Source: an uncultured Spirochaetota bacterium (lineage in GTDB: Bacteria > Spirochaetota > UBA4802 > UBA5550). Taken from it: a stretch of 64,000 nt of DNA. The stretch spans positions 160,001 to 224,000 of the forward strand of contig CAWHAA010000005.1 of the NCBI GenBank assembly GCA_963827275.1, given 5' to 3'. Positions within the stretch are counted from its first letter, which is position 1. Each line of letters begins with the position of its first letter. Of the stretch, positions 1 to 64,000 are shown one piece after another. Both the position numbers and the translations under genes were made by a program. The notes below the pieces were generated by a model. The model saw nothing but the letters and a program-made list of their open reading frames with translations, was not told where the DNA came from and ran no database searches.

Positions 1-1586
1 GCGGCCGAGCCGTTTACGCGGATATCGGCCTGCATGTTGAAATCGGCCGCATTCGTAAACTCGTCGTCCTTTGCCACGAGCGTATAGATCCTGACCCTGA
101 GCGCCGGGGATATCATGTTCCAGTAGATAGTACCGTATCCCTCCGTATTGCTCTGCGCCGTTTTATCAATATTCATCCTGCCCCAGAAAGAAATAGTGCC
201 TTTCCGGATATTCACCGGATATGTGCTGCCGAACGGATAGATGGTCCTCTGGCCCGATGTCGAGGCGATACTGGTGTTATTGGCGCCTTTTGCATACCAG
301 TATTCGCGCAGGCAATGGCCGAACGAGGGCTTCCCGTCATTTGCGGGATTGTCTTCTTCGTGAATGCTCTCCCCGCTCCCTTCGGAATACGTGGAGACAC
401 TGCCCTCGAGCAGCGGATCGAACTCCGAAATATCCGCGTAGCCGGTGATGTTCGTTTCATTCTCCATCCTGGACCAGTACGAGGGCCGCGGGAGCACGAA
501 CCGGCCGAGCGAGGGGTCGATATAGCAGCGGTCGGAAGGCGGCGAATACACGACCGCCAGGTTCTTCGCATAGGGGATGAGCCCGAGCCCGTTCCAGGAG
601 GGGCCGGCAATGACATTGACGCCGCTTTCAACGATCCGCACGTACTTGCCGCTGCTGAAGGCGCCCGAAGCGCCCGGGTCAAACAGGCCGTATATCGACT
701 GCCCGTCCACCGCGTAATTGCCGAGCGCGGTGCCCTCGTCCGACCTGAGGGTCCTGCCGATGTTCGGTCCGTAGTTCCCGAACGTGCCGAACCCATGCTT
801 CAGGTTGGAGGGCTGCTCGAGCATCACTGGCACTGCGCCCGTCCTGAAATTCCAGGAGTAGTCGCCCGGCATCACGTTCCCGCCAAGATCACGGATGCCA
901 GACACCGTGATCGTGTACAGCGTGTTCTTTTCGAGGTCCGCGTCAGGCCTGAAGATTATCGTGTCCGGGCAATGCGGGTCCTGGACGGCAGTCCCCGCCA
1001 CCCTCCCGGCAGAGCTCCGGAGGACAACATCATCGTCGCCGATGACATACCCGTCGATGACTTCGCTGAAGCGGGCCGTTATCTCCACATTCTCCGTGCC
1101 GTAGCTCTCACCGATCGCTGGCCGGGTTGACAGCACATAGGGCGGCGCACTGTCAAGGTCCGCCCCGGTGGCGAAACTCCATGAATATCCTTCCGGCAAC
1201 GCCTGGCCCTCGTAATCAAGGAGCCTGGCGACCTGGGTGACGGTATAGGTGCGGTTGGCCGCCAGGTGATACTCGGGCCTTATGATGAGAAGCTTGTCGT
1301 CATAAGGGAGCATCTCGCTGTCCACCAGCACGCCGTCGTCCCTTACTATGGTGAATTCATTCCCGGCCAGGAGCGTGGAATCGATGTCCTTGTTGAAGGA
1401 AACAAGCACCGATTTGTTGAGCTCGACATTCACGCTGTTATTCGCGGGATAGATATACTCGATCTGGGGCATGAGCGGAAGGCTCAGGGGATAGTCCTGC
1501 TGGATGTCGTGAAAAATGTTGGCGCACGACACGACGCCGCACAGCAGCGTGATGTGCGATAAAAACATGAATTTCTTCAGTGCCAT
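1..1586 (-). CDS. Lipoprotein with two bacterial Ig-like (Big_5/SbsA-type) domains; runs off the window start (partial)
   Basis: Not in the ORF track. Manual translation from ATG 1586 gives MALKKFMFLSHITLLCGVVSC (lipobox), then two repeats of P..V...F...I....Y.VT....D..G.....YSW.F.TG; the frame stays open to position 1. Confidence 0.8.
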   Translation of the reverse strand, partial: MALKKFMFLSHITLLCGVVSCANIFHDIQQDYPLSLPLMPQIEYIYPANNSVNVELNKSVLVSFNKDIDSTLLAGNEFTIVRDDGVLVDSEMLPYDDKLLIIRPEYHLAANRTYTVTQVARLLDYEGQALPEGYSWSFATGADLDSAPPYVLSTRPAIGESYGTENVEITARFSEVIDGYVIGDDDVVLRSSAGRVAGTAVQDPHCPDTIIFRPDADLEKNTLYTITVSGIRDLGGNVMPGDYSWNFRTGAVPVMLEQPSNLKHGFGTFGNYGPNIGRTLRSDEGTALGNYAVDGQSIYGLFDPGASGAFSSGKYVRIVESGVNVIAGPSWNGLGLIPYAKNLAVVYSPPSDRCYIDPSLGRFVLPRPSYWSRMENETNITGYADISEFDPLLEGSVSTYSEGSGESIHEEDNPANDGKPSFGHCLREYWYAKGANNTSIASTSGQRTIYPFGSTYPVNIRKGTISFWGRMNIDKTAQSNTEGYGTIYWNMISPALRVRIYTLVAKDDEFTNAADFNMQADIRVNGSA

Positions 1587-1955
1587 GGAACCCCCTGCGC
1601 ATGTCCCGTCCCTCCGGGCCCTTTTCAGGCATGGGACGGCGGACAGCGGCCTTCAAATCCATACAACGCGTTATATTATGAGAAACAGGAAATAAAAATA
1701 TATCCAGAAACCGGGACCCCGGTCAATAATTAAATTTTCTTTAATGTAGTCAAGATTTTTTATAATGTCAACCCCGGACCATGAGCACGATAGCTGATAA
1801 TTATGTGTCAGATGCGGCCTGTTGCGGCCAAAAAATACCGGCCGGTGCGATAAATTTCGCGTACCGGCGCGTCCGGCATGATGTTCTAAACCGGCCCGGG
1901 CCGCCGGCCAGGTGCCGTTCAGGAGGATAGCCTCATAAAATATCGAAAGCAGTTC

Positions 1956-1984
1956 TTGACATTTCAAGGGGCCCCTGCTACACT
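1956..1984 (+). promoter_or_regulatory. Sigma70-type promoter for the AraC gene
   Basis: TTGACA-N17-TACACT with an extended -10 TG. Confidence 0.6.
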
Positions 1985-2129
1985 ACAGCTGTGCCGAATA
2001 CTACAGGGCAGGGGAAGCCCCGGCACGGGCGAAATCATCGCCGGCTGATGAACATCGGGAACGGAAGGGCCCCGTGGCCGCAGCACGTCACGGGACATGG
2101 ACCGCCAGGGGGAGGAAAACGCCGTCGAC

Positions 2130-3221
2130 ATGGATCTGCTGGGGATTGTCTCGTCAACGTTCATTCTCTTCAGTGCCGGCATGACGCTGCTCATGGGCGC
2201 GGAACAGCTGACGGGAAGGGCCGAGCGCGCGCGCTATCACACGATACTCTTCGTCCTTTCGGTCCCCGTTTCGATAATACTCGTGAACCATGTGCTCTTC
2301 GGCAACGGCATTACGCCCCGCCACCCCTGGAGCGCATTCCTCTATCTTACGTCGATATACACCATCGGCCCGCTGACGAACATGTATTACCACTTTCTCA
2401 TGTATCCCGGCAGGAGGATACGGCCGAAGAAGCTCCTGCGCTTCGTCCCCGCAGGCCTCATGCTTGTGACCGAGGTCGCGCTCCAGGCGGGATGGACGGC
2501 GGAGGAGAAGCGCCGGGTCCTTGATGAGCTGTTCAATGCCGGCGGGTTCAGCTTCCTGCTGCCGCTCGTTTTTGTCGGCGGCACGATCTTTGTGACCTAC
2601 CAGGTCATGGTCGTCATCGAGGCGCTCCAGCTGTGGAATGACAGCAGGATCAAGCACGGCGTGCGCCTGATCATACTGCTCGAGCTGATGAACATCGCCC
2701 TGCCGGTGCCGATCATCCTCTGGATGTTCATCCGCAGCCACTATCTTTTCCTGGTATCAGGCCTTGTAACCGCCTTCGTGATGACCACGGTGTTCCTCAC
2801 CAACAACCGCTTCCCGCGGATATTCAACCTCATGAGCAGGGAACTGGGCCGCAGGAAATATGAGCGGTCGTTCCTGAAGGGAATTGATACCGAGAGCATC
2901 CGCGAACGGCTCCTCAGTCTCATGGAGGAGGAAAAGGCGTACCGTGACAGCGATCTGACCCTCCAGTCGCTCGCGTCCACCATGAAACTCTCCCCCCACC
3001 AGCTGTCCCAGTTCCTGAATGAAAAGATGCGGACCGGCTTCACGCGTTTCATAAACAAATACCGGGTGGCGGAAGCGAAAAGCCTGCTCGCGCAAAACAG
3101 GGACCACACGGTGCTCAATATATGCTACTTCGTCGGGTTCAGGTCAAAATCTTCATTTAATACGATCTTCAAGAGCTTTACGGGCCAGACGCCCACCGAC
3201 TACCGGAAAAGCCTCGATTAA
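2130..3221 (+). CDS. Membrane-embedded AraC-family transcriptional regulator
   Basis: Several hydrophobic N-terminal helices plus C-terminal AraC HTH (LTLQSLA..SPHQLSQFLN..GFRSKSSFNTIFK..TGQTPTDYRK); GGAGG RBS before ATG 2130. Confidence 0.9.
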   Translation: MDLLGIVSSTFILFSAGMTLLMGAEQLTGRAERARYHTILFVLSVPVSIILVNHVLFGNGITPRHPWSAFLYLTSIYTIGPLTNMYYHFLMYPGRRIRPKKLLRFVPAGLMLVTEVALQAGWTAEEKRRVLDELFNAGGFSFLLPLVFVGGTIFVTYQVMVVIEALQLWNDSRIKHGVRLIILLELMNIALPVPIILWMFIRSHYLFLVSGLVTAFVMTTVFLTNNRFPRIFNLMSRELGRRKYERSFLKGIDTESIRERLLSLMEEEKAYRDSDLTLQSLASTMKLSPHQLSQFLNEKMRTGFTRFINKYRVAEAKSLLAQNRDHTVLNICYFVGFRSKSSFNTIFKSFTGQTPTDYRKSLD

Positions 3222-3343
3222 TGCCGCCAAATAATACCGTCCGGAGAGATTTTTTTCGTTCAAGCTTATAACACTGGGCGACAAAACGGGCAAGAGGGGA
3301 TACCCTCATGGTAATACATGCTACCACGAGGAGGATGTGCAAG

Positions 3344-4948
3344 ATGAAATCCCGGTTAATTCTTATATCGCTTTTTACGGCAGTGCTGCTCGTTCCCGGG
3401 CTCTCCTTTCTTTCCGCAAGCCAGCTCAACCAGGAAGACGGCATCATGCCCAATCAGAGCGCTGAATACGTGCGCACCCAGAGCCGCAACGCATCAACGG
3501 ACGCGGACGCCGCTTTCTATAACCCGGCGGGCACCGCGTTCATGAAAAAGAACGGGCTGTATATCATGTTCAGCTCGCAGACCCTGTACGCGAAGAAGGA
3601 CAGCTCGTTCCTGCTGTGGGGACTCCATCGGCAGGGCCAGCCGTGGCAGCTGACCACCGAGCTCGGCAACCCGTTTTTTTACACGGGCAACAACAGGTAC
3701 CTGGTCCCGAAACGATACCCGGCGGAGATCATAGCCCCGGTGCTTCCTGATTTTGACATCCTGTACAAGGGAAAAAACTGGGCGGCGTTCCTCTCCGTCG
3801 CGGTGACGCAGGCGGCGCCCGGCCTGACCTTTAACAACGGGACGCCCGACCTGGACAGGGCCTTGTTGACATTGAACGAGGCCTACGCGACCACCCTGGG
3901 CCGTACGCTGGACCGGGTCGTCAGAAAATCGTACGCCAAGCGGACCGAGCAGTACCTGAGCGGTACCGTCGGCGGCTCCTACGCGTTTCTCAACTGGCTC
4001 TCCGCCGCGCTCTCCTTCCGCTACATACACATGACCGGCAACCAGAAGGTCTCGCAGGTGCCCATCGACATCGCCTACAGCGGCGCGGCGCTTCCGAATA
4101 TCAAGTATCCCATGCTGATTGACACCGATGTGTTCGGGCACGGATACGGGCTGATAGCCGGCCTTGACTTCAAGCCGATCGAGAGCCTTAACATCGGCAT
4201 TAAAGCCGAGTACTATCTCCCCATGATCATGAAGAAGAGGACCAACAAATTCATCGCCCATCCTACGATCGTCCAGACGGGCCAGCTCAACCTTTTTGCC
4301 GACAGCATCTGGCCCCTGGTCATCAACGACCTTCTTGCCGACGGCTTGACGACGCTGGGAGGCGTCCTTAATTTCGCCGACATGGACCCCCGGTCATGGA
4401 AGAACATAGGGGACACGATCAAGGTCACCTACCCGCCGTCACTCTCCATCGGGGTGTCCTACAACATCCTGAAAGAGCTCAGGATCGAGACCTCGGTGGA
4501 CCTCACCTTCCCCGGCGCGCGCGATCTTGACGGACGGGAGAACAACTTCAAGCCGGTCGGCTACCGCCTCGGCCAGGCCGTCGAATGGACCATCATACCC
4601 ATGGTGATCGTCAGCGCGGGCTATTCCTACTACGATCCGGGCGTCAAGCCTGAAAAGAGGAACGAGAACGACCAGCTGCTCACCAGCCACACCGTCGGCG
4701 GCGGCTGCACCATCAAGGCCACGGACTGGATCGACATCACGGCGGGAGCATTCTATATGTTCTACACGCCTGAATCCATCCGCGAAATTGACTATGCGCA
4801 TACAACACTCGACATAGGTTTCCCGATTACGACCACGAACGGCACGGCATTTGACAAAAAATTCCGGGAATCGCGGTGGAGCGTGGCCCTGGGCGTTACC
4901 ATGAGGTTCCTGGGAGACAACGCGCCGGGCGGGCCAAAAGCGGAATAA
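3344..4948 (+). CDS. Outer-membrane FadL/OmpP1-family transport protein
   Basis: Signal peptide, NQSAEYVRT.SRNAST.ADAAFYNPAG motif, alternating beta-strand pattern. Confidence 0.8.
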   Translation: MKSRLILISLFTAVLLVPGLSFLSASQLNQEDGIMPNQSAEYVRTQSRNASTDADAAFYNPAGTAFMKKNGLYIMFSSQTLYAKKDSSFLLWGLHRQGQPWQLTTELGNPFFYTGNNRYLVPKRYPAEIIAPVLPDFDILYKGKNWAAFLSVAVTQAAPGLTFNNGTPDLDRALLTLNEAYATTLGRTLDRVVRKSYAKRTEQYLSGTVGGSYAFLNWLSAALSFRYIHMTGNQKVSQVPIDIAYSGAALPNIKYPMLIDTDVFGHGYGLIAGLDFKPIESLNIGIKAEYYLPMIMKKRTNKFIAHPTIVQTGQLNLFADSIWPLVINDLLADGLTTLGGVLNFADMDPRSWKNIGDTIKVTYPPSLSIGVSYNILKELRIETSVDLTFPGARDLDGRENNFKPVGYRLGQAVEWTIIPMVIVSAGYSYYDPGVKPEKRNENDQLLTSHTVGGGCTIKATDWIDITAGAFYMFYTPESIREIDYAHTTLDIGFPITTTNGTAFDKKFRESRWSVALGVTMRFLGDNAPGGPKAE

Positions 4949-4977
4949 CACGCCTCTATCAGTGTCTTATCAGCAGC

Positions 4978-5028
4978 GCCTCCGGACCGCCCCCTGCCCT
5001 CTCCCGGCGGGTCCGGAGGCTTTTCTTT
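4978..5028 (+). terminator. Intrinsic terminator
   Basis: GCCTCCGGACC/GGTCCGGAGGC stem followed by TTTTCTTT. Confidence 0.75.
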
Positions 5029-5143
5029 ATGCCAGGCATGCCTGCCGCAGCGCAACGCGGGCCCATGAGCGGCCGCCCCGTCCCTGATTTTTTATTCATT
5101 GACAAATCACGCCCGTTTACGGTACTTTAATTGCGAGGTAACC

Positions 5144-5887
5144 ATGAGAATAATCGCCATTTCCAATAACAAGGGCGGCGTGGGCAAAACCACGAGCACC
5201 GTGAACATAGCCGCGGCGCTCCAGGTGAAGGGGAAAAAGGTCTGCATCATCGATCTGGACCACCAGTCCCAGGCCACCTATCACCTGGGCTACAACCCGA
5301 AGCAGATAAAAAAATCGATATTCCACGTGCTCAAGGGCGAGCTGCCGTACCAGGATATACTGATAGACCGGAACGACCTGCACATCCTCCCGGCGAACCA
5401 GGACCTGAAAGACATAGAGTTCCTGCCGATCCCGGCGAAGGAATTCCTCCTCAGGGACGCGCTGGAAGACATGAACGGCTACGACTTTGTCGTCATCGAC
5501 TGCCCGCCGTCGCTCGGCATCCTCACGCTGAACGCCATGGCGTATTCGAACGAGATCCTGGTGCCGCTGCAGGTGCAGTTCCTCCCCTTCCACGGCATGT
5601 ACAACCTCTTCGAGGCGGTGCAGCTGGTGAAGCGCCGCCTCAACAAGAACATCGACGTGACGGGAATCATCGGCACCATGTACAACGCCAAGCGCGCCAT
5701 CAACCGGGAGGTCATCGACGAGACCGAAAACCGCCTCCCGGGCAAGCTGTTCGAGACGCTGATCAGGGAAAATGTCGCGCTCCAGGAGGCGCCCAGCTGG
5801 GGGAAAACGATCTTTGAATACAAGCCCAACAGCACCGGCGCGATCGATTACATGAAGCTGACGGAAGAGATTCTCGAGAGGGACTGA
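5144..5887 (+). CDS. parA: ParA/Soj-family ATPase
   Basis: NNKGGVGKTT deviant Walker A, IDCPPSLG, IRENVALQEAPS; TTGACA-N18-TACTTT at 5099-5128. Confidence 0.92.
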   Translation: MRIIAISNNKGGVGKTTSTVNIAAALQVKGKKVCIIDLDHQSQATYHLGYNPKQIKKSIFHVLKGELPYQDILIDRNDLHILPANQDLKDIEFLPIPAKEFLLRDALEDMNGYDFVVIDCPPSLGILTLNAMAYSNEILVPLQVQFLPFHGMYNLFEAVQLVKRRLNKNIDVTGIIGTMYNAKRAINREVIDETENRLPGKLFETLIRENVALQEAPSWGKTIFEYKPNSTGAIDYMKLTEEILERD

Positions 5888-5941
5888 CCCGGGCAGATCA
5901 CCGGCAGTCTCCGGACCGGCACCGGCCGGCAGGGAGCGCCC

Positions 5942-6487
5942 ATGAGGCAGCACATATGCAGCGCCCGATTTGCTTTCACGCTACATGGCCCCATCAGGAA
6001 GCATTTCCAGGACCCGGAAAAAATATTAAGCGCGTTTATCGGACCTGGCGCCACGGTCATTGACATCGGGTGCGGGCCCGGCTATTTCACCATCCCCATA
6101 GCGCTCCTGACCGGCGCGGCGGGAACGGTTTACGCGGTTGACATACAGGAAGCGATGCTCCGGAAAGTGGAAGCGCGAGCCGTGGAAGCGGGCGTGCGCA
6201 CCAGGATCCGCCCCGTCCTGTGCGCGCCGGACCGCATCTCGGTCAGCGAGGCGGTGGATTTTGTCCTCACCTTCTGGATGGTGCACGAGGTGCCTGACCG
6301 GCCGGCCCTGTTCAGGCAGATACGCGCGGTCATGAAGCCGGGCTCGCGCTACCTGCTGGTCGAGCCGAAAATCCATGTAATGAAGAAACGATACGGCATG
6401 ATCATCGATGAGGCTGTTGCTGCTGGATTAAAGCCGGTACAGGAAGTGCAGGTCCCGTTGAGCAGGGCGATGTTGTTTTCCCGGTGA
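5942..6487 (+). CDS. Class I SAM-dependent methyltransferase
   Basis: VIDIGCGPG motif I, VYAVDIQ, FWMVHEV. Confidence 0.88.
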   Translation: MRQHICSARFAFTLHGPIRKHFQDPEKILSAFIGPGATVIDIGCGPGYFTIPIALLTGAAGTVYAVDIQEAMLRKVEARAVEAGVRTRIRPVLCAPDRISVSEAVDFVLTFWMVHEVPDRPALFRQIRAVMKPGSRYLLVEPKIHVMKKRYGMIIDEAVAAGLKPVQEVQVPLSRAMLFSR

Positions 6488-6517
6488 ACCGAGGCGGCAC
6501 GGCGGGCGCGGCGCCGT

Positions 6518-7831
6518 TCAGAAATTAGCCACCACGTACTTTCGGATCTTCAGCCTGATGCGCCCCATCTTTTCCTTTACCCTTCCAAGAAATGCCTGGT
6601 ACGCGCGTGACGATCCCCTGGTCATTTCGTTATAGCGGGCCCTCATTTTTTCGTCAAACCCGCCGGTGCCCGTTACCACCCCGGCATTCAGAATGAGCGG
6701 GGCACCATTCAGCCCGGACGCGACGGGCGGCCCGGTCCACTGTGTGCGGAGCGGATCGAATACGTCGCGCTCCCGTCCCGGGCCCGGTTCAATCATGCTG
6801 GCGTCATGCGGTGAAAGCAGCGGTTCCCCGCCGTTGGCCGGCGCCCCGTCAGAGGCGATGCGCGGCGTTGTTACGATTTTTTTTTTGATGGCGCGGGCCC
6901 TGTCCCGCGTCACAACGGAGAAGATCCCCTCTTCCATGTCAGGGTAGGGGTCCGCGGCGGCATCATGGCGGAACGCGTGCGCCGTGCGCACGGCGGGCGC
7001 GGGCCTCGCGGGTGTCGTCTCCCGGACGTCTGCGGCGGCGACGCGGTACGATACTTTCGGCCGGGCGTTTTTCATCACCCGGTCAAAGCAGTAATTCCAG
7101 CTTGTCCTGGTGACCATGTAGCGGGGGAGCTCGTACCGTCTGTCATTCCCGGCCGCGAGCGGAATATCGATCCTCCCCCGGTCGATGGTGAAGGCATACC
7201 GGAACCCCGCCTCCCTGAGGGTCCTGATGGTCAGGTCATCGCGAAGGCCGAAAGGATACACGTATACCGCCACCTTCCGCCCCAGGTGCTCCTCGAGCAC
7301 TTTCTTTGAGAGGAAGATCTCTTTCTTGAACGATCTCGGGTCTGTGTCATACAGCGCGCGGTTCACTTTCAGGTGGAAATACCCATGCGCGGCGATATCG
7401 CACCCCGCGTCCGCAAGCTCCCGCAGCTGTTCCCATGTGAGGGCGTATTTTTTCTTGTTTATAATGATGTTCGGGTATATACCGAGGAGCGGCCGTATGC
7501 CGTTGGGACGGAACACCTTCCGGTACGCTTCGTACACGCTCTTGTTCCCGTCATCAACGGAGATGAGGACGTTCTTGGTCCCGGTTATCCTCCCGCCGAC
7601 GATATCCCCGACGGAGACGAACCTGAACCCCTCTTTTTTCAGCTGCATGATGTGCGAATTCAGCTCATCGATCGTGAAGCAGAAGGGGTCCATCTTTTTC
7701 TTCTGGATGAAGGAATGGTAGCAGAGAACGCTCACCCCGGACTCGGCATGTGCGTCCCGCTGCGCCGCCGGGACGGCGGCAAGGATTGCGGTCGCGATCA
7801 GGACGCCGGCCGTCTTATGAATTATAGTCAT
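6518..7831 (-). CDS. Polysaccharide deacetylase (NodB-like) with long C-terminal extension
   Basis: Signal peptide, VLCYH, ISVDDG, AAHGYFH, YVYPFG, LPRY motifs; start uncertain (7831 or 7846). Confidence 0.85.
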   Translation of the reverse strand: MTIIHKTAGVLIATAILAAVPAAQRDAHAESGVSVLCYHSFIQKKKMDPFCFTIDELNSHIMQLKKEGFRFVSVGDIVGGRITGTKNVLISVDDGNKSVYEAYRKVFRPNGIRPLLGIYPNIIINKKKYALTWEQLRELADAGCDIAAHGYFHLKVNRALYDTDPRSFKKEIFLSKKVLEEHLGRKVAVYVYPFGLRDDLTIRTLREAGFRYAFTIDRGRIDIPLAAGNDRRYELPRYMVTRTSWNYCFDRVMKNARPKVSYRVAAADVRETTPARPAPAVRTAHAFRHDAAADPYPDMEEGIFSVVTRDRARAIKKKIVTTPRIASDGAPANGGEPLLSPHDASMIEPGPGRERDVFDPLRTQWTGPPVASGLNGAPLILNAGVVTGTGGFDEKMRARYNEMTRGSSRAYQAFLGRVKEKMGRIRLKIRKYVVANF

Positions 7832-8378
7832 TTTTCCACAGGTCATCGAATTCTTTTCGCCTCATCTCAAACTCCAAGCTGTCATCGATCTCTTTCTTCT
7901 TTTTGTCCGCCTCGTAGATATATGCCCTGTTCTTTTTCATCGTCTGCCTCTCGATAAGGCCGGAGTAATGGTTGAGGGGCGGCAGGAGGTACTTATTGAT
8001 AAAGGTGTAATTTTTCCAGTTCCCGTCCTCCCGGCACTTCTCCATCTTCAGGAGGGTCGTTTTTTTCAGCCGGTATATCTTTTCGTTGTAGGAGGCCAGC
8101 GCCTCGCCGTCAACGCCGTCAAGGGCGCGCGCGATCTCCCCTTCGCCCGCCTTGAATTCGGTAAAGCCCTGCGTGACCGGCACCACGTAATCGATGCCGA
8201 GTTCCGGGTCGTACCCGTAATCGAAATCTATGGATTTCACGGTCTTTTCAAGTATCTCTTTTTCCTGCTCGGTATACAGTACGCTTTTCGGCTCGTTGAA
8301 GCTGAAGATGCGGTAGTATGTGGCACACCGCGCCATGGACAGGCACATGAGCGCCAGAATCGCTGCCCTGATTTTCAT
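7815..8378 (-). CDS. Hypothetical exported protein/lipoprotein
   Basis: Signal peptide ending in Cys, RBS AGGAG, operon position. Confidence 0.65.
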   Translation of the reverse strand: MKIRAAILALMCLSMARCATYYRIFSFNEPKSVLYTEQEKEILEKTVKSIDFDYGYDPELGIDYVVPVTQGFTEFKAGEGEIARALDGVDGEALASYNEKIYRLKKTTLLKMEKCREDGNWKNYTFINKYLLPPLNHYSGLIERQTMKKNRAYIYEADKKKKEIDDSLEFEMRRKEFDDLWKNDYNS

Positions 8379-8429
8379 GCCGTTGACACGCTCCTTTCTG
8401 ACAGATGATCGTTCCCCGACGGCCCCTTC

Positions 8430-9473
8430 TCATGTGCCGTCGCGCAGGTATTCCCTCCGCACCATGTGGCCCTCGGGGATGTCGGTCCCGCTGATCTTCC
8501 CCGCCACGCTCTCCAGCTCTGATGGCGGGATCCCGGTGCCGGGCCTGAGCGCCACCAGGTCTTCCCTGCGGATGACCCGGCCGCGGGCGATGGCCCGCCG
8601 CGCGAAGAGGCTCCGGCGCGCCGCGCGGGCGGTGACCGCCTCGGCGCTCCCGTATGCGATGGAGCCGCCGCCGGTCATCGCGATCGCGGTTTCCACCGAT
8701 TCGATCATCGCGGCAAACTCACCGGGCGTGCAGGATATATCTTTATCGGGACATTCATGAAATCTGTCAATAGTAAAATGCTTTTCAAAAATCCGGGCGC
8801 CCAGCGCCGCCGCGAGCATCGGCGTAACAGCCTCCCGGGTATGATCGGAGAAGCCGGTCGCGAGCCCGAAGCGCCGTTCCAGGGCCGGTATCCTGGCCAG
8901 GTTTACCTGGTCAGCCCGTGTCGGGTAGAGCGACACGCAGTGCATCAGGACAAGCTCGCCGCCCCCCTCTTTCCGGAACAGCGTAACGGCCCCGTCGATC
9001 TCATCCTCGGTGGCCATGCCGGTCGAAAGGATGACGGGCCTGCCGGTCCGCGCCACCGCCCCGACGAGGGGATGGTTGGTGACTTCCGACGAGGCAAGCT
9101 TGTACAGCGGAACGCCGAGCCCCTCGAGCAGCTCCAGCGAATCCAGGTCGAACACCGAGGAGAAAAAGAGCGTTCCCGCCTCACGCGCGGCGTTCTGAAG
9201 AACGCGGTACTGCTCCCGGTCAAAGACAAACCTGCGAAAAAAATCCGCCGTGCTCCGGTCGGGCGTGCGCTCGGTCCCCCCGCCGAGCAGGTCCGCTGTG
9301 TACACGGAGTTCATCAGGTCGGGAACGAACGTCTGGAACTTCACCGCGTCAGCCCCGGACCGCGCCGCGAGGGATATCATCGCCAGCGCCGTATCCAGAT
9401 CGCCGTTGTGGTTCAGCCCTATCTCGGCGACATAGATCGCCTCTCTTCCGGATTGTATGATTGAATTCAGCAT
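8430..9473 (-). CDS. N-acetylneuraminate synthase family protein (NeuB/PseI/SpsE) with SAF domain
   Basis: AEIGLNHNGD, ADAVKFQT, LMHCVSLYP, GFSDHT, FEKHFT, RRSL..RPGTGI. Confidence 0.92.
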   Translation of the reverse strand: MLNSIIQSGREAIYVAEIGLNHNGDLDTALAMISLAARSGADAVKFQTFVPDLMNSVYTADLLGGGTERTPDRSTADFFRRFVFDREQYRVLQNAAREAGTLFFSSVFDLDSLELLEGLGVPLYKLASSEVTNHPLVGAVARTGRPVILSTGMATEDEIDGAVTLFRKEGGGELVLMHCVSLYPTRADQVNLARIPALERRFGLATGFSDHTREAVTPMLAAALGARIFEKHFTIDRFHECPDKDISCTPGEFAAMIESVETAIAMTGGGSIAYGSAEAVTARAARRSLFARRAIARGRVIRREDLVALRPGTGIPPSELESVAGKISGTDIPEGHMVRREYLRDGT

Positions 9474-9745
9474 AAAAAGTTACCCGCTTGCCGGTGAAAA
9501 TGAACATGGTGGCCGGGCACTCGCTGCCCGGCGTCTTGTATACTATTAATTATCGACGGCGCGGGATTCATTGCCAAGGAAAAAAGCCGGGATTAATTCA
9601 CCCGGGTGATCTGCAATCCCCGTTATGCATATTTTTATATAGCAAAGTCCGGTTATTATTATTAATTTTTAATTGACATTGTTTTTTGCGGGCCGCTAAC
9701 ATCAAAACCGGTCTTCGCAGTCCCGGCCATAAGGAATTCTTTTTT

Positions 9746-11233
9746 ATGAAGAAACAGTTCATAATCTCCATTGACCTCGGTACAACCGGGAACAGGGTCT
9801 TCTGTTTTGATGAAAACGGGCTGCCCATATCCAGCGCGTACCGCGAGTTCACCCAGCACTTTCCGAAACCGGGATGGGTCGAGCACGATGCGGAAGAGAT
9901 ATGGGAATCGGTCAGCGCCCTCATCCCCCAGGCCATCGCGCGGGGGAACCTTGACCCTGCCGGCGCCATCGCCATCGGCATTACCAACCAGCGGGAGACG
10001 TCCCTCCTCTGGGACAAGACCAGCGGCAAGCCGATACACCGCGCGATCGTGTGGCAGTGCCGGCGCACCGCGGGCATCTGCAACGACCTGAAGCAGGCGG
10101 GCCACGAGAAGCTCTTCCGCGAGACCACCGGCCTCGTCATCGACGCGTATTTCTCCGGCACGAAAGTGAAATGGCTCCTCGACAACGTGCAGGGCGCCCG
10201 GGCCCTTGCCGGGAGCGGCAAGCTCCTCTTCGGCACCATCGACACCTGGATATTGTGGAAGCTGACCGACGGGGCCTCGCACGCGACCGATTATACCAAC
10301 GCGTCGCGCACCCTCATGTACGACATACGGAAGAAGCAGTGGTCGGACGAGCTGCTTGATATACTGTCCGTCCCGAAAAATATCCTTCCCGCGGTCATGG
10401 CGTCGGCGTCAAAATTCGGCGTCACGAAAAACGCGCCGGGGCTCCCGGACGGGATCGTCATTGGCGGCATCGCCGGCGACCAGCAGGCCGCCATGGTCGG
10501 GCAGAACTGCGTCGGCCCGGGGAGCTCCAAGAACACGTACGGCACCGGGTGCTTCATGCTGATGAACAACGGCGACAGGTTCATCATTTCCCGCAACGGC
10601 CTCCTCACCACCCTCTCCTGCGACGACGCCGGGCGCCCGGTGTACGCGCTGGAGGGCTCGGTCTTCATCGGCGGCGCCGTGGTCCAGTGGCTGCGCGATT
10701 ACCTGAAATTCTTCGCCGTCAGCGCCGATTCCGAGGAGATGGCGAGGTCGGTGGCCAAGGAGAGCAGCGTGGTCTTGGTCCCCGCCTTCGTGGGCCTGGG
10801 CGCCCCCCACTGGAACATGGACGCCCGCGGGGCAATTTTCGGTTTGACAAGAGACACGACAAGGGAAGAGATAGTAATGGCGGCGCTGAAATCAATAGCC
10901 CTGCAGTCGCGCGACCTCGTGGAAGCAATGCAGGAAGACACCGGGACCGCGGTGCCGGAACTGCGCGTCGACGGCGGGGCCACCAAAAACAGCTTTCTGA
11001 TGCAGTTTCAGGCCGATATCCTGAACATTCCGGTCCTGCTGCCGGAGATCACAGAATCGACCGCCCTGGGCGCCGCCTATCTGGCCGGCATAACGGGCGG
11101 CCTGTACGGATCAATCGGTGAAATTGCAAAGAACAACAGGATATCATCGCAATATATCCCGGGAATGAGCGGTGCGGAACGCGAGCAGCAGGTACGGCTC
11201 TGGAAAGAAGCGATACGCAGATTATTATTGTAA
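9746..11233 (+). CDS. glpK: Glycerol kinase
   Basis: DLGTTG, GITNQRET, WQCRRT, GDQQAA, KNTYGTG, YALEGS motifs; TTGACA-N18-TAACAT at 9673-9702. Confidence 0.97.
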   Translation: MKKQFIISIDLGTTGNRVFCFDENGLPISSAYREFTQHFPKPGWVEHDAEEIWESVSALIPQAIARGNLDPAGAIAIGITNQRETSLLWDKTSGKPIHRAIVWQCRRTAGICNDLKQAGHEKLFRETTGLVIDAYFSGTKVKWLLDNVQGARALAGSGKLLFGTIDTWILWKLTDGASHATDYTNASRTLMYDIRKKQWSDELLDILSVPKNILPAVMASASKFGVTKNAPGLPDGIVIGGIAGDQQAAMVGQNCVGPGSSKNTYGTGCFMLMNNGDRFIISRNGLLTTLSCDDAGRPVYALEGSVFIGGAVVQWLRDYLKFFAVSADSEEMARSVAKESSVVLVPAFVGLGAPHWNMDARGAIFGLTRDTTREEIVMAALKSIALQSRDLVEAMQEDTGTAVPELRVDGGATKNSFLMQFQADILNIPVLLPEITESTALGAAYLAGITGGLYGSIGEIAKNNRISSQYIPGMSGAEREQQVRLWKEAIRRLLL

Positions 11234-11275
11234 GAAACGATACATTTCAGTCATTATTATTTTGGGAGGAACACC

Positions 11276-11470
11276 ATGTCACGACCCCTGCTGGGAGAGA
11301 TACTCCTTGAGAGCAAGGAAATAACTCAGGAGCAGCTGGAAAAAGCCATAGAGGTGCAGAAAAAAGAGGGCGGCCTGATAGGGATTATCCTGGTAACCAT
11401 GGGGGCAATCACCGAGCAGACCCTGGTCAAGTACCTTGCCATCCAGGCAGAACGAGTCACTTCATCATAG
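11276..11470 (+). CDS. Stand-alone MshEN-like small protein
   Basis: Two tandem (x)LGxILxxxGxITxxxLxxxLxxQ half-motifs; GGGAGGA RBS. Confidence 0.75.
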   Translation: MSRPLLGEILLESKEITQEQLEKAIEVQKKEGGLIGIILVTMGAITEQTLVKYLAIQAERVTSS

Positions 11471-11476
11471 CCTGAA

Positions 11477-12130
11477 ATGACAAGGACCACCCTCTCACTA
11501 TCGGCATGCGCACTCATCGCCGCGATGTCGCTTTACGGATGCACCGCCGGACAGCTGACAAAGCGGCAGAAGCTCGAGCTGCACATCAAGCAGATCAAGG
11601 ACAACAACACGACAGCGTGCGTGGAAGGATGCATCGTGTTTGAAGGCGACAGCAACATCGAGCTGATCAATTTCCAGGTATACTTCACCGCGCCGGCGTG
11701 CAACTACGCCTACCGCGGCAGCACGACGAAAAACCTGCTGGAGCGCAAAGAGAAGATCGCACGGCTCAAGCCGTCGGCCATAGTCATGCTGGCAGGCGGC
11801 AACGATCTCCTCGGAAAAATCCCGATCGACCAGATCGACCGCAATTACGGAGAGCTGATCCGTTATTACCGGTCCATCTGCGGCAAGGTGTACTGCATCA
11901 GCAACCTTCCCGTACAACCCGGCATCATCATTGAAAATTCAACATTGGAGCAGCTGAACGCGCGCCTCAGGCAGACCTGCGCCGCGCTGGGGGCGGTATA
12001 CGTGCCGGCGTTTCCGCATCTCACAAAAAGAGGGGGGTTGAACCCGAAGTACGCGATGGACCCGGTCCACCTCAACAGGACCGGGCACGATGTGCTGGCA
12101 GACGTTCTGAAGAAATATTTGGATCAATAG
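11477..12130 (+). CDS. SGNH/GDSL hydrolase lipoprotein
   Basis: Lipobox LYGC, EGDSN, GGNDL, DPVH. Confidence 0.85.
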   Translation: MTRTTLSLSACALIAAMSLYGCTAGQLTKRQKLELHIKQIKDNNTTACVEGCIVFEGDSNIELINFQVYFTAPACNYAYRGSTTKNLLERKEKIARLKPSAIVMLAGGNDLLGKIPIDQIDRNYGELIRYYRSICGKVYCISNLPVQPGIIIENSTLEQLNARLRQTCAALGAVYVPAFPHLTKRGGLNPKYAMDPVHLNRTGHDVLADVLKKYLDQ

Positions 12131-12140
12131 CCCCGCAGGG

Positions 12141-13172
12141 TCATTTCACTTCGTAGAGCCACCCGTGGCCGTCCTCGTAATCGCCCGTCTGTATCTGCGT
12201 CAGCCGTTCATAGAGCTTCGTGATCGCCGGCCCGGCATGCTCGCCGTCGCCGAAACTGTAGTCCCGGTCCCTGAACCGGATCAGGTTGACCGGGGTGATG
12301 ACCGCCGCAGTGCCCACCGCGCCCACCTCGTCGAAAGAGGCGAGCTCGGTCGCCTCAATCGGCCGCCGTTCAACGTCCATGCCAAGGTCGCTCGCGATGA
12401 CCGACAGGCTGTCGTTCGTGATGCTCGGCAGTATGCTGTTCGATTTCGGCGTGAGATAGGTGTTCCCGCGTATGGCGATAAAGTTCGATGTGCTGAATTC
12501 GTCGATGTAGCGCTTCTCGCGGGAATCCAGGTAGAGCACCACCGGGTACCCGCGTTCCTTCCCGTAATGGGCGCCGCCCAGCCCGGCGGCGTAGTTCCCG
12601 CCCACCTTGCAGTCGCCGACGCCCTGGGGCGCCGCCCGGTCGAAATCCTCAACGATCATCGCCTTGACCGGCTTGAACCCGCCCTTGTAGTAGGGGCCCA
12701 CGGGCGTGGCGAACATTATGAAAAGGTACTCGGATGCCGGCCCGAGGCCCACCCTGGCGCCGGTGCCGATGGCAAGGGGACGGATGTACATGCTCGCGCC
12801 GGTGCCGTACGGGGGCAGGTATTTCCAGTTTGCATTCACCACTTTTTGCACCGCGTCCAGGAATAACTCATCCGGGATCTGCGGGATAAAGATCCTCTCG
12901 CAGCTCTTTTGCAGGCGCCTGCTGTTTTCAACCGGGCGGAACACCACTGCCCTCCCGTCCTTTGTCTCAAACGCCTTCAGCCCCTCAAAGGCCTCCTGGC
13001 CGTAATGCAGCGACGGGGCCGCCATGTGAAGGGGGATGTTTTCATCGGATACGATCTCCCCTTTCGACCATGAGCCGTCTTTCCAGTGGTACCGGACATT
13101 AAAATCCGTCTTGTTGTACTCGAATGCCAGGTTTTTCCAATCAAGCGGGGCTTTTGTTTTCTTCATATTCAT
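12141..13172 (-). CDS. ilvE: Branched-chain amino acid aminotransferase
   Basis: LHYGQEAFEGLKA, YIRP, KVGGNYA, ILPSIT, GTAAVITP; exact start uncertain. Confidence 0.95.
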   Translation of the reverse strand: MNMKKTKAPLDWKNLAFEYNKTDFNVRYHWKDGSWSKGEIVSDENIPLHMAAPSLHYGQEAFEGLKAFETKDGRAVVFRPVENSRRLQKSCERIFIPQIPDELFLDAVQKVVNANWKYLPPYGTGASMYIRPLAIGTGARVGLGPASEYLFIMFATPVGPYYKGGFKPVKAMIVEDFDRAAPQGVGDCKVGGNYAAGLGGAHYGKERGYPVVLYLDSREKRYIDEFSTSNFIAIRGNTYLTPKSNSILPSITNDSLSVIASDLGMDVERRPIEATELASFDEVGAVGTAAVITPVNLIRFRDRDYSFGDGEHAGPAITKLYERLTQIQTGDYEDGHGWLYEVK

Positions 13173-13323
13173 AACCATTTCCAGATACGCATAGAATGTA
13201 ACGGTTTTTCCCATTCCCGGGCAACCGCCCGGCAACACCGTCATAATTATAAATTAAGGGATAGTTTCAGTTAAAACAATCAAAATTGTCAAGGATAAAG
13301 AAGAGGCGGCCGGTTGATTTTTT

Positions 13324-14721
13324 CTACGGCTGCGCCAGGAGGCGCCTGATGCTCTCCAGCTGCGCCAGCACTTCCTTCCGGGAGGTGCTCCCGGCGGAGG
13401 CCTTGCGCTCAACCGAGCTTTCCGGGTTCATGATTTCAACAATATCATCCCCGAAATCAGGAGAAAATTCCCTCATCTGGGCGGCGGTAAGGGAAAAAAA
13501 GTCGGCCCCCCGCTCCTCGCAGGACCGGACGATCCGTCCCACTATTTCATGCGACTTCCGGAACGGCACGCCCTTGCGGGCAAGGTAGTCCGCCACGTCC
13601 GTTGCGGTGGAAAAATTGCCGTACACGGCGTCCTTCATCCTCTCACTGCGGATTTCCATAGTAGAGAGCATCTCTATCATGCCGGCAAGGGAGAGCTTGA
13701 TCGTGTCCACCGAATCGAACAGGCGCTCCTTGTCCTCCTGGAGGTCGCGGTTGTAGGCCATGGGCAGCCCCTTCAGGACAGTCAGGAGCGCGACCAGGTC
13801 GCCCAGGAGCCTCCCGGATTTCCCGCGAATGATCTCCGCGATGTCCGGGTTGCGTTTCTGCGGCATGATGGAGGAGCCGGTGGTGACGCCGTCGCCCAGC
13901 CGTATGAAGCCGAACTCGGTTGACGACCAGAGGACCAGCTCTTCGCAGAAGCGCGACAGCCGCACGCCGCAGACCGACGCGAAATAGAGAAAATCGAGTA
14001 TGAAGTCCCGATCGCTCACCGCGTCCATGGAGTTGGGGACCAGCTCCGCAAAGCCCAGCTCCCTGCTGACGAACTCGCGGTCAACCGGGTAGTTGAGCCC
14101 GGCGAGCGCCCCCGCACCGAGCGGCATGCGCGAGCAGGCGCGGACCGCCGCCTCAAGCCTGCCCGCGTCGCGGAGCAGCCCCCACGCATAGGCGAGCATG
14201 TGCTGGCTGAAGCGCACGGGCTGCGCCACCTGGAGATGGGTGTAGCCGGGCATGATGACGTCTATGTTCTTCTCCGCGACCCCCCCCAGGGTTTCGACCA
14301 GGGATATCAGCAGTCCCCGCACCTCCGCCGCCTCGTCACGCAGGTAGAGGCGCATGTCCAGCGCCACCTGGTCGTTGCGCGAACGCGCGGTATGGAGCTT
14401 CCTGCCCGCGTCGCCGATCCGCTCCGTCAGCGCGGACTCGATGTTCATGTGCACGTCCTCGAGTGACTCTGAAAACCGGAACGTGCCCGCTTCGATCTCC
14501 CGGCCGATGGCCGCAAGCCCGTCGAGGATATCGGAGAGCTCCTTTTGCGACAGGATGCCGATCCGCCCGAGCATCTTCGCATGCGCCATCGACCCGCGGA
14601 TGTCCTGCCGCCAGAGGCGCGAATCAAACCGGACCGACGCGGAGATCTGCTCCGCAGTGCCGGACAGCGCGCCGGTAAACCGGCCGCCCCAGGGCTTTTT
14701 CTGTTCTTTGTCCTTTGCCAT
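13324..14721 (-). CDS. argH: Argininosuccinate lyase
   Basis: WGGRF, HTARSRNDQ, GSSIMPQKRNPD. Confidence 0.97.
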   Translation of the reverse strand: MAKDKEQKKPWGGRFTGALSGTAEQISASVRFDSRLWRQDIRGSMAHAKMLGRIGILSQKELSDILDGLAAIGREIEAGTFRFSESLEDVHMNIESALTERIGDAGRKLHTARSRNDQVALDMRLYLRDEAAEVRGLLISLVETLGGVAEKNIDVIMPGYTHLQVAQPVRFSQHMLAYAWGLLRDAGRLEAAVRACSRMPLGAGALAGLNYPVDREFVSRELGFAELVPNSMDAVSDRDFILDFLYFASVCGVRLSRFCEELVLWSSTEFGFIRLGDGVTTGSSIMPQKRNPDIAEIIRGKSGRLLGDLVALLTVLKGLPMAYNRDLQEDKERLFDSVDTIKLSLAGMIEMLSTMEIRSERMKDAVYGNFSTATDVADYLARKGVPFRKSHEIVGRIVRSCEERGADFFSLTAAQMREFSPDFGDDIVEIMNPESSVERKASAGSTSRKEVLAQLESIRRLLAQP

Positions 14722-14853
14722 GTTTCGGTTCCTGTCTGATTATTGTTCCGGCGACACCCGGGCACCGATAGTTCACGATGCGCACTACTCTTGGCATGCT
14801 CTTTTAAAAAATCAAGTCATTAATGGGATCTGCCGCTGATACTGCCGGCGGCG

Positions 14854-15702
14854 TCACAGGTCTTCAGCGCCGAACGTATCGCCGTCCTGGATGGTCCCCG
14901 ATTTGAACCCCCGGTAGAACCATTTCGACCGCTGCTCTGACGTCCCGTGGGTGAAGCTGTCGGGCACCGCGTACCCGCGGGCGTTTTTCTGTATGCGGTC
15001 GTCGCCGACGGCGCTCGCGGCGGTAAGGGCTTCCTCGATGTCGCCCTCCTCCAGGACCTTCATCCGCTCGGCGAAATGCGACCAGACGCCGGCGTAGTAG
15101 TCGGCCTGCAGCTCGAGCCGCACAAGGTATCTGTTGAATTCAGCCTCGCCCAGCCGCGACTGGAGGGCATTGACTTTGCCGAGGACCCCCAGGAGGTTCT
15201 GGACATGGTGCCCCACCTCGTGTGCGATGACGTACGCCATCGCGAAATCGCCTGACGCCTTGAACCTGGTCTGGAGCTCGTTGTAAAAGCTCAGGTCAAT
15301 GTATACCTTCTCGTCCGCGGGGCAGTAAAACGGACCGGTCGATCCGCCCGACCTGCCGCACGCCGACTCAACGCTGCCGGAATAGATCACGAGCTTCGGC
15401 ATCCGGTATTCAACCCCTTCTTTCTGCAACAGGTCCGACCAGACGTCCTCGGTATCCGCAAGGACCACTGAAACGAACTTCGCGAGCTCGTTCTCCTCCG
15501 CCGAACCCTCGTAGGTTGACGCGGTCTCCGGCGTGTTTACCTGCAGGTTATTAAGGACCGCCGAAGGATCGCCGCCGAGCAGATAGATCGCAAGGACCAG
15601 GACGATGGTCCCCAAACCGCCGCCCACGCCCACGGCCCGTCTCGACACTCCTCCGCGCTGGTCTTCGACATTCGAGCTTTCCCTTCTTCCTTTCCAGATC
15701 AT
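14854..15702 (-). CDS. Neutral zinc metallopeptidase (YpfJ-like)
   Basis: GRRESSNVED, GPFYCPAD, AHEVGHH, ELQAD, SFTHGTS. Confidence 0.92.
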   Translation of the reverse strand: MIWKGRRESSNVEDQRGGVSRRAVGVGGGLGTIVLVLAIYLLGGDPSAVLNNLQVNTPETASTYEGSAEENELAKFVSVVLADTEDVWSDLLQKEGVEYRMPKLVIYSGSVESACGRSGGSTGPFYCPADEKVYIDLSFYNELQTRFKASGDFAMAYVIAHEVGHHVQNLLGVLGKVNALQSRLGEAEFNRYLVRLELQADYYAGVWSHFAERMKVLEEGDIEEALTAASAVGDDRIQKNARGYAVPDSFTHGTSEQRSKWFYRGFKSGTIQDGDTFGAEDL

Positions 15703-15783
15703 GGCATCCACCTCGCCGTTATCGTTCGGTATAGCATTCCCCGCCGGGCGCCGCACCATCCCGCGCGGCGGGCCCTTTGAAGC

Positions 15784-16323
15784 TCATTTCGCCTGTTCCC
15801 GGGCGTACGCAACACCCCTGATGATATACCAGGCGCCCTTCCCCGTGCGGCGCTTCTGTTCCCTGCCCGTCACCAGCACCATTCCGCACCGCAACGCCGC
15901 GGCCTTTTTCTTCAGCTGCGCCTCGGCTTCCCTGCGCGCCGCCGCTGCGCCGCCGGCTTTCAGCGGGGAGGCCGCTTCTATGGCGCCCCGTTTATGCAGG
16001 CAGGCAACATCCTTTTTGGATTGAGTAAGTCGCACGTCCGTCCATGAGAGCTGCCTGTCCGGTCGCATCGCGGCGGGATTGAGCTCCTGGGCTATGCCGT
16101 TATGGTAGATTATCTTATGAACATCCTTCCTATCAACCCGGTCCCAATCGGATTTTTCAACATTAACGAAATCAACATGGGCCGCCGTTACGGAAGTCAC
16201 CTTGGCGGGAATCGTTTTGCCGTTTTTCAGATAAATTGTATCGATCTTCTCATCATGACCCGCGAGGGATGAAACCGTTAAGTATAAAACAGCCGAGCCC
16301 AGCAATATCAACAATCGTTTCAT
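15784..16323 (-). CDS. Hypothetical exported protein
   Basis: Signal peptide and D.IYLKNG..I.AKV motif. Confidence 0.6.
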   Translation of the reverse strand: MKRLLILLGSAVLYLTVSSLAGHDEKIDTIYLKNGKTIPAKVTSVTAAHVDFVNVEKSDWDRVDRKDVHKIIYHNGIAQELNPAAMRPDRQLSWTDVRLTQSKKDVACLHKRGAIEAASPLKAGGAAAARREAEAQLKKKAAALRCGMVLVTGREQKRRTGKGAWYIIRGVAYAREQAK

Positions 16324-16454
16324 ACCGGTTGACCTTTAGATATATATAGTAATAAAAAAATTCTTATTCAATTAAATTGATCGAATATTACACCAAGGCA
16401 CAATGATTAGTGACCACGCGATTTTATATTTTGTCAACCTGAAAAAATAGCCGG

Positions 16455-17714
16455 TCAATGGTGCGCCCGCGAGAGCTTTTTCGCGTTAAGGAGGAGGGAG
16501 AGCAGGCCCCCGGCAAGCGACGCACACCCGGCGATGACAAAGGCGAGCGTGTACGAGCCGCAGGCGTCGGCGACCCGGCCCGACACGAACGGGGCGAGCG
16601 CCTGCCCTATCCCGAAAAAAAGCGTGATGAATCCGAGGGCCGCGGGCGCCAGTTTCGGGCCAAGTATGTCGCCGGATACGGCCGCCATGATCGCCGGGAT
16701 GCTCCAGGCGGTCAGGGCGAATATGAGCGAGGAGACGAGGTAGCCCGGCATGGCTTTCCAGAGGCCGAACAGCAGGTAGCACACGCACTGTAAAAAGAAG
16801 ACGCAGGCGAGGCCGTATTTCCGCCCGAACCTGTCGGACACCGAGCCCCAGATAAAACCGCTTATGATGCTGATCACCCCGATGAGCGACCAGAGGCCCC
16901 CCGCCCGTTCAAGGGTGAAGCCGGCCTCCCAGTTAAGGTAGCGGACAAAAAAAGTCGTATAGATGATGTACGAAAATCCGAACAGGAAATAGACCAGGGC
17001 CAGGTGCCACACGGAAAACGACCGGTACACGAGGCGCCATGATTCGATCAGGGAATAGGATTTCTGCGCGGAAGCCGGCCCGGGAGACGGCCTGCCCCCG
17101 GCACCCACCGGCGCAAGCCCTTTTTCGGACGGCGAGTCCCTCAGGAATATGCCGCACAGGACCGCGATTACGAGCGCCAGGGCCGAGAGAAAAAACCATG
17201 AATGCCGCCAGCCGTCCGCGCCGCCGGCCTCCATTATGAGCGGGATCATCAGCCCGGTGATGAGCAGGCCGAAGCTTGACCCGCTCACGGTGATGCCGGC
17301 GGCAAGTCCCCTCCGCGACATCGCGAACCAGCCGACCACCAGCCCCATCACCGGGATGTTCGTGCCCCCGCCCCCCATGCCGGCGAGGAGACGGCCGGCC
17401 CACGCGGTCCCGAAGCCGGGCGCCAGCCCCGTGACCAGCATTGACAGGGACACAAGCAGCATGAAGGCGGTGATGATCCTCCTGGGGCTGAAGTGCGCCG
17501 AGAGGAAGCCGCAGGCGATCGCAAGCGCGAGGTACCCGACCATGTTCGCCGTGGCAAGGTCGCCGGCCTGCGCGTCGGAAAGGCCGAGCCCCGCCTTCAT
17601 CCCGGGCAGTATCATGGTATAGCCGAACCGCGCGAACCCGAGCGCGCCGGTGACGGTGGCCACGCCGACTGCAAGTATCGCGTAGCCGTAGTGGAAGCGT
17701 GATTTATTATTCAT
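16455..17714 (-). CDS. MFS transporter (YbfB/YjiJ-like)
   Basis: About 12 TM helices, GFARFGY, SDRFGRK motif A. Confidence 0.9.
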   Translation of the reverse strand: MNNKSRFHYGYAILAVGVATVTGALGFARFGYTMILPGMKAGLGLSDAQAGDLATANMVGYLALAIACGFLSAHFSPRRIITAFMLLVSLSMLVTGLAPGFGTAWAGRLLAGMGGGGTNIPVMGLVVGWFAMSRRGLAAGITVSGSSFGLLITGLMIPLIMEAGGADGWRHSWFFLSALALVIAVLCGIFLRDSPSEKGLAPVGAGGRPSPGPASAQKSYSLIESWRLVYRSFSVWHLALVYFLFGFSYIIYTTFFVRYLNWEAGFTLERAGGLWSLIGVISIISGFIWGSVSDRFGRKYGLACVFFLQCVCYLLFGLWKAMPGYLVSSLIFALTAWSIPAIMAAVSGDILGPKLAPAALGFITLFFGIGQALAPFVSGRVADACGSYTLAFVIAGCASLAGGLLSLLLNAKKLSRAHH

Positions 17715-17822
17715 GGTTGTATTTGGAATAATTTGAGTGCTGGATACATATCTGAAAAATTCCACGCTGGATTGTCAAGGAGAATACAAGCGGATCGTGC
17801 CGGGAAATACCTCTCGATGTCA

Positions 17823-17849
17823 GTCCCCCTGAATCCCCTGGAGGGGGAC
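17823..17849. repeat. REP-like hairpin
   Basis: GTCCCCCT-GAATCCCCTGG-AGGGGGAC intergenic inverted repeat. Confidence 0.4.
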
Positions 17850-17981
17850 CTGTAATTTCACCGGCAAAAAGAGGATCATCTGTAAAAAATTAATCGAAAG
17901 GATACACCCGGGACACAATGGTATGATTTTTTGAAAATGAATTTGCCCGGCCCCCCCACCAGAGGGGCATGGGGGCTTACG

Positions 17982-18998
17982 CTACGTGCGGGCAATCTTT
18001 TCCATGAGCAGGCTGATAAAGTCGCCCATGTTTTCCAGCGCCGGCTTGATCTCGTATTCAAGGATGTCCGACAGGCTGATGATGTCGCCGTTTTCCATGA
18101 TTGTCGTCACTTCATGCAGGAGATCACGGAGGAGGCGGTTTTTCTGCTCCAGGCTCTCGCCGCCGACCTCGATCGCGGAGAGATCGACCCCGAACACCGG
18201 CGCCACCTGGTAACAGGTGCGGGTATACCGGTAGATGAAATCGGCAAAGTTCTTCAGCCGCTCCGACCCCTCTGCGTCTTTACCGGTCTGGTAGGCCACG
18301 GCCGCGGCCTGCAGGCCGGCAAGCTGCTCTCCGAGCTCTTCCCCGATCTGGCGGACCGACGAGATGAGGACATCGGGCGAATCAATGCTCCGTACAATCA
18401 GCGAGCGCATCTCGTCGCCCAGGATGAGCATCCTGAAGATCTGCCTGATGTCGGCAAAGACGTTCCTGTTGTCCCGGACCATCGTCATGATGCTGTCGCC
18501 GTCAGCGCCCGCGAGTCCGTCGCGGAATTCCTCAACCGTGCGTATGTGCCGCGACAGGTCGCGGTCCCCGTATTTCAAGAGCTTGTAATCAAGCCCGAGG
18601 AGGGAGCACACCCGCTCCAGTACCTCGAGGACCCAGGAAATACCGGCGACAAGGTCGTCAATGTCGCCCCGGCTGGAGGAACCGGACGCCAGCATGCCGT
18701 CCAGGTATGACGACGCCCGCTCACAGTAACGCGCCGCTTCTTCTACCGAGGAAAAAACTATGTCCGCCCTTGAATGCACGATGCAGTTAATGGCCTTCAC
18801 GCCGTCGAGGCCGATGTCGGGGGCGCCGTCCGCGGGATAGCGCTCATCATCCACGTAGAGCTCGGAAAAGACGAGGTCGCGCTCGCGGGTCCATTCCGCG
18901 ACCGATTTGACCACATCGGACACCTTCCCTTCCCGCTCCAGCTCGAAATCGACCGGGCAATCATTGATCAGGACTTCCACCGCGCACCTCTTCACCAT
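17982..18998 (-). CDS. Conserved hypothetical protein co-transcribed with fliD
   Basis: Starts 3 nt after the fliD stop; helical, C-terminal DIISLSDILEYEI motif. Confidence 0.7.
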   Translation of the reverse strand: MVKRCAVEVLINDCPVDFELEREGKVSDVVKSVAEWTRERDLVFSELYVDDERYPADGAPDIGLDGVKAINCIVHSRADIVFSSVEEAARYCERASSYLDGMLASGSSSRGDIDDLVAGISWVLEVLERVCSLLGLDYKLLKYGDRDLSRHIRTVEEFRDGLAGADGDSIMTMVRDNRNVFADIRQIFRMLILGDEMRSLIVRSIDSPDVLISSVRQIGEELGEQLAGLQAAAVAYQTGKDAEGSERLKNFADFIYRYTRTCYQVAPVFGVDLSAIEVGGESLEQKNRLLRDLLHEVTTIMENGDIISLSDILEYEIKPALENMGDFISLLMEKIART

Positions 18999-19001
18999 TG
19001 A

Positions 19002-21032
19002 TTATTCCTTCCCGCCGCCGGATCCCTTTTCCTGGCTGCCGAGCTGGTATTTCATCCACTGCTTCTGCGAATTTGTCTGGCTGATCGCCTGTTCCATCGC
19101 GGCGAATTTCCTTTTCAGCTTGTCCTGGTATGCTTTTATGTGCTCTTCTTTCTGCTTGATGTTCTCATCCGCAAGCTTGATGGAGTTTTCCTCGAGGTCG
19201 ATCTTCGCCGCGATGATGTTCTTGCCGGACCCGACATACGGCTTCAGGACGTACGCGAGCTTGACCGCCATCCCGTTGTCGGCCTTGCCGTCGCCGTCGG
19301 AATCAAAGCCGAAGAACTCCGCTACCCCGTCCGGGTTATCGGAGATCGTTTTTCTCAGCAGGGCCTCGTCCACCTTGAGCTTGCCGCTCTTGATCGTCTC
19401 CCAGTCGGCGTTGATGGCGCCGGTCGAGACTCCGATCTGCGACAGCATCCTGATCGGCTTGTCGGAGGGGCTCACGTAGGCGTCGGTAATCGTTGACTGC
19501 AGGATGCTCTGCAGCCGCATCAGGGTCATGTCGCCCACAAACAGGCCGGACTGGGAGAGCGCCTTTTCGAATTCCCCCGGCTTTTCCGATATCGCCGCCT
19601 TGGTGAGGTCGCGCTGAAAATCCAGGTACTTGTTATATGCATCCACGAACTTCTTGATCTTATCAACAGGCGCGTCCGCGTTATGCTCGATCCTGAGGCC
19701 TATTTCGTAGTCGGCCACGCGCTTGAGGGTGAGGTCCACTCCCCTGATGACATCGGCCAGGTTGTCGTTCCGGTCGCGGGTGACCTCGACGCCGTCCAGG
19801 GACAGCCGCGCGTCCTTCGGGGCGCCGATCACGTTCTTCATCGCGTACCAGTTCATCGCCTCCTTCGGGGTCGCAATACGCACGTTGGCAACGTCCATGG
19901 CGCCACTGTTGCAATAGAGGATGATCTTGCTTATGGCGCCCTTCTTGAAGTCCCTGCCGGCCTCTATCTTCGCCGTGCCGCTCGCGTCTTTCCCCAGCGG
20001 ATAGATGCGTTCCGTGCGCCGGCCCTTGTCCATCGACACAAGCCCGATCCCGATCAGGCTGTCAAACACCGCCTGGTCCTCTTTCTTTCCCTCGCGCTTC
20101 CGCTCGACGTTGTAGCCTTCGAGTATTATTCCCTTTATATTGATCTTCTCTTTGGGGCCCAGCCTGAGGCGCCTGGGGACCCCGAAATCGTCGCCCTTCT
20201 GCCCGCTGTAATTGACGTCGAATTCGATCATGGTATCCGGCTGGAGCGCGATCTCGACCGGGAGCGCATATTCGCGCCACACGAGGCCCTGGAGGCTCAC
20301 CGATCTCCCGCCGTCGCCGACCCGGATGCTGCCGTTTTCGGCGCCCGCTTTTTTTTCACCCATGTATGAGGTGAAATACCGCGCGTCAAAGGAGACCGCG
20401 ACCTCGGTTTTCCCCCCCTGCGCGTTGCCGTCCACGAGCCCGATCTTCGTGAGGAGGTCTTTGTCGCCGGTGAGCCTGATCTCCCCTTTCTCACCGGTCT
20501 TCTTCGACTGCAGGGTGAGCACGTAGGCGCTCCCGTCCTTGCGGATATATGAAGAAGCCACGAGCTCGGACGCCGTCTCCCTGATCTTTTCTTCAAGGTC
20601 CTTCAGCGTGCCGCCCTTGAAATTTATTGCCTGCGTTGCACCGTCAACCTCGATGGTGAACGTTCCCGCCGGCAGCGTTTCCTTCTCCTCCACCGGGTCC
20701 GTTGACACCTTGTGCGGCGAGGCCAGCTGCAGGATCTTTATCTTTTTGTCGCCGGTGTCGGCCTTCGACCCCGCCTTGGCGTCAAGGGCAGAGCTGTCAG
20801 AGGAAACCGCCTGCTTGTCGCTGAACGAGGAGCCGAAGCCGTAGAGGTCACGCGCAGAAGAATTGACGTCTTCAAGATACCTGCCCAGGGCCTTGAGACC
20901 TTCCTTGCGGTTTCCATGGTTCCTCTTCCTTATTTCAAGCTGCTGGATCGGCCTGGATTCGACATTGACCAGTTTTTCTATGATGGCATCGGTATCCATA
21001 CCTGATGCCATGCCGCTCATCGATATCGGCAT
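19002..21032 (-). CDS. fliD: Flagellar filament cap protein
   Basis: SGMASGMDTDAIIEKL N-terminus, IKKFVDAYN, LSQIGVSTG, KRKFAAMEQA C-terminus. Confidence 0.95.
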   Translation of the reverse strand: MPISMSGMASGMDTDAIIEKLVNVESRPIQQLEIRKRNHGNRKEGLKALGRYLEDVNSSARDLYGFGSSFSDKQAVSSDSSALDAKAGSKADTGDKKIKILQLASPHKVSTDPVEEKETLPAGTFTIEVDGATQAINFKGGTLKDLEEKIRETASELVASSYIRKDGSAYVLTLQSKKTGEKGEIRLTGDKDLLTKIGLVDGNAQGGKTEVAVSFDARYFTSYMGEKKAGAENGSIRVGDGGRSVSLQGLVWREYALPVEIALQPDTMIEFDVNYSGQKGDDFGVPRRLRLGPKEKINIKGIILEGYNVERKREGKKEDQAVFDSLIGIGLVSMDKGRRTERIYPLGKDASGTAKIEAGRDFKKGAISKIILYCNSGAMDVANVRIATPKEAMNWYAMKNVIGAPKDARLSLDGVEVTRDRNDNLADVIRGVDLTLKRVADYEIGLRIEHNADAPVDKIKKFVDAYNKYLDFQRDLTKAAISEKPGEFEKALSQSGLFVGDMTLMRLQSILQSTITDAYVSPSDKPIRMLSQIGVSTGAINADWETIKSGKLKVDEALLRKTISDNPDGVAEFFGFDSDGDGKADNGMAVKLAYVLKPYVGSGKNIIAAKIDLEENSIKLADENIKQKEEHIKAYQDKLKRKFAAMEQAISQTNSQKQWMKYQLGSQEKGSGGGKE

Positions 21033-21413
21033 ATTAAAGCCCTCCCTTGCTTATGTTGGCACTGTTTCTGCATACTTTTCCTGCATCACTATTATCGACA
21101 TAATGTTGAAATTTAATGAGATTATTATAATAAAAACGAAAAATTTATTAACGCGGATAACCGGTGGGATCTCACCTGAAGCAGTAAATTATTGGCCGAT
21201 AACACTCAAAAAATGCTCAAAATTCATGAAATATTGAAGGTTTTTAACCTGGCACGCAGTTTTACACATAAAAAATGGAGGGAATTCCTCTGTAGGAATT
21301 ATTGCTTTCAATAGGCGGTTATTTCTGAAAGAGCATAGGTATCACCCGGGGGCATACCTGTCCCCTCCGAGCAAAAACAGCCTTTTTTTACCGAACCCGA
21401 GCCGCGATATCAG

Positions 21414-21770
21414 TTATCGCGATTCGTCAACCAGCATGCCCAGGAAATCCTGGATGTGCTCAAGGAGCTTGATCGCTTCCTTCGAAGGGATCTCCCGCAC
21501 CACCTCATTGGTCTCGTTATTCATGACCTTGACGATAATCCGCTGGGTCTTTTCATTAAACGAGAAGGACATCCGCTCATGAATGTCGCTCACCCCTTTG
21601 TTCAGCTGGTTCACCATGTCAGATATCTCACTGGTGGTGAGTTCCCTGTTGTTCTGCGCTGAAGACTTCGACACCGATTGCGCCGCGGCGTCCTGATCGG
21701 CCGTCTCGGTCTTCCTTGCGTACCTGCCGATCGCATCGATCGGTTCGTTTGTAACGCTCTTGATGTTCAT
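21414..21770 (-). CDS. flaG: Flagellar protein FlaG
   Basis: IIVKVMNNETNEVVREIPS..GMLVDE; lies between flagellin and fliD. Confidence 0.92.
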   Translation of the reverse strand: MNIKSVTNEPIDAIGRYARKTETADQDAAAQSVSKSSAQNNRELTTSEISDMVNQLNKGVSDIHERMSFSFNEKTQRIIVKVMNNETNEVVREIPSKEAIKLLEHIQDFLGMLVDESR

Positions 21771-21818
21771 CTGTTAACCTCCATGTTAACGGGATAACTC
21801 TCTCCCAACCTCCCTTTT

Positions 21819-21883
21819 AAAAAACAGCCCCTCCCCGGCGTCCGGAACCGGTAGCGCTCCCGTGCCGGCGACCGGAGAGGGAC
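21819..21883 (-). terminator. Intrinsic terminator-like hairpin after the second flagellin
   Basis: Minus strand GTCCCTCTCCGG..CCGGGGAGGGGC followed by TGTTTTTT. Confidence 0.6.
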
Positions 21884-21928
21884 GGGGCGGTCCGCACTGC
21901 GAGGACGCCCCGTGTGAAGTAATGATCC

Positions 21929-22777
21929 TCATTCAAACAGCTTCATGATCAGCTTCGGCTTCGTGTTGGCCTGAGCCAGCATCGCCGCACTTGTCTGAAC
22001 AAGAATCTGGTCCTTTGTGAATTCAACCATTTCAGCCGCCATATCCGCGTCGCGTATCCGGGAATCGGCGGACATCATGTTCTCATATGTGTTTCGCCAG
22101 GGCATTTATCGTATTTTCCAGCCGGTTATAATACGCTCCAAGGTCTGCCCTCTGCCGATTCAGCCTGTCAAGGGCCGTATCGACATACCCTATCATCGCG
22201 TTTGCGCCGGCCACGGTTGATATCGTCCGCTTGTTGTTCCCCTCATTTACCAGGTTGAAGGCTTTCGAGCCGACGGTAGCGATATACACCCTGATCCGCT
22301 GATTCTGATTGGCTCCAACATGAAAAAACATGCTTCCGGCCTTGCTGTTCTTCGCAGAACTCTCCCCGGAGCATCTTCATCCTGTTGAATTCGGCGGAAG
22401 TGGCGATGCGGTCGATCTCGTCCACAAGCTGAGATACCTCAACCTGAATCTGGAACCGGTCGCTGGCTGGAATAAATTCCGTTCGCCGACTGGATCGAGA
22501 GGACTCTGATCCGCTGCATGATCTCGTTAAGCTGCTGGTATGACCCCTCCGCGACCTGGATAAAAGAGAGCCCGTTCTGGGCGTTCTTTTCAGCCTGGAC
22601 CAGGCCGTTGATCTGGGTACGCATCTTTTCAGATACGGCCAGACCGGTGGCGTCATCACCGGCACGGTTGATCAGCTCGCCGGACGAGAGCTTTTCCATG
22701 CTCTTGTCCAGACGGTTCCCCACCTCCGTCAATTGCCTGCTTGCGAATACGGCGCTCATGTTGTGATTGATTCTCAT
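21929..22777 (-). CDS. flaB: Flagellin (FlaB-type), three apparent +1 frameshifts
   Basis: [50 protein letters not shown], spread over four reading-frame segments (shifts near 22467, 22356, 22092). Confidence 0.9.
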
Positions 22778-23041
22778 TGGTTCCCTCCCTTGTTGTGGTC
22801 CGGGCCGCATTGTTGTGCGACACGGCCCGTGTTTTTCAACCGCCCCATCATGGTGCGGCGGGACCGCCCCGCGGTCCGAAGGTTGTCTCCTTGTCGTGCC
22901 GTCCTGACTGCCCATAATCATGACAACACCGGCGCCGGAAGTTCCGACAGCCGGTGATGCCCTCCCCGCATCACCGGCCGCCGGAGCAGCCGGGCGCAGG
23001 ACAGTCGTTCCGGCATCCGGAGGGATGAGAATCGCGCTGAA

Positions 23042-23053
23042 TTTTCAAAGAAC
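23042..23053 (-). promoter_or_regulatory. boxA-like motif between the flagellins
   Basis: Minus strand GTTCTTTGAAAA, matching the rRNA-leader boxA form. Confidence 0.5.
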
Positions 23054-23090
23054 TTTGTTTTCTTTACTCTCGAGATCTGCCTCGGCACCG

Positions 23091-23943
23091 TTACGCACCG
23101 AGTAATTTTAATACTGATTGACCCTGGATATTGGCCTGCGCGAGCATTGCCGCGCCGGTACGAACGAGGATCTGGTTTTTTGAAAAACCGACCATCTCCT
23201 CGGCCATGTCGGCGTCGCGGATCCGCGATTCGGACGCCTGCGTATTTTCATACGCATTCATGAGCCCCTTCGCGGTCATCTCGAGCCTGTTGAAATACGC
23301 CCCGAGATCAGCCCGCTGTTTCGCAAGCCTCTGCAGTGCAGCATCCATGATCCCGATGGAGTCATTGGCACCGCCGGGGGCCGACAGCGAGATCAGCGAT
23401 CTTGCCGGTGCCGTCACGGAACTTGAGGGCCTGTGCCGTCATCGTCCCGATATACACCCGCTCGCGCTGGTCCTTGTTGGCCCCGAGGTGAAACCACATG
23501 CTCGCCTTGGGATTGGTCCGGGAATAGATCCCCGTCAGTACTTTAAACTTGTTAAACTCTGCCTGAGACGCGAGCCTGTCAACCTCATCGACAAGGGCGG
23601 AGACTTCCACCTGTATAAGCTGCCGGTCTTCATTTGAATAAATACCGTTTGCAGCCTGCACAGACAGAACCCTGACGCGCTGGATTATGGAAGAGGTCTG
23701 GTCGAGATACCCTTCGGCGGTCTGTATAAACGACATACCGTCTTCGGTGTTCCTCTCGGCCTGCCGCAGCCCCTGGATCTGTGTCCTCATTTTTTCAGAC
23801 ACGGCCAGTCCGGAAGCGTCATCTCCCGCTCTGTTGATCCTCAATCCGGATGAGAGTTTTTCCATGTTCTTCCCAATCTCCCATTCGTTGAACTTGAGTG
23901 ACCGGTTGGCATTGATCGCGCTCATGTTGTGATTAATAATCAT
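23091..23943 (-). CDS. flaB: Flagellin (FlaB-type), one apparent +1 frameshift
   Basis: [31 protein letters not shown]; second frame [24 protein letters not shown]; shift near 23400. Confidence 0.93.
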
Positions 23944-23985
23944 TTTACACTCCTTTGTGCGAAAAAGTATTCTGGCTTCCATGCT
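23944..23985 (-). promoter_or_regulatory. Candidate CsrA-binding sites in the flagellin 5' UTR
   Basis: GCATGGAAGC and ACAAAGGAGTGT (ANGGA in small stem-loops, the second overlapping the SD). Confidence 0.55.
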
Positions 23986-24142
23986 ACCCGGTTTCGAGGG
24001 CGTCGGAACCGGATGAATACCACCAGTAAAAAAGGGCTGAAGCCTTACGCAACAGCCGGGGTCAGAGACATTCCAGGCTTGCATTTGGGCATATACAAGA
24101 CCGGAATACTCTTTTTACAGAATAGCCTTCCCAGTTTGAAAC

Positions 24143-24155
24143 GTTTTCAAAGATC
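24143..24155 (-). promoter_or_regulatory. boxA-like motif in the flagellin leader
   Basis: Minus strand GATCTTTGAAAAC, preceded by a strong hairpin. Confidence 0.45.
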
Positions 24156-24390
24156 TCGTCGAGTAAAGTAGGGACACGTGTCCCTACTCGAATTTTCGCC
24201 ACCTTTGGCTGCCGGATTGAGGACGATAGGAGGTTGTTATAATATATTATTTTCGTTTATTTGAAAATATGCTTAAATATCTACAAATAATATCTATATA
24301 TCTAATTTTTTGGATTTTTTATCAATTTTTTTAAGTTTTTTAATAAATAATAAAAAATCAGGAAAATAAATAGAGCAACATTAGTCAGTC

Positions 24391-24796
24391 AACAACCGAC
24401 CTTCCGTGTCCTCCGTGGTAAAACATGCAAACAGCACTTTCCCGGGCATGCAATATTCACCACGGAGGGCACCGAAGTCACGGAGCGCTTGCGGCTTATT
24501 TTCATTTGATCGCTCATTCACACTGGAGGCAAATAATCATTACATTTCGGGCAGAATTGAAAGACGCGGCGGCAATTAACAACCGATGCTCCGTGTCCTC
24601 CGTGGTGAAACATAAACACCGCATTATCCCGAGCATTACAATATTTGCCACAGAGGTCACCGAGGTCACGGAGCGCTTGCGGCTTATTTTCATTTGATCG
24701 CTCATTCACACTGGAGGCAAATAATCATTACATTTCGAGCGGGATTGAAAGACGCGGCGGTAATTATCAACCGACCCTCCGCATCCTCCGTGGTGA
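24391..24796. repeat. Tandem 187-188 bp repeat (about 2.2 copies) built from alternating inverted REP-like motifs
   Basis: Units start at 24391, 24578 and 24766; CTCCGTGTCCTCCGTGGT alternates with its near reverse complement. Confidence 0.9.
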
Positions 24797-24872
24797 GTAT
24801 CCGAAAAGCATCCTCCAGAGTTCTTCCATCATGGAAAACACCTCTCAATTGTCATGGGAGCATGAAATTATA

Positions 24873-24901
24873 TTGACGATACCGCTGGAAACAGGTATTA
24901 T
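24873..24901 (+). promoter_or_regulatory. Sigma70-type promoter of panB
   Basis: TTGACG-N17-TATTAT. Confidence 0.6.
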
Positions 24902-24947
24902 CCTGTTATAGCTGCGCAGTATCAATCCATAACAATACGAGGACATC

Positions 24948-25784
24948 ATGAGACTGACCATTTCGTCGATCATGGAAATGAAACAGAAGAAGCAGAAGAT
25001 AGCCATGCTCACCGCGTATGACTTCTCGTTTGCGCCGGTACTCGACGCGGCTGGCATGGATATCATACTGGTCGGCGACTCCATGGCAAACGTGGTACTG
25101 GGCATGGAATCGACCACGGAAATAAGCCTCGACGAAATGATCAACCACAGCAGGGCGGTGGTCAAGGGTACGGAGCGCGCCCTGGTCATCGGCGACATGC
25201 CCTACTGCTCCTGCCAGGTGGACCCCGGGGAGGCGCTGCCGGCCGCACGGCGGTTCGTTGAAGAGGCCGGCTGCCAGGCCGTCAAGATAGAGTGGTTCGA
25301 CCGCGCGATCGAAGTGACGGAGCGCATAGTGCGCAGCGGCATCCCGGTCATGGGGCATATCGGCTTCACCCCGCAGACGGCCGACAAGCTCGGCGGCTCA
25401 ATCGTCCAGGGAAAGGACATCGACACGGCAAAGCGGCTCGTCGAACAGGCAAAGGCGTTTGAAGCTGCCGGCTGCTTCAGCATCGTCCTGGAATGCGTCC
25501 CCTGGCAGCTCGCGGAAATCATAACCGGCCTGCTGAAGATCCCCACGATGGGCATCGGCGCCGGCGCAGGCTGCGACGGGCAGGTACTGGTATTGAACGA
25601 TATGCTCGGTCTCTTCAAGCGCTTCAAGCCCAAGTTCGTAAAAATTTACGCTGACATCTACAGCGCCTCGCTGGAAGGGGTGCAGAGATACATGGATGAA
25701 GTAAAAAGCGGAGCCTTCCCCTCTGAAGCCGAGCGCTTTTCAATGAAGGAAGAGGAGTTCCAGAAGCTCAAGCAGCTTCTCTGA
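24948..25784 (+). CDS. panB: 3-methyl-2-oxobutanoate hydroxymethyltransferase
   Basis: MLTAYD, ILVGDS, GHIGFTPQ, GIGAGAGCDGQVLV. Confidence 0.97.
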   Translation: MRLTISSIMEMKQKKQKIAMLTAYDFSFAPVLDAAGMDIILVGDSMANVVLGMESTTEISLDEMINHSRAVVKGTERALVIGDMPYCSCQVDPGEALPAARRFVEEAGCQAVKIEWFDRAIEVTERIVRSGIPVMGHIGFTPQTADKLGGSIVQGKDIDTAKRLVEQAKAFEAAGCFSIVLECVPWQLAEIITGLLKIPTMGIGAGAGCDGQVLVLNDMLGLFKRFKPKFVKIYADIYSASLEGVQRYMDEVKSGAFPSEAERFSMKEEEFQKLKQLL

Positions 25785-26173
25785 CGATCCTCCACCGCAC
25801 CGGCCTCATGCGGCTCGCGTGGTTCATCGGGCGGTTTTCAGGATTTTAAAAAAAAACTGCTCATTTACAACCGGTAGCATGGAGAAAAAATGGGGGGGAT
25901 ATGAAACATTGTTGTTTGGGTAACACATTCATCCACTTCTGTTTCAAGGTGAAGTTGTTTATGCCACAAGTTGTAAAGAGCAGGATAACATTCTATCTCT
26001 CCCGCACTGATTGCTCATATGCGTGTCTGAAATGATTGTTAACGCTTGTAATATACCCATACTATGAAACAAAAAGCAATCCCTGAAAGTCCTACACGGA
26101 GGTGGGAAAAAACTCGATTATTTTTGTAGGTGAATTCCCCTACACGACTGCTGGGGATAAAAACGAGGTGAAA

Positions 26174-26830
26174 TCAGCGCGCCTGGTCGCCCGACTGGCT
26201 CCATTTGACGGCATAGAGCGCCAGTTCGCTCGAATCCTTTAATTTCAGCTTATCGATGATACGCGAGCGGTACGTTTCAACGGTCTTAACGCTGAGGGAT
26301 AGTTCCTGCGCGATATGGCGGTTTGACAGCCCCCTGCCGATGCGCTGGAACACGTCCATCTCCCGGTTCGTGAGGCTGTCGAGCGGCGAGCCCGCCGCGT
26401 CCGCGGGCAATGCGAGGAGCCTGCCCAGGAGCCTGTCCTTCAGCACATCGCTGACATAGATCTTCCCTTCGAGGATGTCGTGCAGGGCCTTCACCACCGT
26501 GTCCATCGATTCCTTTTTCATGATGTAACCCCGCGCGCCGGCCCTGATCGCGCGCTCCGCGTAAAAGTTTTCATCATGCATCGACAGGATGAGCACGGGA
26601 ATGTCGAAGCGGGACTTGACCGCGGCCGCAAGCTCGATCCCGCCGGCCCCCTTCATGGAGAGATCGGCAATGATGATATCCGGCGCGCGCTCATTGATGA
26701 GCCTGATTGCGCTCTCGGCGTCCTCCGCGTCCCCGCAGACGACGAAATCATCTTCGCCGTTGATAAACGCCGCGAGTCCCTGCCGCACCACGGGATGATC
26801 GTCAACGATGAGTACTTTCTTCTTTGCCAT
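26174..26830 (-). CDS. NarL/FixJ-family response regulator
   Basis: VDDHPVVRQG receiver domain plus LTNRE..LSVKTVETYR LuxR HTH. Confidence 0.95.
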   Translation of the reverse strand: MAKKKVLIVDDHPVVRQGLAAFINGEDDFVVCGDAEDAESAIRLINERAPDIIIADLSMKGAGGIELAAAVKSRFDIPVLILSMHDENFYAERAIRAGARGYIMKKESMDTVVKALHDILEGKIYVSDVLKDRLLGRLLALPADAAGSPLDSLTNREMDVFQRIGRGLSNRHIAQELSLSVKTVETYRSRIIDKLKLKDSSELALYAVKWSQSGDQAR

Positions 26831-26948
26831 GCATCCGACCTGTTTATTGAAAAACAATGGAGCAGAAACTGCCGGTGTCAATACATTTATTCGTCGCCCG
26901 CGGCCTGTCCGGCCGCATGCCGTCGTCGAACCGGGGATCCCCGCCGCG

Positions 26949-29087
26949 CTACCGCCTCCAGACGCACGATACCGTGGCGCCCCCGTCACTGTTGCCGCCT
27001 ATGCGTATCGACGCGCCGATGGCGTTCGCCCGGTACTGCATGATCCTGAGGCCCAGGCCCCTGGCACGCTCGGATTCGGGGGGTATCCCCGTGCCGTCGT
27101 CCCTGATGTCGAGATGGATTTGCCCTTTTTTATTTCTGAGCGTGATGCCGATGTGTTCCGCCCTGCCGTGCTTGATCGCGTTATTCACCGATTCCTGCAC
27201 GATATAATGGAACTGGGTCTCGACGATGCTGTCATTGACGTACAGGTCCGCATCATATTCCAGGGTGCATGAAACAGGAAACATGCCCTCGATTCCCCTG
27301 ACGAGCCGGGCGAGCGCGACAATGATTCCTCCCGAATCCACTTCGACCGGGGAGAGGCCGCGGGAAAGGAGCCGCGTGTGGTCTTTGGCCTCGTTGATGA
27401 GGGCGGACACCGCGCGCGCTTCCTCGGCCTCGGGGAGCGACTTGTTCGCGAGCTTTTTAGCCAGTGACTCGCACAGGAAGCCGGTGCCGGTCAGTATCTG
27501 CCCGAGGTCATCGTGGAGGTCGCGCCCGATCCGCTGCTGCTCCTTCATGCTTATTTCCAGGACCTCGCGCTCGAGGTACTTGCGGTCGGTAATGTCCGTG
27601 AACACGGCGACAAAGCCCGAGAAGCCCCCGCTGTCGCCCGCCAGGGGACGGAGGGACACGATGGTGAAGACCTTTTCACCGGCACCCGTCCGCAGGGCGA
27701 TCTCGTACTGGATCTTCCGCGCGCGTTTCTTGAAAAAGGCCGTATTCCGGAAATTCTCCCGGTCGTCTTCGTCAATATGGTCCATGACCGGGCTGCCGAG
27801 TATCTCCCTCTTCGTCCGGCCCACCATTTCACAGAACCGGTCATTCGCGAACGTCACCTCGCCCCCGTCGCCGACCCGCACCATGCCGTCGCTCATTGTC
27901 TCAACGAGAACGCGGTACTGCTGCTCGCTCCTCCGCAGGGCGCTCTGCGCGAGCTTCCGCACGGTGATATCCTTGAGGACCGCGTGGAGCACCGGCCGGC
28001 CCGCGATCGGGATGGCGGTCACCGATACGTCAACGGGGACCTCCCGCCCGTCAAGGGAGCGGTGCACCCATTCAAAGCTGAGGCTTTCAAGTTCATACAC
28101 GAAGTCGTAGATCTCGGCCGTGCGCTCAAAGCTGTCGGTGCCGTCCGGTTGAGCGGGCGGTGAAAGCTCCTCCATCCTTTTTCCGAGGAGCCGTTCTTTG
28201 CTCCCCGCCCTGAACAGATGAAGGGCCGCGCTGTTGCAGTCGATGATCCTTTTATCCTCCAGCAGCAGCTGTGCGTCAGCCGACTTCTCAAAGAGGTGCC
28301 GGAACTTCTCCTCGCTTTCGCCGAGGGCTATCTCAATCCGCCGCCGCTCGGTAATGTCCTGGCAGATCGACTGGCATTCTATCACCGATCCCTGAATGTC
28401 GCAGATGGCCTGCTCCGTGCACCTGAGCCATCGCTCTCCCCGCGTGGTCTGCAGCGAGTGCTCATAGGTAACGAGCCGGTTCTCACCGGCGAAGGCGGCG
28501 AAACCCGGGACCATCGATTCCCGCACCGCCCCGTGCGCAAGGCCCAGGATGCTCGTCCCGATGATCCGCTCCCTGTCGATATCGAAAAAGTGGCAGAACT
28601 CTTCGTTTGCGTAGGTTATCGTGTTCGTGTCCGGCAGGTACCGGCAGATCATGACCGGCATGTTCTCGACGATGCCGCGGTACAGCTCCTCGCTCCTTTT
28701 AAGCCTTGACTCCATCTTGTGGCGGTACAGCGCGAACTCAACGGCGATATGCAGCTCGCTGACATTAACCGGCTTCAGGAGAAAACCGTATGGGCTGGTC
28801 ATCCGCGCCCTGCCGATCATATCCTCATCGTTATAGGCGGTCAGGAAAATTACCGGCACATCGTACGAGACGGCGATGCTCCCGGCGGCATCGATACCGT
28901 CCCCGGGACCGCTGAGCACAATGTCCATGAGGACAAGGTCGGGGTTTGTTTCCGGGATGGATTTCATGACTTCCTCGAGCGAGGACGCCACGAACGGGAC
29001 GTCATACCCGTATCCCTCGAGCACGGCCTTCATGTACATGCCGGACACGACGTCGTCTTCCACCACCAGTATTCGGGGGCTTCCCAT
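26949..29087 (-). CDS. Hybrid sensor kinase REC-PAS-PAS-PAS-HisKA_3-HATPase
   Basis: N-terminal receiver, three PAS/PAC (DIT.R), RDLHDDLGQ, QESVNNAIKH, DDGTG, GLGL. Confidence 0.93.
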   Translation of the reverse strand: MGSPRILVVEDDVVSGMYMKAVLEGYGYDVPFVASSLEEVMKSIPETNPDLVLMDIVLSGPGDGIDAAGSIAVSYDVPVIFLTAYNDEDMIGRARMTSPYGFLLKPVNVSELHIAVEFALYRHKMESRLKRSEELYRGIVENMPVMICRYLPDTNTITYANEEFCHFFDIDRERIIGTSILGLAHGAVRESMVPGFAAFAGENRLVTYEHSLQTTRGERWLRCTEQAICDIQGSVIECQSICQDITERRRIEIALGESEEKFRHLFEKSADAQLLLEDKRIIDCNSAALHLFRAGSKERLLGKRMEELSPPAQPDGTDSFERTAEIYDFVYELESLSFEWVHRSLDGREVPVDVSVTAIPIAGRPVLHAVLKDITVRKLAQSALRRSEQQYRVLVETMSDGMVRVGDGGEVTFANDRFCEMVGRTKREILGSPVMDHIDEDDRENFRNTAFFKKRARKIQYEIALRTGAGEKVFTIVSLRPLAGDSGGFSGFVAVFTDITDRKYLEREVLEISMKEQQRIGRDLHDDLGQILTGTGFLCESLAKKLANKSLPEAEEARAVSALINEAKDHTRLLSRGLSPVEVDSGGIIVALARLVRGIEGMFPVSCTLEYDADLYVNDSIVETQFHYIVQESVNNAIKHGRAEHIGITLRNKKGQIHLDIRDDGTGIPPESERARGLGLRIMQYRANAIGASIRIGGNSDGGATVSCVWRR

Positions 29088-29237
29088 AGGCTTTCTCCGC
29101 GAGAGTGCTTGGCCGGTCCCATGGTGGACCGGCATCTGAATGAAATCAAGTGTTTTATGAATGCGGGAGACCGCAGTTGGTCCCGTCATCAGGGGAACCG
29201 GGTGTGCCCCCGGTGCAGGGGCGCGCAGTCCGTGTGG

Positions 29238-30392
29238 TCAGATGTGCAGGAAACACCGCTCCAGGGTGGCCATGAGCGCGACGTCGTGCTCGTTTGCCGC
29301 CTCTATCACCAGGGCGTCGTTCAGGGAGCCCGCGGGCCACACCACCGCGGTGACGCCCTCGGCGGCGACCGCATCGATGCTGTCGCGCTGGGGAAAGAAC
29401 GCGTCCGACGACATGACGGCCCCCTTCAGGCTGTGCCCCTTCTTGCCGGCCTTCTCTATGGCCTGTTCCACCGCCCCGATCCGCTCCTGCTCGCCGGTCC
29501 CGACCGCCACCGCGGCGCCGTTCTTCACGAACACGATGCCGTTTGACCGCACATTTATGTTCACATACCAGGCAGTGAGGCAATCGTCCAGCTCCGCGTT
29601 GGTGGGCCTTCTGCGCACGATATAGTCCTTCCCGCCGTTTTTCGCCGGGTCCGCGTTGGGGATCATCGGATCGACGATAAAGTCGGCTGCCGACCTGATC
29701 CGCGTCAGGTACGGCACTTCGACGGTCAGGGACCCGTCCACCAGGTTGCGGAGGTTGTAATACCCTTCCACGTCATCCCCGATGAACTTCGGCATACTGT
29801 CCATGTTGGCGACCCTGGCGACGCGGATCGCATTGTTGAGCTTCTTCGTCCCCTCGTTTTTCCTTAAAACGTCGAGGGCCTCTTCGGTATAATCCGGGGC
29901 GATAATCCCCTCGACAAAACTCTCCATGACCGCCTCCGCGGTGGGCCCGTCCACCGGCCGGTTGAACCCGATGATGGAGCCGAACGCGCTCCGCTCGTCG
30001 CAGTTGCGCGCGATCCGGTAAATCTCCGGCAGCGTTTCGCCTCCGGTCTCCACCTTGAAGCCGCAGGGATTGACATGCTTCATGACGGCGCATGCCGGCC
30101 TGCTGAAGAACTTGAGTATGCTGAGGGCCTGGCTCATGTCCTGGAGGTTGGTGAGCGACAGGCCGTCCTTCCCTCCCTTGACGATGTCCAGGTTGCCCAC
30201 GGAAAGCTTTCTGCCGCCGGCCGGGGCGTAGGCGATGAACGGCTGGTGCGGGTTCGTTCCGTACCTGAGCTGGATCCCGACTTTTTTGAGGGGGATTTTC
30301 TTCTCGCCGATGACCAGCATGGCCTCCGGCGGGAAATCGCTCCTGATCGCCTTTTTGTACGCGTCTTTGAAAGATGAAACATCCGTTGCCAT
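29238..30392 (-). CDS. purH: AICAR transformylase-like PurH lacking the N-terminal IMP cyclohydrolase domain
   Basis: LRYGTNPHQ, KHVNPCG, SAFG, RSNG, SDAFFP, RCFLH; only about 385 aa. Confidence 0.85.
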   Translation of the reverse strand: MATDVSSFKDAYKKAIRSDFPPEAMLVIGEKKIPLKKVGIQLRYGTNPHQPFIAYAPAGGRKLSVGNLDIVKGGKDGLSLTNLQDMSQALSILKFFSRPACAVMKHVNPCGFKVETGGETLPEIYRIARNCDERSAFGSIIGFNRPVDGPTAEAVMESFVEGIIAPDYTEEALDVLRKNEGTKKLNNAIRVARVANMDSMPKFIGDDVEGYYNLRNLVDGSLTVEVPYLTRIRSAADFIVDPMIPNADPAKNGGKDYIVRRRPTNAELDDCLTAWYVNINVRSNGIVFVKNGAAVAVGTGEQERIGAVEQAIEKAGKKGHSLKGAVMSSDAFFPQRDSIDAVAAEGVTAVVWPAGSLNDALVIEAANEHDVALMATLERCFLHI

Positions 30393-30450
30393 GCTGTCTC
30401 TCCCGGCCGATTGATTACTGCTATGCTGAATACGCGGCACCCGGCCGCGC

Positions 30451-31170
30451 CTACTTGTTCCTGTTCTTGATGACGAATTTCATTTTGCCCGCGGCATCCC
30501 GATACACGACCGCGACCGCGACCCTGAAGTCTTCACTGCCTTTCGCCGGGGCCAGCGACTTATAGAAGGCGACCGCCGCTTCCCTGGCGGTGGCGTAGGG
30601 GATATCCATGTCAAGCGGTTCCCCCGCAAACGACGGCAGCGGGTTTGCATTCGCGCCCGTGTATGTCGCCACGAGCTTGCCCTTTCCCGCCGTCTTCGGG
30701 ACCTCGAAGTAGGAGCGAGACACGGTGCCGTCGGCGGCGCGCTTTATTATCGAGAGGGCGGCGCCGTCGGCGACGCACCCGCTGATCCGCGGCGTGTAAT
30801 TCGGGTCGTCCGGCTCAAAGTCCCACGATCCCAGCGCATTGCCCAGTGCCGCGACCGCTGACACGCCCTTCTTGAACTGGGGCAGGATGTCGGAAGTCTG
30901 CTTGCCGTTGCTGACCGCGATCCACTTGAAACGACCCACCTGGATCGACGGGTAGATCAGCAGGTCGGGGTTTCCCGACTGCAGGGTCTTCTCGTCGGTG
31001 GGCTTCACGAAAACGTTTTTCTTTTCCTTTTCAAACCGGCGCGCCTGGCTCGAGGCGCTCCGCCCCGTAATGGCATACATGACAACGTCGTCGCCCGCGG
31101 GGCTCTTGCCGATGATGATGATCCGTCCGGGATATTCCATCTTTTCCAGCACTTCGAATCCTTTTTCCAT
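30451..31170 (-). CDS. IMP cyclohydrolase-like protein (PurO type)
   Basis: YPGR, GRSASS..R, LLIY, SNGKQT, FEPDDPNYTPRISG. Confidence 0.85.
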   Translation of the reverse strand: MEKGFEVLEKMEYPGRIIIIGKSPAGDDVVMYAITGRSASSQARRFEKEKKNVFVKPTDEKTLQSGNPDLLIYPSIQVGRFKWIAVSNGKQTSDILPQFKKGVSAVAALGNALGSWDFEPDDPNYTPRISGCVADGAALSIIKRAADGTVSRSYFEVPKTAGKGKLVATYTGANANPLPSFAGEPLDMDIPYATAREAAVAFYKSLAPAKGSEDFRVAVAVVYRDAAGKMKFVIKNRNK

Positions 31171-31173
31171 ACA

Positions 31174-31791
31174 TCACTCCTTATCCAGAATTCTTACGCG
31201 TCTCCCCTCAATCTTCAGTCTCCCCTCGCAATACAGCTTTATCGCTTCCGGGAGCACGCGGTGTTCTATCGCAAGCCCCCGTTCCTTGAAGCGTTCAAAT
31301 GTGTCGTCGTTTTCTATTGGATTGACTCCCTGGAGGATGATCGGCCCCGTGTCGCACCCCTCGTCGACAAAATGGACCGTGCAGCCGCTCACCTTCACGC
31401 CGTATTTCCACGCATCGCCGTATCCGTCGGTCCCGGGAAAGCTGGGAAGGAGCGCGGGATGGATATTGATGATACGGTCCCGGTAACGGCTGATGATGTG
31501 GTGCGTGAGGAGCCGCATGTAGCCCGCGAGGACGATCAGCTCGACTTCGTACCTGTTCAGCACATCGATGATGGCGTCCTCGTGGCCCTCGCGCAGCGAG
31601 AACCCCTTGCGGTCAACGAAAACAGCGGGGATGCCATGCTTCCTCGCGCGCTCAAGGCCCTGCGCCTTCTCCCTGTCGGAAATGACGCAGGCGACATTGA
31701 CCGGCAGCTCGCCGGACTCCGCCTTGTCGATAATCGACTGTAAATTCGTCCCCGACCCGGAAATCAGCACGCCGATGTTTGTCTTTTTCAT
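31174..31791 (-). CDS. purN: Phosphoribosylglycinamide formyltransferase
   Basis: ISGSGTNLQ, LAGYMR, NIHPALLP, GCTVHFVD..D.GPII. Confidence 0.96.
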   Translation of the reverse strand: MKKTNIGVLISGSGTNLQSIIDKAESGELPVNVACVISDREKAQGLERARKHGIPAVFVDRKGFSLREGHEDAIIDVLNRYEVELIVLAGYMRLLTHHIISRYRDRIINIHPALLPSFPGTDGYGDAWKYGVKVSGCTVHFVDEGCDTGPIILQGVNPIENDDTFERFKERGLAIEHRVLPEAIKLYCEGRLKIEGRRVRILDKE

Positions 31792-31933
31792 ACCTTGCTC
31801 TGCCGAATGTTTGCTCTATCACTCCGGCCCGAAGCCGCCGGTCGATCAATAAGGGAACGGACACCCGCCCCTGCGGGAATTGCACTGATAATATAAGATT
31901 ATTATGTCCCCCAAGCCTTCTGTCAAGATTAAT

Positions 31934-32488
31934 TCACTCGATTAGCTTTAAAAATTCCTCCCTGGTCCGGATGTCGCTCCGGAAGATGCCCCGCACCACC
32001 GACGTGACGGTGCTGGCGCCCGGCTTCCTGACGCCCCGCATCTCCATGCACAGGTGACGGGCCTTCACCACCACGCCTACGCCCTTGGGCCTGACATGGG
32101 TCATGATCGCGTCCGCGATCTCCGTCGTGAAATGCTCCTGTATCTGGAGCTTCCTGCTGAACACGTCTACGATACGGGCCAGCTTGCTGATACCGACGAT
32201 CCGCCTGTTGTCCGGCAGATAGGCGATATGGCATACGCCGAAAAAAGGCAGCATGTGGTGCTCGCACATCGAGTAGAAATGGATGTCCTTGACCAGCACC
32301 ATCTCGTCATGGTCAAGCTCGTGCGCCTTGCCGAGGATCTCGGCAACGTCCTGCCGGTCCCCGCCGAAGATGTCCTGGTACATGCGCGCCACGCGGTCCG
32401 GGGTCCCCTGCAGGCCGGGACGGCCCGGGTCCTCGCCGATGGCTTCAAGCATCTCTGTCACGGCTTTTCTTATTCTTTCAGCATCCAC
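31934..32488 (-). CDS. folE: GTP cyclohydrolase I
   Basis: TPDRVAR, SMCEHHMLPF, GISKLAR, HLCMEMRGV; GTG start with GAGGAGG RBS. Confidence 0.95.
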   Translation of the reverse strand: MDAERIRKAVTEMLEAIGEDPGRPGLQGTPDRVARMYQDIFGGDRQDVAEILGKAHELDHDEMVLVKDIHFYSMCEHHMLPFFGVCHIAYLPDNRRIVGISKLARIVDVFSRKLQIQEHFTTEIADAIMTHVRPKGVGVVVKARHLCMEMRGVRKPGASTVTSVVRGIFRSDIRTREEFLKLIE

Positions 32489-32705
32489 CTTGTATTCCTC
32501 CTCGCGCGGCAGGTGAGCGCCCGCGCCGACGCTGCCTGTTCTGTTCTCACGTCGCATTCTGTAATGAACGATCTATTTTACAATAAAAAAAAGCAACACC
32601 GCCGCATGAATTTTCATCCCGCTTCCCAAAAATGTCTTGATTTTCATGAAACCATCGGGGCAATTTTATTCATAAACAGGGCACTATAACACGGCAGGGA
32701 TAAAC

Positions 32706-33221
32706 GTGGCCAGACATCCGTCAGACGGCAAAATACAGAAGGTGTTCATCGGCAACCACCTCGAGGAGGCGGAAGACGCAACGCGGCATGTCACCAAAAA
32801 CCTCTCGAAGTTCATTTCGACGAAGACCGTCAATCTTGCCCGTATAGCCCTGCGCGAGATAATCATCAACGCGATCGAGCACGGGAACCTGGAGATCTCC
32901 TACAACGAAAAGACCGACGCGATCATGGGCGACAGGTATTTCGAGCTGATCGCGAGCCGCTGCGAGGACCCCAGGTACCGCGACCGTCGCGTCTGCATCG
33001 AATGTGCGATCGACGAAAAAAAGGCCGTTTATACCATCACGGACCAGGGGAAGGGCTTTGACCACGCACGTGTTGTCCGGGGCAACTCCAGCAGGGCAAA
33101 CCGGGAGATGCACGCCCACGGGCGGGGCATCTCCATGGCGAGAAACATCTTCAATTCGGTAAAATACAATAAAAAGGGCAACCGCGTCACCCTCGTGAAA
33201 AAATTCAGTCCGCAGTCCTGA
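32706..33221 (+). CDS. Anti-sigma-factor-type Ser/Thr kinase (HATPase_c_2)
   Basis: EIIINAIEHGN, ITDQGKGFD, GRGI, YNKKGNRVTL. Confidence 0.85.
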   Translation: MARHPSDGKIQKVFIGNHLEEAEDATRHVTKNLSKFISTKTVNLARIALREIIINAIEHGNLEISYNEKTDAIMGDRYFELIASRCEDPRYRDRRVCIECAIDEKKAVYTITDQGKGFDHARVVRGNSSRANREMHAHGRGISMARNIFNSVKYNKKGNRVTLVKKFSPQS

Positions 33222-33299
33222 TTTTTTTGCCTGTCCACGCCGCCCGTTCGTATCCCCTTCATGCAGGGCGGCTGATACTCACTACCGGCGGGAGGACCA

Positions 33300-33995
33300 A
33301 TGAAAAACAGAGCTGTCATATTGTTGAGCGGCGGGATAGACTCCGCGACCGCGGCGGCGATCGCGATCGACCGTGGCTTTGACCTGAGCGCCCTCACCTT
33401 CTCGTACGGCCAGAAGCACGGCATAGAGGTGCTGCGCGCGAAGCGACTGGCCGAATTTTTCGGCATCGCCGACCATGCGGTGATCGAAATACCGACGGGC
33501 ATCTTCAGGTCGGCGCTCACCACCGGCTCCATCGCGGTGCCAAAAAACAGGGACAACCTCGCGGATGAAATCCCGGACACCTACGTGCCCGCGCGAAACA
33601 TCCTCTTTCTCTCCTACGCCCTGGCGCTGGCAGAATCGATCGGCGCGCGCCACATATTCATCGGGGCCACGGCCGTCGATTACAGCGGCTATCCCGACTG
33701 CAGGCCCGAGTTCTTCCGGGCCTTCAAGGAGATGGCGGACTGCGGCACGAAAGCCGGCGTCAGCGGCAGCGGATGTATCATCGAGACACCCCTCATCGAC
33801 ATGAGCAAAGCGGCAATCATACGCACCGGCGCCGGCCTCGGCGTGGATTATTCCCTCACGCACAGCTGCTACGACCCCGACCCTGACGGGTCCGCGTGCG
33901 GCGCCTGTGACAGCTGCAGTATCAGGATCAGGGGATTCAGGGAAGCCGGGATACCGGATCCGACGCGCTACCGGCGCGGGAGCGCAGACCGTTGA
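33300..33995 (+). CDS. queC: 7-cyano-7-deazaguanine synthase
   Basis: LSGGIDS, YVPARN, YPDCRPEF, SCY..CGACDSC. Confidence 0.96.
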   Translation: MKNRAVILLSGGIDSATAAAIAIDRGFDLSALTFSYGQKHGIEVLRAKRLAEFFGIADHAVIEIPTGIFRSALTTGSIAVPKNRDNLADEIPDTYVPARNILFLSYALALAESIGARHIFIGATAVDYSGYPDCRPEFFRAFKEMADCGTKAGVSGSGCIIETPLIDMSKAAIIRTGAGLGVDYSLTHSCYDPDPDGSACGACDSCSIRIRGFREAGIPDPTRYRRGSADR

Positions 33996-34696
33996 CCGGC
34001 CTGCTTGTCGATACGCTCTTCCCCTCCCGCTGCGCCGGGTGCGGGAGTCCCGTGAGGTCGGCAGACCGCCACCTCTGCCGGTCATGCTATGAGCGCATTG
34101 CCTATTGCGGCGACTGCTGCCCCGTCTGTTCCGGCCCCCTCGCAGGCGGGTCCTGCGTGACCTGCCCTGACCGCCACTGGTTTTTCAAGAAGCACGTCGC
34201 CGTCGCTGAATACGACGGAACCATCCGGAGCGTGCTCCACGGCCTTAAATTCCAGCGGATACGCGACCTTCATGTCGTATGCGGCTCCATCGCGCTGAAA
34301 AAACTCTCCGCAAGCGGGATACGGACCGATTACATCACCTGGGTCCCCATGAACGCCAGGAAAAAATGGGAGCGCGGATTCAACCAGGCGGAGCTGGTGG
34401 CGCGCCACCTGTCGCGAAAGACCGGAACACCCTGCCGCGGGTTCCTGGTAGAGCGGAGGGGTACACGCACCCAACGGGTGCTGGGCCTCAACGACAGGTT
34501 CATCAATGCCCTCGACCGGTATGCCGCCCGGGGGACGAGTACCCTTTCCGGCAGGAGCGTCCTGCTGGTTGATGACATCTTTACCACCGGGGCCACCATC
34601 AACGAATGCGCCCGCCAGCTCCATTCTGCCGGAGCGGGCGATATATTTTCCCTGACCATTGCCCGTGCCGATATAAAAAGACTTGAAAAGATATGA
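33992..34696 (+). CDS. comF: ComF-family double zinc-ribbon phosphoribosyltransferase
   Basis: CxxC pairs, RGFNQA, LVDDIFTTGAT. Confidence 0.9.
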   Translation: MTGLLVDTLFPSRCAGCGSPVRSADRHLCRSCYERIAYCGDCCPVCSGPLAGGSCVTCPDRHWFFKKHVAVAEYDGTIRSVLHGLKFQRIRDLHVVCGSIALKKLSASGIRTDYITWVPMNARKKWERGFNQAELVARHLSRKTGTPCRGFLVERRGTRTQRVLGLNDRFINALDRYAARGTSTLSGRSVLLVDDIFTTGATINECARQLHSAGAGDIFSLTIARADIKRLEKI

Positions 34697-34780
34697 TTTT
34701 AACCCCAAAATGGGTCTTGCAATCAATATTGTTATTGACCCCTGCACAATACCGGGCTATATATGATATCTTCTGGAAAT

Positions 34781-34807
34781 AAAAGCCGCTGACAGGCGGT
34801 TTTTTTG
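34781..34807 (+). terminator. Intrinsic terminator
   Basis: AAAAGCCGC-TGACAG-GCGGTTTTTTT. Confidence 0.7.
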
Positions 34808-34940
34808 CCGGACGTTCGTGGACAAGGGGACATTCCCCCTGGTACGATCATATCGCAGCAGGAAAAATTCCGGGACGTTTCAGGATAGTTAACCGTATAC
34901 TATTCCCGATAACCACTACCACAGCGCATGGAGTACGGAT

Positions 34941-35270
34941 ATGAAGAGAAAGTCGACTGATACTGTTGAAATAATCATCCTGGACGGCCGGATCGACCAG
35001 GATGGCTCGGAAGAGCTCGAAGGACTCCTCCAGGACTGCCTGGACAAGGGCAAAAACAACATATGCATCGACCTGATGGACGTAAAGCATATATGCAGCT
35101 CGGCCCTGGGCGTGCTTGTCGCCATCAAAAGAAGGATCAAGGACAATGAAGGGGACATCAAGCTCGTCATAGTGAATGACAACCTGCTGCGGCTTTTCGA
35201 GACTACCATGCTGGACAAGGTCTTCGAGATATACGAATCACAGCGCGAATGCCTCTCCACCTTTGACTGA
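34941..35270 (+). CDS. STAS-domain anti-sigma factor antagonist
   Basis: LDGRID, DLMDVKHICSSALGVL, FETTMLDKVF. Confidence 0.9.
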   Translation: MKRKSTDTVEIIILDGRIDQDGSEELEGLLQDCLDKGKNNICIDLMDVKHICSSALGVLVAIKRRIKDNEGDIKLVIVNDNLLRLFETTMLDKVFEIYESQRECLSTFD

Positions 35271-35283
35271 CAGCGGCGCGCCC

Positions 35284-36260
35284 ATGGGCAAAGACCTGAA
35301 AACCATACTCGCGCCGCTCGACCGGCATCTCAGGGATGTTGACCGCGAAATTGAAATGGCCCTGAAGACCGGGGTGCCGATCATTGACGCGAGCTCTCTC
35401 CACCTGTTCCTGAGCGGCGGCAAGCGCATCCGGGCGTCACTGGTCATTCTCACCAGCGGCCTGCAGGTCAGAGATCCCCGACGGCATCATCAAGCTCGCC
35501 GCCGCGACCGAAATTGTGCACGCCGCGTCCCTCATACACGACGACATCATCGACCAGTCGATGTTCCGCCGCGGCAATGTCACCGTCCCGCAGAAATGGG
35601 GCAACAAGGTCTCGGTGCTCGCGGGCGATTTCATGTATTCCGTCGCCCTCAACCTGGCGATCAGCGACGGGAACCCGGCCATCTTCCCCCTCATGGTGAA
35701 CGGCACGAAGGACATGGTCATGGGCGAGCTGTGCCAGCTCGAGTACGCCGATATCACGACCGCGTCGCGCGAACATTACTTGACCATCATCGAGCTCAAG
35801 ACCGCGCGCTTCATGGGCTCCTGCGCAAAGCTCGGCGCTACCAAGTCGGGCCTCGACAGGGCGGAGACGGAGCAACTCTACCGCTTCGGCCTCAACCTGG
35901 GATTTGCGTTCCAGATCATCGATGACACCCTGGACATCATGCAGAATGCCGACCATATCGGCAAGGACGCGGGGAGCGATTTCAAGGACGGCAAAATCAC
36001 ACTCCCCTTCCTCTACCTCATCGAGACCGGCGGCCCCGAGGCGCTGAAAACACTGAAGCGGTACATCGCCGGGCCCGAACCGGCGCTGTGGCAGTCGATA
36101 GTCAGGCAGCCTCGCCGATTCCGGCGCCATAGACTACTCGGTGCGATTTGCGGGCGCATACATCAATCAGGCCCGGGAAATCCTCGGGCAATTCCCCGAT
36201 TCACAATCCAGGAAAATCCTCTTCGAGCTGTCCGATTTTCTCCTGGACCGGACCTATTGA
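35284..36260 (+). CDS. Polyprenyl diphosphate synthase (IspB/HepT-like), two apparent +1 frameshifts
   Basis: GGKRIR, HAASLIHDDIID..RRG, VLAGD, KTA, AFQIIDD..D, GKITLP; shifts near 35470 and 36110. Confidence 0.88.
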
Positions 36261-36403
36261 TCGTACAGGCCTGGCGGGAGTCATCCCGCCGATAAAAAAC
36301 ATCGCGTATTCAAACATATAATTTTTATAAATTTCAGTTGTAATTATTTGTACTCAAATTATACTTGAATCACGTGTTGAGTACCCGGCAGCGGAGAGGC
36401 GCT

Positions 36404-36626
36404 ATGATCACGAAAGAGAAAGAGGAACTTCTCAAGTATCTACAACCTCGGGCTTACCGCATACAAGCAGAGAAAGTGGGACGAGTCCATCAGGGCCTTT
36501 CAGAAAGCGCTCGAAATCGACCCGAAAGACGGACCTTCCGGCGAGTACCTGAAACGCTGCCGCGATTTCAAGGAGACCCCTCCCCCGAAAAACTGGGACG
36601 GCGTCTACGTGATGAAGACAAAATAG
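36404..36626 (+). CDS. Small TPR-like protein, one apparent +1 frameshift
   Basis: Corrected: MITKEKEELLKYYNLGLTAYKQRKWDESIRAFQKALEIDPKDGPSGEYLKRC..PPPKNWDGVYVMKTK. Confidence 0.75.
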
Positions 36627-36644
36627 CATACGGCGGACGGCATA

Positions 36645-37106
36645 ATGACTAAAAAAGTTATCCAGATAAACAAGAACCCGGTTTACGATGACGGGATGGT
36701 GACCACGGTATTCAGCAAGGACACCGAATTCTTCGGCGATCTTTCTTTTAAGAAGTCGCTCCAGATAAACGGCTACTTTGAAGGCGAGATCGTATCCGGC
36801 GGCTTTCTGGTCGTCGGCGAGGGGGCCGTGGTGAAAGCGAATATCCGCGCCAAGACGGTCATCCTCATGGGCACGGTGCATGGCAATATCGAGGCGTCCC
36901 AGCGCCTCGAAATACATTCATCCGGCAAACTCTACGGGAACATCAGGACCGCCAAGCTCCAGATCGCGGACGGCGTGGTGTTCGAGGGCACCTGCGAGAT
37001 GATCAAGGGCGACGCGAAAAAACAGGACAAGGAAGAGGACGAGAAAGAGGGCGCGGGGTCCCGGCAAAGGAGCAGCCGCGCAATCCTGACACCCGGGCAT
37101 GCCTGA
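36645..37106 (+). CDS. Bactofilin (polymer-forming cytoskeletal protein)
   Basis: GDLSF..LQING.FEGEI..VGEGAVVKANI..GTVHGNI..GVVFEG.C. Confidence 0.9.
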   Translation: MTKKVIQINKNPVYDDGMVTTVFSKDTEFFGDLSFKKSLQINGYFEGEIVSGGFLVVGEGAVVKANIRAKTVILMGTVHGNIEASQRLEIHSSGKLYGNIRTAKLQIADGVVFEGTCEMIKGDAKKQDKEEDEKEGAGSRQRSSRAILTPGHA

Positions 37107-37107
37107 C

Positions 37108-38109
37108 ATGGAAAAGCACGAAGCAGCCTTCTATGAAAAACTGCGACCGGGGAAGCGTGCGATGCACGCTCTGCCCGCACAACTGCGTCATCCAGGAAGG
37201 CAAAGCAGGAATCTGCGGCGTCCGCACCAACAGCGGCGGCGACCTTCTCACCGGGATATACGGCCGTCTCACCGTCCATGGCGATGGACCCCGTAGAAAA
37301 AAAACCTCTGTACCATTTCCATCCCGGCGGCAGCATACTCTCAATCGGCACCAAGGGCTGCAACATGAAGTGCCCCTATTGCCAGAACTGGCACATATCA
37401 CAGGACCGCATGGCCCGCACCACCTATTACGTCACCCGAAAAAATCGTCGAGGCTGCGATCGCCGAGGGGTCCGTCGGAATCGCCTACACCTATTCCGAG
37501 CCGATCATCTGGTTCGAATACGTGCGCGACACCGCCATACTCGCACGGAGAAGCGGCCTTGCCAATGTGATGGTGACCAACGGCTTCATCAATCCCGGGC
37601 CGCTCGGACAGCTCCTTGACCATATCGACGCGATGAACATCGACCTGAAAACCTTCCGCGACGAGACCATGCGGCACGTGCAGAAGGCCCGCCTCCCCGA
37701 GGTGCTGGAAACGATCAAGACCGCACACGGGCGCGGCTGTCATATCGAGCTCACCACCCTGGTGATCACCGGGATCAATGACGACATGGATGAGATGAGG
37801 GACATCATCGACTTCATCGCCTCGGTCGACAACAACATACCCTGGCACATATCGCGGTACCACCCGAGCTACAAGTACGACCGCCCCGCCACCGATGTCG
37901 GGTTCATGATGAAGGTGCATGCTGAAGCCGAGAAAAAGCTCAACTTTGTTTACTGCGGCAATGTATCTTCGAGTGAAGGAGGCCACGACACCCGGTGCCC
38001 CTCCTGCAAAGCGACGGTCATCAGGAGGAGCGGGTATTCCACGCGTATCGACGGGCTTGACGGCGGCAGGTGCGCGCAGTGCGGCCGCGAACTGGGAATC
38101 ATCAGGTAA
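37108..38109 (+). CDS. amrS: AmmeMemoRadiSam-system radical SAM enzyme, three apparent +1 frameshifts
   Basis: CTLCPHNC..CGVR, DPVEKKPLYHF.PG, GCNMKCPYCQNW, YTYSEP, NIDLK; shifts near 37144, 37276 and 37431. Confidence 0.88.
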
Positions 38110-38137
38110 ACGCGGGGGGATAGACCGCCGTACGGAG

Positions 38138-38512
38138 TTACGCCATGCTGTGTTCGAGCCTGCCTGATTTCAGCTTGAGGACGTACCGGTTTTCAAGCTC
38201 TGAACGGACAGTAATGGCGAAATAGCGGCTCAGGCGTGCGACCTCAAAGAGCCTCTGCAGCACCGGCTTGATATCATAAAAAATAAGCATGATATCGTTA
38301 TCAGCGGCGTAGTTTAGAAACTGGACGATAAACCCAATGGCGGAGGAATCGACCGAATCGAGCGCTTCGCACTTGAGCGCGATCGTGCGGGGGCCCCGCT
38401 CGGCCTGTTCGATTATGAACGACTTGACCTGCATCAGATTGTCCATGTTAAAGGACCCCCTGATGTGGATCACCGATATTTCACCTAATTGTTCTGCGTG
38501 GAGATCTATCAT
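38138..38512 (-). CDS. STAS-domain protein
   Basis: IRGSF, SVDSSAIG, LFEVARL. Confidence 0.8.
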   Translation of the reverse strand: MIDLHAEQLGEISVIHIRGSFNMDNLMQVKSFIIEQAERGPRTIALKCEALDSVDSSAIGFIVQFLNYAADNDIMLIFYDIKPVLQRLFEVARLSRYFAITVRSELENRYVLKLKSGRLEHSMA

Positions 38513-38731
38513 AATAACAACCGGAAACTGACACTTCAGTTCACACTATAACGCGAGCCGGCTTTGTCAAGTACTTCATGTTATTTTTATAAGTCCCGGC
38601 ATCCGGTTTTTATTCGACCCGCACCCCGGTTGCCATGCCAATTGCCAGCCCCGCGATACATCCCTGCGCCGATCAGAAAAAAAACGGCAGTGCTGTCACT
38701 GCCGTTTTTGTCATAATCACAATAGCGAATA

Positions 38732-40048
38732 TTATGCGTGATGCTCCCCGCCCTCCTGGTGCGCATGCTCGGCATGGGGGAAGAGCGGCGTGTATTTCGC
38801 GAACCACATGTAGATGAGTATCATGACCGAGAGGCCGCCCAGGAATATGAACCATTCCTGTACGGTCGGGTTGTATCCGATGAACCCCTTCCAGGGGAAG
38901 TTCGGCACGGACGAGCCGTTCATCACGACGAAAATCTTGTTCACAAACAGGGCGCCGGCCGCGCTGCTGATGCCGATGAGAAACGTCTTTTCCTGTTCGC
39001 GGTTCTTCTTTATCAGCAGCATCGCGATTGCGACAATCATGAGAATGAATTCAATCGCGATCATCCACCAGCCGTAATATCCTCCCAGGAGGTCCGCGTA
39101 GGTCCTGTCAAAGAGCGGGGCCCACTTGGTCGCCAGCAGGGTGACATCGATCGCCCGCGCGATCATGTAGACGGTTATCATGATACCGGAAACCTTGGCG
39201 ATCGAATAGAAGCTCTCTTTGGGAACAACTTCTTTCTTCATGACCTTCCCGGCAATATAGGCGCACAGCGTCATGAAGGCCGTTCCGCCCGCGGTCGCAC
39301 CGATGATGACGACCAGGAAGTAAATGTGGTGCGCCCTGAACCATGCGGCCTTGCCGTACATGACGTCCCACATGCCGCCGCCCAGTGAGCCCTGGTGGAA
39401 GCAGGAGAGGAACGTGCCGGCCGCGGCGAAGATCCACATGAGCCGGTGGAGGTAGTGGCCGATATAATGAAGCGCGGGGATCGCGTCCAGGATCTTGTGC
39501 TTCAGCACGACCGGGATGAGCTCAACGCAGAGGATCATGAAATAGAGGGTCAGACACCAGACTACTTCTGTCAGCATCGACTGCGGCATCAGGTTCGGTC
39601 CCCAGTTGGGGTAGGTGTAGCCGAACCACGCCCGGATCGGCTGGCCGATGTCAAACACCAGGAAAACCAGGGTGAAGAGGTAGCACATGAACCCGATGAG
39701 CACCGTTGAATTGATGAAGGGCTCCAGCTTGTCGTTTCTGAAAATGTACAACAAAAACCCCGTGGTGAACGCGCCGCCGCCAAGGCCCACCAGGCCGAGG
39801 TCGCCGATGATCCACTGGCCGAAAGGATAGGCATTGCTCATGTCGGTGTACCCGAGCCCCCAGAACAGTATCTGAATGCCGAAGATGCCGAAGAGGACAA
39901 CCAGCAACACCAGTACCGCCAGGAAGACGCGGATGTTCCGTGTATAGCTCATATATTCATCCAGCAAGAATTTCGTCACCTTGTTCTTGCCCAGGAGGTT
40001 CCTCAGGGGAGCGAGTACCTTGTCAAGTGTATTGAATACTTTTTCCAA
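38732..40048 (-). CDS. qrcD: NrfD/PsrC-family membrane subunit (QrcD-like)
   Basis: DIGQPIRAWFGY, SMLTEV..C, FHQGSLGG; about 10 TM helices. Confidence 0.85.
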   Translation of the reverse strand: MEKVFNTLDKVLAPLRNLLGKNKVTKFLLDEYMSYTRNIRVFLAVLVLLVVLFGIFGIQILFWGLGYTDMSNAYPFGQWIIGDLGLVGLGGGAFTTGFLLYIFRNDKLEPFINSTVLIGFMCYLFTLVFLVFDIGQPIRAWFGYTYPNWGPNLMPQSMLTEVVWCLTLYFMILCVELIPVVLKHKILDAIPALHYIGHYLHRLMWIFAAAGTFLSCFHQGSLGGGMWDVMYGKAAWFRAHHIYFLVVIIGATAGGTAFMTLCAYIAGKVMKKEVVPKESFYSIAKVSGIMITVYMIARAIDVTLLATKWAPLFDRTYADLLGGYYGWWMIAIEFILMIVAIAMLLIKKNREQEKTFLIGISSAAGALFVNKIFVVMNGSSVPNFPWKGFIGYNPTVQEWFIFLGGLSVMILIYMWFAKYTPLFPHAEHAHQEGGEHHA

Positions 40049-40087
40049 AGCTGTTCTCCTTCTATGAAATTATTGCATCAATCATGG

Positions 40088-40891
40088 TTATTTAAACTTC
40101 ATCATTTCCTTGATCCAGGCCTTGCTGGTGAGATAGTAAACTTTCGGATTCGGGAAATGCTTGACATGCATCATCTTCTCTTTCGTTTTCTCGTCCTTGT
40201 CGTCGATCGTATGGACCAGGCGGAACTTCCTGGCGCCCTCTTTCACGAGGAGCTGGCTCAGCTCTGAATTCGGGTCATCGAGGTCGCCGAACACCATCGC
40301 GCCGGTCGGGCAGGAAGCCACGCAGGCCGGGGTATAGAGGACGTCGTTGATGTCGAGGTTGCCGGCCGCCACCGCCTTGTCGCGCTCGCGTTTCCAGATA
40401 TGGCTGCAGAACTGGCACTTGACCACGGTCCCGCGGGAGGCCACCGATACGTCCGGGTTGAGGGAATTCTTGAACGATCCCTCGTATTTCGGCTTCCACC
40501 AGTTGAAGGCCCGCGCCTCGTAGGGGCACGACGCCTGGCAGTACCGGCAGCCGATACAGCGCGACCACACCTGGCTGACGACCCCGTCGTCGCCGACATC
40601 GGTCGCCACGACCGGGCAGACCGATACGCAGGGCGGTCTCGGGTTCTTCGGGTCATTGCCTTCGCACTGCTGGCACATCTTCGGTATAAAGCAGACCTCG
40701 ACGTCGGGATACTTGGCGTCGCGGTCATTGGTGACTTTCATGAGGTCGAGGAACTGCACGCGCTTCGGCAGATCGGAATCGTCCTCGAACACCGGCATGT
40801 TGTTCTCCTGCGCGCAGGCGATGGCGCAGGTGCCGCAGCCCGTGCACTTGTCCAGATCTATTGCCATTCCCCATCTTCTTTTCATTTTCAT
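40088..40891 (-). CDS. qrcC: 4Fe-4S dicluster subunit (QrcC-like)
   Basis: WGMAIDLDKCTGC, CVSVCPVVATD, RCIGCRYC..SCPY, KCQFC, P.VYYL. Confidence 0.88.
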   Translation of the reverse strand: MKMKRRWGMAIDLDKCTGCGTCAIACAQENNMPVFEDDSDLPKRVQFLDLMKVTNDRDAKYPDVEVCFIPKMCQQCEGNDPKNPRPPCVSVCPVVATDVGDDGVVSQVWSRCIGCRYCQASCPYEARAFNWWKPKYEGSFKNSLNPDVSVASRGTVVKCQFCSHIWKRERDKAVAAGNLDINDVLYTPACVASCPTGAMVFGDLDDPNSELSQLLVKEGARKFRLVHTIDDKDEKTKEKMMHVKHFPNPKVYYLTSKAWIKEMMKFK

Positions 40892-40906
40892 ATCCGTGTA
40901 TACCTC

Positions 40907-42874
40907 TTAGCTGATTTTGACCCTGGTGAGCCACCAGTTCGCGGCCCCGGTCAGGGGATCGATATCATTCGCCATTATCTCCTTGGGATTCACGCCTTTC
41001 TTCTTCGCATACTTCGTGTAGGCCTTGTGCCCGAACCCCAGCGGGATCGCAATCGTATCCGGGGCCACCGTGTCCGTCAGGTGGGCGCGGACGCTGCCGA
41101 TTTCGCCCCGGGATGATTCTATATCGATCCGCTCGCCTTCGCTGACGCCCTCTCTGTCCGCGGTCTCGCGGTTGATCTGGACCCAGAGCTTGCCTTCGGA
41201 GAAGGTCTTATCGTCGATCGTCTTGAGCACATAGGGGAAGGCCATCCCGTCGCCGTCGCCGACAAAGGCCAGCTCGGTCGGGATGAGCGAGAGCGTAAAT
41301 TCCCCCGTGTCCTTGAGGGTCTTTTCCAGGAGCGCGAGCTGGTCTTTCAGCACCTTCGCGTTATAGACCGTGCCGCCGATTCCGACCGCCGCCCCGTAGT
41401 TCTTCACCAGGTCAACGTAGCCGGCCCAGTTGAAGCTCCCCTTGATGTCGTCAACCTTCCTGGCGAGGCTGATGATTGCGTCGCCGGCGTGGACCGCCTT
41501 CATGTACGGTTTGAGCGCCGCGTCCCCGCCCGGGTTGGCCGATTCGAGGAAGCTCAGCGAGGGGAATATATAATCGGCGTACATTGCCGTGTCGTTGAGG
41601 AGCGGCATGATGCCCACGACAAACGCCTTTTCCATCTTCTCGATCAGCTCTTTGGCATACACGCTGCGGTACGCGGGATCGGCCTCGTTTACAAACAGCA
41701 TTTCGAAAGAGCCGTTCTTGATGAAATCGTCGAGCCCGGCGTGCTTTTTCGCCGCCTGCAGGGACGCCGCCGCGTTCGCGGAGAGGGCCGGTTCGCCCAG
41801 GCCCGGGTTTTTCTTCAGGGCGGCGGAGCGTGAGTTCACCAGTTGGTTGAGCGCGTACACCGCCATTATTTCCGCGGATGAAGAGGAGACCCCTTTGCCG
41901 CCGCGGCCCGCGACCGCGACCGGGTTCCCCGCGCGGGAGAAGGCTTCGGCCACGTCTTCAATCTGCTTCGCCTTCAGGCCGGTCAGGGCCGCTACTTTTT
42001 CCGTCGTATAGCTGCCGACAACCGCCATCCAGTCGGCGCCGCCGGTGGCCCGGCCTTTCTTCATTAAATAGTTCGCAATGCCCAGGGCAAGGATCAGTTC
42101 CGTGCCCGGCTTCACTGCGAGCCACTGGTCCGCGATTGAGGCAGTCCGCGTGCGGACCGCATCGACCTGGACGAGCTTCGTTCCCTTCTTTTTCCACTCG
42201 ATGAACGCCTTGTTCATTGAGCAGGAGGAGCCCCAGCCTTCCAGGAGGCGGGCGCCGAAGCTCAGGATGAAGTCTGCATTCTGGAAGTCGTAATCGACAT
42301 ACCCGCCGAGGGCGGCCTGGGTGAGGGAATTCAGTGAAGGCTCGTAATATGCGTTGCCGCTGCCGGCCGCCTTGACCATCCGGTCCAGGAGCGCCGCCGC
42401 GAGATTGTCATTCTTGTTGATGCCGGCGATGAGGTTCCCCTTCTTGTCGGCGATAAGCTTGTTCATCCGTTTGGAGATGTCGGCAAGGGCCTCTTCCCAG
42501 GAAACCTTTTCAAACGCCGACGCCTTTGCGCTCCCCTTGCTGCCGGTGCGCTTGAGGGGCGTGTCGATCCGCTCCGGGTGGTACACCAGCTGGAGCGCGT
42601 TCTGGCTGAACGGGCACCCGCTGTTCGATGATTCAATCTTCACCGCGCGGTCGCCGATCATCCGTATGGACATCTCGCATTTTTCACGGCATGCCGCGCA
42701 CATGGTCTTGAGATACTCTTCCTTGCCGGGCACGGGCACGTACTGGTCCTGCGTCCACTCAACCAGCCACTGCAGGCCGAGGAACGGGGCGCCGGAAAAC
42801 ACGTAGCCGGTAAGACCGCCGACAACCGCGCCGCCGCCTATCTTAAGAAAGTCTTTTCTCTCTATCTTTTTCAT
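40907..42874 (-). CDS. qrcB: Molybdopterin-oxidoreductase-like subunit (QrcB-like), Tat-type leader
   Basis: ERKDFLK leader, YHPERIDTPLKR, SWEEA, ADQWL.VKPGTE, C-terminal binding domain. Confidence 0.82.
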   Translation of the reverse strand: MKKIERKDFLKIGGGAVVGGLTGYVFSGAPFLGLQWLVEWTQDQYVPVPGKEEYLKTMCAACREKCEMSIRMIGDRAVKIESSNSGCPFSQNALQLVYHPERIDTPLKRTGSKGSAKASAFEKVSWEEALADISKRMNKLIADKKGNLIAGINKNDNLAAALLDRMVKAAGSGNAYYEPSLNSLTQAALGGYVDYDFQNADFILSFGARLLEGWGSSCSMNKAFIEWKKKGTKLVQVDAVRTRTASIADQWLAVKPGTELILALGIANYLMKKGRATGGADWMAVVGSYTTEKVAALTGLKAKQIEDVAEAFSRAGNPVAVAGRGGKGVSSSSAEIMAVYALNQLVNSRSAALKKNPGLGEPALSANAAASLQAAKKHAGLDDFIKNGSFEMLFVNEADPAYRSVYAKELIEKMEKAFVVGIMPLLNDTAMYADYIFPSLSFLESANPGGDAALKPYMKAVHAGDAIISLARKVDDIKGSFNWAGYVDLVKNYGAAVGIGGTVYNAKVLKDQLALLEKTLKDTGEFTLSLIPTELAFVGDGDGMAFPYVLKTIDDKTFSEGKLWVQINRETADREGVSEGERIDIESSRGEIGSVRAHLTDTVAPDTIAIPLGFGHKAYTKYAKKKGVNPKEIMANDIDPLTGAANWWLTRVKIS

Positions 42875-42916
42875 GGATTATTTATCTCCTCTGACGATTT
42901 TCATGATACCGGGATA

Positions 42917-43489
42917 TCAATCGTGGCATACGGCGCACTTGTTGCTCAGCTGCAGGGCGGTGTGGCAATCCATGCACTGTCCCATGAGCATCTTGCCGCT
43001 CAGCATGTCCATGTTCCTGGAGCTCGCCTTGTCGCCATGGCATGATCCGCAGCGGGACTTCTGCCTGCCGTCTTCATATTTCGCGGTCATGACGACCTTG
43101 TGGCTGAAATAGACCAGGTCGGGCTGTTTCGCGTAGGAGCCCCACGGCTTGTCCGTGTCCGCGTATTTATCGAACATCGGCTTTCTGAGGGCCGTTCCCG
43201 GAGCGGCGTCCTTGGAGGAAGCGTTCCGGTCATGGCACGAGGTGCAGTCGCCCACGGTCGGGACGCCCTTGAACCTGCCGTTTTCATGATAGCCGTGGCA
43301 GACTTCGCAGTCGTCCTTGGCCATGCCGTTCTCCGGGAAATATTTGGTTAAATGGGACTGGTGGTTAAATACAACCGCTTTCTCCGGATGGTTTGCCATC
43401 ACGTAAGAACAACCCTTCTCGGAAGCTATAAAGGAAGCATAGAAGGATAAAATAAAGGGGATTCCGATAAGAAGTACTGTACGTTTCAC
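42917..43489 (-). CDS. qrcA: Membrane-anchored pentaheme cytochrome c (QrcA-like)
   Basis: Five CxxCH motifs; FNH..H, GVP...C, YAKQPD.V.FSH. Confidence 0.85.
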   Translation of the reverse strand: MKRTVLLIGIPFILSFYASFIASEKGCSYVMANHPEKAVVFNHQSHLTKYFPENGMAKDDCEVCHGYHENGRFKGVPTVGDCTSCHDRNASSKDAAPGTALRKPMFDKYADTDKPWGSYAKQPDLVYFSHKVVMTAKYEDGRQKSRCGSCHGDKASSRNMDMLSGKMLMGQCMDCHTALQLSNKCAVCHD

Positions 43490-43765
43490 CAAGCTTCTCC
43501 TTTTTTCCAGTATATATAAGGCAAAAATTGGTATATTGCCACACTGTCAATACCCTGACGGAAACATCCGTTTCCTCTCCTCCGCCGCAGGGGCCGAAAA
43601 AGCGATCAGGCATGAACAATCATGAGGAATTAACAGTACAATTATCAAAAAATCAGCGGCTTCTCACGTCACTTTTTAGTTGATTTATATATTTTTTGTA
43701 ACAAGTTTTATGTCAACAAAATAATAAAAAATTCTTTTCAATTTAAAACGCCATAATTGCTCTGT

Positions 43766-45307
43766 TTATCCCTGTATCTGCCGCATCGCGATACCAAGAC
43801 AGTCCTGATCGGCGCCAGGCATATCGATCGAGGCAACTCCTGTCCGGGGGGCCATACTGACCGTTGTATCAGCGTTGATTCTTATCCTGAACCTTCCAAG
43901 CAAACCCATTATCCCGAGCGCCAGGCCCCTGGCCTTCCTCTGGCCGGTGTCATGCAATATAACCGCCACATAGTCATCATACCGGCAGATAACGCCCCTG
44001 CTTTTTATCCTATCCGCCAGCGCCGGGGCGACAAGCCTGATGACCGTGTTCTTCTGAGCATCATCGATGTAACCGATGGCATCGAAAAGACCGATTAATA
44101 CTATTGAAAAGATTTTGCCGCCGCCCTTCCATGATTTTCTGCTCTCGTCGAACGTGAGGTTGAAATAGATTTTATTATAAAGCCCCGTCGCGGCATCGAC
44201 CATCAAGTCATTGACGGCGAGGTAATCATGGATGTCCTTCATGATGCCCGCCATGGCGGTCTTTAACTCGCGGATTTCGGCACCCTGCAGGCCCGCCTGC
44301 TTCAGCATCATCACGCACCCGAGGAACACGCCGTTGTACACGAGGGGGACAAGGACCCTGCGGCCGTCTTCCATCACCATGGTCGCACCGCCGCGCATCT
44401 CATGACCCGCTTCATCCTCCGCATCTATCGCATCGAAGCTGGTCGAATTGATTCCGGTGAAGACGGTGCCGTTCAGCTCCATGGCCTTGAGCAGCCTGCC
44501 GGAGGAATGGGAGAGATACAGCGAAAGGCTGTCGGCGCCGTAGGCCCTGGCGGCCTTCCTGAAAAGCTCGTGCACGTATCCGCCCAGCGTGTCGGACGCG
44601 GCCGCCGGCGCGTCGCGGGAGACGACGCCGTCCCCGCGCGATGCCGGCCGGTCCCGCAGGTCAAGGTTGATGGTATAGCGGTCCCCCTTCTCCCGCCGCG
44701 ACGGCGTTTTTGTCAGCGCGATGTACAGGGCGGCGAAGATGACCACGATGCACGCGACTACCAGCGCGACCTCGAGCGCGGTGCGCACCAGGATCTTCCC
44801 GCCGAAGAGGTACGGGTACACGACCAGGAGCCGGTATGGCCCCGCCCTGCTGATGAAAACATAGAACTTGACCTGCCCGGCGCCGCGTCCCGTTTTTTCA
44901 TCATAGTACCTGACCGCGTAGGGGTTTTCCCGGCTTATATTGAAGGCGTCCTGTGTGAAATCCTTGAGGATCGCCTCGAACAGCTCCGAGGACCTGATGA
45001 ACCGGTCGTTCTTGCTTGAGAGCCGCACGGTGAGCCCCGGATCGGTAATGGCCATGAGCGCGATATCGCGGTTTTTCTCATGGACGCGGGCGAGGAACCC
45101 GGACAGGTCGTCCTGCCCCGGGGCCTTCTTCTCTCCGGCCAGGCGCTTTTCCATGGCGCCATATTCGCCCACGATCCGGTTGGTCTTCACGACAAGCGAG
45201 GCGATGATATCGCGCTCGACGTAGTTAAACCGCACGGTGAAATAGAGGAACAGGCTCAGCGCCAGGAACACGGCCCCCGCCGCGATAACTCTGAATTTCG
45301 TCGTCAT
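43766..45307 (-). CDS. Membrane protein with GAF-like and degenerate GGDEF domains
   Basis: Two TM helices, D.ATGLYNK.YF entry motif, GGDEF position reads RYDDY. Confidence 0.75.
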   Translation of the reverse strand: MTTKFRVIAAGAVFLALSLFLYFTVRFNYVERDIIASLVVKTNRIVGEYGAMEKRLAGEKKAPGQDDLSGFLARVHEKNRDIALMAITDPGLTVRLSSKNDRFIRSSELFEAILKDFTQDAFNISRENPYAVRYYDEKTGRGAGQVKFYVFISRAGPYRLLVVYPYLFGGKILVRTALEVALVVACIVVIFAALYIALTKTPSRREKGDRYTINLDLRDRPASRGDGVVSRDAPAAASDTLGGYVHELFRKAARAYGADSLSLYLSHSSGRLLKAMELNGTVFTGINSTSFDAIDAEDEAGHEMRGGATMVMEDGRRVLVPLVYNGVFLGCVMMLKQAGLQGAEIRELKTAMAGIMKDIHDYLAVNDLMVDAATGLYNKIYFNLTFDESRKSWKGGGKIFSIVLIGLFDAIGYIDDAQKNTVIRLVAPALADRIKSRGVICRYDDYVAVILHDTGQRKARGLALGIMGLLGRFRIRINADTTVSMAPRTGVASIDMPGADQDCLGIAMRQIQG

Positions 45308-45316
45308 GCCGTCTCG

Positions 45317-47281
45317 CTATTTTTCCCCGCCGGGCGTCATATCATACATCCGGTCTTCCTCCCACACGTACATCCCCCGTCCGTTTTTCGCCCGGTCGGG
45401 GCAGATCTTCATGATATATTTTTTCTCGTTCGGCCAGTAGGCGTTCTTCTGGCTGTGGTAGTAGCTGTCAAGGTCGCTGACATACTTCAACCCGTCCGAC
45501 CATATCTTCACGCCCCTGCCGTCGCGCTCCCCGTCCTTGAAGCGGCCGATATAGCGCGAGCTGTCAACGTAATACCATACCCCTTTCCCGTCGATCTTCC
45601 CATCGCGGAATTCCCCCACGTACTTGTCGCCGGAGGGGAGCATGAGCGAGCCCTGTCCGTGCATGCGGTCGTCCTGAAAATACCCGGTGTACCGCGCGCC
45701 GAACCACTCCGATTTCTTGCCCCAGGTGTAGGTGCCGAGCCCGTGCTTCCTGCCGTTCTTCCAGTCGCCCTCGTAGGAATCGCCCTCGCCCACTGTGAGC
45801 TTTTTCTCCTTCAGCATCACGCCGTTCGACCATGCCGCGGAATACTTCGCGATGACGGCGCCCTTTTCATCGTACTCGAACAGGGAGCCGTCGCCATGGC
45901 GCTTCCCGTCGAAAAACTGGCCGATATATTTTGACTTGATCCTGCCGTCGCGGTCATAGAGGATCAGCGTGCCCTCCCCGTTCGCCTTTCCGTCGATCAC
46001 CTGGCCGATGTAGTGGGAGAGGAGCACCCCGTTTTCATCATAGGTCAGGATCGACGCCTCCCCCGTCTCCTTGTCGCCGATATACATGCCGAGATATTTC
46101 CGGACCACCTTCCCGGCCTGGTTGTACACGAACTCGGTCCCCTGGCCGTCGCGCCGGTCATTGGCGAATTCCCCGATAAACTTTTTGAGCAGGCGGCCGT
46201 TGTCGTCATAGGTAAGCAGGACGCCGTCGCCGTGCTTCATCCCGTCCTTGAATTTTCCTTCATACTTCCGCACCATCACGCCGCGGTCGTTGTAGGTTAT
46301 GAGCGTGCCGTCGCCGTCGGGCTTCCCGTTCCTGAAATGCCCCTTGTATTCCTCGATCACGCCGCCCTGCTTGTTGTAGGTGACGAGCGTTCCCTCTCCC
46401 TCGGGAACGCCGTTGCTGAACGTCCCGGTATACTTGCTGAGGACCTTGCCGTCCTTGTCATACGTGATGAGCGTTCCCTGTCCCTCGGGCCTGCCGTTCT
46501 TCACCTTCCCGGTATACTTCGTCTTTTCCTTCCCGTCGCTGTCGTAGGTGATGATGGTCGCCTCGCCGTCTATGGAACCGTCGCGGTATTTTCCCGATAT
46601 TTTTTCGACCAGCTTGCCGTTTTGATCATACTTGAACACATCGACGAGGCCGCTCGGTTTTCCCTCATAAAATGTACCGACGATCTTCGATTCGATTTTA
46701 CCGTCCCTGTCATAGGTTATGAGCACCCCCTTGCCGTCCGGCACGCCGCTGGAGAAAAATCCGGAATACTCGCTCCTGAGCACGCCGCGTTCATCGTACG
46801 TTTTCATGACGCCTTCGCCGTCGAGACGGTTGTCCCGGAAGAAGCCGTCCTGTACGCTCTGTATCTTGCCGTTTTCGTGGTAGGCGGTCAGGGTGCCGCG
46901 GTCATACGCGCCGTTTTTCATCGTCCCCCTGAACTGGGCGGTCAGCCTCCCCCGGGAATCGTATTCCGACACCACCACCTCGCCGACCGGCACGCCGTTT
47001 TCAAACATGCCCTCGATCTTCTTGATGACATTTCCTTTGTCATCCAGCACATACAGCACTCCCTTGCCATGGGGCTTGCCGTTTTTCGTTTCCCCTACAT
47101 ACCGGTGGTTGTCCCAGACCAGCGCGCCCTTGTCGGCCGGCAGTTTGGCCGCCTCCTTCTGCGCCGCCCGGTCGCCGGCAACGGAGCTGTCTTGTTGCGT
47201 GCGGACCTGCTTTTTGCTCATATCGCAGGCCGCCACGCTCGCGGCAATCACCACCAACAGGATCAGACTCACCCTTTTCAT
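45317..47281 (-). CDS. MORN-repeat lipoprotein
   Basis: Lipobox VAAC; about 15 x 28-aa MORN-variant repeats plus about 4 canonical repeats. Confidence 0.88.
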   Translation of the reverse strand: MKRVSLILLVVIAASVAACDMSKKQVRTQQDSSVAGDRAAQKEAAKLPADKGALVWDNHRYVGETKNGKPHGKGVLYVLDDKGNVIKKIEGMFENGVPVGEVVVSEYDSRGRLTAQFRGTMKNGAYDRGTLTAYHENGKIQSVQDGFFRDNRLDGEGVMKTYDERGVLRSEYSGFFSSGVPDGKGVLITYDRDGKIESKIVGTFYEGKPSGLVDVFKYDQNGKLVEKISGKYRDGSIDGEATIITYDSDGKEKTKYTGKVKNGRPEGQGTLITYDKDGKVLSKYTGTFSNGVPEGEGTLVTYNKQGGVIEEYKGHFRNGKPDGDGTLITYNDRGVMVRKYEGKFKDGMKHGDGVLLTYDDNGRLLKKFIGEFANDRRDGQGTEFVYNQAGKVVRKYLGMYIGDKETGEASILTYDENGVLLSHYIGQVIDGKANGEGTLILYDRDGRIKSKYIGQFFDGKRHGDGSLFEYDEKGAVIAKYSAAWSNGVMLKEKKLTVGEGDSYEGDWKNGRKHGLGTYTWGKKSEWFGARYTGYFQDDRMHGQGSLMLPSGDKYVGEFRDGKIDGKGVWYYVDSSRYIGRFKDGERDGRGVKIWSDGLKYVSDLDSYYHSQKNAYWPNEKKYIMKICPDRAKNGRGMYVWEEDRMYDMTPGGEK

Positions 47282-47450
47282 CGCGTCCCCCCTCAGGATT
47301 TTCATGGATTCCCCGGGCAGCGCCGCCAGAACACCCCCGGAAAACTGTACAGATAATGATGAATAAACCTCATTGTTCCGGTGATTGTCAAGATTTTTAG
47401 CTTTTAGCCCTAAATTTCTTCTCCCCCGCCCGCCGGGGAGAAACAGTGTT

Positions 47451-47477
47451 TAAGAAATAGCAATTCCCGGCCGATAC
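47451..47477 (+). promoter_or_regulatory. Sigma28 (FliA)-type promoter
   Basis: TAAG-N15-GCCGATAC, 50 nt before ATG 47527. Confidence 0.55.
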
Positions 47478-47526
47478 TATACCCAAACATGTTACATACA
47501 GTTAAAACCCTTTATATGGTGATGCC

Positions 47527-48435
47527 ATGATACCCGATAAACACCTGGCCTTTATATCAATCCTGACGCTCTGCCTCGTCGCAATGACCGCAACGGGCAT
47601 AGGGTCAAAAGAGTATCCCTACCTCCCGATCGACGTGAGCAGGGTGTCGAGCTATGAAACCGACCGGGTCGTGTTTCAGCGCATCGAGCATTTCAGCGAC
47701 CTGTCGCTGGACCATTCGATGGAATCCCTCCTGATCATCGAGGACAAGAAAATGTTCCTGATGATAGACGGGTATGACAATCCCCTTGACGCGAACGCGA
47801 GAAAATTCAGGGCCGAAGTCAGCAACCTGTACGGGGAGAACGCCGAGGACCGGATGTGGACCAATAAAATCAACGGCAAGCCCGATTTCGTCCAGATCAT
47901 GGAACGGCGGGCGCCGATCATGATGAACGCCAATGAAGAGTATGTTTCACAGAACTTCGGCACCTTTTACAAATCCATCCGGGACAAGTTCATCCAGGAG
48001 CACGTGGACAAGTACCGCCAGATACTGAGGAGCCGCAAGGACGCGGGCGTACATATCGAGCGGAAGCGCATCCCCCGGCCGATGTCCGTGGGGGACAACG
48101 AAGAGTATAAGGACAAGTACTACACGTCGGCGCAGGCAAAGGCATTCGACGGCACGATGTACATTTGCGAAGACGCGGACGGCGACGGCGTCACCGAGAC
48201 CTTCATCGCAAAGGCGCGCGACGGTTTCAACTGGGGCTACAAGTCAGGGCCCGACCTGGTCATCATATTGAAAAACACCGACAAGGACATCGAGACCCTT
48301 ATCGGCAAGCTCGTCAACGAGGCGATGTACGGCAGCGTCGATGACGAAAAGGCCATGATCGAGACCTTCCCGAAAGAGAAGGACATATCCGATCTGCTCA
48401 AATGGCTCACGCCGAAAGACCCCAACAGCAAATAA
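47527..48435 (+). CDS. Hypothetical exported protein
   Basis: Signal peptide, typical codon usage, DADGDG motif. Confidence 0.75.
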   Translation: MIPDKHLAFISILTLCLVAMTATGIGSKEYPYLPIDVSRVSSYETDRVVFQRIEHFSDLSLDHSMESLLIIEDKKMFLMIDGYDNPLDANARKFRAEVSNLYGENAEDRMWTNKINGKPDFVQIMERRAPIMMNANEEYVSQNFGTFYKSIRDKFIQEHVDKYRQILRSRKDAGVHIERKRIPRPMSVGDNEEYKDKYYTSAQAKAFDGTMYICEDADGDGVTETFIAKARDGFNWGYKSGPDLVIILKNTDKDIETLIGKLVNEAMYGSVDDEKAMIETFPKEKDISDLLKWLTPKDPNSK

Positions 48436-48456
48436 CAACGAGAAGGAGCGCCTTCC

Positions 48457-49152
48457 ATGAAACGTACCGGCATGACGCCATACTGTGCCCTTATCGCCAT
48501 GCTCATGCTCGCACCGGCCTGCTCAGGGCCCGGCGGCGGGCAGGGGGCGGAGGTGCCGGACCTGGCTAAAGAATGCATGGAAGGACGGTGTGTGGAGGGA
48601 CAGTTCGAGACCGCCTATCAGCGCTTTGTCGTCGTCACGGGGAACGTCGTCAATCTCCGGTCGCGCCCCGACCTCACCTCGCAGGTGCTGGCGAGGCCGG
48701 CGGTGACCCGCAAGGTCACCGTCCTGTACGTCAGGCCCGGCGAAGAGACGATCGGCGGCATGAAGGGAAGATGGGCATACATAAAGGACGGCGCCGACAT
48801 CAACCTCAGGGGATGGATCTTCGATTACTTCCTCGGATACGTCAGCTGCTTTGCCAGGCCGGAGCAGTGGAAGATACGGGAGATCCGCGTCATACTCAAG
48901 GGGAAGCTCACCGTGTACCGCTGCACCGCGGACCGGAGGTTCGAGGTCGTGCAGGATGAAATGATATACAAAAAGGACGGGAATAAAAAAACGGACGCGG
49001 TGAGCGGCGACATACTCCAGTGCAAAAACGTCATCTGGCTGAAAAAGGACAGGCCTGACGACTACCCCGTATTCTTCCACATATCGGACAACGGCGCCCT
49101 CGCGCTTCCCGACCAGTACCGGGACATGCGCGGAATCATCATGACACGTTAA
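48457..49152 (+). CDS. SH3b-domain lipoprotein
   Basis: Lipobox APAC; VNLRSRP..W..I..GWIF..FL. Confidence 0.78.
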   Translation: MKRTGMTPYCALIAMLMLAPACSGPGGGQGAEVPDLAKECMEGRCVEGQFETAYQRFVVVTGNVVNLRSRPDLTSQVLARPAVTRKVTVLYVRPGEETIGGMKGRWAYIKDGADINLRGWIFDYFLGYVSCFARPEQWKIREIRVILKGKLTVYRCTADRRFEVVQDEMIYKKDGNKKTDAVSGDILQCKNVIWLKKDRPDDYPVFFHISDNGALALPDQYRDMRGIIMTR

Positions 49153-50030
49153 TCACCCGGCGCCCGGCCCTCCCGCCCCGTCGCGGGATCGTGCCCGGTG
49201 ATATCGTAACGGCCGGGATCGGCCGTCACGGGCAGGGCCAGGAGCCGCGGCAGCGAAAAACCGGAGGGGTCGCGGTACTGCGCCAGGCCGAGGGCCATGC
49301 CATCGAGCCCGGCGGCCGGCGACTCCCGGTACGTGCCGAACAGCCGGTCCCACCACGAAAAACCGAGCCCGAAATCGCTGTTGGTCTCACCCGCGAGGGT
49401 TGAATGGTGCACCCGGTGCATATCCGGCGTGACCGCGATGCGGCGGAGGACCCGGTCCGCGGCCGCGGGCAGGCGCACGTTGCCATGGATGAACAGGGCG
49501 GCGCCGCTCTGGAATATCTCGAAGATAATGACCGCCAGGGGTGACGGCCCGATTACCGAAACCGCGGCAAGCTTTACCGACATGGCGATGACCGCCTCGA
49601 GCGGGTGGTAGCGCACGCCGGTGGTAAGGTCAACGTCGGTGTCGGCGTGGTGGACCAGGTGGAGCCTCCAGAGCGGGGGGAGCATGTGGAACATGACGTG
49701 CTGGAGGTACACGACCAGGTCGAGCAGCGCGACGCCGATGGCGGCGTTGAGCCAGGCGGGGGCGCCGAAGGTGTTCAGCAGGCCCCAGCCGTTCGCCCGT
49801 GCGAGCGCCGCCATCGCGACCGGCACCGCGGAGAAGATGAGCCGGATCGCCACCGTGTTGATGAACATGAGGCAGAGGTTCGAAAACCACCTGCCGGCCC
49901 TGCCCGCGAGGAGTGAACGCCGCGGCGACGCGATCTCAGCCGCCGCCACGGCGGCGAAAACAGACAGGAAGATCGTGAGGCGCAGCGCGGATCCGCTGAA
50001 CTGGAACTGGGACAGGAACTGTTCGGTCAT
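49149..50030 (-). CDS. Sterol desaturase / fatty acid hydroxylase family protein
   Basis: His boxes HVMFH, HLVHH, HRVHH; RYHPLE, WDRLFGTY. Confidence 0.92.
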   Translation of the reverse strand: MTEQFLSQFQFSGSALRLTIFLSVFAAVAAAEIASPRRSLLAGRAGRWFSNLCLMFINTVAIRLIFSAVPVAMAALARANGWGLLNTFGAPAWLNAAIGVALLDLVVYLQHVMFHMLPPLWRLHLVHHADTDVDLTTGVRYHPLEAVIAMSVKLAAVSVIGPSPLAVIIFEIFQSGAALFIHGNVRLPAAADRVLRRIAVTPDMHRVHHSTLAGETNSDFGLGFSWWDRLFGTYRESPAAGLDGMALGLAQYRDPSGFSLPRLLALPVTADPGRYDITGHDPATGREGRAPGD

Positions 50031-50056
50031 ACGTGAAACCCCTTACTCATTCAGGA

Positions 50057-51139
50057 TCATATTTTTTCAATCATGGCGACGAGCCCGGCGAGGACCCTCC
50101 GGCTGCTTTCGCCGACGTTCAGCCGCGCGAGCCCCTTCCGGGACAGGGCGACGAGCTCGCCGTGCCTGCGGCGCGCCGCGTCAAGGGAGCCGCTTTCACG
50201 GATCAGGGCCCGTATATGCGCCACATCCCTCTTTTCCTTTTTTTTCTTCGTGAAGAGCGCGATAAACCGCTCCCGGTCCCGGCCTTCGAGGCGCTCGATG
50301 GCGCCGTCCACCAGGAGCGTCATCTTCCCCTCCAGGATGTCCGAATCGGAAGGCTTGCCGGTGGAATCCTCGTTGCCGAAGATGCCGAGGATATCGTCCC
50401 TGACCTGGAAGGCAAGCCCCGCGGGCAATGAAAACTCCCGAATGAGCCCCCGCTCGCGCGCGGAGTCCCTGCCGGCCAGGGCATACCCCATGAGCATCGG
50501 GAAATACACGGTATAATAGGCGGTCTTCATCGTCGCGATGCGGAGCGCGGTCTCGCCCGGCGAATGGATCTTCCGTGAAGCGGAATTGAGAATATCGAGG
50601 ACCTGTCCCCAGGAGGTGATCTCGTAGGTCTCGGCGAATATATTCAAGAAGCGGTCTTTCGCGCGGGGCGGAATTTTGGTGCCGGCGATTATGCCGACGG
50701 CCCCGGAAAAAAGCACGTCGGACAGGATCAGCGCCAGGCTGCTCCCGATATCCGGATTGTGCGAGCCGCGGCCGTAGCGCACGCCGCACACGACATGAAG
50801 CGCTTTCCCGCCGCGGCGCAGGGTGGAGCGGTCGATGATATCGTCCTGGATCAGCAGGAATGAATGCATCATCTCTATGACCGCGGCGATGCGGATCATA
50901 TCGGCGGAACGGGCGTCGCCGCCGTAGCCGAAACAGGAAGCAAGCATGACCAGGGGACGCACCCGCTTGCCGTCCCTGCCGCAGTATTCCGCGAGGAACC
51001 GGTACATCTCGCGCATCTCCGGGAGTTCCGCGCAGTCCGCCCTGCTGTCGAAAAATTCCCTCATGAACGCGTCGATACGCGGGACGTACCCCGCGCTGAA
51101 GGTTCGGAACCGGTCAACCGGCGATGATGGCGTTCTCAT
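50057..51139 (-). CDS. Polyprenyl (GGPP-type) synthase
   Basis: GKRVRP, LIQDDIID..RRG, GQVLD, KTAYYT, FQVRDD.L, GKPSDSDI.EGK. Confidence 0.9.
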   Translation of the reverse strand: MRTPSSPVDRFRTFSAGYVPRIDAFMREFFDSRADCAELPEMREMYRFLAEYCGRDGKRVRPLVMLASCFGYGGDARSADMIRIAAVIEMMHSFLLIQDDIIDRSTLRRGGKALHVVCGVRYGRGSHNPDIGSSLALILSDVLFSGAVGIIAGTKIPPRAKDRFLNIFAETYEITSWGQVLDILNSASRKIHSPGETALRIATMKTAYYTVYFPMLMGYALAGRDSARERGLIREFSLPAGLAFQVRDDILGIFGNEDSTGKPSDSDILEGKMTLLVDGAIERLEGRDRERFIALFTKKKKEKRDVAHIRALIRESGSLDAARRRHGELVALSRKGLARLNVGESSRRVLAGLVAMIEKI

Positions 51140-51395
51140 GGGTCAGGGCCCGCTCCGGAGTGGTGCCGCCGGGCGCGGTGCGCCCGCCCGGCGGATTTGA
51201 TGCATACTTTTACCCGGAGAACGGGCATGTCAATAAGATTTTTGGGGACGCGCCGGAGGCGATACCGGGCGCGCCGCGGCGCCGTTTCACTTCCCCGGAA
51301 TGTAACATCCCCGCCATACGCCGCACTAAAAAATTGATTGCTAAATATGCGGGATGATTATCCTGACACCATAATCAACCGGGGGACATATACCC

Positions 51396-52160
51396 ATGCT
51401 GGCCAAGCGAATCATACCGTGCCTTGACGTGGACAAGGGACGCGTCGTCAAGGGCGTCAACTTCGTCAACCTGATCGACGCGGGCGATCCCGTAGAGAAC
51501 GGCACGTTTTACGACAACGAGGGCGCCGACGAGCTGGTCTTCCTCGACATCACCGCCTCCTCCGACCGCCGGGACATCATCCTCGACATGGTCAAGAGGG
51601 TCGCGGAGGAGGTGCACATCCCCTTCACCGTCGGGGGCGGCATCAGGACGATCGAGGACGTGCGGCTCATCCTGGAAAACGGCGCGGACAAGATCTCCAT
51701 CAACACCGCGGCGGTCCAGAACCCCGCCCTGGTGACGGACGCGGCCCGCCGGTTCGGCTCGCAGTGCATCCTGGTGGCGATCGACGCGAAACGGAACGCG
51801 GGCGGCGGGTGGACGGTTTACCTGCACGGCGGCAGGACGCCCGCCGGCATTGACGCGGTCGAATGGGCGAAGCGCGTCGAGGACCTGGGCGCGGGGGAGA
51901 TACTCCTGACCAGCATGGACCGGGACGGCACGAAGATCGGCTACGACATCGCGCTGACACGGGCGATCGCTGACACGGTACGCCTCCCCGTCATCGCGTC
52001 GGGAGGCGTCGGCACCATACAGCACATGTACGAGGGGCTCACCGAGGGCGGGGCCGACGCGGTGCTCGCGGCGTCGATATTCCATTTCCGGGAGATCTCG
52101 ATAGCCGAGGTGAAGCGGGAGCTCGCGGCCCGCGGCGTCCCGGTGCGGTACCCGTTTTAG
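51396..52160 (+). CDS. hisF: Imidazole glycerol phosphate synthase cyclase subunit
   Basis: [37 protein letters not shown]. Confidence 0.97.
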
Positions 52161-52185
52161 CGCGGCCGGCGGCCGACCGGGCAGG

Positions 52186-53262
52186 TCAATTGACCATAAA
52201 ATAAATGACGAGCGCCAGCAGCGCGATGAAGGCGACCGCCAGCCCGATGATGGCCCCCACGGATGCGCGCGACATGGAATCCCTGCCGCTGTCGGGCCCG
52301 AGATCGGTCATGTCGATGGCGATCTTGATGTTCTCTTCAAGCTCCTCCACCTTAACGAAGATCCCCTTGGCCACGATGGCGTATATCGTGTAGCCGCCGT
52401 CCTTCCGGTGCCTGATGGAAACGATCCTGCCGAGTATGGGCTGCGGCCCGTCCGGCGTAATCGCGTTGAAGGCGTTCAGCACCTGTATCGCCTTTTCATG
52501 GGTGTCGATGATTTTCAACTTCAGCCGGTCGCCCTGGACGAGAAGGCCGATGTCCCTTCCCGAGATGGGGGAGAGGATGAGGGCCCCGCGCAGGATCAGC
52601 CGGATCTCCCGTCCCTTCAGTACCTCGCGGTCGTCTTCTTCGGAATCGACCACGATTTCCGGGTCGAACTCCTCCTGCTTTTGCTTGAATTCCTGGATAT
52701 CGGATATCTTCCGGCTGCTGAGCGAATGGAGCTCCATGTCAAGGGAAGAGATGATCTCGATATCGACAATCGAATTTACGCTCTGCAATCCCATGCGGTC
52801 CAGCACGACCTGCTGGAAGAGCCTGTTGATCTCGATATCGCTCTTATCCTCAACGAGCTTGTTCAGCTCGCCGGCGAACTTGAGGGTGAACGCGGTGTTC
52901 AGCGAATTCCTGAATTGCCTGGCCAGACCGTCATCGTGCTGTATGGTGCCGATCAGGTCCGAGATGTCTTTTTCGAAGTCGATCCAGTTCCTGCTGGTTT
53001 TTATATCCTTCAGCACGAAGTCATCCGATATGATCGCGTATATGCTGTTGACAGTGAGGTAGTAATGGTTGAAGAAAATCATAAAGGCGCCGAAATGCGA
53101 GGTCGATGAGAACCGGCCCTTTATGACGTAGATATCGTTGAGAGAGCCGGCGATCATCTGACGGGCGCGGCCTTCGTCGCCATTTGTAAAAAACTTCGCT
53201 ATTTCAAGCTTTCTGGTAAAATCCGACAACGATTCAGAAGCAGTTTCAAGTGTATCCGGCAT
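52186..53262 (-). CDS. Hypothetical protein with C-terminal membrane anchor
   Basis: Long ORF with RBS and a single C-terminal TM helix. Confidence 0.7.
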   Translation of the reverse strand: MPDTLETASESLSDFTRKLEIAKFFTNGDEGRARQMIAGSLNDIYVIKGRFSSTSHFGAFMIFFNHYYLTVNSIYAIISDDFVLKDIKTSRNWIDFEKDISDLIGTIQHDDGLARQFRNSLNTAFTLKFAGELNKLVEDKSDIEINRLFQQVVLDRMGLQSVNSIVDIEIISSLDMELHSLSSRKISDIQEFKQKQEEFDPEIVVDSEEDDREVLKGREIRLILRGALILSPISGRDIGLLVQGDRLKLKIIDTHEKAIQVLNAFNAITPDGPQPILGRIVSIRHRKDGGYTIYAIVAKGIFVKVEELEENIKIAIDMTDLGPDSGRDSMSRASVGAIIGLAVAFIALLALVIYFMVN

Positions 53263-53304
53263 TATCGCTCCACGCCCAATGTATGCCTCCCCGACAGGGA
53301 GGGG

Positions 53305-53338
53305 AAAGGGCCCCGTCTCCGGTTCCGGAGGGCCCTTT
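53305..53338. terminator. Hairpin/terminator
   Basis: AAAGGGCCC..GGGCCCTTT. Confidence 0.5.
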
Positions 53339-53364
53339 GCATCGCGCTGTTAGTTAAGAATAAT

Positions 53365-53823
53365 CTACTCCTGGGAAGCCAGTCTCTGCTTCTGCAACGC
53401 ATTTTTAACCCGGTAGAGGACCGTCCTCCTGTCAATCGGCTTAAGTATATAGTCGCTGACGCCCAGTTTTATCAGGTCAGCCATGACGCCCTTGGTGGTC
53501 TCCTCGCTGATAAACACCACGAGCGGCCGGTTGGGCCTTTTCAACAGCTCGTGCATGAAGGCGTAACCGTCCATGATCGGCATATCGAGCGTCGTGGTCA
53601 CAAGGTCGATCTTGCCTTCAATCTTGGACATCTTGTCGAGCGCTTCCTGCCCGTTCGATGCGGTGGCGACCACCATGTAGCTTTCAGACTCGAACAACTG
53701 GACGAGCTGTTTCCGTTGAAAATCCTTGTTCTCAATAACCACGAGCTTATACGGCCTGCCGCCCGGCCGCAACCCATCAGGGGTTTTCGTATTTAAGCTT
53801 GGAAATTCTCCTCTTCCCTTCAT
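53365..53823 (-). CDS. Single-domain response regulator, atypical receiver
   Basis: NGQEAL, MPIMDG, YILKP; acidic pocket altered. Confidence 0.85.
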   Translation of the reverse strand: MKGRGEFPSLNTKTPDGLRPGGRPYKLVVIENKDFQRKQLVQLFESESYMVVATASNGQEALDKMSKIEGKIDLVTTTLDMPIMDGYAFMHELLKRPNRPLVVFISEETTKGVMADLIKLGVSDYILKPIDRRTVLYRVKNALQKQRLASQE

Positions 53824-54099
53824 CCATCCCTCCCCGCGGGATTCAATTACACGCGGAATACAAACGAATCTGACGTCAACATTGAGATTGTTAAGAAAAC
53901 ACAATAACGCCGGCATTATGAAAAAATCAAGGTTTTTTTCTTAACCAATAACGAGTCTCCGCCCAGGCAGGTTAAAAAAGGCTTGCAAATTATTTAAATA
54001 TTTTAACTTATATAGTAGCATATAGCATAAATGCCCAATGAAGTCGTTGCGAAACAACGGCCAGGGGGCATTTATTGAGAAACCCAGGAGAAGTCCCAC

Positions 54100-55608
54100 G
54101 TGGAAAGCGGCACAGACAAAAACTATTCCATACACCCGCAGGACTACAAGAAGGCTATCGCGAACGATACAGACTTCTATATTCAATTCCACACCTTTAC
54201 CCACGACGTGGAGGGCGCCATCACCAGGTGTGTCCACCGCTACCTGGAGCACAACGACCTCCACTATATCAGGAACCAGATCATCAACATCGTGAAAGAG
54301 CTGGTCAATAACGCGATAAAAGCAAACCTGAAACGGATCTATTTCAAGACCAAGGGCTTTGACATAGAAAAAACCGAGGACTACCGCGTCGGCATGGAAA
54401 CGTTCAAGGATGACGCGTATGTCGGCGACAATTCCGCCATGCTCGAGATGCTCGAGAAGTCGAACCTGGTGGTGCGGATCTCATTCAGGACCGCTGACGA
54501 ATACCTCTACATCAATGTCATCAACAACGTCCCGATCCTGGACGGGGAGCTCTTCAAGATAAACGCGCGGGTCAAAAAAGCATACAAGTACCGGGACATA
54601 TCCGAGGCATTCGATGAGGTCCTTGACGATTCCGAAGGCGCGGGCCTGGGCCTTATCATGGCAATGATGATATTCAAGAACATCGGCATGCCGCCCGAGG
54701 CCTTCAAAATCTACCGGAAAGACAACCTCACCATCTCGGCGATAGCCATCCCGCAGACCATGGACAGGGTACGGACGCGGATCAGGATAGCGGATGAGAT
54801 CATGCGCGAGATTGAAGAGATCCCGGCCTTCCCGGAAAACATCATCCGGATACAGAAGCTCTGCGCCAACCCCGACGCCACGCTGAAAGAGATAGCGGGG
54901 GCCATCTCCCTTGACCCCGGCCTCACGACTTCGATCCTGAAGCTGGCCAACTCGGCCGGGTACATCACGGCAAAGAAAACCGAAACCATCGAGGACGCGG
55001 TGAAGATCATCGGCGTCAAGGGGATCAACACGCTGCTCATCGCGACAGGCGTCTTCAAGGTAATGGATGCGCGCTACAAGCGGTCCGAATCGATCTGGAA
55101 GGATTCCTACAAGAGGGCCGCCTACGCGTACAAGATCGCGATCCAGCTCCGGAAGTCAAAGGCGAGCGATTTCACCTACCTGGCGGCGCTCCTTTCCGAC
55201 ATCGGCTATATCGTGATGCTCTCGCTCAAATCGAAGATACTGAAACGGCTCCACGAGATGGCGGGGTTCAAGGGGGTGGATGATTACAATCTCCTCGAAG
55301 AGATCAGCCTGGGGCTTTCTCACAGCGCACTGGGCGGCATGATATTCAAGAAATGGAACTTCAACGAGTCTCTGGTACAGATCATCGAAAACCACCACCG
55401 GCCCCACATGGCGCCGACCAACCTGAAGCAGATAATATACATCGTGTACCTGGCCGACTGCATGGTCGAGATCGAAAAAAACCGGTTTCGCTACGAGCTC
55501 ATCGACGAGGACGTGCTTGAATACTTCAAGCTTGAGGAGAGGGCGTCCTTCGACATGCTGAGCAAAATCCTTCAAGAGGCGTACGAAAACCAGCTTGTAA
55601 TGCCGTAA
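54100..55608 (+). CDS. HDOD-domain protein with N-terminal HATPase-like region
   Basis: [10 protein letters not shown] and GAGLGL, then [24 protein letters not shown]...KWNF..HHRP. Confidence 0.88.
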
Positions 55609-55748
55609 CAGAAGGCGGAGACCGCTTCCGCCGGATACTTCAAATAAATTACTTGACGAAAAACATTTTCCTGATGACCGTATTCTACTTCCCGGCGTTC
55701 CCGGGGCATAGTCTGCGCGCGGAAGACCGCAACGGTCTCAAGGAGCTC

Positions 55749-56652
55749 ATGATGTATTTTCAGGACCTGATCGCAAAACTCAACCAATACTGGGCCGACA
55801 GGGGGTGCCTCATCATACAGGGGTACGACCTGGAGGTGGGCGCCGGCACCTTCAACCCGGCGACCTTTCTCAGGGTCCTGGGCCCGGAGCCGTGGCAGGT
55901 GGCCTATGTCGAGCCTTCGCGCCGGCCCACGGACGGCCGCTACGGCGACAACCCGAACCGGCTCCAGCACTACTACCAGTACCAGGTGATCCTGAAGCCC
56001 TCCCCCGTGGACGTGCAGGACCTCTACCTTGATTCGCTCCGGCACCTGGGCATCAGGCTCGAGGAGCACGACGTGCGGTTCGTCGAGGACGACTGGGAAT
56101 CGCCCACCCTGGGCGCCGCCGGCCTCGGCTGGGAGGTGTGGCTTGACGGCATGGAGATCACGCAGTTCACCTACTTCCAGCAGTGCGGAAGCATGGACCT
56201 CTCCCCCATCTCCGTGGAGCTGACCTACGGCCTCGAAGCGCATCTGCATGTACCTGCAGGGCGTCAACCACTTCACCGATATCATGTGGAACGAAACCGT
56301 GCGGTACGGCGACGTGCACCGCCAGAGTGAATTCGAGTTCTCGCACTACAATTTCAACATAGCGGACACCGACCTGCACTTCAGGCTCTTCGACCTGTAC
56401 GAGAAGGAGTGCCTCGCGATACTCGACAACCCGAAGCAGAAGATCGTGCTCCCGGCGTACGATTACGTGCTCAAGTGCTCGCACGTCTTTAACATGCTCG
56501 ACGCGCGGGGGGCCATATCGGTCACCGAGCGGGTCGGGTACATCACCCGCGTGCGGAACATTGCCCGCCGGTGCGCCGAGCAATACGTGGCGATCCGGGA
56601 AGAGATGGGGTTCCCCCTCCTCAAAAAAAATCCGGCCGGTGCCGCCAGATGA
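55749..56652 (+). CDS. glyQ: Glycine--tRNA ligase alpha subunit, one apparent +1 frameshift
   Basis: [36 protein letters not shown]; shift at GLE(A)R near 56237. Confidence 0.95.
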
Positions 56653-57635
56653 AAGAAGACTATGGCAGGCTCGACGCCTTCCTCGCAAAATACGAAAAGT
56701 TCGTGATATCCACCCACGAAAGCCCGGACTGGGACGGCATGGGCGGCGAGATAGCGCTGTTCGAGCTTTTAAAGAAGCTGGGAAAAAAGCCGCTCATCAT
56801 CAATTCCGACCCGACCCCGGACAATTTTCTCTTCCTTGACCTTGAACACGACATTCACGTGATTGACAGCTCGTACTCGCTGCCGGACGACATCGACGAA
56901 TACGCCCAGTTCGTCCTCGACACGAATGACTACGACAATATCGGGGCCGCCGCTTACAACGCCCTCAAGGACAGGGTGCGCGAGGTATTCATAATCGACC
57001 ACCACGAAGGGGACGGCGGCGGCAATGACTCGAACATCATAAAGGCCGACGCCTCGTCGGTCTGCGAAATCATCTACCACATCATCGAGCACTACGGGCG
57101 CCCGTTCACCCTCCGGGCGGCGCAGGCGCTCTTCGGCGGCATCGTGTTCGATACCGGCTCCTTCAAGTACCCGAAGACCACGCCGGAGACGTTCCGGATC
57201 GCGGCGCGCCTCGTGGAGCTCGGCGTCACCCCGTTTTTCATCCATGAGCAGATCTACGAGCAGAACGCCCTCACCAGCTTCGAGCTCAGGGGGCGCATCC
57301 TGTCGAACATGCAGGTGCTCCACGGCGGGAAGATGATAGTCCTGAAGCTCACGCCCGACATGCTGAAGGAGACGGGCGCCGCTTTCTCCGAGGGCGAGCC
57401 CGCAATCAACCTGCCCCTGACCGTCAAGGGCGTGATCGCGAGCATACTCGTCAAGCAGGACACCGACGGCCCCGTGAAGGTGAGCATGCGCACCAAGGGA
57501 GAACTGGACGTGGCGAAGATCGCCATCGATAACGGCGGCGGGGGCCATAAAAACGCGGCCGGGTACAAGTCCAGGCTGCCATTCGAAGAGGCCTACGAGC
57601 AGGCCGTCCGCAACATGGACAAGCTTTTCACGTAG
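56649..57635 (+). CDS. nrnA: DHH-family phosphoesterase (NrnA-like)
   Basis: [27 protein letters not shown]. Confidence 0.92.
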
Positions 57636-58092
57636 CGCCGGGGCCGGCGCCCTTTGCCCTGATCTTCGCCGCGATGAGGTCCCCGTGGTGGACATGGAGA
57701 AGGTTCGCGAGCTTGTGGACAAGATAATCCTCGTTCTGGTCCAGGCTCCCGTCGGCGTAGGCGACCTCCCATATCATTTCGACAAGCCGTAGTTTTTCCG
57801 TGTAGGTGAAGCTTTCGTTGACGAGATTGGTATAGGTCCAGAGGTCCGCCGACGCGTCCCGGTCTCGCCCCGCTATCGAGAGAATTTCCCCGACCTGATC
57901 GTCCTGAAGCCCGAGCCGCGTCACGAGGATGTCCCTGATCCTCCCGCTCTCCGAGGAAGAGAAGTAGTCGTCCGCGTGCGCCATTTCGAGCAGGAGGACG
58001 CAGGTCGCGATGGTTATCCGGTCTTCGCGGCCGGTCGGCGTCGCGCCGGCAGGGGCCGCCCCGGTAAGCATCGATGCGATACGTTTCAGCAT
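57628..58092 (-). CDS. TerB-family protein
   Basis: LLLEMAHAD....E, WEVAYADG....E. Confidence 0.85.
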   Translation of the reverse strand: MLKRIASMLTGAAPAGATPTGREDRITIATCVLLLEMAHADDYFSSSESGRIRDILVTRLGLQDDQVGEILSIAGRDRDASADLWTYTNLVNESFTYTEKLRLVEMIWEVAYADGSLDQNEDYLVHKLANLLHVHHGDLIAAKIRAKGAGPGAT

Positions 58093-58109
58093 ATCTTGCC
58101 ATCCATGGA

Positions 58110-60188
58110 TCAGCGGAACTTCACTTTATAACCTTTCGGGACTATCCGGTCTTCCCGGTAAAGGTTGAGATAGAAGCCTATCAATTTCTTAGTCTTCGCG
58201 ATTTCATCCGCAGACATCTCTTTTTGCATGTCGCTTCCCTTCGATGCGTTCCCTTTCGATGCGTCCGCCCTTTTATAGTACTGCCGTTCCGAGAATATCG
58301 AGAGGCCCATGAAGGGATTCGCCAGGTCAAGGCGCATCATGTCAAGGAGCGTCGGAAGCAGGTCCATGCTCACGCACGGCATATCGTTCCTGCCCCCCCG
58401 GTGCGCGCCGCCCGGGAAATAGAGCAGGCACGGGATATAGTCGAAGAAGGGCCGGTAGTGGTCCTCGAAATTTTTCACAAAGCTGATGTACTCCTTGCTG
58501 TTGCCCATCGCATGGTCGGCGGTAAGTATCACCAGGGTGTTATTGCGGTACTTCGATTTCTTGAAATAGTCCCAGAATTTTCCGAAGGCCCGGTCGGTCG
58601 AATGCAGGGCATTGAGCATGTCATTGCCGCCCGCTTCGGGAATGGTGTGCTTGACCTTGAAGGGCGGGTGCGAATTGATCGTCGATATGGTCAGCAGGAG
58701 CGGCCTGTTCCCCGGATATTTTTCCATCCATTCGATGACGTAATCGAAAACGGTATCGTCATCAACCCCGAACCCCCTGTCCATGCTGCGGATATTATCA
58801 ATCGCAAGGCTCTCGCTCCCGTAAAAGTAATCATAGCCCTGCCGCTTCATGAAAAAGTCCTTCATGCCGATGAACAACTCGCTGCCCGCCTGGACGTGGA
58901 TCGTCGTGTAATCCATGGCCTTCGCGATGTCCGAGAGGAAGAGGAAGCGGCACGGTATGGGGATCCGTGTCCCGCCGACATTTTCATCGAGGAGGTAGAT
59001 GGCGGAGCCGAGAGCGGCGATGAGCCCCTTGATCGTGGGGAAGCTCGTATTGAACATGTTCGTGAAGGCGTAGGATTCGCGCTCCATGCCCCTGATGTTC
59101 GGCATGAGACCCGTCAGCCCGTGGATATCGTCCCTGAGAAAAAACTTCGAGAGGGACTCGACGAATATTATGATGATATTGGTGCCGGGCGCGACATACG
59201 GCTTGTTTGCCGCCCTGCGCGCCGGGTCGATATAGATGCTCTGCTTCATGAACGGGTAGTTTTCATCCATTGAATAGAGGAGTGTCCCCCCCTTCCTGAA
59301 TTCCTTTATCATATCCTCATCGAGCTTCTCCGCCGAGGCGCTCATGATATGCGAGAGAAAATAATAACCGATGAGGGAATTGAAAAACTCCTTCTCCGGC
59401 AGGCGGGTGTATATCAGCGGGTCGTCGTTCTTGAGCTTGAAGAACTGCTCTTTCATGGAGTCGAGGGACTTTTTGGTCTTATCGCGGTCCATCAGGGTCT
59501 TTTTTTCAAAGTCGATCCCGGTTTTGCCTCCCGGGCCCGCGCCGGCTGTCTTCGATTCGAGCGCGGCATCCCGCACAAGGCCCCCGGCAAAGACCAGGGT
59601 GATCACCGTCACCCCGACACAGAGGGCAACGAGGAAATTTACGGCGATGACGACGGCAAGCAGTTTCTTTTTCACGGATCACTTCTCCCGGCAGGAATAC
59701 GCATACATTTTTTTCAGTATCCGCACCATCCCGACGAAGAAAAGGATGAAGGCGGCATAGAGCGCGAAAGACTCTTTGGCGACAAGAAAGACCAGCCCGT
59801 CGGTATAGAAGGCATGCGCCCAGAAATTATTATTGATGTGCATACCGCTGAAAAAAAGCGCTCCCCAGTCGAACATGCGGATGATCCCGGAAGCGGTAAA
59901 GACCGCCATCACCAGACCGATGAAAATTTTTTTCACGACCGGCCGTTCTGCGGAGATCATTACCGCGCAGATGACGCCCGCGAAAATAAAGCTCTCCGCA
60001 AGGTAGTACGCGGTACGGGCCAGGAACGGGCCCCGTACGTCAAGCACCGAATAGAACGAGCCGAATGTTATGATGGTATAATGCCACCCGATAAAATAAA
60101 CGGCCAGCAACAGCGTGAGGGCGGCCCCCAGCAGGACCATTGTCCGCTGTTCCCGGAAGACCAGCCGCAGATCATTGATTAATGCGTT
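58110..60188 (-). CDS. LTA synthase / sulfatase-family membrane protein interrupted by an in-frame TGA at 59679-59681
   Basis: TM N-terminal ORF is in frame with the sulfatase ORF (NIIIIFVES, TINSHPPF, LTADH, DLLPT); start approximate. Confidence 0.8.
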
Positions 60189-60539
60189 CATTATCACTAC
60201 CAGGACCAGTATATTTTTCCCTGTCAGTTCGCACCTGCTTCAGCAAAAGCGGCGGTTGCCGACACCGGTTAACATGGCCAGGCCATGGACCGGGCGGCAG
60301 TCTGACAAATAAGTTGACCACCTTTAACCAGCTGGTTAATATAATGCAAGAAAAAAATGCGGGGGCCGTGTGCACCGTACCCCGTTTACTGCGACCATTC
60401 CCCGAACGTGTTGTCCAAAAAAATGATTTGCTTTATAATACCGTTGTGCTATGCTTTTCTTCGAATTGCACAGCGTATCCACGCCTGCAGCAATGCGCGT
60501 TGTCGATACAGCGGCAACAGCGCAAACGGGAACCCGGTG

Positions 60540-60932
60540 ATGGAATACCTCTATACCGTCGAAAACATCAAAATGGCCCTGGGCACCCGGGAGGACCCCG
60601 GGATACCGCTCGCCGCTTGCAGCATATGCAGCGCCCTTCCCGCAAATGTAAGCAAGGTGAATGTTCCGGCAAAGAGCGAGTTCGGCGCATTTCCGAACGA
60701 AGTGGCGAAGCTTGAAGAATTCATCCTGGTAAAATACACCTGGCAGATACTGAAATGTCCCATCTGCGGCAGACTGTATACCGACGAATACCACTACGAA
60801 TCCCTCGTGGGCGGCGGAGAGGACGAGTATCTCATTTCCCGGATAGAATACAATGATGCCCTGGAGCTGTTGAAGGGAATAAAGGCCAAAAAACTGATCC
60901 GGGAGGGCTCACGGTGGCTTGTCTCCTGGTGA
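60540..60932 (+). CDS. Hypothetical protein with two CxxC motifs
   Basis: CSIC and CPICG; start uncertain. Confidence 0.55.
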   Translation: MEYLYTVENIKMALGTREDPGIPLAACSICSALPANVSKVNVPAKSEFGAFPNEVAKLEEFILVKYTWQILKCPICGRLYTDEYHYESLVGGGEDEYLISRIEYNDALELLKGIKAKKLIREGSRWLVSW

Positions 60933-60987
60933 CAGCCGCCAGCCGGCGCGCAATCAATTGAAGCAGAGAAAAACCCGCACACCCCTG

Positions 60988-61404
60988 TTATAGGTTGTAG
61001 TCGCCCGCGGCTTCCGGCTGATACAGGATCTCCTCGATAACGAAATACTGGTCTCCGGATGGATTGTTTTTGATCACCGTGCCGATGGTACTGCCGAGTA
61101 TCTGCGCGCCCAAACCGGACAACACGTTGATTTTCTCCTTTTCGTCTGCGCAGTCATTGGGGAAAACAAGGGAATATACGTACTTCTTTCCGTTGCCGAT
61201 ATTTTTCAGGCGAAACTTCGTGTTCATGGTAACGACATTGGGACGAATCTCATGGGGGTCCACAAGATGCGAATGCTTGAAATCCTTTTTGAGGACATCG
61301 GCATTTTGCACTTCCTGGGTCGAAACAGCGCCCCTGTTCTGGATAATGTCAAAAAGACGCTCGAAATCATAGCGGGAAAAAATTTTACCTTTAGCCTTGC
61401 GCAT
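60988..61404 (-). CDS. rnk: Rnk/GreA-GreB family protein
   Basis: D.ERL, VVTMNT, LVFP, INVLS.LG..ILG, ILYQPEAAGD. Confidence 0.85.
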   Translation of the reverse strand: MRKAKGKIFSRYDFERLFDIIQNRGAVSTQEVQNADVLKKDFKHSHLVDPHEIRPNVVTMNTKFRLKNIGNGKKYVYSLVFPNDCADEKEKINVLSGLGAQILGSTIGTVIKNNPSGDQYFVIEEILYQPEAAGDYNL

Positions 61405-61656
61405 ACCCTCCTCCAAAAAAATCACGCCGGTGTAGATATAAATGGTTGATCATAGAATCGGGAACACTCTGAAGTGCACCGAATAGGTTTGCGCAATATG
61501 ACGGTTCTGTCAACTGGAATATGAAAAAATGGCGATAAAATTCATGGAGGCGGTTAAATTTTACAGCACAGCCGGATTGAAATAATGCGACATAGTGCGG
61601 TACATACAGACGGCCCGGTTGGCCGGGCCGTCATCTGCTGTCACGGCATCGACTGT

Positions 61657-62274
61657 TTATTTCATGATGATAAAATCCGCTGCCGGCACGCCGCAGATGC
61701 CGCAGTTGTCCGGCGCCGTACCGGCTATGGTATTGCCGCACACGGGGCAAACAGCATACGAATCGGCAAGACCGGCAACATCATTTTTCTCCAGCGCGGC
61801 AAGGGCCCCACGGTACAGGACAAGGTGCACCTTTTCGACCTGGAAGGCATAATCAAACGAGCCGGCCGCATCATCCTTTCCCTCATCCTTTGCTTTCTTG
61901 ATGAAATCGGGATACATGCTGTCAATTTCATGGGATTCGCCCTTTATGGCGTCCATCAGGTTTTCTTTGGTGGATTTGACGGTAACTTGCGGGGTTATGG
62001 GATCCATCGCGGCGCCCATCTTATCGAGGACGGCGGTATGCTTCTGCGCATGGATCGCTTCAGCCTTTGAAGCGGCTTCAAATAGTTTTGCGATTTTTTC
62101 AAGTTTCTCTTCTTTCGCCTTTTTCGCATAGGCGGCGTATTTCGCGCTCGCCGTTGTCTCTCCCGTGATTGCGGCTTTCAGGTTTTCAACCGTCCCCGCC
62201 TGTTTTTTGCATCCGGAAACGGCCATCGCTGCGACGGAAAAACAGACAAGGCTGATCAGCAGATAGTTCTTCAT
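61657..62274 (-). CDS. Rubrerythrin with lipoprotein signal peptide
   Basis: Lipobox VSGC; NLKAAITGE..A..Y, EAIH, GE..E...MYP, EKVH, CPVCG..CGICG. Confidence 0.92.
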   Translation of the reverse strand: MKNYLLISLVCFSVAAMAVSGCKKQAGTVENLKAAITGETTASAKYAAYAKKAKEEKLEKIAKLFEAASKAEAIHAQKHTAVLDKMGAAMDPITPQVTVKSTKENLMDAIKGESHEIDSMYPDFIKKAKDEGKDDAAGSFDYAFQVEKVHLVLYRGALAALEKNDVAGLADSYAVCPVCGNTIAGTAPDNCGICGVPAADFIIMK

Positions 62275-62425
62275 GGTATCCTCCAATATAGTAGAATTGC
62301 TGCGAGACCCGGATCCAGCGCCCGTGAAAGCCCGCCAGGGCCCCCGCAAGGGACCTCACCCGTGGTCCGCACAAGAACAGGATCAACATATAATTGTACT
62401 GATATTATTACAAACAAAAAGGCGT

Positions 62426-63056
62426 TCAGGTAAGCATTTTTTTCAGATTATCCATGATATCGGGAATGGGGTCCTCACGATTGCGGGAAAAATGGACCCG
62501 GTGCTTCGATTTCTGGAAATCTGACATGTTGTAGCGCAGTAACTGGGCCGCAATCGCGTTCATCATGAAGGCGATCACATCTATATCGATGTCCTTGCGG
62601 ACCTCCCCCCGGGCGATTCCTTTTTTCAGCACGCTTTTCCATTCAAGCACGCCCTGCCGGTACAGCTCGGACGTGTGATCTGAATACTGGGCATTATACG
62701 GCAGGCTGCTCTCATGCCATAGACAGATCAGCTCCGGCTGTTCACGGCCGATTTTCAGGGACCGCTCAAAGATCGACCGGATATGCGAAAACGTGTCGCC
62801 GCAGTCGCCGAGCGGCTCGAAGGTCTGTGCGCTGCAGATCAATGCCCATCGTTATGATGGTATGGACAAGGTCTTCCTTGGTGGCGAAATAGGTGTAGAT
62901 GGAACCATACGAGACGCCCATCTCCTGCGCGATGTCTTCGATTTTTGCGTTCGAAAACCCCCTGCTCCCCAGTACCTTGACTGAGGCCCCGATAAGCCGC
63001 AGCCGCTTTTCTTCCGGGATATTATCGAAGGTATCCTTGTGGTATTTCTTTTTCAT
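62426..63056 (-). CDS. TetR/AcrR-family regulator, one apparent +1 frameshift
   Basis: TFDNIPEEKR, GF..AKIEDIA..GVSYGSIYTYF.TKEDL; shift near 62832. Confidence 0.85.
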
Positions 63057-63206
63057 ATACGACGGATATCACCCTTTTGCGTTGAATGCCACCTCACAAT
63101 TTGAGCGACAACCATATATTGTCAAGACATTTCACGCGGCGTGGCGGCCGCCTGTTTACGCCCGGCGGAGATCCGGCAATCGCCGCAGGGGGGAGAATAT
63201 ATTTTC

Positions 63207-63235
63207 TTGACAAATACCCGTGACGTTCATAGCGT
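63207..63235 (+). promoter_or_regulatory. Sigma70-type promoter of dedA
   Basis: TTGACA-N17-TAGCGT. Confidence 0.5.
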
Positions 63236-63285
63236 TTCCGGACATTCAGAACTGGGAATGAAAGCATCGCCGCCGGGAGGCCTCA

Positions 63286-63927
63286 TTGGAACTATTGATG
63301 ACATTCGTGGATATTATCCTCCATGTGGATAAATACCTTGACCTAATAATCAAGACGTTCGGCGTCTGGTCGTACGTGATCCTGTTCGTCATCGTCTTCT
63401 GCGAAACCGGGCTCGTGGTGACGCCCTTCCTGCCGGGGGATTCCCTGCTCTTCGCGGCGGGCGCGCTGGCGGCCATCGGGTCCTTTGATGTTACGCTGCT
63501 GGTCGTGCTGTTCGCCTCCGCCGCAATCATCGGCGACAACGTGAACTACTGGATAGGCCACTTCGTGGGGCCGAAGATATTTCACAAGGAGAACGTCCGG
63601 TTCCTCAACAGGAAGCACCTGGACCGTACGCATGAATTCTACGAAAAACACGGCGGCAAGACCGTTATCCTGGCGCGGTTCATACCCATCATCCGGACCT
63701 TCATGCCCTTCGTCGCAGGGCTGGGCAGGATGAAATACCCGCGTTTTCTCGCCTACGATATTACCGGCGGCATCCTCTGGCCTGCGATCTTCGTGCTCTC
63801 GGGATACTATTTCGGCAACCTGGCTATCGTAAAAAAATATTTCTCGCTCGTGGTGATCGCGATAATACTGATCTCCGTGATGCCGATCCTCTACCATGTA
63901 ATCCGCATGCGGCTTAACAAGGAATAA
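63286..63927 (+). CDS. dedA: DedA-family membrane protein
   Basis: FCETGL..PFLPGDSLLF.AG, GDNVNY, ARFIPIIRTF.PF.AG. Confidence 0.95.
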   Translation: MELLMTFVDIILHVDKYLDLIIKTFGVWSYVILFVIVFCETGLVVTPFLPGDSLLFAAGALAAIGSFDVTLLVVLFASAAIIGDNVNYWIGHFVGPKIFHKENVRFLNRKHLDRTHEFYEKHGGKTVILARFIPIIRTFMPFVAGLGRMKYPRFLAYDITGGILWPAIFVLSGYYFGNLAIVKKYFSLVVIAIILISVMPILYHVIRMRLNKE

Positions 63928-64000
63928 CCGCGCGCCGTCCCCGTCGGTCCGGATACGCGGACCAATTACCCGCACCGCTACAAGATGATTATCACCCGTC

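Follow-up and report, generated by a model that had tools for sequence, protein, structure and literature searches.

The mRNA of a spirochete flagellin gene carries the boxA element of ribosomal RNA transcripts twice, once in its leader and once past its stop codon; this reuse of boxA on flagellin mRNA is real, order-wide and in part phylum-wide. The sequence makes it likely that the flagellin-1 mRNA is made with transcription machinery thought to be reserved for rRNA. In our reading, to which we give a probability of roughly 0.6, a Nus complex would be loaded at the first boxA, leader and trailer would close into a helix around the coding sequence, and the complex would be reloaded at the second boxA. 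The window analyzed is a 64,000-nt stretch of contig CAWHAA010000005.1 from an uncultured Spirochaetota bacterium, whose genome (4.1 Mb, 11 contigs) has a single rRNA operon. The original prediction had placed two complementary arms and two boxA-like motifs around the first flagellin gene, and all four are found where it described them on the minus strand (Table 1).

Table 1. Features of the flagellin locus, in positions of the window
Feature	Position	Strand	Basis
Sigma-28-like promoter (TCAA, 16 nt, GGCGAAAA)	24193..24220	-	sequence; fliA motif match in genome
5'-terminal hairpin, boxB-like position, abutting the 5' arm upstream	24167..24188	-	palindrome
Outer arm, 5' strand	24151..24168	-	covarying complementarity with trailer
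boxA1	24143..24155	-	one base off 16S-23S spacer boxA; one base off 16S-leader boxA
Inner arm, 3' of boxA1, pairing with first bases past stop	24131..24143	-	weak in this genome
GGA-containing hairpin and Shine-Dalgarno, flagellin 1	23949..23985	-	conserved in relatives
Flagellin FlaB, first gene	23091..23943	-	NCBIfam flagellin matches; stop at 23091
Outer arm, 3' strand, 12 nt past stop at 23091	23062..23078	-	complementary to leader
boxA2, 3' of flagellin-1 stop, heading the 313-nt flagellin-2 leader	23042..23053	-	identical to 16S-leader boxA over 12 nt
Anti-start strand, complementary to flagellin-2 Shine-Dalgarno and start codon	23019..23033	-	swap test
Long conserved hairpin with GGGAGG loop, flagellin-2 leader	22944..22984	-	fold, conservation
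Flagellin-2 Shine-Dalgarno and start (anti-start target)	22769..22788	-	complementarity
Flagellin FlaB, second gene	21929..22777	-	NCBIfam flagellin matches
flaG, likely co-transcribed	21414..21770	-	NCBIfam FlaG matches below cut-off
fliD, filament cap	19002..21032	-	NCBIfam FliD matches below cut-off

On the minus strand two tandem flagellins are followed by flaG and fliD, and the same arrangement with near-identical trailers is present in other Spirochaetota and Leptospirales records. The only minus-strand terminator-like site listed from flagellin 1 to flaG is inside the flagellin-1 coding sequence, which leaves flagellin 1 without a terminator of its own. An extra base at 23399 shifts the flagellin-1 frame here. 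It is most likely an error of assembly, since it is missing from the RNA-library contigs of runs X1, X2, X5 and X6 and the frames of the remaining 27 protein-picked orthologues are intact, at 849-855 nt. Compared with public contigs, the flagellin-2 frame has one-base insertions at 22096, 22355 and 22468, and a further one lies in the gap at 22847; the insertions that break both flagellin frames are most likely errors of long-read assembly. The promoter layout is repeated upstream of flagellin in relatives and resembles the mapped Treponema denticola flaB2 promoter, TTAA/CCGATAA, as reported there (PMC9481697). Transcription would then start at about 24186-24185, approximately 35 nt 5' of boxA1, and the hairpin at the 5' end of the transcript is predicted in most genera, with varying sequence. 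A second motif, CGA(A/G)YA, at 24190-24185, begins 10 nt past the -10 element of the sigma-28 promoter and is kept in all printed genera; it may be a second -10 element or a start-site signal. Further upstream of the promoter, 24386-24800 holds two direct copies, 88% alike, of a palindrome-rich unit of about 188 nt that has a single weak match elsewhere in the genome. Tandem short repeats of the TAATCG type are found upstream of sigma-28 flagellin promoters (contig C8 of this genome, about 106870-106840, and relatives); the loose pattern is present in 34 of the 53 type-A loci, a count made without a chance control, and is possibly a regulator site.

The rrn boxA of this genome lies 90 nt before 16S and again before 23S, there with one G-to-C change, and the two flagellin motifs match it. 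Among order genomes with an assembled 16S start the rrn boxA is exact in 10 of 11 and a one-base variant in the eleventh, while distant families have looser variants in the same place; in genomes of Spirochaetia type the rrn leader has a looser boxA than the flagellin does. The motif is rare: nine non-coding copies were found in 1.34 Mb, two in rrn, three in flagellin leaders (the two of the window and one from contig C8) and four at other sites (C5:137559(+), C1:190127(-), C8:549595(+) and C10:470(+) of this genome). Within 330 nt upstream of genes it occurs in eight of 3287, three of the eight being flagellins, and both counts rely on a crude gene set; the binomial chance of three in five flagellin leaders is 8e-8, for a motif picked post hoc. 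Genes for NusA, RNase III (rnc), an inositol monophosphatase (SuhB-like) and FliW were found by profile search, and nusB, nusG, rho, csrA and fliA by short motif only. Both copies are on the sense strand, and boxA1 comes soon after a 5' hairpin and a start that is placed from the promoter motif.

Conservation was followed in 53 orthologous loci from 27 genera and seven families. Of these, 28 were picked by protein (this genome included), one more was likewise a protein pick and 24 came from boxA1 matches, so that boxA1 is not an independent finding in the latter 24; five loci were left out (L034 and L036, another paralogue; L094, missed by the leader filter; L095, at a contig end; L096, no intact frame picked up). 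With one variant base allowed, both copies are present in all 53. Taking one locus per genus, G(-2), TCTTT and AAA of boxA1 are each conserved in 27 of 27 genera and those of boxA2 in 26-27, while the ten columns flanking boxA on each side agree in just 9-18 of 27. On the scale of the phylum, 93 of 301 genomes have a boxA 40-300 nt upstream of a flagellin start, and three have the reverse-complement control there; inside the order it is 53 of 55 genomes, outside 40 of 246. The 301 include genomes irrespective of whether they carry the flagellin start pattern, so the non-matches among them do not show absence, and the matches in family f15 (9 of 53 genomes), which mostly overlap the base of the GGA hairpin, are not taken as established boxA sites. 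In the named genome collection the pattern of flagellin end, stop and boxA, which would miss the enteric boxA form, was found in at least 120 records; 114 of the matches listed are titled spirochetes and the remaining ones are two spirochete-type loci and four chance matches. Two of the latter are inside one enzyme coding sequence, presumably PurL, and two are at non-flagellin sites, and all four were rejected. One spirochete-type flagellin locus (L209) is in a Thermoclostridium-titled record, probably a misbinned contig. For 80 of the matches listed long flanks were taken, and in 77 of these a second flagellin follows within 600 nt. Related genomes are not independent. The paralogue on contig C8 keeps boxA both behind another flagellin and alone behind a promoter, which indicates that boxA is part of the leader of the downstream gene.

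The prediction that both motifs are boxA-like thus stands, on their identity to the genome's own rrn copies, rarity, strand specificity, a core invariant over 27 genera and the promoter-proximal position after a hairpin, and the conservation in relatives that it called for is present; the motif is very probably a working boxA. A different, flagellum-specific RNA-binding protein could instead bind a boxA look-alike, with the helix merely protecting the ends of the mRNA. The motif is strongly confined to spirochete flagellins, and in distant families flagellin boxA varies less than rrn boxA, as such a protein would have it, but within the order the identity with rrn boxA is exact, including the same spacer G/C variant, and NusB would presumably bind the motif anyway. 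We consider this alternative very improbable.

The original prediction described the arms as a 16-bp stem with a small internal loop. As a duplex this is correct: 8+8 bp are separated by a 2x1 internal loop, the energy is -22.4 kcal/mol, and comparison with 200 dinucleotide-shuffled trailers gives p=0.01. When the whole predicted mRNA of 1159 nt is folded, the inner eight pairs have probabilities of 0.74-1.0 and the outer eight 0.07, 0.17, 0.47, 0.89, 0.97, 1, 1 and 1; the outermost two or three pairs compete with the 5'-terminal hairpin, so that about 13 of the 16 pairs form the stable helix. The inner arm reaches 11-20 bp in several related genera, and in most relatives the helix runs on 3' of boxA1, which places boxA1 inside it. 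The first half of boxA1 is often paired, and its GAAA is paired in at most three of 13 genera.

To see whether leader and trailer fit their own partners better than those of other genera, cognate and swapped pairs were compared, at first for the outer arm of the original prediction and, after co-folding had been seen, in a window widened to both arms (Table 2).

Table 2. Cognate and swapped pairing energies of leader and trailer
Window	Group	Cognate (kcal/mol)	Swapped (kcal/mol)	Permutations
Outer arm	own family (13 genera)	-15.3	-10.0+/-0.8	0/100000
Outer arm	other families (14 genera)	-11.5	-9.0+/-0.7	42/100000
Both arms	own family	-29.3	-17.2+/-1.5	0/100000
Both arms	other families	-15.2	-12.4+/-0.7	11/100000

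Against shuffles the helix reaches p<=0.05 in 35 of 53 loci (control window, 4 of 53). Counted by genus, this level is reached in 15 of 27, with 11 of 13 in the own family and 4 of 14 elsewhere. All four Watson-Crick pair types occur at each of positions -7 to -4 in the 13 genera, counts which lean towards pairing since they are taken from predicted duplexes. The expected covariation of the arms is therefore clear in the own family and weak in several others, and the helix probably forms in the own family. In families f2 and f5, most of f7 and genus g16 it is weak or absent while both boxAs persist, which points to boxA as the constant element and the helix as a secondary elaboration; in family f6 the trailer pairs with the 5' hairpin and does not straddle boxA. 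Two further lines were set aside. A search for a single helix without constraints, in 159 thinned flagellin genes, gave a weak signal (p<0.03 in 15 of 95 boxA-bearing and 2 of 64 boxA-lacking genes), and leader-trailer pairing around flagellin 2 has p=0.03 here and is not conserved (17 loci, 5240/20000 permutations).

Complementary arms of this kind could also be DNA inverted repeats for inversion by a recombinase, the alternative named in the original prediction, or a product of chance. Palindromic hexamers in the arms do inflate the apparent complementarity in this genome. The perfect, conserved repeats in both orientations that mark an invertible switch are not what is seen, however: all 53 loci have one orientation, the arm sequences are wholly different between genera and share no recombinase core, and G-U pairs make up 57 of 690 predicted helix pairs and occur in 26 of the 28 loci of the own family. 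The listing for the contigs of X1 and X6 contains no joint, arm-to-arm (circular) or other; 29 joints of the other contig set lie outside its listing. Chance is excluded by the rarity of the motif in the genome, the helix swap test and the phylum count against the reversed motif, and inversion or chance together are hardly credible.

It had further been proposed that the message is excised as a stem-closed unit. In that explanation RNase III cuts the helix like a pre-rRNA stem and releases a monocistronic, stem-closed flagellin-1 mRNA with its own half-life, which sets the flagellin ratio. The gene rnc is present, flagellin 1 has no terminator of its own, the own-family helix straddles boxA like the pre-16S helix, with stretches of 11-21 bp when small loops are allowed, and the Escherichia coli rrn complex is described as boosting co-transcriptional RNase III cutting (bioRxiv 2026.03.17.712431). 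On the other side, the helix is short and irregular, with uninterrupted runs of 8-13 bp in the own family (5-13 bp in the others) against 28 bp in the boxA-containing pre-16S helix; it is weak or missing in the lineages named above despite both boxAs; and some RNA-library contigs span the 3' arm and boxA2 (X1, 22748-23941; X5, 23019-23231 and 23024-23248, from related organisms). These data are contigs assembled from seven runs and cannot show RNA ends; contigs that cross the 3' arm indicate that uncut molecules or DNA exist and do not imply absence of cutting. A contig of X1 ends at 24178, some 7 nt within the predicted transcript, and 24286-27500 is uncovered; this agrees with the predicted start but, as one run of uncertain type, is given no weight here. 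The helix encloses a flagellin coding sequence and no ribosomal RNA, and an Rfam scan of 21000-26000 gave four weak matches, all far below the gathering score (best E 0.57). On the tests run it is not a member of the family of pre-rRNA processing stems, and the arrangement appears to work like an rrn leader or spacer. That RNase III cuts here at all is doubtful, and that such excision is what the arrangement is for is unlikely. In the windows tried no pre-23S helix of this genome was recovered. The 23S gene is followed by a terminator-like hairpin (C2 of this genome, 225368 onward), with no 5S-like sequence evident by eye.

The preferred reading, loading of a Nus complex at both boxAs, gains a second long-range helix in the flagellin-2 leader, which the first description had missed. 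An anti-start strand lies 8 nt past boxA2 and about 230 nt from its target, and each boxA thus adjoins the 5' strand of a long-range helix. The pairing, at -18.8 to -31.8 kcal/mol, is present in all 48 loci with a second start located in the fetched DNA (none was located in five of the 53). Cognate strands beat swapped ones across 22 genera (0/100000 permutations), and in one genome (G021) a codon and its anti-start partner are both changed in a compensatory manner. The ratio of the two flagellins is more likely set through this conserved strand than through excision. The GGGAGG-loop hairpin of the same leader is likely a CsrA site or a Shine-Dalgarno decoy, and the GGA hairpin and Shine-Dalgarno of flagellin 1 are likely CsrA sites; a nearly identical site overlapping the Shine-Dalgarno is given as the putative CsrA site of Leptospira biflexa flaB2 (PMC8668096).

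The boxA copies could also have a negative effect, as at E. coli suhB, where bound Nus factors block translation and favour Rho termination, or be NusG pause signals (TTNTTT past a hairpin) that allow time for CsrA and for RNA folding; boxA2 does lie beside the anti-start strand. It is reported that boxA can promote termination (PMC12360218) and that TTNTTT drives NusG pausing in Bacillus subtilis (10.1101/2022.10.28.514324), a motif contained in boxA2 of 24 of the 27 genera. In boxA1, however, it is present in just 15 of 27, and G(-2) and the GAAA tail, not needed for pausing, are nearly invariant. A suhB-type boxA would be within about 50 nt of the start codon, whereas boxA1 is 179-241 nt away in the printed loci and boxA2 about 265 nt. 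We regard this explanation as improbable.

Since the motifs match rRNA boxA and the arms covary, it is likely that a Nus complex of the rRNA type is loaded twice on the flagellin operon. The transcript would start from the sigma-28-type promoter about 35 nt before boxA1, where NusB/E would bind and a Nus complex (NusA/B/E/G, SuhB) could keep the 5' end near RNA polymerase, so that approximately 1.1 kb of long, structured and probably CsrA-repressible mRNA would be made fast and Rho-resistant. The emerging trailer would then pair with the arms flanking boxA1, closing the flagellin-1 mRNA and partly masking boxA1, and boxA2, emerging 8 nt later, would load the complex anew for the untranslated 313 nt that follow. 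There it may help the adjacent anti-start strand to find and mask the flagellin-2 ribosome site, and it would carry transcription on to flaG and fliD. The likely outcome would be plentiful flagellin-1 mRNA with protected ends and a flagellin 2 kept low by RNA structure. In lineages with long arms RNase III may also cut, a step that the model does not need. A still fuller version, with a complete rRNA transcription-and-folding machine in which looping closes the helix, the complex is handed to boxA2, the switch mutes flagellin 2 and RNase III matures the message, is somewhat unlikely; under it, flagellin and ribosome synthesis would compete for NusB, S10 and SuhB, which would link motility to growth. 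Leader, coding sequence and gap show no C-richness (C/G 0.84-0.98), so that nothing in them points to a need for Rho protection. Judging from a study of the complex (PMC12360218), a complex that sequesters NusG-NusE would also break the coupling of ribosomes to polymerase, on an mRNA that is heavily translated, which speaks against the model.

Related leaders with boxA and a closing helix occur on other flagellin paralogues across the phylum. The type-B genes have a closing helix of 10-11 bp in 7 of 7, with different pairing beside boxA in its place in L109; this helix is nearly invariant, which makes the swap test uninformative (2054/20000). In Spirochaetia-type second genes (n=29) the signal is weaker (29/20000). 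The second flagellin pair of this genome (C8:105834, minus strand) and loci L098-L109 have a hairpin and then a boxA between the genes, and the downstream gene has its nearly invariant 10-11-bp leader-trailer helix just before the terminator. In Spirochaetia-type tandem flagellins (L114-L192) a TATAAT-like element lies a few bases past the first stop and about 20-30 nt before boxA, which suggests an internal sigma-70 promoter feeding the boxA leader.

The boxA/Nus complex has been described as a filter that separates rRNA from mRNA transcription (bioRxiv 2026.03.17.712431). If the reading is true, paired boxAs on a highly translated mRNA throughout the order, together with the boxA leaders of other spirochete classes, would be a natural test of a general RNA-looping role and of whether the Nus complex works alongside translation. 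It would likewise give a mechanism, open to experiment, for the proportions in which spirochetes make their several FlaB proteins, which with FlaA stand at approximately 1.0:0.7:0.6:0.2 (FlaA:B1:B2:B3) in T. denticola (PMC9481697).

What is new is the reuse of rRNA-leader architecture on a protein-coding flagellin mRNA; apart from rrn, the boxA uses named in the literature consulted are suhB, hisG and CRISPR arrays. As had been supposed, no earlier description of a boxA or a leader-trailer helix on flagellin mRNA was found in a search of mainly freely readable literature, and the T. denticola flaB paper does not mention boxA (PMC9481697). A published boxA survey was limited to gammaproteobacteria and to 50 nt of starts, and it names two isolated flagellar genes, neither of them a flagellin (PMC5725501). 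Antitermination of CRISPR arrays and the suhB boxA of gammaproteobacteria share with the flagellin locus a boxA outside rRNA (PMC5725501; PMC13753749), but CRISPR RNA is untranslated, and at suhB the boxA lies close to the ribosome site and favours termination; paired copies bracketing a coding sequence are not described in the available parts of these reports. CsrA-FliW control of flagellin mRNA in spirochetes, Bacillus and Campylobacter is similar in its GGA hairpin, its site overlapping the Shine-Dalgarno and the presence of csrA and fliW (PMC9481697, PMC8668096). To these the flagellin locus adds a long leader, a closing helix and an anti-start strand. In the icaR mRNA of Staphylococcus aureus and the hbs mRNA of B. 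subtilis, leader-trailer pairing across the coding sequence affects nucleases or translation. There the Shine-Dalgarno region is paired and no boxA is known to be involved, while the flagellin helix is 200 nt from the Shine-Dalgarno and built around boxA. The closest known system is the rrn leader and spacer, from which the flagellin locus differs in enclosing a translated coding sequence, in its sigma-28-type promoter and in a helix that is shorter, interrupted, lineage-variable, unpaired at GAAA and only putatively processed. In B. subtilis a boxA of nearly the same consensus, AUGAUCUUUGAAA, comes after a short 5' hairpin and is bound by NusB (PMC13753749), and the E. coli complex is reported to tether the boxA leader to polymerase, loop the RNA, bridge the halves of the helix and double the speed of transcription (bioRxiv 2026.03.17.712431). 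The flagellin locus has in common with rrn the lineage's same boxA, a hairpin and then a boxA soon after the start (PMC10250234; PMC13753749; bioRxiv 2026.03.17.712431), a second boxA past the 3' arm and before the next unit, and a long-range helix that includes boxA.
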